A stretch of 33,087 nt of DNA, from NCBI GenBank assembly GCA_035646575.1, contig DASRPB010000018.1, positions 1-33,087 on the forward strand, given 5' to 3'. A program made the position numbers and the translations under genes. Below are positions 1-33,087 of the stretch, in pieces (positions within the stretch are counted from its first letter, which is position 1; each line of letters begins with the position of its first letter). This DNA is from Minisyncoccota bacterium (GTDB lineage Bacteria; Patescibacteriota; Minisyncoccia; UBA6257). Below the pieces are notes generated by a model. That model did no database searches and was not told the DNA's origin. It saw only the letters and a list, made by a program, of their open reading frames with translations.

Positions 1-86
1 TTAATCCTAAAAGAAACCCCTTGAAGAGCTGGGGTTTCAACAGAATCATTGCGATAAATCTTTTTAAGATTTTCTATTTCGATCAT
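1..86 (-). CDS. ABC transporter ATP-binding protein (MacB/LolD-like), N-terminal fragment; the gene runs off the left edge
   Basis: Not in the ORF track. My minus-strand translation from the ATG at 84-86 gives MIEIENLKKIYRNDSVETPALQGVSFRI..., a typical ABC ATPase start. It begins 7 nt after the TGA of the upstream HlyD-family gene. Confidence 0.55.
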   Translation of the reverse strand, partial: MIEIENLKKIYRNDSVETPALQGVSFRI

Positions 87-93
87 AAAATTA

Positions 94-1665
94 TCATTTT
101 TTGATAAAAGTAATTACTTCATCACCTTCTTTTAATCCAGATATTATCTCAATATTTCCATCATAGGCTACTAATCCTGTTTCAACTTCAATTTCTTGAA
201 AGGTCTCATTAACAGGAACTTTTACCATGCTCTTGCCGTCTTTTTCTGTCACAGCTCTCCTTGGAATAATTAAAACATCTTCTTTTGAATCAGTAACAAT
301 AATAATATTAGCGGTCATCCCCGACTTAATATTAGTATCCTTAGTATCAATTGTACTTTTTACTTTATAATAAACTACGCCATCAGCTATAGTCTCAGCA
401 GAATCAATATGTACTATTTCTCCAAGAAACTCTTTTCTAGGAAAAGCATCTAAAGTTATCAAAACCTTATCCCCTATCTTAACTTTAGAAACGTCAACTT
501 CAGAAATATATGTCTTAATCTGTAATCCTTTTTCTGCCATAATACTAATCACTGGAGTATTTGCCAATACTACCTCACCTTTTTTTATTTCTTTTTTAAC
601 TATAAAACCATCAATGGGAGCTCGAATAATCGTTTTTTCAATTAATGCATAAGCATTAACTATTGCGGCATCAGCATATGCTACCCTTGCCTCTTGTGAA
701 GTGATCTGTTCATAAGTAGAACCAGCTAATAAAAGATCAAACTCATCTTGTATTTTTTTAACTAATAAACTTTGAGAAGAAATATTTTGTTCTAAATTAT
801 TAATATTAGTTATCGCAGTGTTAATAAGATTCCTACCATCATTTGTATTTGTTCTATGAATATCAATATTTGGATTACTATAGGAGCAATCTGCTAATAA
901 AACACTGTTTAACTTTCCAAAAAAATCTTTGAAAAAAGTCAAATATTCTCTAGCATTTTTGATTTCCAGATTTAATTCTTCTTCAGTATATTCAAAATTA
1001 AGTTTATTTAATTCATTCTTCCATTGCTTGAGCTTTCTCTCTGATTCTAAACGTAGATATCCAACATCTGAAGTTATTTCATTAGGTACGCAAGAATCAA
1101 AATTTAATACATAACTATTTGCAGCCTCTGCCCCCAAAAAAACATCTTTAATATCTATTTTTATTGCCTCTTCAGATTTAGCATAAGAATCATCTAAAAT
1201 ATTAAAAATATCAAGATAATAATTATCCAAATCTTGTTGAGCCTTTGCCAATTCTGTTTCTTTTATATTTATTGTTTCTTGTCTGGTTCCTTTATTTAGT
1301 TCATCTAATTTTGCTTTTTCAATCTCTAAATTAGCTTTTGATTGATTCAATTGAGACCATAAATCATTATTTTCCAAACTAGCTAAAATTTGTCCTTTTT
1401 TTACCACATCTCCAGTTTCAATTAAAGCTTGAGATACATTTCCTGTAGCCCTAAAAGATAAATCTATATCTTCAATAGCTTCTATTTTACCTGTAACTGA
1501 AACTTCTTCTCTTATTGACCCTTTTTCAACTATTGCTAAGTTATATTCTGATTCTTTATTCCCTTTAAAAAAGAAAAAACCAATGATCAATAGAATAATA
1601 GCTCCAGCAATGATAATAATCCGTTTTTTAATAAGCTGTTTATATATATTTTTAAGAATATTCAT
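94..1665 (-). CDS. HlyD/MacA-family efflux transporter periplasmic adaptor subunit with an unusually long alpha-helical segment
   Basis: N-terminal membrane anchor (IIIIAGAIILLIIGFFFF). Lipoyl-like motifs (VKKGQILASLEN, IRAPIDGFIV). Long heptad-like K/E/L/N-rich middle and a beta-rich C-terminus. An ABC ATPase start follows directly. Confidence 0.8.
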   Translation of the reverse strand: MNILKNIYKQLIKKRIIIIAGAIILLIIGFFFFKGNKESEYNLAIVEKGSIREEVSVTGKIEAIEDIDLSFRATGNVSQALIETGDVVKKGQILASLENNDLWSQLNQSKANLEIEKAKLDELNKGTRQETINIKETELAKAQQDLDNYYLDIFNILDDSYAKSEEAIKIDIKDVFLGAEAANSYVLNFDSCVPNEITSDVGYLRLESERKLKQWKNELNKLNFEYTEEELNLEIKNAREYLTFFKDFFGKLNSVLLADCSYSNPNIDIHRTNTNDGRNLINTAITNINNLEQNISSQSLLVKKIQDEFDLLLAGSTYEQITSQEARVAYADAAIVNAYALIEKTIIRAPIDGFIVKKEIKKGEVVLANTPVISIMAEKGLQIKTYISEVDVSKVKIGDKVLITLDAFPRKEFLGEIVHIDSAETIADGVVYYKVKSTIDTKDTNIKSGMTANIIIVTDSKEDVLIIPRRAVTEKDGKSMVKVPVNETFQEIEVETGLVAYDGNIEIISGLKEGDEVITFIKK

Positions 1666-1682
1666 GGTATTTTTGTTTTAAA

Positions 1683-1711
1683 ACTATATCATAAAAAGAT
1701 AAAAACGGCAA
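1683..1711 (-). promoter_or_regulatory. Possible sigma-70-type promoter for the HlyD/ABC operon
   Basis: Minus strand reads TTGCCG (1706-1711), a 17-nt spacer, then TATAGT (1683-1688), about 18 nt upstream of the ATG at 1665. AT-rich background makes chance matches likely. Confidence 0.3.
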
Positions 1712-1715
1712 TTTT

Positions 1716-1761
1716 AAAACCGCTTGTCCAGTTACACTTATGTAACTTTTCAAGCGGTTTT
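1716..1761. terminator. Rho-independent terminator hairpin, bidirectional in form (A-run / stem / T-run)
   Basis: aaaaccgcttg (1716-1726) pairs with caagcggtttt (1751-1761). There is an inner stem gttaca/tgtaac (1731-1736 / 1741-1746). U-runs follow the stem in either orientation. It lies between the 80-aa gene region and the HlyD gene. Confidence 0.7.
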
Positions 1762-1882
1762 CTTATCTTATTTTATCCAAATTACCAAAAAAAAGGAAAT
1801 AGTCATTAATAATGATATCCAAACAAATGTCCATAAATCTGGTACTATCATTTTTTCACCTTCTTTCATAAGATTCTTTTAA

Positions 1883-2125
1883 TTAATAAATTTCATTCAA
1901 ATCATATAGTTTTCCTCTGGGACCTATTGCTATTTTTATTCCTTCTGGTAATTGAATTACAACAAAAATATTATGGTCCTTTGCGTTTTTTGTATACTGA
2001 AAACCTTCTAATAATTCCCCGCTTTTTTTTACTTTATCTCTTTCATTTAAAGGTCCAAATTCTTTTTCAACAAATCTTCCTACTATTTTTAATGTCTTAG
2101 ATAATTTTTTACCAGAATTTCTCAT
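1883..2125 (-). CDS. Hypothetical small protein (80 aa), family not recognised
   Basis: ORF preceded by a strong Shine-Dalgarno sequence (TAAGGAGAGAGAAAAATG on the minus strand) and its own near-consensus promoter. No motif I can assign. Confidence 0.65.
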   Translation of the reverse strand: MRNSGKKLSKTLKIVGRFVEKEFGPLNERDKVKKSGELLEGFQYTKNAKDHNIFVVIQLPEGIKIAIGPRGKLYDLNEIY

Positions 2126-2188
2126 TTTTCTCTCTCCTTATATTTTTTTATTTTTGAAATTTTCAAGAGTGCTAAGTAAGGTAACTTG

Positions 2189-2217
2189 ATTATACCACTA
2201 ATAACTTTATCGGTCAA
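2189..2217 (-). promoter_or_regulatory. Near-consensus sigma-70 promoter driving the 80-aa gene
   Basis: Minus strand reads TTGACC (2212-2217), a 17-nt spacer, then TATAAT (2189-2194). It sits immediately downstream of the rpsI terminator and about 60 nt upstream of the ATG at 2125. Confidence 0.6.
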
Positions 2218-2220
2218 TAG

Positions 2221-2244
2221 AAAAAGCACCTGATTAACAGGTGC
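2221..2244 (-). terminator. Rho-independent terminator after rpsI
   Basis: GC-rich 7-bp stem gcacctg (2226-2232) / caggtgc (2238-2244) with a 5-nt loop. On the minus strand it is followed by TTTTT (2221-2225). It lies 25 nt downstream of the rpsI stop. Confidence 0.7.
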
Positions 2245-2269
2245 CTCTATCAAGAGTAAATGATTAAAT

Positions 2270-2764
2270 TTAACGTTTTGACCACTGTGCAGCCTTTCTA
2301 GCTTTTTTCAAACCATATTTCTTTCTTTCAACAATACGAGCATCACGCGTCAAAAATCCTGCTTTTCTCAATACAGGTCTTAATTTTTCATCTATTTTCA
2401 CTAAACAACGACTAATTCCTAATCTAATCGCTTCTGTTTGGCCTGTAATTCCTCCCCCATTTGTTTTTACTGAAACAAAAAAACTATTCTCTAAATTAGT
2501 TACACGAAAAGGATCTAATATCTTTCTATGGCAATCTTGCAAAGAAAAATATTCTTCCATTGTTTTTCCATTAACAATAAAACCTGGCTTATCTTTAATA
2601 AGCCTTACGCGAGCTACAGCTTCTTTTCTTCTACCAATAGCTTCAATATACTTTTTTTTCTCTTCCTTTTTTACTACTTCCTTCACTTCTTCCTTTACTA
2701 CTTTCTTCGTTTCTTTCTTTATTACTGTAGTTTTTTTAATTTTTTTCTCTTTTTTAACTGCCAT
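2270..2764 (-). CDS. rpsI: 30S ribosomal protein S9 with a Lys/Glu-rich N-terminal extension
   Basis: C-terminal part is classic S9 (GRRKEAVARV..., GGGITGQ..AIRLGISR, ending KKARKAAQWSKR). It follows rplM as in the conserved rplM-rpsI pair. Confidence 0.95.
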   Translation of the reverse strand: MAVKKEKKIKKTTVIKKETKKVVKEEVKEVVKKEEKKKYIEAIGRRKEAVARVRLIKDKPGFIVNGKTMEEYFSLQDCHRKILDPFRVTNLENSFFVSVKTNGGGITGQTEAIRLGISRCLVKIDEKLRPVLRKAGFLTRDARIVERKKYGLKKARKAAQWSKR

Positions 2765-2784
2765 ACCTTACAAATTTTTAATTT

Positions 2785-3156
2785 TTAGTTTTTTAATAAA
2801 TGTATTTCTAATCTTTTTAATCTTTTGTCTCGAAGTTTGTTTTTAGGCAACATACCTCTAACTGCCATCCTTAAAACTTTTTCCGGGTCTTTTTCCCACA
2901 TATCAGATAATTTTGTTTCCCTTAAATGACCTATGTAACCAGTATGTTTATAGTAAATCTTTGTCCTTAATTTTGTCTCTTTAAAAGGCTTTATTTTACT
3001 AAGATTTTCTATTACAACAGAAGTCTCTCCAACTTTATTTGGAGCATATTCAGGTTTATGTTTATCTTGAAGCACCATAGCAATTCTAGATGCCATTCTT
3101 CCTAAAGATTGCCCTTCAGCGTCTATTGTAACAATATTTTTATCTTCTTTTTCCAT
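2785..3156 (-). CDS. rplM: 50S ribosomal protein L13 (short form)
   Basis: IDAEGQSLGRMASRIAMVL..KHKPEYAPN and AVRGMLPKNKL motifs. Position upstream of rpsI. Confidence 0.9.
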   Translation of the reverse strand: MEKEDKNIVTIDAEGQSLGRMASRIAMVLQDKHKPEYAPNKVGETSVVIENLSKIKPFKETKLRTKIYYKHTGYIGHLRETKLSDMWEKDPEKVLRMAVRGMLPKNKLRDKRLKRLEIHLLKN

Positions 3157-3534
3157 TTATTCTTTGTTTATTATTTCCGATTCTTTAACAAATTCTAATA
3201 TTACCAAAGGAGAAGCATCCCTAACCTTTCTTATTGAAGTTTTAATGATTCTTGTATATCCACCTTTTCTGTCTTTATACAATGGAGCAATTTCATAATA
3301 TAATTTATTAGCTGCTTTTTCTGGTAAATTTTCTTTAACTCTTCTCAGCGCAACTAAGTTTTGTTTTTTAGCAATAGTTATTAACTTCTCTACTTTACTT
3401 TTTGTTTCCTTAGCTTTTTCTGAAGTAGTTTTAATTCTTTCCTTTAATATTAAATTAGCGGCTAACCCTTTTAAAAGTGCTTTCCGTTGATCTCTTTTTC
3501 TATGAAATTTCTTTCCTTTTTTTAAATGCTTCAT
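3157..3534 (-). CDS. rplQ: 50S ribosomal protein L17
   Basis: KFHRKRDQRKALLKGLAANLI..ERIKTT..KAKE and GGYTRI motifs. Follows rpoA. Confidence 0.93.
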   Translation of the reverse strand: MKHLKKGKKFHRKRDQRKALLKGLAANLILKERIKTTSEKAKETKSKVEKLITIAKKQNLVALRRVKENLPEKAANKLYYEIAPLYKDRKGGYTRIIKTSIRKVRDASPLVILEFVKESEIINKE

Positions 3535-3539
3535 CTAAT

Positions 3540-4460
3540 TTACTTTAATGTATATTTTAAATTCTTCAAAATTGCTTTTACTTCTTTTAGGGATTTGTCA
3601 CCTAAACCATCTATTGTTGATAAAGTTTCTTCACTATATCTCAATAAGCCAGCTAAACTCTTAATACCATTATTTATTAAGGCTTTTTTTGTTCGAGACC
3701 CTAAATCTAAATCCTCAATAAGAATATCTTTTGGTTCTTTATCTTCTTTTTTTAATTTTTTTTCTTTTTTTACTTCCGGAAGAAATTGCTCTTCAATATT
3801 AGTAAAATGATCTTTCAAAATTACAGATGCTTTATTTAAAGCTTCTTCTGGAGAAACAGATCCATCGGTTTCAATAGAAAAGACCAAACGGTTGTAATCA
3901 GTTTTTTCCCCAACCCTCATGTCTTCTACCTGAAAATTAACTTTTTGAATCGGAGAAAAAATAGCATCAACAGCAATAGTACCTATTGGAATTTTTTCCT
4001 CTTTACGTTCCTCTATTTGTGAATAACCTAGCCCTTTTTCCACAATCACTTCTATTTCTATTTTTCCTTTTTTATCTGTAATTTCTGTAATATATAAATC
4101 CGGATTCATTATATCCACCATTGAATTATTTTCAAAGTCCTTGGCATATATTTTCTTCTCGTCATTAACTTTTAATTTTAAAACCTGAGGTTCATTACTG
4201 TGCAATTTTATTCTTAATTGCTTTAGATTTAGCATTATATCCAAAACTGTATCAGCAACATGATCAATGGTAGAAAATTCATGATGAACACCTTTAATTT
4301 TAAAAGATGTTACTGCTGAGCCTTCTATAGAAGAAAGAAGAACTCTTCTTAAAGCATTGCCAATAGTTACCCCATAACCAGGATATAATCCATCGATCTG
4401 AAATTTCCCATAGTTTTTTTCTTGCTCAACAATTTTTATTGAAGAAGGTAAATGGAACAT
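3540..4460 (-). CDS. rpoA: DNA-directed RNA polymerase subunit alpha
   Basis: N-terminal GYGVTIGNALRRVLLSSI motif, and a C-terminal helix-hairpin-helix alpha-CTD (LDLGSRTKKALINNGIKSLAGLL). Canonical rpsD-rpoA-rplQ order. Confidence 0.95.
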   Translation of the reverse strand: MFHLPSSIKIVEQEKNYGKFQIDGLYPGYGVTIGNALRRVLLSSIEGSAVTSFKIKGVHHEFSTIDHVADTVLDIMLNLKQLRIKLHSNEPQVLKLKVNDEKKIYAKDFENNSMVDIMNPDLYITEITDKKGKIEIEVIVEKGLGYSQIEERKEEKIPIGTIAVDAIFSPIQKVNFQVEDMRVGEKTDYNRLVFSIETDGSVSPEEALNKASVILKDHFTNIEEQFLPEVKKEKKLKKEDKEPKDILIEDLDLGSRTKKALINNGIKSLAGLLRYSEETLSTIDGLGDKSLKEVKAILKNLKYTLK

Positions 4461-4485
4461 AGTACAAAAATTTTAAATTATTTTT

Positions 4486-5103
4486 TTATCTACTATAAAG
4501 TTCTACAATTGAAGAAAAATCAAAGGGTAATTGTAATTCTTCTAAATTAGGGTCTGCCATAACCTCCCCTTCCATCTTAGTTAAATCTAATTTGAGATGC
4601 TTTGTAGGAGTATATTTTTCCAATCTTTCTTTAATATCTTTAAAAGGTACCTTACTAATACTCTGAGGTCTAATAGAGATAATATCACCTTTTTTCAAAA
4701 TTGTAGAAGGAATATCATGTTTTCGCCCATTTAAAAAGAAGTGCCCATGGTTTGATAAATGCCTAGCCATTGTTCTAGAAATTGTAAATCCTAAACGAAA
4801 CACTGTATTATCAAAACGATTCTCTACTAATTGAGCTAAAGCGTCTGGAGTAGAAATTTTCTTTTTTAATGCTATCTTAAAATATCTACGAAATTGTTTT
4901 TCTCTCATTCCATATGATAATTTCACTTTCTGTTTTTCTAATAATTGTTTTCCATATGAAGTTAATGTTTTTCTTCTTTTCCTTTTTCCTAAAACTCTAA
5001 TTCCTCTTCTTATTAAAGCACACTTAGGAGTGAAACATCTTTCTCCTTTTAAAAACAATTTTTCTCCGACTGCTCTACATTTTTTACATTTATCTTCTAA
5101 CAT
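4486..5103 (-). CDS. rpsD: 30S ribosomal protein S4
   Basis: N-terminal Cys cluster (CKKCRAVGEKLFLKGERCFTPKC), the YGKQLLEKQK motif and a C-terminal S4 RNA-binding domain. Confidence 0.95.
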   Translation of the reverse strand: MLEDKCKKCRAVGEKLFLKGERCFTPKCALIRRGIRVLGKRKRRKTLTSYGKQLLEKQKVKLSYGMREKQFRRYFKIALKKKISTPDALAQLVENRFDNTVFRLGFTISRTMARHLSNHGHFFLNGRKHDIPSTILKKGDIISIRPQSISKVPFKDIKERLEKYTPTKHLKLDLTKMEGEVMADPNLEELQLPFDFSSIVELYSR

Positions 5104-5118
5104 AATATATTTTAATTC

Positions 5119-5559
5119 TTAGACTCTTCTTACTTTTGGAGGCCGAGGACCATTATGGGGCATTGGCGTTATGTCCTTTATTAAAGTAACATCAAGGCCT
5201 TGATTAACTAAAGAACGAATTGCTGTTTCTCTTCCGCCACCGATTCCTTTTACATAAATTTCTACAGCTTTTAATCCAACTTTTTTTACTTTTTCCATTA
5301 CAGTTGCTACTACTTTTGATGCAGCAAAAGCAGTGGCTTTCTTAGGACCTCTAAAACCTAGAGATCCGGCTGAAGACCACGCAACAAGATCACCTTTTAA
5401 ATCAGTAATTGATACTGTTGTGTTATTATAGGAAACACGAATATAAGCTCTTCCAACTTCTAAATGTTTCTTAGGAGAGCCTTTGGCTTTACCAGAAGAT
5501 GCCTTCTGCTTAGTTTTAGTATCTTCACCTGATTTAGTAATAACTCGCTTTTTACCCAT
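5119..5559 (-). CDS. rpsK: 30S ribosomal protein S11
   Basis: NNTTVSITDLKGDLVAWSSAG..GFRGPKKATAFAA and GGGRETAIRSL motifs. Confidence 0.95.
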   Translation of the reverse strand: MGKKRVITKSGEDTKTKQKASSGKAKGSPKKHLEVGRAYIRVSYNNTTVSITDLKGDLVAWSSAGSLGFRGPKKATAFAASKVVATVMEKVKKVGLKAVEIYVKGIGGGRETAIRSLVNQGLDVTLIKDITPMPHNGPRPPKVRRV

Positions 5560-5583
5560 ATCTCAAATTTAATATTATTAATC

Positions 5584-5976
5584 TTACTTTGCTGTTGGGG
5601 CTTTCTTTTTACCAGAACTAACTGTTCTTCGTACGTTTCCCCTAACTGTACGAGAGTTTGTTTTTGTCCTCTGCCCTCTCGATGGCAATCTTCTTGTATG
5701 TCTTACTCCGCGATAAGAGCTAACATCTATAAGGCGTTTTATATTTGCCCTTAGGTCTCTTCTTAAATCGCCCTCTGTTTTTATCTTGTTTTTTTCTATT
5801 AATTCTTTTAAAACATTCAATTCGGGAGTACTTAGGTCTTTTGTTTTCTTTCTAAAATCAATATTAGCTTCTTTTAAAAGCTTTTCAGATAAAGAACGTC
5901 CTATTCCATAAATATATGTAAGGGCGATGTTTATACTTTTATCATCTGGAATATTTATACCTAAGAATCGAGCCAT
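5584..5976 (-). CDS. rpsM: 30S ribosomal protein S13
   Basis: MARFLGINIP....ALTYIYGIGRS and YRGVRHRR-like (YRGVRHTRRLPSRGQRTKTN) motifs. Confidence 0.95.
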   Translation of the reverse strand: MARFLGINIPDDKSINIALTYIYGIGRSLSEKLLKEANIDFRKKTKDLSTPELNVLKELIEKNKIKTEGDLRRDLRANIKRLIDVSSYRGVRHTRRLPSRGQRTKTNSRTVRGNVRRTVSSGKKKAPTAK

Positions 5977-6024
5977 TAAATTAATTTATCTTTTAAAATT
6001 AGTGAATAAGAAAACATTCAAATA

Positions 6025-6138
6025 TTAACCTTGACGTTGTTTATGTTTAGGAGTTGAACAAATAACATATACGCGACCTTTTCGTCGTACTATTTTACAA
6101 TTCCTACAAATTTTTTTTACTGATGCTCTGACTTTCAT
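6025..6138 (-). CDS. rpmJ: 50S ribosomal protein L36
   Basis: Absent from the ORF track because it is too short. My translation is [37 protein letters not shown] (37 aa), the canonical L36 zinc-ribbon sequence, located between infA and rpsM. Confidence 0.93.
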
Positions 6139-6156
6139 ATTTAAAATATAATCGGT

Positions 6157-6393
6157 TTACAGCCGATACACAATGCGACCACGGCTAGAATCATAAGGTG
6201 ATTGTTCTACTACGACTCTATCACCTGGAAGAATTTTAATGTGGTGAAGACGAAGCTTACCAGCTAAATGAGCTAATATTTCATTATCTTCTCCGTCCAA
6301 ACGCACCTTAAACACTGCATTTCGCAAAGACTCAATTACAGCTCCTTCTTTACGGCTAGCTTCCTTACGTTCGATTTCTTTTTTCTGTTCCAT
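6157..6393 (-). CDS. infA: Translation initiation factor IF-1
   Basis: S1-like fold motifs [16 protein letters not shown].....[36 protein letters not shown]. Confidence 0.95.
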
Positions 6394-6425
6394 AAAGCGT
6401 TATTAGTTTATCAAAATAACTAGTT

Positions 6426-7814
6426 TTAGTCAATAAAAAAATTAATTTTCTTCAAAGACTTGGGTACTCGTTTTATCCATAACGGCCAAAGCTTTACTTC
6501 AACTTCTTTTATGCCAGGATTACTCTCAAAAATTTTATCTAATTCTCCTCTGCTTTTACCAACAATGGTTTGTTTTATTTCATCTAAAGATAATTTATGA
6601 CATACCATTTGATTTGTTTTAATCAACATTTTTAATGTACCATCATCAAAATCAGTTTTAAATTCTAAATATTCTAATTCTGGTTTTTGACAGTATTCAT
6701 AATTTTCATCTTTATCTTCATCCAACATTGCTTGTATGTACTCAATAATATCATTTTCATTAAATGCAATTATATTAACTTCTCCTTCAGCACTTACAGT
6801 AAATTTTTCTCTGGAATCGTCTATTTCAGCATCACTATCAACATTAGTAATCTTTATGCCACTTTTTGCCTCTGATAAAACTTTTAATTCTTTAGGAATT
6901 TTATTTTGCAAATCTTGCTCGATAGAACCCATAACTGTTTCAAGAATTATTTCCTCTGCATTTTTTAAATCCCCTGATGTTACCAAAGGAACAGAACCAA
7001 AACTTCCACCAGTCATTTCTTTAGTAGAAACACCATAAAAACCATTAAACTTTGATTCCCCTTCTCCAAGTAATCCTGGAATAGTAAATTTACAATCAGG
7101 TAAATTACAAGCATCAATATTATAATCTGGTCCTGCTTCGTCAGCAGTAACCTTTACATCAATAGTGGATGGTATAAGTTTTCCATTTTTAGTACTAGCA
7201 CCAGGAACAACAATACGAGAATCTAAACGGAATATTTTATGATCCGGATTTTCAAAACGTGTTGTAGCAACTAATATCTGAGGAGAAGTAGAATAATTAT
7301 TATAAATTGTGATTATACCCTTAGCTTCTCTTTCATCTTTACCTTGACCAGTACTAGAAAATTCTTGAGTTTTATCTGCTTTAAAAACAAACAGATTTCC
7401 AGGAAGAACAGCTTGACTAAAATTTGTTGCAAAAACATTTCTATCAACTAATATAGTTCCTGAAAAAGGCATTTCTATCTTCTTCGTAGTAATATTAACT
7501 TCTGCTTTAGCTAATAAAACAAATCCTAAATAATAAAAAAGAACTAAAGCAAAAAATACGCCTAAAAGAATTTTAAATTTTTTGTCTACTGTTTTCTCCT
7601 TTTTAATCCATTTTTCTCTAAAAGAAGGAACAGCTACTGTGATATTTTCCTCATTTTTAGTATCTTCTATCTTTCTTTCTATTTTTACTTTATTAATAAA
7701 ACGAATTGGAATTTCTTCCGTTTCAATTTGTTTTTGACCAGACGAATAATTATTTAATTCATGAGGCGCAAAAATATCTTTAACTTTTCTTTTCTTTTTT
7801 TGAGAATTTTCCAT
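6426..7814 (-). CDS. Hypothetical single-pass membrane-anchored protein with a large extracytoplasmic domain
   Basis: Basic N-terminus, one hydrophobic helix (FKILLGVFFALVLFYYLGFVLLA), then about 370 aa of beta-rich sequence (AKGIITIYNNYS..QILVATTRF). From memory this pattern resembles proteins labelled baseplate-J-like in CPR genomes, which I cannot verify. Confidence 0.6.
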   Translation of the reverse strand: MENSQKKKRKVKDIFAPHELNNYSSGQKQIETEEIPIRFINKVKIERKIEDTKNEENITVAVPSFREKWIKKEKTVDKKFKILLGVFFALVLFYYLGFVLLAKAEVNITTKKIEMPFSGTILVDRNVFATNFSQAVLPGNLFVFKADKTQEFSSTGQGKDEREAKGIITIYNNYSTSPQILVATTRFENPDHKIFRLDSRIVVPGASTKNGKLIPSTIDVKVTADEAGPDYNIDACNLPDCKFTIPGLLGEGESKFNGFYGVSTKEMTGGSFGSVPLVTSGDLKNAEEIILETVMGSIEQDLQNKIPKELKVLSEAKSGIKITNVDSDAEIDDSREKFTVSAEGEVNIIAFNENDIIEYIQAMLDEDKDENYEYCQKPELEYLEFKTDFDDGTLKMLIKTNQMVCHKLSLDEIKQTIVGKSRGELDKIFESNPGIKEVEVKLWPLWIKRVPKSLKKINFFID

Positions 7815-7853
7815 TATTATATATTATTTTTTAGTATATCATAAAAAAACAAC

Positions 7854-9776
7854 TTATTCCAGAATTGCCTTTATCCTTCTAATTCCTGCGCTTGATGATT
7901 CTTCTTTTATAATTCTAAAATGCCCCAATTTACCAGTATGTTCTATATGAGGACCACCACAAATTTCTTTTGAAAAAAAATCATTGTTTTTACCGATTGT
8001 ATAAACTTTTACTTTTTCCCCATATTTTGATTCAAAAACTCCTATTGCTCCTTGTTCTTTAGCATCTTTCAATAATATTTCTTCAAAAAATATTGGTAAA
8101 TCTTTTTGAATTACTTCGTTTACTATTTTTTCAACTTCTACCTTTTGTTCATTAGTAAGTTTTTCAGTATGAGAAAAATCAAAACGAAGACGTTCTGCAG
8201 TAATGTTCGAACCTTTTTGTTCCACATGATCTCCTAATACTTTTCTTAAGGCAGCCAAGAGAAGATGACAACAAGTATGAAGTTTTTTCGTTTCATCAGA
8301 AACATCAGCCAAACCACCTTTAAATTTACCTTTAGTAGCAGTTCTGGAAATCTCTTGATGCTTTTTGAGCTCTACCTTAAATAACTTTAAAAAGTTTTCC
8401 TCTATTCCTTGTGGCATTAAAATCCCACCATTTTTAATTCTTTTTTTATTTATTTCTTCGATACTTAATTCAATAGGAAAGCCGTGAGTTTGATACAAAT
8501 TAAATAAAAATTTTGCATCTAAACGAAACTCTTTCCAATTACCTTTATAATTATTAAATAATTTTTCCAACTCTTTTAATCCATTTTCCAAGGTTTTATT
8601 AAACTTAATCTCTTCTTCTCCTAAGTTATTTGATAAAAATTCAAAATTACAAACTAATTGAGGATAAACATATTCATAATCATTAACTATAATCTTTGCT
8701 ATATCCTTAATCCAAAATTCTTTTTGAATACCTATTTGCCGACCATAACGAATAGCCCTTCGAATTAATCGACGAACTATATACCCTTGATCAACATTAG
8801 AAGGAATAATTCCTTTATCATCACCCATAATAAAAGTAGCAGCTTTTAAATGATCAGCAATAATCTCAAATGATTGCATATTATCTTGATATTTTTGACC
8901 TGATAATTCTTCAATTTTCTTAATAACATTAATAAATAAGTCTGTTTCAAAGATATTATTTTTATCCTGACTTACCATAGTAATTCGTTCTAAACCGCCT
9001 CCAAAATCTACATTTTTTTGAGGTAAAGGTTCAAACCCTTTTTTAGAACGAATAAATTCTATAAAAACGCTATTACCAATTTCAATAAAACGTCCACAAT
9101 TACAATTAACATGACAAGGTTGATTACTCCACTTAGAATTTTCGTGGCGTTTTAAATCTTCTCCTAAATCATAAAAAACTTCGCTATCTGGTCCACCAAT
9201 TTCCCCTACTGGCATATTGATCGGAATTCCTGAACGTGACCACCAATTTTTAGTTTCGTCATAATAAAAGATACGACCTTTTTGAAGTCCATCTTTTTCA
9301 AAATAGTCAATATCATTAGCTTCAATTCCATTTTTTTTAAAAATATCTTTCCAAATCTCAACGGATTCTGAGTCTTTATCAATGCAAATGTCTTTATTAC
9401 CTCGAAAAACGGTAACGTAGATTCTTTTAGGATCTAGTTTTATCTCTTCAACTAAAAATTCAAACAACCAATTTAATTGCTCTTTTTTAAAATAATCACC
9501 TAATGACCAATTGCCTAACATTTCAAAAAAAGTAGTATGACGATTATCTCCTACTTCTTCAATATCTTCAGCACGAAATGATTTTTGAACATTTACTAAC
9601 CGCTTACCTCCAGGATGAGGCTCTCCCATTAAATATGGTACCAGAGGCTGCATACCCGAACCAGTAAATAAAGTAGTCGGATCATTTTCTGGAATTAAAG
9701 AAGCAGAAGAAATTATTTTATGCCCTTTTTCTTCAAAAAATTTTAAAAACTTTTCTCTTAATTCTTTTGAATCCAT
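7854..9776 (-). CDS. alaS: Alanine--tRNA ligase, short form ending right after the editing domain
   Basis: Class II AlaRS motifs (FTGSGMQPL, RHTTFFEMLGNWSLGDYFK). Editing-domain zinc motifs HTCCH (HxxxH) and CGGPH (CxxxH). The protein ends about 30 aa after CxxxH. Confidence 0.92.
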   Translation of the reverse strand: MDSKELREKFLKFFEEKGHKIISSASLIPENDPTTLFTGSGMQPLVPYLMGEPHPGGKRLVNVQKSFRAEDIEEVGDNRHTTFFEMLGNWSLGDYFKKEQLNWLFEFLVEEIKLDPKRIYVTVFRGNKDICIDKDSESVEIWKDIFKKNGIEANDIDYFEKDGLQKGRIFYYDETKNWWSRSGIPINMPVGEIGGPDSEVFYDLGEDLKRHENSKWSNQPCHVNCNCGRFIEIGNSVFIEFIRSKKGFEPLPQKNVDFGGGLERITMVSQDKNNIFETDLFINVIKKIEELSGQKYQDNMQSFEIIADHLKAATFIMGDDKGIIPSNVDQGYIVRRLIRRAIRYGRQIGIQKEFWIKDIAKIIVNDYEYVYPQLVCNFEFLSNNLGEEEIKFNKTLENGLKELEKLFNNYKGNWKEFRLDAKFLFNLYQTHGFPIELSIEEINKKRIKNGGILMPQGIEENFLKLFKVELKKHQEISRTATKGKFKGGLADVSDETKKLHTCCHLLLAALRKVLGDHVEQKGSNITAERLRFDFSHTEKLTNEQKVEVEKIVNEVIQKDLPIFFEEILLKDAKEQGAIGVFESKYGEKVKVYTIGKNNDFFSKEICGGPHIEHTGKLGHFRIIKEESSSAGIRRIKAILE

Positions 9777-9796
9777 AAACTTATTGATTGTAACCT

Positions 9797-11071
9797 TTAA
9801 AGATACCTTTGTTCTTTTAATACTTCCTTTACTACTTGCCTATCATCAAAAGGAACCACTTTTTTTCCATAATCCATTGTTTTTTCGTTTCCCCTTCCTA
9901 AAATCACTATTAAATCCCCCTCATTAGCCTGTTTTATTGCTTCTTGAATTGCTTCTTTTCTATTTAAAAAAGATAAATATCTATCTAAAGAAATATTCTT
10001 TTTTTTCATAAAACCTAGGAAGTCATCAATGCTTTTCTGCGGAGATTCTTCTTGCGGATCATCTTCTGTGATAATAGTTAAATCAAAAAAATCAGTTGCT
10101 ATTTCTGCTAATTTTTCTCTTTCTTTTAATGGACTTTCTCCAAAATTCCCATAAACAGCAATTTTTTTCTTAGGATTTAAAATTTTAATAAAATCTATTA
10201 TCCCACAAAAGCCTGCTGGCGTATTTGCCTTATCTACAATAATAGAAAAAGGTTGTTTACCGTTTATGTATTCTAACCGTCCAGGAATATTTTTTAAACT
10301 CTCTAAACCCATTCTTAGTTTTTCAACACTGAAAGAGAATTTATGTACAGCACCAATAGCTGCTAAAGCATTAAAGATATTAAACAACCCTGGTAAGGGT
10401 AAATTAATAGAAAAAGATTCATCCTTGTAATGAATAATAACTTTATTCTCTGTTTTAGTAATTTCTTGTATATCCATCCATAAATCACAGGTTTTATCAA
10501 GACCAAAACTTAAAATTTGAGCTTGCGTATTTTTAGAAAATAAATCAAAATATTCACTTTTTTTTGGTAAAACAGCGATTGATGTTGGTTTTAAATTACG
10601 AAAAAGCTTTAATTTTGCTGAAACATAATTATTCATACTACCATGAAGAGTAATATGATGATTAAAGGAAATATTAGTTAAAGCTGCTACTGAAAAATTT
10701 AATCCATAAACCCGTTCATACATCAAACCAAATGAAGAAACTTCAATAACTACAACTTTTAAACCTTTCTTTACCATTTTTCTTAACAAAAAATTCAGAA
10801 AAAATGGGTCAGGTGTTGTTGCTGGAACATGCGCCTTAGGATATACTATTTCATTTCCAATATAATAACCAGCAGTACTAATTAAACCTGTTTTTATTCC
10901 ATTAGCTTCTAATATATTTTTTATCATAAAAGCTGTAGTAGTCTTGCCAGTAGTTCCTGTAATACCAATAATTGTAAGATTGCGCCCTGGAAAACCAAAT
11001 CTTAAGCCAGCTAAAAAAGCAATTGTTTTTCGCAATAAAGAATTCTTTTTTATTTCATTCAATAAACTCAT
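9797..11071 (-). CDS. murE: Mur ligase family protein, MurE-like (UDP-MurNAc-L-Ala-D-Glu:amino acid ligase)
   Basis: P-loop GITGTTGKTTT. TTPDP, EVSSFG, TNIS.NH....HGSMNNYVSAKLKLF and DKANTP motifs parallel MurE. TEDDPQEESP aligns with the MurE TDDNPRTEEP segment. Substrate specificity is uncertain. Confidence 0.75.
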   Translation of the reverse strand: MSLLNEIKKNSLLRKTIAFLAGLRFGFPGRNLTIIGITGTTGKTTTAFMIKNILEANGIKTGLISTAGYYIGNEIVYPKAHVPATTPDPFFLNFLLRKMVKKGLKVVVIEVSSFGLMYERVYGLNFSVAALTNISFNHHITLHGSMNNYVSAKLKLFRNLKPTSIAVLPKKSEYFDLFSKNTQAQILSFGLDKTCDLWMDIQEITKTENKVIIHYKDESFSINLPLPGLFNIFNALAAIGAVHKFSFSVEKLRMGLESLKNIPGRLEYINGKQPFSIIVDKANTPAGFCGIIDFIKILNPKKKIAVYGNFGESPLKEREKLAEIATDFFDLTIITEDDPQEESPQKSIDDFLGFMKKKNISLDRYLSFLNRKEAIQEAIKQANEGDLIVILGRGNEKTMDYGKKVVPFDDRQVVKEVLKEQRYL

Positions 11072-11078
11072 TTAACTT

Positions 11079-12323
11079 TTATTTTAAAAATTCTTTTAAT
11101 CTACCAGATTGAGGGTGCTCACTAAGTTTTTCCAATGTCTTAGCTTCTATCTGTCTAATTCTTTCTCTTGTTACTCCAAAAGCCTTTCCCACCTCTTCTA
11201 ACGTATGAGTAATCTCATCTTCCAAACCAAATCTCATTTTTATAATTTCTCTTTCTCTTTCAGCTAACTCACTCATAATTTTTTCTAATTCACTTTTTAA
11301 TAATTCTCTCTCTGTATGATCATCGGGAGTAATTGTTTTGGTGTCTGAAATAAAATCTCCTAGCTGACTACCACCATCCTCATCTCCTACTGGTTGATTT
11401 AAAGACGAAGTGCTTTGAGAAATTGTCATAAGATAAAGAATTTCATCAACTTCTTTTCCCATCTCAAAAGCTATTTCTTCTGGCAAAGGATCTCTCCCTA
11501 ATGCCTGAGATAATGATCTTCTTGCTTTCAAATATTTAGTAATTGTTTCAACCATATGAACAGGAATACGAATTGTTCTTCCTTGATCAGCTAAAGCGCG
11601 TGTAATTGCTTGTCTAATCCACCAAGTAGCATAAGTAGAAAATTTAAACCCTCTTTTGTAATCAAATTTATCAACAGCTTTAGAAAGTCCAATATTCCCC
11701 TCTTGAATTAAATCTAATAAACCTAAATTTCTACTTCTGCCGATATAACGCTTAGCAATAGAAACAACTAAACGAAGGTTAGCTTCTATCATCTTTCGTC
11801 TTGCTTGTTCATCTCCATCGTCCACCTTTTTAGCTAATTCTCTTTCTTCTTCACGAGTTAGAAGAGAAACTTTTCCTATTTCCCTTAAATATGATTGAAC
11901 AGCTCCTGATAATACTCTAGAACCTGAAACCTTTAAAGCATTCTTTAGTTCTTTCTCGGAAATTTCTTTATCTAGTATCAATAAATCTCCGCTTTCTACA
12001 ACATCAATATTAACTCCAGCCAAAGAATCATAGAGTTTTTCCAAGAGCTTAATATCTGATTCAATGCGCGGAAAATATTTTAAAATTTCATCTTGAGTAA
12101 TAAATCCTCGTGATTTACCTCTTTCAATCAATGCATCAATTCTTTCTTGTATTTTTCCTTTTTTAGACGGTTTTTTTGCTTTTTTGATATTCTTAATTTT
12201 ATTGATTTTTCTAACGTTTTTAGTTTTCTTTACTTTCTTTATTTTTTCCACCTTTCTTATTTTTTTTACAATCTTCACTTTCTTTACTTTTTTCATTTTT
12301 TTGATTTTTTTAATTTGTTTCAT
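11079..12323 (-). CDS. rpoD: RNA polymerase sigma factor, primary sigma-70 type, with a highly basic repetitive N-terminus
   Basis: Region 2 ([40 protein letters not shown]), region 3, and region 4 ([24 protein letters not shown]). Directly downstream of dnaG. Confidence 0.93.
12177..12311 (-). repeat. Degenerate 9-bp (three-codon) periodicity encoding 15 x (K/R/N/E)-K-(I/V/M) inside the rpoD N-terminus
   Basis: The protein reads [45 protein letters not shown]. The plus-strand DNA shows recurring ctttcttta/cttttttca-like 9-mers. Confidence 0.8.
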
Positions 12324-12324
12324 A

Positions 12325-14121
12325 TTAATTTAATAATTGTTTTGATAATTCATTAAATTTTGTTATTAAATCCTTTAATGTTTTTTTATCTTCATTTTTT
12401 TCAGCAACACGAATTTCTTTTTCCATTCCCTCTAATCTTTTCTTAATATATTCTTTTTTTAATTCCCTTAATTCTTTTTCAAATTCTTCTTCAATAGAAA
12501 CCTGAAATTTCTCCAATAATTCTGTCTCATAATCAGCCCTTAACGCTAATTGATTAATTTGATTAATTAGTCCCTCTGGTAAATTTACTTTCTTCAAGCT
12601 TTTTGTACTTAAATCTTCTCCCGAAGAAATGTTTTTAATGACTTGAAAAATCGTTTGAAAACTCTCTGGAAAATATGATTCATAACTAGAAGCCTCTTTC
12701 TTTAATGAAGGCATTTTTATTAAAAAAGAAATTATCCTTTCGGCTATACCATCTATTCGCGATCGCAATTGAGTAGCAGGAAATTGATAAAGAGATTCAT
12801 TTTCATCAACGATCAATTCATCACCTCCTTCTTGTAACCTATTTAATTCATCTTCAAGAGCCTGATCAGGAATATTGATAAACCGCGAGAGTTTATTTAT
12901 CCAAAAAGATCTATCTAAAACATTATTAAGTTTTTTAATTTTAGGAAGGAAATAAGAAGCAATTGCTTTTTTACCATCAATATTAGTTTTATCGCCTTCA
13001 TTTTGGGCTCTGGCAAAATAAAAATCCATTATTGCCTCCGCCTTTTTTACTAAATCCTTAATATTTACTTTGTTCTCTTTGTCCATAAGAAAATCAGCTA
13101 AATCTTTTCCTTCAGATAATCTAAGGATTTTTACATTAAATTCTTTAGATAAAGCTAATTCAATACCTCTTTCAGCTGCTTTTTCTCCCGCTTCATCCAT
13201 ATCAAAGCCTAAAACTAAAGTATCATTATACCTTTTTAAAATCTTTAATTGATAAGGAGTCAAAGCTGTTCCTGAAGTAGCTACCATATTTTTTATCCCT
13301 GATTGCCAAGCAGCCAAAAAGTCCATTTGACCTTCTACTAATAAAGTATTTTCTTCCGAACGAAGATAATTTTTACTTTTAGATAAACCATAAAGAATTT
13401 TACTTTTATCAAAAATCAAAGTTTGCGGACTATTAATATACTTTCCTATTTTTTCTATATCCCTGATTGTTTTCAAAGAAGCTGTACCTTGAAAAATTCT
13501 ACCGGTAAAAGCAACTATATTATTAGAAGAATCCTCTATTGGAAACATAATCCGTGAACGAAAACGATCATAAATATCTGTGTTTTTAGGGATAGCCAAA
13601 CCACTAGCTAATATTTCATTTGATTTAAATCCTTTCTTCACAAGAAAATTACTAAGTTCATTCCATTCATCAGAAGCCCAACCAAGATGAAATTCTTTTA
13701 TTGTTTCTTCTTTCAGTCCTCTTTTTAAAAGATAATCTATCACTGCTTTTTCTTTCCAAAGATTCTGTTCAAAAAATCCCGCTGCTTCTTTATTAACATC
13801 AATTATTCTCTGCTTCTGAGAACGTACTTGAGGATTTTCGTAAACTAGATCTACCCCCGCCTTTTGAGCTAATATTTTCAATGCTTCTTTAAATTCAATA
13901 TTTTCTATCTTTATTATAAAAGAAAAAATGTCACCACCTAGAGAACAACCAAAACAATGCCAAATCTGACGAGATGGAGAAACAAAAAACGAAGGGGTTT
14001 TTTCCTTATGAAAAGGACAAAGGCCTCTATAGTTAGCCCCTGCTTTTTGTAACTTTACATACTGCCCTATTACTTCAACAATATCTAATTTATTTTTTAT
14101 TTCTTCAGAAGAAGATTGCAT
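12325..14121 (-). CDS. dnaG: DNA primase
   Basis: N-terminal zinc ribbon ([25 protein letters not shown]) and TOPRIM region (LVEGQMDFL...[12 protein letters not shown]). dnaG-rpoD adjacency. Confidence 0.93.
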
Positions 14122-14134
14122 TTTTTAATAATTC

Positions 14135-14500
14135 TTAAAATTTGAAAATGACTTTAGGAAGGAATATTATAAATCCTAAAATTAAAGCAGTCAAACAAGT
14201 TAAAAAAACTACTCCTGCAATTAAATCTTTAATCATTCTGATGTTATCAGAAATATATGGTTCTAGAAAATCTAATGTTCTCTCAAGGACAGTATTCAAT
14301 ATTTCTAAGCTAAGAATAAAGCCTACAAGGGAAATTATTATTAACCATTCAAAATAAGAAATATGTAACCAAAATCCTAATATTAATGTTCCTATTGCTA
14401 TAAGAACCATTAAAAAAAAATTCTGCTGTAAAAACACATATTTTATTCCCTGAAAAGCATTATATATGCTTTTAAGGAATCTTTTAAAGGAAAGTTTCAT
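14135..14500 (-). CDS. dgkA: Diacylglycerol kinase / undecaprenol kinase family membrane protein
   Basis: 121 aa with three hydrophobic helices. Family-like motifs LEILNTVLERTLD and IKDLIAGVVF. Confidence 0.8.
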   Translation of the reverse strand: MKLSFKRFLKSIYNAFQGIKYVFLQQNFFLMVLIAIGTLILGFWLHISYFEWLIIISLVGFILSLEILNTVLERTLDFLEPYISDNIRMIKDLIAGVVFLTCLTALILGFIIFLPKVIFKF

Positions 14501-15594
14501 TTGAAATCTCTTTTTAATTTGTTTTTTCTATTATAATTTTCAATAGCCAATTCAATTAATTTATCTATTAATTTTGAATATTTTATTCCTGAAACTTGCC
14601 ATAATTTAGGATACATACTAATTTGAGTAAATCCAGGAATAGTATTTGCCTCATTAACTATTAATTGTCCATTTGGTTTTAAGAAAACATCTATTCGAGC
14701 CATTCCTTGTAATTTTAATGTTTGAAATACTTTAATGCTTAATTTTTGCACTTTTTTAATCAACTCTTTTGATAAAGGAGCAGGAATTAATAATTTTGCA
14801 TCTTCAGAATTCAAATATTTTGCCTCATAAGAATAAAAAGAACTAGATTTTACTTCTCCTGGTAAAGAAGCTTTAGGATATAAATTACCTAGTACCGAGC
14901 ATTCAATCTCCCTTCCATTAATAAATTTCTCAATAATAATCTCTGTATCGTATTTAAAAGCTTCTTTAATGGCTTTATCAACTTCTTTTTTATTAAAAAC
15001 TTTAGATACTCCAACTGAAGACCCTAAAGAAACAGGTTTGATAAAAATTGGAAAATGAAATTCTTTTATAAATCGATTAACTTTATTTTTCCTTTCTGTC
15101 GATTTATCTTCCTTCTTAATAACGACAGATTCTGCTACGGGTATTTTTTCGAGCATTAATAATCTTTTTGCTATTTCTTTATCCATTGCTATGGCTGACC
15201 CTAAAACTCCTGCACTCACATAAGGAATATCTAAAAGTTCAAAAAATCCCTGTAAACAACCATCTTCTCCGTAAGTACCATGAATTAATGGAAAAAATAT
15301 ATCTATTCCGATTATATTTTTCTTTTTCTTTAAACTAAATACCTGACTACGTTTTTTAGATTTTAAAAGAACGATTTCTTCTAAATTAGATTTTAATTTC
15401 CATAACTGGTTTTTCGTATTAATAATATCTTCAAAATTATAACTAAAATACCACCTTCCTTTTTTATCAATAGCTATAATTATTGCTCTATACTTTTTTT
15501 TATCTATATTATTGTAAACGTAAAAAGCAGAACGTAGGGACACTTCGTGCTCTCCACTCTTCCCGCCACAAACAACAGCAACAGTTTTTTTCAT
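14497..15594 (-). CDS. ddl: D-alanine--D-alanine ligase
   Basis: VAVVCGGKSGEHEVSLRSA start, HGTYGEDGCLQGFFELLDIPYV, ATP-grasp motifs and C-terminal NEANTIPGFT. 4-nt ATGA overlap with dgkA. Confidence 0.93.
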   Translation of the reverse strand: MKKTVAVVCGGKSGEHEVSLRSAFYVYNNIDKKKYRAIIIAIDKKGRWYFSYNFEDIINTKNQLWKLKSNLEEIVLLKSKKRSQVFSLKKKKNIIGIDIFFPLIHGTYGEDGCLQGFFELLDIPYVSAGVLGSAIAMDKEIAKRLLMLEKIPVAESVVIKKEDKSTERKNKVNRFIKEFHFPIFIKPVSLGSSVGVSKVFNKKEVDKAIKEAFKYDTEIIIEKFINGREIECSVLGNLYPKASLPGEVKSSSFYSYEAKYLNSEDAKLLIPAPLSKELIKKVQKLSIKVFQTLKLQGMARIDVFLKPNGQLIVNEANTIPGFTQISMYPKLWQVSGIKYSKLIDKLIELAIENYNRKNKLKRDFK

Positions 15595-15601
15595 ATTTTA
15601 A

Positions 15602-17152
15602 CTAGGTATCTTTACGAAAGATATTTTTAATTATTTCTTTTATTTCCCCCTTCTTAGGTTCGACTTTAGAACCATAGTGATGAGCAGAATTTGTTTGCCT
15701 TGAATTTTCTCCTCTTTGCATTCTTATTTCCTTAAAACATTCATCGCAATAAACAGGTCTAGCAGGATCAGGCTGAAAAGGCACAATAATTTTTTTCCCA
15801 CAATGAGTACATATTGCTTCCCAACCATCTTTAATTCCAACTTTTTTATCTCTGAGATCTGACTCTTTAAAACTTGGAGAAAAATCTAATAATTCCCAAT
15901 GCGCAATTTTCTTTTCAACTTCCTGCCGTAAAGAAGCATAATGTTCGCGTGAGTACTGAATTATTTCTTGTATAAATGGCCGTTCTGGTAAACTAGCAGG
16001 CGGTATATTCATCGCTGAAAAACTTTTAGATAAAACGCCGTCTATCATTAATTTTATATAAAAATTAAAATTTGGAAGATTAATTAAATCTTCCTTTGTA
16101 AATTCTGGAGCAAAATATTTTTCTAATAATTCTGCATCCTGGGGACCAAGCCTAAAAGAAACCAAAGTCCCTACATTACCAAAAATAGAATCTCTAACCT
16201 GTTCATTGAGTTGAGTTATATATTGATGAGCTAATGTTAAATCTAAACGATATTTTCTAGCTTCAGCAAAAATAGAAGCGAATGATTCTGTAGAAAAATT
16301 CTGAAACTCATCTACATATAAATAAAAATCTTTTCTTTTCTCTTCAGGAACATCTATACGACTCATTGCCGCTAATTGTATTTTTGTAACTAAAAGAGCT
16401 CCTAAAAGACTAGAGTTGTCTTCTCCAACCATACCTTTTGATAAATTAGCTAGAAGGATTTTACCTTCATCCATTATTTCCCTAATATCAATCTTTGATT
16501 CTTTCTGCCCAATGATATTTCTAATTAAAGGATTGGAGATAAATTGCCCAACTTTATTCTGAATTGGAGCAATTGCTTCTGTAGCAAAACGAGCATTATA
16601 ACGAGCAAATTCTCTTTCCCAAAAAGATCTTACAATAGGATCTGTTACCTTTTTCATTACTGCTTTACGAAAATCTTCGTCAGAAAGCAATCTATTTACA
16701 GCTAAAAGTGTTGATCCTGGATATTCTAAAAGAGCTAATAAAGCATTATTTAAAATATATTCCATTCTAGCAGACCATACATCTGGCCAAATCTTTTTAA
16801 AAACTCCCATTAAACCTGCTACAACTAAATGACGATATTCTACTGGAACTTCTTCAATAACATTAAAAGCGATTGGCCATTCAACATCGCCAGGATTAAA
16901 ATAAATGACATCTTTTATCCTATTTTCAGGGATAAAATAAAGAATTCTATTTATTAATTCTCCATGAGGATCAATAACACAAACACCTTTTCCATTATTA
17001 ATATCCTGGATGATCATATTTTCCATTACCGTTGTCTTACCTGTTCCACTTTTTCCAATAAGATACATATGCCGACGTCTATCATCAGCTTTAATCCCAA
17101 ATCGTTGGTATTCATCCCTAAAATTTGTTATTCCAATATTATTTAAATCCAT
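15602..17152 (-). CDS. P-loop ATPase resembling type IV secretion coupling proteins (VirD4/TraD/TrwB class). It lacks transmembrane helices and has a C-terminal CxxC-x17-CxxC zinc ribbon.
   Basis: Walker A GKSGTGKTT preceded by RRRHMYLIG. DPHGEL. An all-alpha insert. Walker B YLYVDEFQNF. LAHQYITQL. C-terminal CTHC-17 aa-CDEC at aa 448-472. Confidence 0.7.
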   Translation of the reverse strand: MDLNNIGITNFRDEYQRFGIKADDRRRHMYLIGKSGTGKTTVMENMIIQDINNGKGVCVIDPHGELINRILYFIPENRIKDVIYFNPGDVEWPIAFNVIEEVPVEYRHLVVAGLMGVFKKIWPDVWSARMEYILNNALLALLEYPGSTLLAVNRLLSDEDFRKAVMKKVTDPIVRSFWEREFARYNARFATEAIAPIQNKVGQFISNPLIRNIIGQKESKIDIREIMDEGKILLANLSKGMVGEDNSSLLGALLVTKIQLAAMSRIDVPEEKRKDFYLYVDEFQNFSTESFASIFAEARKYRLDLTLAHQYITQLNEQVRDSIFGNVGTLVSFRLGPQDAELLEKYFAPEFTKEDLINLPNFNFYIKLMIDGVLSKSFSAMNIPPASLPERPFIQEIIQYSREHYASLRQEVEKKIAHWELLDFSPSFKESDLRDKKVGIKDGWEAICTHCGKKIIVPFQPDPARPVYCDECFKEIRMQRGENSRQTNSAHHYGSKVEPKKGEIKEIIKNIFRKDT

Positions 17153-17156
17153 AAAT

Positions 17157-18395
17157 TTATTCTATTGGTAGCCCTATTGGCGGCTCTCCTTTTTTACTCA
17201 AAACCCTTACCAGCGAAGGAGTTTTAACTTTTAATGCTGGGAAATGATAAATTGTTGATAACTCTTCTGTATTTAGAATCATACCATTTTGTGATATTTT
17301 TCGCTTTAAACAATTTTGATAAAAATCCATTTTTTTTAAAAAGAGTCTTCTGTTCTGAAAAATTTTTGTTTTAAGAACCGTAGAAGCATCTTTATTAATC
17401 TTAAAACCATTAAGATCTTTTGAATTAAATTGTTTTAGAAAAGCCATAAATGCAGAAACATTAAATTCATTAAAAATCTTTTTTGGAGAGATATACACTA
17501 ATCTTATAACTGTATTAAATGACAATTGATTTATCTTTTTTTCAATTGATTTAACTACATCTTTTTCTCCAGGAGAAAGAACTATAGGTGCTCCATCTTT
17601 CTTTTCCTCTTTTGAAGGCCAAGATAAAGGTTCGGCTACTCCCAACAAAAGATTTTTAAAGAAAGCGCCAATCCAATCTTGCCATGTAATTTTTTTGCTT
17701 TTTTTCTTTCCCAACATACTATTAACTTTTTCTTTTCCTTCATCCATAAATTTCTTTTCGTTTTTACCAGAAAGAGGTTTAATAATAATCTCTAAAATAA
17801 GTAATTCCGACTTTTGAAGTTTATCAATGCTTTCTGCAAAACTTGATATTGGATCAATTCTTTTTTCCTCTTTTAATTCCTCAAAATAAGAATAAGTTTT
17901 AATAGGATAATAATTTTCTTTTTCTAAAGCAATTTCAGTCCCCCATAGATCAAAATCCTTGTTTGGTAAATTAGCTGGGAGACGCAAAAAATAATCATCA
18001 ATTTCTTTAATTTCTACTTCTGGATATTGAGCATAAAATTGTGATATTACTAAATTTTTATATTCTTTAGGAGCGCGAATAATAAAATATAACCCCCTAT
18101 CCATTCCAACTAGCTCTAAACAAATATAACCTTTCTCTATAACGTGCAAGCCATTAAATACTTGCTCCATGGCTTTAGGAGTTTGCAAAATCTCTTGATT
18201 AACTTTTACTTTTAAAACAATCCAATCTTTTATTCCTTCTTTCTCTTTTTTCTTCTTCTCTTCATATTTTCTATTCAAATCAATAAAAATTTTCCCAAAA
18301 ATAATAAGGGCTAATAGCCACCAAAATTCACGAAAAATTGTTCCTAAGAAAATTAAAATAATTCTTAGGTAATAAAAAAAAGTAGAAAAAGGCAT
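17157..18395 (-). CDS. Hypothetical membrane protein (two N-terminal TM helices plus a large soluble domain), partner of the downstream ATPase
   Basis: Hydrophobic segments FFYYLRIILIFLGTIF and FWWLLALIIFGKIFI, then a K/E-rich soluble region. 4-nt gap to the ATPase start. 1-nt TAATG overlap with the upstream gene. No family recognised. Confidence 0.65.
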   Translation of the reverse strand: MPFSTFFYYLRIILIFLGTIFREFWWLLALIIFGKIFIDLNRKYEEKKKKEKEGIKDWIVLKVKVNQEILQTPKAMEQVFNGLHVIEKGYICLELVGMDRGLYFIIRAPKEYKNLVISQFYAQYPEVEIKEIDDYFLRLPANLPNKDFDLWGTEIALEKENYYPIKTYSYFEELKEEKRIDPISSFAESIDKLQKSELLILEIIIKPLSGKNEKKFMDEGKEKVNSMLGKKKSKKITWQDWIGAFFKNLLLGVAEPLSWPSKEEKKDGAPIVLSPGEKDVVKSIEKKINQLSFNTVIRLVYISPKKIFNEFNVSAFMAFLKQFNSKDLNGFKINKDASTVLKTKIFQNRRLFLKKMDFYQNCLKRKISQNGMILNTEELSTIYHFPALKVKTPSLVRVLSKKGEPPIGLPIE

Positions 18396-19549
18396 TAAAC
18401 CTCTAATATTTTATAGGACCTAACTAAGCTATAATGTTTATTTGGTAATTTTTTAAAATACTTCTTATTGTGAAGATTTAAAATAATAGTATTGTCTTTA
18501 GCCATTCTACGCTTCTTAACCTCCTTAATGATTACTTCCTGTTTTAATGATTTTCCTGCCTCTTGTAAAATATCTTTAATAACATTTACTATTTTTCCTG
18601 GTTTATATCCCCATTCTCCTAACGCATAAATTCCACGTCCAATAAGGACAAAACGAGAATCACGGATTAATTCATTGTGTACAGTTTGAATACACACTTT
18701 CTTTTGCCAAGAATGAGAAACAACACATGCTGGAACAGATATTTCATTACATTTATTAAGACGTTTAGTAATATCAGAAAAATGCAAAGGTTCTTTAGAA
18801 TGTTTCATTATCAAATATGCTCTATCTCGAGCGCCAGATGGATCTATTTCAATCCAATCAAATAAACCATACTCACCAAAAGGATTCATACCAACTTTTT
18901 GAGATATTTGTAAATAAGCTATCAATTCTTCTTTGTTTATATTAGAAGAAAGATTCTTTTTGGCCCAAGATAATATCTCGTCTACTAAACAAGAAGATTG
19001 TTTTTTCTTAAAACATTTTTCTATATCTTTAATATTTTTATATATTTTATCTTTAGAAATTTTAGAAAAATGCCAAAAACCATGATATAAATTATTTTCT
19101 TCTTCAAATACAAAACCAGGATTTAATAATAATAAAAATTTAATAGCTGATAAACTCCCTTCTGATTTTTTAAATTCCTTGTTTATTTTATTAATTAATT
19201 CTTCATTTTCTTCCACTCCCCCGCTTTGCTTTAAAATCTTTTCAGCTTGTTTCATAAAAACATCAGCCATTTTTAAAACCGGCTGCTTTTTAATAGTTTT
19301 TAAAGACACCTCTATAATTTGCCTAATTCTTTCTCTAGTAATTTTATAATCCTGACCAACTGCTTCTAATGTTCTAGGATAATTGTCATCAAGACCAAAT
19401 CTTTTTCTAACAATATCTTGTGTTCGAGAGGGTAAAATTGCAATAATTTTAAGAGCCAACTGATGTGGGCTCTCTTTACTTAAATTAACGTTATTCATAT
19501 TCATATTAATATTAATTAAAGCAAGAAATAAACAAAAAGTCAATATCAA
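18395..19549 (-). CDS. DNA-binding protein with a sigma-70 region-4-like HTH and a HARE-HTH-like winged helix
   Basis: [31 protein letters not shown] matches sigma region 4. AYLIMKHSKEPLHFSDITKRL....DSRFVLIGRGIYALGEWGY matches the HARE-HTH pattern of RNAP delta subunit. The true start may be an internal Met (MNMNN, about 19498-19504), because the first 15 aa look like a spurious hydrophobic extension. Confidence 0.65.
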   Translation of the reverse strand: MILTFCLFLALININMNMNNVNLSKESPHQLALKIIAILPSRTQDIVRKRFGLDDNYPRTLEAVGQDYKITRERIRQIIEVSLKTIKKQPVLKMADVFMKQAEKILKQSGGVEENEELINKINKEFKKSEGSLSAIKFLLLLNPGFVFEEENNLYHGFWHFSKISKDKIYKNIKDIEKCFKKKQSSCLVDEILSWAKKNLSSNINKEELIAYLQISQKVGMNPFGEYGLFDWIEIDPSGARDRAYLIMKHSKEPLHFSDITKRLNKCNEISVPACVVSHSWQKKVCIQTVHNELIRDSRFVLIGRGIYALGEWGYKPGKIVNVIKDILQEAGKSLKQEVIIKEVKKRRMAKDNTIILNLHNKKYFKKLPNKHYSLVRSYKILEV

Positions 19550-19561
19550 ATAGGATCAAGC

Positions 19562-20449
19562 TTATGCTCGCTTCAGTGCCCAATCATATAATAATGGAGC
19601 AGCAAGACAAATAGAGGAATAAGTGCCTATAATTACACCGCTAATCATTGCTGTAACCAGAACTTTAATAGAAATAGGACCTAAGAAATATAGGGCTATT
19701 AATGGAAAAACTGTAGTAAGAGAGGTATTTAAGGATCGTAAGAGCGTTTGATTAATACCTAAATTAATAATTCCTCGTAAGTCTTCCTTTGTTTTCAAAT
19801 GTATATTCTCTCTAATCCTATCAAAAACCACAATTGTATCATGAACAGAATAACCAGCTACTACCAATAAAGCCACTAAAAAATCTGAATTTACCTCCCA
19901 TCCCTTTAATTTTCCCAATAAAGAAAATATTCCTACAATAAATATTGCATCGTGTATTAATACTGAAACTGCTAAAACCCCATAACGATAAGATGGGATA
20001 CGAAAAGAAGAATGACGAAAAGCATACCATAGGTATGTTAGAATCCCGAAAAAAACTAAGAAAACTGCCCAAATAGACTTTGATTTTAATTCTTGACCAA
20101 TAGAAGGACCGATTGACTCAAATTTTCTTTCTTGAATTGAAGGAATTATTTCTCGTAATCCTGAAAATAATTGAACGTGTTTTTCTTCAGAAATATTAGA
20201 AAAACGCAATATCAAACTATCTTCATTTGTAGTTTGAACATTAATTTGTCCTAACTCTTTATCTTCTAAATAATCTGAAACTTTGCTCAAGCCATTATTC
20301 TGAATATCTGGTACTGTTAATTCCCAAAGAGATCCTCCTGTAAAATCAATTCCCCAATTCAATCCAAAAATTGAAAGACATAAAAAAGAACCAACAATCA
20401 TTGCTATTGAAAACCCATAAAATATTTTTCTTTTTTGAATAAAATCCAT
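19562..20449 (-). CDS. secF: Protein translocase subunit SecF
   Basis: GIDFTGGS motif, six-TM layout, SVHDTIVVFDRIREN motif. Follows secD. Confidence 0.92.
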   Translation of the reverse strand: MDFIQKRKIFYGFSIAMIVGSFLCLSIFGLNWGIDFTGGSLWELTVPDIQNNGLSKVSDYLEDKELGQINVQTTNEDSLILRFSNISEEKHVQLFSGLREIIPSIQERKFESIGPSIGQELKSKSIWAVFLVFFGILTYLWYAFRHSSFRIPSYRYGVLAVSVLIHDAIFIVGIFSLLGKLKGWEVNSDFLVALLVVAGYSVHDTIVVFDRIRENIHLKTKEDLRGIINLGINQTLLRSLNTSLTTVFPLIALYFLGPISIKVLVTAMISGVIIGTYSSICLAAPLLYDWALKRA

Positions 20450-20451
20450 AC

Positions 20452-21774
20452 CTACTTATTTGTTGTTAAAACTTGTAAGAAAAGCCTTGTAATATATAAA
20501 GCAGTAATTAAACTTACTACTACTCCAATTGCTAATGTAACAGAAAATCCTCTTATCATGCTCGATGTGAAATAATAAAGAATCACAGCAGAAATTATTG
20601 TAGCGATATTAGAATCTCGAATAGCAGGCCATGACCTCAGAAAACCATCTTCCATTGAAATCCTTATTGGTTTATTTTTCTTAATTTCCTCTTTAGCATG
20701 TTCAAAAATCAAAATATTTGCATCTACTGCCATACCAATAGAGAGAATAAACCCAGTAATACCAGCCAAAGTAAGAGTCACCGGCAACGCTTTAAAAATA
20801 CTCATCGTTAAAATAACATAGATTATTAAAGAAATGGAAGCCAAAAACCCAGGCATCTTATAAAAAACAATCATAAAGATAAGAACTAAAATAAAACCTA
20901 GAAGAGCTGCCTTGGCTATTTTCCCGATTGATTCTTCTCCTAAAACAGCACCAACAGATTGCTGAGAAACTAAGTTAATTGGAACAGGTAAAGCACCTTG
21001 ATTCAATCTTGTTACTAATTCTTTTGCTTCTGGTAAAGTAAATTCGCTAGAAGAAATCTGCGCTTTACCTGAAAGAATTTCTTCACGAACTACAGGAATC
21101 GTAATTGGATAATTATCTAAATAAATTGCTAATGGTTGTCCAACATTCTTTTTTGTTAAAACAGCAAAAATCTTTCCGCCTTCATCATTAAATTGAATAT
21201 TAATTATAGGTAGAGAATTCTGATCAAATCCTAATTCTGCTCTTTCTAAATATTGTCCTGTTAAAGAAGTCTGTTTAAAATATGGATCAGTCTGCATAAT
21301 GCTTAAATCAGGCTCTTCCTTATTGGACTCTTCCTCTTGTAATTCTAATATTGCTTTGGCTTCTTCTTCAGTACGAGCCTCTTTAAATTCCAAATATGGA
21401 GTTTCTCCAATCATTTTAATCGCTTCTTGAATATCTTTAATTCCAGCTAACTCTACTATTAAACGCCATTTTTCTCCGCTTTTATTGATTTGTACACGTG
21501 GCTCTCTTACTCCTGAATAGTTTATACGTCTTTCTATTACATCTCTTAAACCATCCATTGCTGAAGCATGATCAGAAACTTCAATATTATTTAAATCAGC
21601 TTCATAAAGTAAAAGTGTTCCACCAGAAACATCAAGCCCAAAACTAAAAGGCCTCTCAAAAAAACTTGGAAGTATAATCCCCTTTTCTCGTAATCCATCG
21701 GGATAAATAAAAATCCCCAATAAAATGGTGATAATAAAAATCCCAATAATAATTAATAATTTTTTATGATTCAT
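20452..21774 (-). CDS. secD: Protein translocase subunit SecD
   Basis: LGLDVSGGT-like motif (FGLDVSGGTLLLYE), periplasmic domain, and C-terminal six-TM region with GMAVDANILIFE. Confidence 0.92.
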   Translation of the reverse strand: MNHKKLLIIIGIFIITILLGIFIYPDGLREKGIILPSFFERPFSFGLDVSGGTLLLYEADLNNIEVSDHASAMDGLRDVIERRINYSGVREPRVQINKSGEKWRLIVELAGIKDIQEAIKMIGETPYLEFKEARTEEEAKAILELQEEESNKEEPDLSIMQTDPYFKQTSLTGQYLERAELGFDQNSLPIINIQFNDEGGKIFAVLTKKNVGQPLAIYLDNYPITIPVVREEILSGKAQISSSEFTLPEAKELVTRLNQGALPVPINLVSQQSVGAVLGEESIGKIAKAALLGFILVLIFMIVFYKMPGFLASISLIIYVILTMSIFKALPVTLTLAGITGFILSIGMAVDANILIFEHAKEEIKKNKPIRISMEDGFLRSWPAIRDSNIATIISAVILYYFTSSMIRGFSVTLAIGVVVSLITALYITRLFLQVLTTNK

Positions 21775-21896
21775 TTCTTAATCTTCTACTATCCTATCAA
21801 AAATTTTAATTTAATACAACCATTAAACTTCATTAATTTTTCTCTTTAATATACTTAAGTTTCTCATTAATTCTATCTTCTGAGTTCATAATAACA

Positions 21897-22079
21897 TTAA
21901 AGCCCAATTTGAATTGATATCTTAAAAAAGTAAAAAATTATCAGCCAGAAGATTGAGACAAATATTGCTCCGGCTATAAATCCAGAAAGGGAAGAAGCCA
22001 ATGTTTTACCTATCTTAAATTTAAACTGCCGTTGTTCTTCAGAAATAAAATCCTTAAACAAAGAATTTGATTTATTCAT
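21897..22079 (-). CDS. Hypothetical small membrane protein (60 aa, C-terminal TM helix)
   Basis: ORF with one clear hydrophobic segment (GFIAGAIFVSIFWLIIFYFF). No homology recognised. Position upstream of secD. Confidence 0.35.
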   Translation of the reverse strand: MNKSNSLFKDFISEEQRQFKFKIGKTLASSLSGFIAGAIFVSIFWLIIFYFFKISIQIGL

Positions 22080-22087
22080 ATTTTTTA

Positions 22088-22435
22088 TTATTTATATTGC
22101 AACGACCTTCTTTGTGTTGTTATTTTATTAATTATTATACCACAATCTTTTTTCAAGCCATAGCAAATAAAAAAAAACAAACTCAAAAGCTTGGGTTTAT
22201 ACACTATTTTCCCGGGAAGACACTTCCCTTTTCTTCTATAACTAAATTCGACAAATTGTTTAATACTATCTTCGTTTAATCGCTTTTTTATTTCAGGTGA
22301 TAAATTTATATCCCGAATATAATCATAAACTGTAGTTTTTGGAAGATTAACAATTTCCATAATATCTCCTAAACTAAATCCACTTCTTCTCAAGATTCTG
22401 CATCTTCGTATTAACAGTGGGTCTGCTTTACGCAT
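22088..22435 (-). CDS. Small HTH-domain protein (resolvase/homeodomain-type HTH), possibly a truncated or decaying gene
   Basis: I trimmed the tracked ORF 22088-22507 to Met25 (ATG 22433-22435) because its first 24 codons lie over the tRNA. RRCRILRRSGFSLGDIMEIVNLPKTTVYDYIRD is a typical three-helix HTH. The C-terminal third is odd, low-quality sequence. Confidence 0.4.
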   Translation of the reverse strand: MRKADPLLIRRCRILRRSGFSLGDIMEIVNLPKTTVYDYIRDINLSPEIKKRLNEDSIKQFVEFSYRRKGKCLPGKIVYKPKLLSLFFFICYGLKKDCGIIINKITTQRRSLQYK

Positions 22436-22446
22436 ATTTATAAAAT

Positions 22447-22522
22447 TGGTGCCCTCACCAGGACTCGAACCTGGAACCTTATCCTTAAAAGGGATCTGCT
22501 CTACCAATTGAGCTATGAGGGC
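22447..22522 (-). tRNA. tRNA-Lys (anticodon UUU), 76 nt with genomically encoded CCA
   Basis: The reverse complement folds by hand as a cloverleaf: GCCCTCA TA GCTC AATTGGTA GAGC A GATCC CTTTTAA GGATA AGGTT CCAGG TTCGAGT CCTGG TGAGGGC ACCA. Confidence 0.92.
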
Positions 22523-22527
22523 AACGA

Positions 22528-23007
22528 TTATTCTTTTTTTCCGTTTTTGATTTTTTCAATCTTTTTTTCTAATCGTTTTTCAAACGGCAAAACAACAAAG
22601 TTAATCAAAACAATCAATACAGTAGCAGATATTGCCAACCAATATAATTCTAATCCTACTGCGGCTCCAACTGCTGATGTTGTCCACATCATTGCAGCAG
22701 TAGTTAACCCCTCAACTATTCCCTCTCTTTGTCTAAAAATAATAATTCCAGCTCCTAAAAATCCTATCCCAACAATAATCTGCCCTAAAGTTCGTGATGG
22801 ATCTAAGCTTGATACTCCTAAATATTGAATAAAACTTAAACGAGAAATCATTACAAACAAAGCTGATCCTAAGCTAATTAAAGAAAACGTTCTTAATCCT
22901 GCTGCTCTTTGGGCCCATTCTCTTTCAAGACCAATTAAGGCGCCAAGAGTAGCAGCTAAAATTAATCCCTTTAAACTTAGAAGAAAAATACTTGACGGAA
23001 TATCCAT
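22528..23007 (-). CDS. MgtC/SapB family membrane protein
   Basis: ALIGLEREWAQRAAGLRTFSLISLGSALF and GIGFLGAGIIF motifs are typical of the MgtC N-terminal membrane domain. Confidence 0.85.
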   Translation of the reverse strand: MDIPSSIFLLSLKGLILAATLGALIGLEREWAQRAAGLRTFSLISLGSALFVMISRLSFIQYLGVSSLDPSRTLGQIIVGIGFLGAGIIIFRQREGIVEGLTTAAMMWTTSAVGAAVGLELYWLAISATVLIVLINFVVLPFEKRLEKKIEKIKNGKKE

Positions 23008-23048
23008 TGTAGAATACTATAACATCAGACAAATAAAAAATCAATAAT

Positions 23049-23609
23049 ATGATTTCTACAACTGATTTTGAAAAAGGAATGGTTATTAAAGTTAATGGTG
23101 AGCCTTGGCAAATCACTAATTTTGAATTTTATAAGCCAGGAAAAGGTGGGGCGGTAATGAGAACTGACTTAAAAAACTTCCAAACAGGAAAAGTCGTACA
23201 AAAAACATTTCGCTCTGGAGATAAATTTGAAGAAATAGAAACAGAGTATCAACCTGCTATCTATATATATAGCGATAAAAAATCAGCTTTTTTTCAATTA
23301 GAAGGCAGCAATGAACGAATTAGTTTTCCTCTTGAAAAAGTAGAAAAATTTATTCAATTTTTAAAAGAGAAAAGCGAAGTTTCAATTGTCTTTCTTGATG
23401 AAAAACCAATTAATATCAATATTCCAATAAAAGTAGAGCTATTAGTTGTTGAAGCCCCAGCAGCAATTAAAGGAAATACTGTTTCAGGAGGTATAAAAAC
23501 TGTAACTTTAGAAACAGGATTAAAAATTAATACACCACTCTTTATAAAGGAAGGTGATATATTAATTATTAATACTGAAACAGCAAGCTATGTATCAAGG
23601 GCAAAGTAA
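23049..23609 (+). CDS. efp: Elongation factor P
   Basis: MISTTDFEKGMVIKVNGEPWQI...YKPGKGGAVMRT with the conserved loop lysine (PGKG). Three-domain length. Confidence 0.93.
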   Translation: MISTTDFEKGMVIKVNGEPWQITNFEFYKPGKGGAVMRTDLKNFQTGKVVQKTFRSGDKFEEIETEYQPAIYIYSDKKSAFFQLEGSNERISFPLEKVEKFIQFLKEKSEVSIVFLDEKPININIPIKVELLVVEAPAAIKGNTVSGGIKTVTLETGLKINTPLFIKEGDILIINTETASYVSRAK

Positions 23610-23610
23610 G

Positions 23611-25383
23611 TTATTTAACTGTAACGCTTTTTGCTAAATTACGAGGCTTATCTGGATCTATCCCTTTTTCCAAAGCAATATAATAGCCTAGAAGAAGAAT
23701 TGGAATAATATTTACTAAAAGAGAAAAAATCTCTTCAACACCTGGAACTTCAATAAAAAAATCAAAATCTTTTTTCTTCTCAGGACCTATCCCAATAATA
23801 TAAGCACCTCTGCTTTGTAATTCCATTGCGTTTATTAAAGTATTGTCTTCTTCTTCACATTTTGATAAATGTATTATGCAAGGTGTTCCTTTTTCTATCA
23901 ATGCAATCACTCCATGCTTTAATTCTCCTCCTGCAAAAGCTTCTGTGTGAATATAACAACCTTCTTTAATTTTCAATGCAGTTTCTAATGTAGTTGGATA
24001 ATTAAAACTCCTACCAATTACATAAATATGTTTTGTTGAAGATAATTTTCTAGATAATTTCTTTATCTTAGTAATAAATAATTTACTCTCTAATAGCTGA
24101 CTTATTTGTCGGCTTATTTTTTTTAAATCTTTTTCTCCTTTTTTATACTGACCAAAAATAGAATAAAAAAGCAAAATGATTAAACTTAATTGAGATAAAT
24201 AACTTTTTGTTGCTAAAACGCATTTCTCAGGACCAGCATTAATCATTAAAACATAATCACTTATCCTTGTTAAAGTAGATCCCATTACATTTACTAAAGA
24301 TAAAACTTTTAAACCTTTTTCTTTAGCTTTTTTTACTGCTTCTATTACATCAATAGTTTCCCCGCTCTGAGAAACAGCAATTAACAAAGTTTTTTTATCT
24401 AATGTTGGTAGAAAATTTTTAAACTCACTAGCAGCACTAAAACCAGTGGACTTCCCTATTGAGGAAAATAAATATTTGCCAGCTAAACAAGCATGCCCAG
24501 CAGTCCCGCAAGCTACAAAAAACAAATTAGGACTTTTTTTTATTAAATCTGCTATTAATTTCAATTTTTTATTATCCTGACAAACAGCTTTTTCAATGGC
24601 TTCCGGTATCTCTTTTATTTCCTTTATCATAAAATGCGGATGTTTTCCTTTTTCTGCTTCTTCTTGAGTCCATTTTATTGTATCAATTTTCTTTTTTAAT
24701 ATTTTTTTTGAAAATAAATTCTTAATATTGTATGTTTTGCCATCAATGATATGCACTAAATCTCCATCATCTAAAAATATAACTTTATTTGTTTTGTTCA
24801 AAAAAGCCGGTACATCTGAAGCCAAAAAAAGCCCTTTATCTCCTATCCCCATAACCAAAGGAGATCCTTTTCTCGTACCAATAATTTCTCCTGTTTTTTT
24901 ATCTAAAACTACAACAGCAAATAAACCTTTCAAGCGATGAAAAGTTTTTTCACAAGCAATAATAAAACTATTATTTTTTCTATATTCTTCAATTAAGTGA
25001 GGAATAACTTCTGTGTCGGTCTGAGAAATAAAATGATGACCTTTTTTAATTAATTCTTCTTTTAAATCTTCATAATTCTCAACAATTCCATTATGAACAA
25101 CAAAGATATTTTTATCACCAGAAAAATGAGGATGAGCATTAGCTACTGAAACTTTGCCGTGAGTTGCCCATCTTGTTTGCCCAACTGCAACAGAAGAATT
25201 TGAAAGATTATTTAGTCCTTGAAACTCACCAATTTTTCCAACTTTTTTTAATAAATGAGCCTTTTGATTATTTAAATAAACTATACCCCAAGAATCATAT
25301 CCCCTATATTCTAGATATTTCAAACCATTTATAACAATTGAAGTAGCGTTTTCTTTTCCTTTGTAAGCAATAATTCCACACAT
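23611..25383 (-). CDS. glmS: Glutamine--fructose-6-phosphate aminotransferase (isomerizing)
   Basis: MCGIIAY N-terminal nucleophile, two SIS domains, and a C-terminal ...KPRNLAKSVTVK tail. Confidence 0.93.
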   Translation of the reverse strand: MCGIIAYKGKENATSIVINGLKYLEYRGYDSWGIVYLNNQKAHLLKKVGKIGEFQGLNNLSNSSVAVGQTRWATHGKVSVANAHPHFSGDKNIFVVHNGIVENYEDLKEELIKKGHHFISQTDTEVIPHLIEEYRKNNSFIIACEKTFHRLKGLFAVVVLDKKTGEIIGTRKGSPLVMGIGDKGLFLASDVPAFLNKTNKVIFLDDGDLVHIIDGKTYNIKNLFSKKILKKKIDTIKWTQEEAEKGKHPHFMIKEIKEIPEAIEKAVCQDNKKLKLIADLIKKSPNLFFVACGTAGHACLAGKYLFSSIGKSTGFSAASEFKNFLPTLDKKTLLIAVSQSGETIDVIEAVKKAKEKGLKVLSLVNVMGSTLTRISDYVLMINAGPEKCVLATKSYLSQLSLIILLFYSIFGQYKKGEKDLKKISRQISQLLESKLFITKIKKLSRKLSSTKHIYVIGRSFNYPTTLETALKIKEGCYIHTEAFAGGELKHGVIALIEKGTPCIIHLSKCEEEDNTLINAMELQSRGAYIIGIGPEKKKDFDFFIEVPGVEEIFSLLVNIIPILLLGYYIALEKGIDPDKPRNLAKSVTVK

Positions 25384-25385
25384 AA

Positions 25386-25745
25386 TTATCTTGGATCTAT
25401 TTTAAGTCCGTCATTAAAACGACGAGGAATAATATGAATATGAGGGCGATGAGCAACAGCTGATTGAGCTGCTTCTCCTTGATTAATTAAAAAACTATAT
25501 CCATCAGCATTTATTTCTTTTATGTATTTTTCCGCCAAACTACGAGCTAAAATACAAATCTTTTGCCATTCCTGTTCAGGCATTTCTTCGGTATTAGAAT
25601 AATGATTTTTAGAAAATACAACAAAGTGTCCTTCGCTTATAGGATTAATATCAAAAATAGCTAAAAAGCTATCATCTTCATAATATTTTTTTGATGGAAT
25701 TTCTCCTTTAATAATTTTACAAAAAATACAATCTTCTTTTAACAT
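25386..25745 (-). CDS. HIT family (histidine triad) protein
   Basis: CIFCKII.GEIPS start and the histidine triad HRPHIHIIPR. Confidence 0.88.
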   Translation of the reverse strand: MLKEDCIFCKIIKGEIPSKKYYEDDSFLAIFDINPISEGHFVVFSKNHYSNTEEMPEQEWQKICILARSLAEKYIKEINADGYSFLINQGEAAQSAVAHRPHIHIIPRRFNDGLKIDPR

Positions 25746-25749
25746 AATT

Positions 25750-26763
25750 TTAATTTAGAAGATTTATTGGTTTTTTATTTAAATAACTCTGAATATTTTC
25801 CATTGTAGTAATAACAATGTTTTCAAGCGCTTCTTTTGTGTTAAAAGCATTATGTGAAGAAATAATCACATTGCCCAAATCAATAAAAATATGATTAGCT
25901 AAAAGTGTTCTTAATTTTTCTGGAGGAATATTTTCTTCTTCTAAAAGCATTCTCTGTTCTTCTTTTAAATTACCTTCTTCTTCTAATACATCCAGTGCCG
26001 CGCCAGCAATCTGATCCTTCTTTAATGCCTGATAAAGCGCTTGCGTTTCTATTATTCCACCTCGAGCAGTATTAATAATATAAACCCCCTTCTTTGTTTT
26101 CAATAAATTATCTTTATTTAATAAATGATGTGTTTCTTTGTTATAAGGAACATGCAAAGTAATTATATCTGATTGAGATAATAAATCTTCAAAAGAAACG
26201 TATTTAAAATCTAATTCTTGAGCTAGTTCTTCTTTTGGATATTTATCATAAGCGATTACATTCATTGAAAATCCTTTTGCTATTTTTATTACCTCAATTC
26301 CAATTCGTCCTGTTCCTATTATTCCTATTGTTTTTCCAAATAATTCTTCACCCCTCAATCCTTCTAAAGAAAAACTTCCTGATTCTCTAATACGTTGATA
26401 AGAATTATAAACTTTTCTTATTAAACATAAGAGTAAAGCAAAAGTATATTCAGCCACAGTATGGCTTCCATAAGCAGGAACATTAGATACTAAAATCTCT
26501 TTTTCTTTACAATAATCTAAGTCAATATGATCAAACCCTGTAGAACGAGTGGTAATAAATTTTAAATTTTCTAATTGTCTTAATGTTTCTGCTGACAATT
26601 GGGAACCAATAAAAGTAGAAATAACTTCGTAATCCTTAAATTTTTTGACATTTTCCAATGTAAGTTTCTCAGAAGAAAAATCTACATTTTCTAAAAAGTC
26701 AGGATGCTTTTGAAAAATTTCTTTTTCCAAATCAGTTGCTTCTAAAAAAATTATCTTCTTCAT
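25750..26763 (-). CDS. D-isomer-specific 2-hydroxyacid dehydrogenase (D-lactate or related dehydrogenase; substrate not determinable)
   Basis: NAD-binding GIIGTGRIGIEV, NTARGGII, AALDVLEEE and the catalytic-His region SSHNAFNT. Confidence 0.8.
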   Translation of the reverse strand: MKKIIFLEATDLEKEIFQKHPDFLENVDFSSEKLTLENVKKFKDYEVISTFIGSQLSAETLRQLENLKFITTRSTGFDHIDLDYCKEKEILVSNVPAYGSHTVAEYTFALLLCLIRKVYNSYQRIRESGSFSLEGLRGEELFGKTIGIIGTGRIGIEVIKIAKGFSMNVIAYDKYPKEELAQELDFKYVSFEDLLSQSDIITLHVPYNKETHHLLNKDNLLKTKKGVYIINTARGGIIETQALYQALKKDQIAGAALDVLEEEGNLKEEQRMLLEEENIPPEKLRTLLANHIFIDLGNVIISSHNAFNTKEALENIVITTMENIQSYLNKKPINLLN

Positions 26764-27958
26764 AAATTTTTATTATTCTATTATATTTTACCATTCTTTC
26801 CTCTGGTTGAGGAGCCCCTGATTTTAAAGCCCAGGCTCCACTTGCCCAAGCTAAATCACTTATAAAATCATCATTTGTTTCTGCGCTTCGATGGCTTAAA
26901 ACAATTTTCAAATCATATTTATTGGCCAGATCAATCGTTTCTAATGTTTCAGAAATTGTTCCTATTTGAGTAGGCTTTATGATTACTCCTGTAATTGCTT
27001 TCATATCTATTGCTTTTTCTACTAATTCTAAATTAGTTGAAGTTAAATCATCTCCAATGATTACTATCTTATCCCCTATTTCAGAAGTTAATTTTTGAAA
27101 ACTTCCCCAATCTTTTTCTTCAAAAGGATCTTCTATAGAAAGCATATCATACTGAGAAACAATATTTTTATATATTTCACATAATTCTTCTTTTGAAAAA
27201 CTTTTATCTTTTTTTAATAAATACCCTTTTTCCTTTTCTGTATAAAAAGAAGACGCTGCTACATCTAATGAAATTTTTATTTTATTCTCTAAATTTAATT
27301 CTTTTTTAATCTGTTCAAAAATCTTTAAAGGTTTTTCATAATCATCTCCAGAAATTAACAATCCCCCTTCATCTCCAAATTTGTTTTCTTCACCTTCTTT
27401 TTTAAAATATTCTTTTAAACCAGCAAAAAATATCTGGGCAACTTCTAAAGAAACTTTCGGATTATCAACTTGAGGAACAATCATATATTCCTGAACCTTT
27501 GGTCCGTAAATAGCATGCTTACCTCCATTAATTAAATTAAATAAAAAATATGGTACTCTTTTCTCCTTTAAAACAGATAATTGTTCTTCCAGATATTGCC
27601 AAAGCTCTAATTTTTCATTTTTTGCAGCTAATCGACAAAATGTTTGTGATAAAACTAAAGTTAAATTTCCGCCAAGATTACTTTTGTTTTCTGTCCCATC
27701 CAACCTTAATAAATAATTATCAAAATCTTTTAGACTAGAAAATTCAATATCTATAATTTTATCTTTAATTATCTCAAATTTTCTAATAGCTGAATGTGGT
27801 TCTAATATATAAGCCTCACTGTCACTCCTGCTCTTTCCATTAGGGATACTAGAACTAACTTCAATACCACCACTTTTCATTGTAGCCCTTAAAGTTTCTT
27901 GCCCTCGAGAATCAAGAATTATTTTAAGAAAGACATTATTTATTTTCATTTTTACCAA
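26732..27958 (-). CDS. eno: Enolase (phosphopyruvate hydratase), divergent
   Basis: ILDSRGQETL, NLINGGKHA, QEYMIVP, GDEGG, LDVAASSFY, SIEDPFEEKDW, IGDDLTSTN, IIKPTQIGT and LSHRSAETNDDFISDLA parallel canonical enolase motifs. The start could be Met4 (27949). Confidence 0.85.
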   Translation of the reverse strand: MVKMKINNVFLKIILDSRGQETLRATMKSGGIEVSSSIPNGKSRSDSEAYILEPHSAIRKFEIIKDKIIDIEFSSLKDFDNYLLRLDGTENKSNLGGNLTLVLSQTFCRLAAKNEKLELWQYLEEQLSVLKEKRVPYFLFNLINGGKHAIYGPKVQEYMIVPQVDNPKVSLEVAQIFFAGLKEYFKKEGEENKFGDEGGLLISGDDYEKPLKIFEQIKKELNLENKIKISLDVAASSFYTEKEKGYLLKKDKSFSKEELCEIYKNIVSQYDMLSIEDPFEEKDWGSFQKLTSEIGDKIVIIGDDLTSTNLELVEKAIDMKAITGVIIKPTQIGTISETLETIDLANKYDLKIVLSHRSAETNDDFISDLAWASGAWALKSGAPQPEERMVKYNRIIKIYEEDNFFRSN

Positions 27959-30326
27959 TATCTAAAATTGTCTTTATTACTGTATCTGGATTTAAAGACA
28001 TGCTTTCTATTCCCTCTTTTGCCAAAAATTCTGCGAATTCTGGAAAATCCGATGGAGCTTGACCGCAGATTCCCACATATTTTTTCCTCTTCCTACAAAC
28101 TTTAATTACTTCTGCAATCATTTTTTTAACAGCTTCATTTCTTTCATCAGCTATTTTTTGTATAACCGCATTATCTCTATCTATTCCTAATGTTAATTGT
28201 GTTAAATCATTACTTCCTATACTCATCCCATCAAAAATATCTAAAAATTCATTTATTAATACTACATTTGAAGGAATCTCACACATAACATAAAGCTTTG
28301 TTGATTTTCCTCCATCTAATAATCCTGATTTTTTAATTAAGGCTTTTACTTCCTTTGCCTCTTTTATAGTACGGCAAAAAGGAACCATTATAGTGATATT
28401 TTTTAATCCAAAAACCTTCTTTGCTCTTTTTATGGCTTCGCATTCCATTAAAAAGGCTGGCTTAAATTGTGGATCAATATAACGACATGCTCCTCTAAAT
28501 CCAAGCATTGGATTAGCTTCATCTTCTTGTTCAAAAAGTTCTCCTCCAATCAGATTGCGATATTCATTAGTTTTAAAATCAGAAAACCTTACAATTACTT
28601 CTTTGGGATAAAAAGCGGCAGCTATCTGTGCAATTCCTTCTGCTAATTCCTTTATAAAATACTCTTTCTTATCTTTATGTTCTACAGTCATCTCATCAAT
28701 CTTTTTGATAAGTTCTTTTGATTTAAGTTTTTTGTAATGGTAAAGCGCTAATGGATGAATCCTAATTTTCTCAGCGATGATAAATTCTTCTCTAGCTAAA
28801 CCTACTCCATCATTTGGAAGAAATGATGTTGAAAAAGCTATTTCAGGAGCTCCAATATTAATCATAATTTTGGTCTTAATCTTTGGAAATTTCTTAAAAT
28901 TATATTCTTTAATTTTAAAAGAAACTTTTCCATCAAAAATCTTTCCATCAAGGCCTCGAGTACAATCTACAGTCACCTCTTGTCCATCTTTAAGAATTTT
29001 TGTGGCATTTCTCGTTCCTACAATACAAGGTACCCCTAACTCTCTGGAAATAATTGCCGCGTGGCAAGTCTTACTCCCTTCATCAGTAATAATCGCCGAA
29101 GCCATTGAAAATACTGAGGTCCAATCAGGATCAGTCATCTTAGTCACCAGAACCTCCCCATTTTTAAATTCAGAAAGTTTTGCAGCGCTTTTTATAATAT
29201 GAACCTTCCCAATACCAATTTTACTTCCAATGGCAATACCATTCAGAATTGGTTTTTTAGTTGTTTTAATTTTATATTCTTGATAAATGTTTGTCTCAAT
29301 TGAATGAACGGTTTCTGGCCTTGATTGAACAATAAATAATTCACCTGTTTTTCCATCCTTTGCCCATTCTATATCCTGAGGCGTCCATTTTTTTTGAATT
29401 TTTGAATAATGTTCCTCTATAACAAGTGCCCATTTTGCCAATCTAAGAATTTCATCATCAGTAAGTGAAAATCTTAATTGATCTTTTGCAGAAACAACAA
29501 CTTCTTTAAGACCATTTTTTTTATTGTAAACATATTTCTTTGTTTTTCTTCCTAAGTCTTTTCTAATAATCGCTTTATATCCCTGTTTAAGCGTGGGTTT
29601 AAAAACATAAAATTCGTCAGGAGTAATTAACCCTTTTACTATCATCTCCCCTATTCCAAAAATAGAATTAATTAAAACTACATTAGAAAACCCTGTTTCT
29701 GTATCCAAGGTAAACATAATCCCAGAAGATGCTAAATCTGAACGTACCATTCTTTGAACTCCAGTAGAAAGACCTATATCCATATGTTTAAATCCTTTTT
29801 CTTCACGATACATTATCGCTCTATCCATAAATAATGAGGAGTAGCTTTTCTTAACGGCTTTTAGTAATTCTTTTTCTCCTCTCACATTAAGATATGTTTC
29901 ATGTTGACCTGCAAAACTTGCAGAAGGAAGATCTTCTGCAGTAGCCGAAGAACGAACTGCTACATCTAAATCATTTTCTTTATATAGATTACAAAGTTTC
30001 TGATAATTTTTAATAATATCTTTTTCCAAATCTTCAGGTAACGGCGTATCTAAAATTAATTTTCTTATTTCTTTTCCCGTTTGTTGAAGACTCTTAATGC
30101 TTTTTGGATTAAATTTAGATAAAATTTCTTCAATTTTCTTTTTTATTTTTCCTTTTTCTAAGAAATAAAAATATGATTGAGCAGAAATAGCAAAACCATT
30201 AGGAATATTTATTCCTAATTTTGTTAAATGACAATACATTTCTCCTAAAGAAGCATTTTTTCCTCCCACAATAGGAACATCTTTAATCCCTATTTCTTTG
30301 AACCACAAAATATATTTTTTTTTCAT
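27936..30326 (-). CDS. ppsA: Phosphoenolpyruvate synthase (pyruvate, water dikinase)
   Basis: VGGKNASLGEM ATP-grasp start, phosphohistidine motif GSKTCHAAIISRELGVPCIVG, and C-terminal PEP-utilising TIM-barrel motifs (IGSNDLTQL). Confidence 0.92.
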   Translation of the reverse strand: MKKKYILWFKEIGIKDVPIVGGKNASLGEMYCHLTKLGINIPNGFAISAQSYFYFLEKGKIKKKIEEILSKFNPKSIKSLQQTGKEIRKLILDTPLPEDLEKDIIKNYQKLCNLYKENDLDVAVRSSATAEDLPSASFAGQHETYLNVRGEKELLKAVKKSYSSLFMDRAIMYREEKGFKHMDIGLSTGVQRMVRSDLASSGIMFTLDTETGFSNVVLINSIFGIGEMIVKGLITPDEFYVFKPTLKQGYKAIIRKDLGRKTKKYVYNKKNGLKEVVVSAKDQLRFSLTDDEILRLAKWALVIEEHYSKIQKKWTPQDIEWAKDGKTGELFIVQSRPETVHSIETNIYQEYKIKTTKKPILNGIAIGSKIGIGKVHIIKSAAKLSEFKNGEVLVTKMTDPDWTSVFSMASAIITDEGSKTCHAAIISRELGVPCIVGTRNATKILKDGQEVTVDCTRGLDGKIFDGKVSFKIKEYNFKKFPKIKTKIMINIGAPEIAFSTSFLPNDGVGLAREEFIIAEKIRIHPLALYHYKKLKSKELIKKIDEMTVEHKDKKEYFIKELAEGIAQIAAAFYPKEVIVRFSDFKTNEYRNLIGGELFEQEDEANPMLGFRGACRYIDPQFKPAFLMECEAIKRAKKVFGLKNITIMVPFCRTIKEAKEVKALIKKSGLLDGGKSTKLYVMCEIPSNVVLINEFLDIFDGMSIGSNDLTQLTLGIDRDNAVIQKIADERNEAVKKMIAEVIKVCRKRKKYVGICGQAPSDFPEFAEFLAKEGIESMSLNPDTVIKTILDIGKNENK

Positions 30327-30369
30327 AATTATTATAAATTATATTAATTTTAATTATCCACAATTTGAC

Positions 30370-30397
30370 TTGACAAGACTTAAATCTTTGCTATAAT
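30370..30397 (+). promoter_or_regulatory. Consensus extended -10 sigma-70 promoter on the plus strand with no downstream plus-strand ORF
   Basis: TTGACA (30370-30375), a 16-nt spacer ending in TG (30389-30390), then TATAAT (30392-30397). Confidence 0.55.
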
Positions 30398-30401
30398 GAT
30401 A

Positions 30402-30466
30402 GTGCTACTGTCTAGAGAGATTGAATAGCTTGCTATTTAGTTTCAACGGTCAGTAGCATTTTTTTT
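30402..30466 (+). ncRNA. Candidate small RNA: roughly 65-nt three-tier hairpin ending in an intrinsic terminator
   Basis: Basal stem gtgctactg (30402-30410) / cagtagcat (30451-30459). Middle stem ttg/caa (30421-30423 / 30444-30446). Apical stem aatag/ctatt (30424-30428 / 30433-30437). Then T8 (30459-30466). It starts about 5-7 nt after the -10 box. No known RNA family recognised. Confidence 0.4.
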
Positions 30467-30467
30467 A

Positions 30468-31316
30468 TCACTTTTCTAACAATAATATCTCTGCCTCTCT
30501 CTTAATGGCAGAGATCTTTTTTTCAGGAATATTTATCTTTTTTGAAAATTTTGATACATCTATCTTTAATACATCTTGAACCAACATTAATTTTTTCTGA
30601 CCAAATATTTCTAATAAATCATTGGTTAAAGACGGAAGAATAGTAATCGGATAGAATTTTTCTGATTCAATAATATACTCCAATCCCGTTAACTCTGGAT
30701 ATTTCCATCCTAATAAATCTATCCCAACTCCCTCAGCATATTTAATTATTTCACTTGTAAATTTAGTATTTGTTACAATAATTGGTCGAATTTTTAGTTT
30801 TTTTGATTTAATCTTTTTGCAAGCATCTCCAGATATTAAATCCAAACAACGTGAATTATGAATTAAACCAACTTTTAAATCAACTCTCCCTCCTGGCAAA
30901 CCATGGTATTTACATTCTCCAATTAAACAGTATTCCTTCTCTTTTGCTACAAAATCAATTTCATGATCAACATATTGTCCTTTAATATGTTGATTAAGTT
31001 TAATAGAAAAACCAAGTTGTCTTAAAATCCCTCCCACATATTTTTCAAATGGAAAGCCGCTTGGACCTAAGCGCCTAATCGCCTCCTTTAATCTAAAACG
31101 AATTCTGCCACGAGGATATTTCTTTGATAAAATTTGTTCAACCCGTTGAAAAATTTCTTTTGTGGTAATTCCTGGATATGCCTCCCTCTCAATAACAGTA
31201 GCAATTTGTCTTGCTAATTCTTTTGAAGCGCCAACTCGTTCAGCGCTAATACAAATCTTTTTCCATGAAAATGGTTCTTTTTGACCTGAGTTATTGATAA
31301 CATATAGTTTCTTCAT
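30468..31316 (-). CDS. ATP-cone domain protein fused to a restriction-endonuclease-fold (Mrr-like, D..ExK) domain
   Basis: The N-terminus VINNSGQKEPFSWKKI..S....G.....A..IA..IE........TTKEIFQ.VEQIL fits an ATP-cone. GFPFEKYVGGILRQLGF...VDHEIDFVAKEKEYCLIGECKYH fits a PD-(D/E)xK Mrr-type core. The C-terminal helical region is possibly HhH-like. Confidence 0.65.
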   Translation of the reverse strand: MKKLYVINNSGQKEPFSWKKICISAERVGASKELARQIATVIEREAYPGITTKEIFQRVEQILSKKYPRGRIRFRLKEAIRRLGPSGFPFEKYVGGILRQLGFSIKLNQHIKGQYVDHEIDFVAKEKEYCLIGECKYHGLPGGRVDLKVGLIHNSRCLDLISGDACKKIKSKKLKIRPIIVTNTKFTSEIIKYAEGVGIDLLGWKYPELTGLEYIIESEKFYPITILPSLTNDLLEIFGQKKLMLVQDVLKIDVSKFSKKINIPEKKISAIKREAEILLLEK

Positions 31317-31322
31317 ATTTCT

Positions 31323-32033
31323 TTATTTTACTTTACTTCCAGGTGATACTTCTCCTTCTGGGACTAATAGAACAGCTCCCTCATGAGAATCAACTGCTAA
31401 AAGCATACCTTGGCTTACATAACCTTTTATTTCCCTAGGCTCTAAATTAGCTATTATAATAATTGTTTTGCCTACTAATTCATCTGGAGAATAATCCTGA
31501 GCAATACCAGCAACTAATTGTCTTTTTTCTTCACCTAAATCAATATCTAAAAGAAGAAGTTTATCTGCTCCTTCTATTTTTTCTGCCTTTAAAATTTTAG
31601 CAGAACGCAAATCCAACTGTTGAAATTGATCAAAAGTAATTGTTTCTTTTCCAGAAAATGGTTTTTTGTTTTCAACTCTTTTTTGAATTTCCTCTTCATT
31701 CATACCAAAATGATGAGCTATTTCATGCCAAACTGTTCCTTGAACAATTTCCTGTATCTTTTCCTCATCACCACCTGCTGCATTTTCAATATTTTTTTGA
31801 AACAAAGTTATTTTATCTGGCGCTGCTATATTGTAATTCTGTCTTTTAATTTGAGGAACTCCTTCATACAAACCTAAAATACAACCACCAGAAGAATAAC
31901 CTAATTGTTGTTTCTGAAATTCACTTGGTTTATTCTGCACTATAATAGCAACGTTTTTTAATTTATTTAAAAACCTATAAGGAAGTTTTTTTAAAGCCTC
32001 ACTTATTAAATCTTCAAATTTTTCTTTTCCCAT
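31323..32033 (-). CDS. Fusion protein: Zincin_1-type minimal metallopeptidase-like domain plus a tRNA-binding (Trbp111/CsaA/MetRS-C type OB-fold) domain
   Basis: N-half: LPYRFLNKLKNVAIIVQNKPS...ILGLYEGVP...WHEIAHHFGMNEEEI (HExxH). C-half: FQQLDLRSAKILKAEKIEGADKLLLLDIDLGEEKRQLVAGIA..Y.PDELVGKTIIIIANLEPREIKGYVSQGMLLA. Confidence 0.7.
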   Translation of the reverse strand: MGKEKFEDLISEALKKLPYRFLNKLKNVAIIVQNKPSEFQKQQLGYSSGGCILGLYEGVPQIKRQNYNIAAPDKITLFQKNIENAAGGDEEKIQEIVQGTVWHEIAHHFGMNEEEIQKRVENKKPFSGKETITFDQFQQLDLRSAKILKAEKIEGADKLLLLDIDLGEEKRQLVAGIAQDYSPDELVGKTIIIIANLEPREIKGYVSQGMLLAVDSHEGAVLLVPEGEVSPGSKVK

Positions 32034-32035
32034 AT

Positions 32036-32386
32036 TTATGCTTTTAATTGTTGAAATATTTCTTCAAAGATATCTGGAGGAATAGGAATAGGATCCCCTG
32101 GTTTAGTTATTCCAGGATATTTCCATGCACTAATAACCTTTATTCTATGACCTTGTTTACTAACAAGTTGATACATTACCCAAATCTCATAAGGATGCTT
32201 CTTAGAACCAGCTTTTTGCATTGAAGCTAGGGTTTTTGGAGCAATACCTTCTTCTACTCTCTGAGGATTTCTTATTACCCGCTTTACTCTGCTTTCGGAA
32301 AGCATATATTGATGCATTTTTGCTTCTGAATGCTTAGTCCAAGCAAATAAACCTCCTTTATCCTCTTTGTGTTTAATAAAAATCAT
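32036..32386 (-). CDS. Hypothetical protein (116 aa); weak resemblance to small DUF4258-type toxin-like proteins
   Basis: WTKHSEAKMHQYMLSESRVKRVIRNPQRVEEG ... IKVISAW is reminiscent of that family by eye only. 4-nt ATGA overlap with the upstream acylphosphatase gene. Confidence 0.5.
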   Translation of the reverse strand: MIFIKHKEDKGGLFAWTKHSEAKMHQYMLSESRVKRVIRNPQRVEEGIAPKTLASMQKAGSKKHPYEIWVMYQLVSKQGHRIKVISAWKYPGITKPGDPIPIPPDIFEEIFQQLKA

Positions 32387-32643
32387 TTTATTTCAAAACC
32401 AATTAACCCATCGTCTTTTTCTATACTTTCTTCTATGCTTTCGATATTATTCTTAAAATAATCTTTTAAATTATTTATTAAACTTTCCATGTTTTCTTCT
32501 AGCCCTTCTATCACTAAAGTAACACTTCCATCATTATTGTTTTCTACCCAACCAGCTAAATTATATTTTTCAGCTAACATCTTCGTTGCATAACGGAATC
32601 CCACACTTTGTACTTTTCCTTGAAAAATAAATTTCTTTTTCAT
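32383..32643 (-). CDS. acyP: Acylphosphatase
   Basis: GKVQSVGFRYATKMLAEKYNLAGWVENNNDGSVTLVIEG matches the acylphosphatase signature (V.G.VQGVGFR ... G.V.N..DG.V). Confidence 0.85.
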   Translation of the reverse strand: MKKKFIFQGKVQSVGFRYATKMLAEKYNLAGWVENNNDGSVTLVIEGLEENMESLINNLKDYFKNNIESIEESIEKDDGLIGFEIK

Positions 32644-33087
32644 CCTCCGTGTTTAAATATTATAACATCTCCATCCTGCACCTCATACTCTTTACCTTCT
32701 AATCGAATCCAGCCATTCTGTCTAGCAGCACTCCAATTACCTGATTCTATTAATTTTTTCCAATCAATAATTTCAGCTTTAATAAATTTATCAGCAAAAT
32801 CACTATGGATAACCCCTCCAGCTTGAGGAGCTTTAAGGCCCTTTCTTAAAGTCCATGCCCTAGTTTCATCTTCCCCAGTTGTCAAAAAAGTAATTAATCC
32901 TAATAAATCATAAGCGAGTTTGATTAATAAATCCAATTCTGATTGCTCAGGAAGACCAAATGATACTCTTTCTTCTGCAGAAAAACCGACAGTCTCTAAT
33001 TCCATTGCTACATCCATAATTAAATATGGCCACTTATTTTTATTAAAAACTTCTAAAATATGCGCAGGAACTTCATTTTCATGCCCA
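32640..33087 (-). CDS. ychF: Redox-regulated ATPase YchF (Obg-like GTPase family), C-terminal part; the gene continues past the right edge
   Basis: TGEDETRAWTLRKGLKAPQAGGVIHSDFADKFIKAEII and LEGKEYEVQDGDVIIFKHG match the YchF TGS/C-terminal domain. The frame stays open upstream of the tracked Met to position 33086 (GHENEVPAHILEVFNKNKWPYLIMDV...). Confidence 0.85.
   Translation of the reverse strand, partial: GHENEVPAHILEVFNKNKWPYLIMDVAMELETVGFSAEERVSFGLPEQSELDLLIKLAYDLLGLITFLTTGEDETRAWTLRKGLKAPQAGGVIHSDFADKFIKAEIIDWKKLIESGNWSAARQNGWIRLEGKEYEVQDGDVIIFKHGG

Follow-up and report, generated by a model that had tools for sequence, protein, structure and literature searches.

We propose that g2 and g3, two adjacent genes in the 33,087-nt stretch of DNA analysed here (the window), together encode a single type IV coupling protein (T4CP) that has been divided in two and belongs to the 'long' lineage found in monoderm bacteria and phages, and that they are kept in a core operon with a third gene, g1, and with secDF; we put the probability of this reading at about 0.45. 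All features described below lie on the minus strand. The longest ORF of g1 (18395..19549, 384 aa from TTG 19549), g2 (17157..18395, 412 aa) and g3 (15602..17152, 516 aa) are consecutive, as the initial annotation had described, with the g1 stop overlapping the g2 start as TAATG at 18395 and a 4-nt spacer between g2 and g3 (TAA-ATTT-ATG). Such tight junctions are general in the window and not special to the trio: ddl starts 7 nt past g3, and the entire strand is packed. The case for g1–g2–g3 as a unit therefore comes from comparative synteny, not from spacing. Directly upstream, on the strand of g1, are the conserved neighbours secF (19562–20449) and secD (20452–21774; joint span 19562..21774), assigned by Pfam, and Pfam annotation of the remaining window genes returned housekeeping functions. 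A search of the window found no relaxase, VirB gene or integrase, no tRNA-flanked island and, as candidates for flanking repeats, only short AT-rich matches around the locus, in agreement with the absences claimed before; GC content is uniform.

Both its profile matches and its fold place g3 nearest to the type IV coupling proteins. It carries the Walker A motif GKSGTGKTT (residues 33–41, 17030..17056; G33, G36, G38 and K39 invariant in alignment A2), DPHGEL, the Walker B motif YVDEFQNF (residues 279–286, 16295..16318; D281, E282, F283 and Q284 invariant in A2) and the LAHQYITQL block, and scored above the Pfam gathering score for TrwB_AAD_bind (2e-12), DUF87, T4SS-DNA_transf, TraG-D_C and zf_Tbcl_2. 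Profile comparison with TrwB (hhalign 94.6%, E 6.7e-8) agreed with a Foldseek search of the AF2 model, in which TrwB came first (E 2e-14, TMt 0.63–0.66), followed by Cag-beta, DotL and HerA, whereas alignment to VirB4/TrwK was limited to the P-loop. The TrwB superposition takes in an all-alpha domain (residues 104–228, 16469..16843) that interrupts the nucleotide-binding domain in the model and, with 40 invariant positions out of 125, matches the ATPase core in conservation. At the C terminus is a CxxC-x17-CxxC treble-clef zinc ribbon (residues 444–476, 15725..15823; PF23477 (zf_Tbcl_2) 5e-13, TIGR04272 4.6e-13), whose cysteines C448, C451, C469 and C472 are invariant in A2. No hydrophobic segment was found in g3 (maximum 19-residue Kyte–Doolittle mean 1.31). 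Sequence, Pfam and hydropathy thus bore out the initial annotation of a T4CP layout with an added zinc ribbon and no transmembrane (TM) segment, and the best matches were to a translocase family. Canonical T4CPs (TrwB of R388, VirD4, TraD, TraG) share with g3 the nucleotide-binding domain with its inserted all-alpha domain, the 'rH..i.G.tGtGKt' P-loop region and the 'HQ..tQL' block, although g3 falls far under the NCBIfam cutoffs of all curated conjugative T4CPs. Unlike them, g3 lacks the TM domain of two N-terminal helices and is unlinked to relaxase or mating-pair-formation genes; the membrane segment, in-chain in canonical T4CPs, is on g2, where it is accompanied by a large cytoplasmic domain.

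That domain had been called unassignable, but it matches DUF8128, the N-terminal half of phage G gp156 and a VirB4-like fold. Homologues of g2 are precomputed as PF26449 (DUF8128), a family of 3363 clusters at 50% identity, of which none was found in IMG/VR or in plasmids. In order, the protein consists of an N-terminal membrane helix, a cytoplasmic alpha/beta domain of ~350 aa and a conserved tail (AF2 model, pLDDT 81). Hydropathy and family comparison placed the N-terminal hydrophobic region at residues 3–41 (18273..18389), with the conserved TM helix at about residues 24–41, bearing the family-wide invariant W25 and W26 and followed by a K/E-rich stretch. The segment before it is hydrophobic or amphipathic and variable, so that the membrane region noted initially stood but its two helices are not a conserved pair. 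The tail (residues 386–412, KKGEPPxGLP, 17160..17240), delimited by alignment A1 and by alignment to the linkers of gp156 and an Embleya T4CP, is preceded by EELATIYHFP; H384, P386, K402, P406, L409 and P410 are invariant in A1, residues 389–410 are predicted to be disordered (pLDDT below 50), and in both fused homologues the aligned linker leads into the ATPase. Foldseek searches of the g2 model ranked TrwK/VirB4 chains 1–9 and in 3 of the next 9 places (best E 1.4e-5, TMq 0.36), whereas sequence profiles of g2 and VirB4 gave no match; the likeness to VirB4, the best superposition for the predicted g2 structure, is thus structural only. In BFVD the model matched phage G gp156 at 1e-17, and it also superposes on the VirB4-like gp155 of the same phage. 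Hence g2 is not a plain anchor but the conserved N-domain of a monoderm and phage coupling-protein lineage, with a VirB4-like fold, and the ATPase paired with it is VirD4-type, not VirB4-type. Free-standing TrsD proteins resembling the VirB4 N-domain are common in Patescibacteria (PMC12102498), but their genes adjoin virB4, whereas g2 adjoins g3 and secDF.

Elsewhere, a g2 domain is fused to a g3-like ATPase, and on this ground we read g2 and g3 as one coupling protein in two pieces. The 824-position profile phrog_5156 aligned to g3 over positions 408–805 (E 8e-64), and in this group of coupling ATPases from Bacillus phages and actinobacterial T4SS clusters (gp156, SPO1 gp27.4, 0305phi8-36 orf201 and Embleya WP_331738717) the ATPase half is homologous to g3 and the N-half to g2, strongly in gp156 and weakly in SPO1 and Embleya. 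Phage G gp156 (825 aa) is 29% identical to g3 in its C-half (E 5e-42), and its N-half matched the g2 profile (hhalign 97.7%, E 1.4e-12). The Embleya plasmid T4CP (812 aa) carries TM segment, N-domain and ATPase in a single chain: its C-half is 30.5% identical to g3 (E 2e-61), its N-half is weakly collinear with g2 (E 2.8e-4) and shares ELAxxxHxP...PPxxxP, and its N terminus, like that of g2, has a single TM helix, with RRRR after it. This protein is encoded in a T4SS cluster (PrgI – VirB4-like – T4CP – Replic_Relax – NlpC/P60), and a g2-type N-domain is probably present in actinobacterial T4SS-cluster coupling proteins. Fused forms, whose existence had been raised as a question, therefore occur, although none was seen among the top 120 homologues of g2 and of g3 or the top 150 DUF8128 representatives. 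The earlier idea of a split machine holds for g2 and g3 as one divided protein; the role of g2 as a mere anchor in trans does not, given its conserved N-domain.

The phage relatives were taken in earlier work to serve a 'DNA translocation operon' as its coupling ATPase, beside an HTH-bearing relaxase (PMC3357382), and both they and g2–g3 adjoin a gene for a DNA-binding, HTH-bearing partner. In the long group this partner is a Replic_Relax/MobC-type relaxase with a VirB4-like ATPase alongside (PMC3357382), whereas g2–g3 adjoin a sigma region 4/HARE-HTH protein and have neither relaxase nor VirB4 nearby. The long coupling ATPases are single chains of 812–906 aa without a zinc ribbon, borne by phages and plasmids; g2–g3 are two genes, g3 has the ribbon, and the trio is a core chromosomal operon.

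Conservation of the operon was assessed in 80 species-level Patescibacteria loci, all from Parcubacteria/Paceibacteria-type and ABY1-type lineages. The trio co-occurs well beyond the source genome, with g1 upstream of g2 in 77 loci and g3 downstream, at 53–81% identity, in 75 (median gaps 36 nt for g1–g2 and 17 nt for g2–g3). A collinear secD–secF–g1–g2–g3 order was found in 52–53 loci, with a median secF–g1 gap of 72 nt, whereas the genes past g3 vary; median identity to the window was 59% for g3, 48% for SecD and 41% for SecF. The surroundings were housekeeping genes in all 80 loci, T4SS genes were never nearby, and no relaxase, VirB4 or integrase recurred around the trio, which places it outside any conjugative or integrative element, as had been supposed. 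Two loci (L064, L066) have g2–g3 without g1, and three (L001, L021, L030) have g1–g2 without an adjacent g3.

The remaining protein, g1, combines a free-standing primary-sigma region 4, a helical linker and two winged-helix domains. The Pfam assignments agree with the initial annotation, but the length of 384 aa does not hold: homologues of 365–372 aa and alignment A3 indicate that TTG 19549 is probably too far upstream, and the start is probably ATG 19504 or 19498, giving about 367–369 aa. Region 4 (residues 36–87 of the long ORF, 19289..19444; Sigma70_r4 1e-9) has the recognition helix ITRERIRQI, which matches that of primary sigma factors; its profile retrieved RpoD/SigA region 4 structures from the PDB (E 2e-19), and it shares 44% identity with the corresponding region of the RpoD encoded in the window. 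The HARE-HTH winged helix (residues 244–313, 18611..18820; 5.6e-6, 27.1 bits against a cutoff of 25.9) contains the block H291/N292/L294/G304-R305-G306, invariant in A3. The block that follows (residues 316–375, 18425..18604), conserved in A3, matched no model and is a putative second winged helix, judged by its pattern resemblance to the first. We detected no nuclease or relaxase domain in g1, nor similarity to the SPO1 relaxase gp27.3. Its domain content suggests a nucleic-acid or RNA polymerase binder. Such domains are familiar chiefly from subunits of RNA polymerase, namely sigma (region 4) and delta.

On the split-T4CP reading, the ancestor would have been a single chain of TM helix, ~350-aa N-domain and TrwB-like ATPase, whose gene in Patescibacteria split at the linker, left its conjugation module, gained the C-terminal zinc ribbon and became fixed behind secDF with g1, in a core operon passed on by vertical descent. 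The g2 protein would sit in the cytoplasmic membrane through its single TM helix, basic stretch inside, and its N-domain and conserved tail would hold a g3 hexamer, which would use ATP hydrolysis to move its substrate at the membrane or deliver it there. We infer that g1 joins this complex as an adaptor which, by analogy, would fill the place of the relaxase or accessory DNA-binding protein of conjugation modules and would select a substrate, nucleic acid or nucleoprotein, or load it onto g3 at its very conserved all-alpha domain; DNA translocation with g1 as recognition subunit, as first suggested, would fit this scheme. T4CPs move proteins too, so DNA is not the sole candidate substrate. By ancestry, the likeliest conduit would be the VirB4-type T4SS that the phylum itself encodes at other loci, with ComEC second. 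Because about 80% of Patescibacteria genomes carry such a T4SS (PMC12102498), its absence from the window does not show that the trio is independent of it. As an obligatory conduit it sits uneasily, however, with the dispensability of the T4CP homologue in S. epibionticum, where T4SS genes are essential, and with the occurrence of T4CP homologues in 2918 of 3035 genomes against VirB4 in 2417 (PMC12102498).

A possible, if somewhat unlikely, alternative is that the split T4CP is an exapted motor freed from the T4SS and handling DNA at the membrane for housekeeping. To our knowledge, every characterised relative of g3-type ATPases works with a T4SS. In the 80 loci, the trio is always set among housekeeping genes. 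The near-universal T4CP homologues of the phylum, commoner than VirB4, sit away from virB4 and may be exapted, as the authors themselves remark (PMC12102498), and in S. epibionticum comEC is dispensable as well (PMC12102498, PMC12857230). One candidate site is the ComEC uptake channel, where the motor could drive or receive DNA in nucleotide scavenging or in competence: ComEC is found 0.8–3.1 kb past g3 in 15 loci with two different gene arrangements, and 14 of these have it on the g3 strand. Alternatively, it could handle chromosomes like FtsK, in segregation or Xer-linked dimer resolution, with the g1 winged helices taking the role of FtsK gamma; at least L001 and L030, which belong to a sub-lineage lacking g3, have an XerC/D-type recombinase as the gene immediately upstream of g1. 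The trio and FtsK/SpoIIIE follow a common plan, in which a hexameric motor from one superfamily is combined with a membrane anchor and a winged-helix module for DNA recognition, but FtsK has these in one polypeptide, whereas the winged helices of the trio are on g1 and of HARE-HTH type. However, FtsK exists in at least Saccharibacteria (PMC10768705), the 25 top-scoring Pfam families listed for g3 do not include FtsK_SpoIIIE, and the ComEC and Xer linkages, found in a minority of loci, could be lineage-specific synteny.

Slightly more doubtful is that g1 stands outside the machine, as an RNA polymerase-associated or promoter-binding sigma region 4/delta-like hybrid that shares the operon through conserved gene order in compact genomes; it could be a mere transcription factor. 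Both of its recognisable domains derive from RNA polymerase subunits, either side of the trio can be missing, as in the five loci above, and secDF, with no obvious functional tie, is kept almost as often in a window where tight spacing is general. Yet the g1–g2 adjacency is the most conserved link, persists where both flanks change, and is an overlap in the window. A protein substrate, with the motor recruiting or unfolding polypeptides at the membrane in a possible functional tie to the upstream Sec machinery, is unlikely: we know of no T4CP that works with Sec, all modules of g1 are of nucleic-acid-binding types, and g3 has a zinc ribbon and nearest relatives that adjoin relaxases. The idea draws on secD–secF being upstream in about two thirds of loci, with secA further upstream in 9, on the effector-translocating DotL and Cag-beta among the structural matches of g3, and on Patescibacteria T4SSs being thought non-conjugative, with relaxases rare in the phylum (PMC12102498). 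Weak PADLOC matches of g3 to mad8 (3e-14) and HerA models, and its structural resemblance to DndH-C and to HerA proteins of defence systems, could suggest a mobile-element remnant or an anti-phage defence module of a HerA/FtsK-type ATPase and partner. We consider this highly improbable, given the fixed place beside secDF across species, very strong purifying selection, uniform GC content, the lack of integrase, repeats and tRNA-flanked island, and the absence from IMG/VR and plasmids.

Parts of this system are already known, so the initial view of a system not described before holds only in part. Orphan T4CP homologues have been reported in the phylum, and T4CPs without a TM domain that have a separate membrane partner are a recognised class, exemplified by TraJ/TraI of pIP501 (PMC7431656) and listed as class iii of Llosa and Alkorta, as cited there. 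TraJ/TraI shares with g2–g3 the principle of a soluble coupling ATPase that depends on an adjacent membrane protein for its recruitment to the membrane, but belongs to plasmid conjugation, and g2 carries a conserved ~350-aa domain of the ancestral protein rather than being an unrelated anchor. New, in that we found no description of them in the literature, are the three-gene g1–g2–g3 unit and its secDF linkage, and the function that we infer for this unit in Patescibacteria would be the handling of DNA or nucleoprotein at the membrane.

Three consecutive minus-strand open reading frames (ORFs) fill positions 15602–19549 of the window, where the initial annotation had placed them: g1 (18395–19549), which encodes a DNA-binding protein, g2 (17157–18395; 412 aa), a DUF8128 membrane protein, and g3 (15602–17152; 516 aa), an ATPase of the type IV coupling protein (T4CP) kind without a transmembrane (TM) helix. 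The g1 stop codon overlaps the g2 start as TAATG and a 4-nt gap separates g2 from g3, both as originally read. The length of 384 aa ascribed to g1 holds for the longest ORF, which opens with TTG, but homologue lengths (365–372 aa) and the alignment place the start more probably at the ATG at 19504 or 19498. The TTG start at 19549 adds a hydrophobic N terminus of 15–17 residues (19498–19549, minus strand) that is absent from homologues. Tight coupling, which had been taken as a trait of the trio, is not particular to it: ddl begins 7 nt past g3 and the whole strand is densely packed. Scanning of the 14–23 kb region revealed fewer promoter-like sites than in shuffled sequences and no convincing terminator past g3.

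The housekeeping setting claimed for the trio was borne out, the rest of the window encoding S9, S4, RpoA, AlaRS, a Mur ligase, RpoD, DnaG, Ddl, SecF, SecD, MgtC, EF-P, GlmS, enolase and PPDK; for a 121-aa ORF, dgkA is the label of the initial annotation only. GC content is uniform (~29%), and GC skew is negative throughout, which fits a single replichore. EF-P (23049–23609, plus strand) is the sole Pfam-confirmed plus-strand gene of the window, and the only tRNA found, tRNA-Lys(UUU) (22447–22522, minus strand), lies ~700 nt upstream of secD. Repeat, tRNA and Rfam scans of the window detected no element borders, short repeats being at chance level. Several further ORFs were noted on the minus strand. 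A 139-aa TTG ORF (22088–22507) overlaps tRNA-Lys, has no Pfam match and is probably spurious. A 462-aa ORF (6426–7814), flanked by the ribosomal-protein/rpoA block and alaS, gave no Pfam match at 1e-5, and its homologues adjoin alaS in two of the numbered relative loci (L046 and L047). Positions 30468–31316 encode a 282-aa protein with an AF1548-like C-terminal domain, and positions 94–1665 a 523-aa HlyD-type membrane-fusion protein.

In Pfam searches g3 exceeded the gathering scores of the T4CP families TrwB_AAD_bind (47.0 bits; cutoff 20.5), T4SS-DNA_transf (27.5; 20.1) and TraG-D_C (25.0; 22), in line with the coupling-protein layout first proposed for it, and also that of DUF87; FtsK_SpoIIIE was absent among the best 25 of 30 families at E ≤ 1. 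It fell far under all cutoffs of the curated conjugative T4CP equivalogs of NCBIfam, the best being conju_CD1115 (50 bits; cutoff 250) and SXT_TraD (46; 366). Every motif originally quoted for g3 is present, and Walker A (GKSGTGKTT) and Walker B (DEFQNF) are intact and invariant across 32 homologues. A Foldseek search with the AF2 model (pLDDT 84) returned TrwB-deltaN70, from the coupling protein of R388, as the best match (E 2e-14, TMt 0.63–0.66, ~410 columns), followed by HerA, Cag-beta, DotL and DndH-C, and the g3 profile aligned with TrwB at 94.6% (hhalign; R388 sequences from NC_028464). A VirB4-type ATPase was considered and rejected, as only the P-loop aligned with the R388 VirB4 protein TrwK (hhalign) and no VirB4 appeared in the top 50 structural matches. 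Two unusual features read from the sequence at the outset also stood: g3 has no hydrophobic window that could form a TM segment, its model opening with the β-hairpin of the soluble domain, and it ends in a treble-clef zinc ribbon whose four cysteines are invariant. Helices at 104–228 of the model form an all-alpha domain inserted in the nucleotide-binding domain. The all-alpha domain of T4CPs is usually variable and substrate-specific; that of g3 is as conserved as its ATPase core.

Canonical T4CPs carry their N-terminal TM domain in the same chain, whereas g3 is without one and the TM helix sits on g2. Single-chain relatives, or long T4CPs, were found in the lineage of phage G gp156 and on an Embleya plasmid. 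The C-terminal half of gp156 (825 aa) is 29% identical to g3 (E 5e-42), its N-terminal half matched the DUF8128 profile at 97.7% (hhalign; E 1.4e-12, 289 columns), and positions 408–805 of PHROG 5156 (824 positions) match g3 with E 8e-64. SPO1 gp27.4 also belongs to the group, though more weakly (N-domain versus DUF8128, 65%, hhalign). The Embleya protein (WP_331738717; 812 aa), annotated as a T4SS conjugative DNA transfer protein, is 30.5% identical to g3 in its C-terminal half (E 2e-61), and its N-terminal half runs collinear with g2 as far as the ELAxxxHxP...PPxxxP motif, at a weak score (41%, E 2.8e-4). It has one TM helix at the N terminus with a basic stretch after it, and its layout is exactly that of g2 and g3 in a single chain. 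The N-terminal domain of long T4CPs (~320–400 aa) is thus homologous to DUF8128; long T4CPs hold both halves in one chain, whereas the Patescibacteria homologues seen among the top matches listed are split into g2 and g3. The split falls in a linker: the g2 tail ends in ...KKGEPPxGLP, and g3 opens with a β-hairpin and FGIKxDDRRRHxYxIGKxGxGKT, corresponding to the start of the TrwB soluble domain. We conclude that g2 and g3 are the two parts of a single split protein.

Long T4CPs also differ in their company, since they adjoin a Replic_Relax relaxase and a VirB4-like ATPase and neither adjoins g2 and g3. The Embleya cluster (PrgI, VirB4-like, T4CP, Replic_Relax, NlpC/P60) is a monoderm-type T4SS module; in phage G, VirB4-like gp155 precedes gp156 in the same order as the Embleya pair (L088), and in SPO1 gp27.4 is followed by a Replic_Relax protein. 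The phage module has been named the 'DNA translocation operon', and its coupling ATPase was described as having a large N-terminal domain without TM helices (Pathria et al., PMC3357382). Phage G gp155 and gp156 (L004, 1241–5383) are tandem ATPases, each with a g2-like N-domain; gp155 is VirB4-like (TraG P-loop/AAA_10), and gp156, long T4CP-like, has an internal hydrophobic helix at 182–207 in place of the N-terminal TM helix.

The closest relative of g3 seen outside Patescibacteria is a 395-aa ATPase-only protein of Sulfitobacter mediterraneus plasmid NZ_CP081110 (L087, 6983–8170; 41% identity, E 2e-98). It has neither a zinc ribbon nor an annotated g2-like partner, its gene stands alone amid transposases and a recombinase, and it may represent a horizontal transfer. 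More distant g3-like ATPases (~30% identity) are encoded on 686 plasmid records, of which 508 are typed non-mobilizable. Their main hosts are Bacillus (278), Pseudomonas (110), Streptomyces (106) and haloarchaea, which indicates a much wider family of T4CP relatives of the g3 type outside classical conjugative plasmids.

Two N-terminal hydrophobic helices had been assigned to g2; one is a conserved TM helix with an invariant WW, but the segment before it, although hydrophobic, is variable. The soluble domain, formerly regarded as unassignable, carries in homologues the precomputed Pfam label DUF8128; the label comes from those annotations only, as g2 itself matched nothing in local Pfam, NCBIfam, PADLOC and PHROGs libraries. 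An exhaustive profile search yielded 3363 DUF8128 clusters at 50% identity, the top 150 of which are 320–549 aa long, with none (0/150) fused to an ATPase. In the AF2 model of g2 (pLDDT 81), a long helix at the N terminus leads into an alpha/beta domain, and the tail, though conserved, is disordered. Its Foldseek matches in the PDB were dominated by R388 TrwK/VirB4 chains (top 9 ranks and 3 of the next 9; best E 1.4e-5, probability 1.0), with TMq of only 0.33–0.38; among viral models, gp156 came top (1e-17), accompanied by two more Bacillus phage proteins and gp155. At the sequence level the g2 profile is linked to no solved structure, having returned nothing at E ≤ 10 from PDB sequences and no meaningful alignment with TrwK. 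The proposal that g2 is a membrane anchor fits its TM helix, but g2 is more than an anchor, being half of the ancestral protein.

Scanning one genome per GTDB species identified more than 569 DUF8128 loci, and the best 80 were analysed. All 80 are from Patescibacteria, spanning Azam-, Harrison-, Lipton-, Wolfe-, Terry-, Portnoy-, Sung-, Yanofsky-, Giovannoni-, Magasanik- and Moranbacteria as well as unnamed metagenome-assembled genomes. The trio recurs as a neighbourhood, with g1 directly upstream of g2 in 77/80 loci and g3 directly downstream in 75/80 (median gaps 36 nt for g1–g2 and 17 nt for g2–g3); secD–secF lie upstream on the same strand in 52–53/80, and the genes past g3 vary. Exceptions include a sub-lineage with the order XerC-like, g1, g2, NusA and no adjacent g3 (L001, 5874–9269; L030, 49–3799); Pfam confirmed the recombinase in L001, and similarity at the N terminus did so in L030. 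Locus L021 (758–3109) has g1, g2 and NusA without adjacent g3, and L064 and L066 have S6, SSB, g2 and g3 without adjacent g1. Locus L049 (9876–11559) has g3 in two overlapping ORFs (9876–10736 and 10651–11559), a frameshift, pseudogene or assembly error. Median identity to the window across the 80 loci was 59% for g3, 48% for SecD, 41% for SecF, 36% for g2 and 34% for g1; g3 thus exceeds both SecD and SecF of the same genomes in conservation and is therefore under housekeeping-grade constraint.

Canonical T4CP genes are linked to relaxase and/or VirB4-type genes, whereas no such linkage was seen for g3: no relaxase, VirB4 or integrase gene is among the recurrent neighbours within ±8 kb at these 80 loci, and the 33-kb window contains no relaxase or VirB4-type gene, as first noted. 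Recurrent extra neighbours are EF-P (30 loci, mostly immediately downstream of g3), MnmA (20), ComEC (15) and SecA (9). ComEC lies 0.8–3.1 kb downstream of g3 (L012, L015, L018, L025, L028, L034, L039, L045, L049, L050, L055, L059, L075, L082 and L083), on the same strand in 14/15, with either EF-P/MnmA or TrmD in between; a 295-aa MBL-like ORF then follows in 10 of the 15. A link to DNA uptake is possible. A mobile-element or defence origin of the locus is effectively excluded, and a mobile origin of the Patescibacteria form was rejected because an IMG/VR scan found no DUF8128 and tblastn found no g2 in plasmids. The trio forms a conserved unit that is chromosomal and passed on vertically.

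The first ~70 residues of g1, where a sigma-70 region-4-like helix-turn-helix had been noticed, form a complete primary-sigma region 4. Their profile matched RpoD/SigA region 4 structures with E 2e-19, and they are 44% identical to region 4 of the RpoD encoded in the window, sharing the recognition helix TRERIRQI. The HARE-HTH winged helix also proposed for g1 was found by Pfam after a helical linker, and the alignment revealed a second, basic winged-helix-like block C-terminal to it. Aravind and Iyer (2012) are said to mention bacterial proteins joining HARE-HTH with a sigma-like HTH. Only region 4 was detected in g1, without region 2, so g1 is not a sigma factor. Nor is it an RNA polymerase (RNAP) delta subunit, as TIGR04567 scored 35.1 bits against a cutoff of 42 and the C terminus is basic and winged-helix-like, with no acidic tail; a diverged Replic_Relax relaxase was likewise rejected, the profile having no similarity to the SPO1 relaxase gp27.3.

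The trio is a phylum-level, highly constrained derivative of conjugation coupling proteins. The architecture-level reading of the initial annotation, a split, chromosomally fixed machine, was largely right, but g2 is half of an ancestral protein and the literature holds partial precedents. The ATPase and the general principle are already known, and there is a recognised class of T4CPs that lack the TM domain and have a separate membrane partner (PMC7431656). The statement that this is not a described system stands for the three-gene unit, of which we found no description: our literature search returned no mention of DUF8128 and no paper joining HARE-HTH with the Candidate Phyla Radiation, and we found no earlier account of the DUF8128 assignment, the fission, the sigma region 4/HARE-HTH partner or the secDF linkage. 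FtsK/SpoIIIE, by comparison, have motor and gamma domain in one membrane-anchored chain, an architecture that is here spread over three genes.

Starting from the observed homologies, fission, synteny and non-mobile context, we suggest that g2 would anchor a g3 hexamer at the inner membrane face through its N-domain and tail, and that g3 would deliver or pump a substrate fuelled by ATP. The g1 protein may fill the place of the relaxases or accessory DNA-binding proteins of ancestral modules and bring DNA or nucleoprotein, perhaps DNA held by RNAP, to the invariant all-alpha domain. That g1 is only a co-transcribed regulator seems less likely. By descent, the conduit would most probably be the phylum's own monoderm-type T4SS encoded elsewhere. 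VirB4 occurs in 2417 of 3035 Patescibacteria genomes and relaxases in only 103 (PMC12102498). The same survey found VirD4-type T4CP homologues in 2918/3035 genomes, only 148 near virB4, and reported that in S. epibionticum the T4CP homologue is dispensable and T4SS genes are essential; exaptation was raised by its authors, and T4CP neighbours were not analysed there (Quinonero-Coronel et al., PMC12102498).

An exapted motor in a T4SS-independent role, in ComEC-linked uptake or FtsK-like chromosome handling, can be entertained tentatively; ComEC lies near g3 at a minority of loci, and against the FtsK option FtsK_SpoIIIE is absent among the best 25 Pfam families listed for g3. A protein substrate tied to Sec is improbable; the recurrent secDF pair points that way and the DNA-binding domains of g1 point to DNA. 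The most far-reaching reading, to which we give a probability of roughly one in four, is that a T4CP was domesticated phylum-wide into an essential-like, non-conjugative motor in two membrane-tethered pieces. It would be guided by g1 to promoter-like DNA or RNAP and act with ComEC or Sec, perhaps taking up DNA so that nucleotides can be scavenged, or tethering transcribed DNA to the membrane.

A large share of bacterial diversity belongs to the Patescibacteria, which have tiny genomes and depend on host cells; to our knowledge, most of the conserved genes to which no function is assigned in them have not been studied. In published surveys the ATPase was recorded as an 'orphan T4CP'; these missed its predicted obligate membrane partner DUF8128, its constant sigma-domain/winged-helix neighbour and the origin of the pair by fission of the long T4CPs of monoderm T4SSs and Bacillus phages. 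DUF8128 gains a structural and evolutionary assignment, and the three-gene unit could be tested in genetically tractable Saccharibacteria if orthologues exist there. The finding would weigh more if the motor proves to be T4SS-independent. It bears on the traffic of DNA or proteins between these epibionts and their hosts and, if the domesticated-motor reading is true, would give the VirD4 family a new role in the cell and put a sigma domain to a new use.
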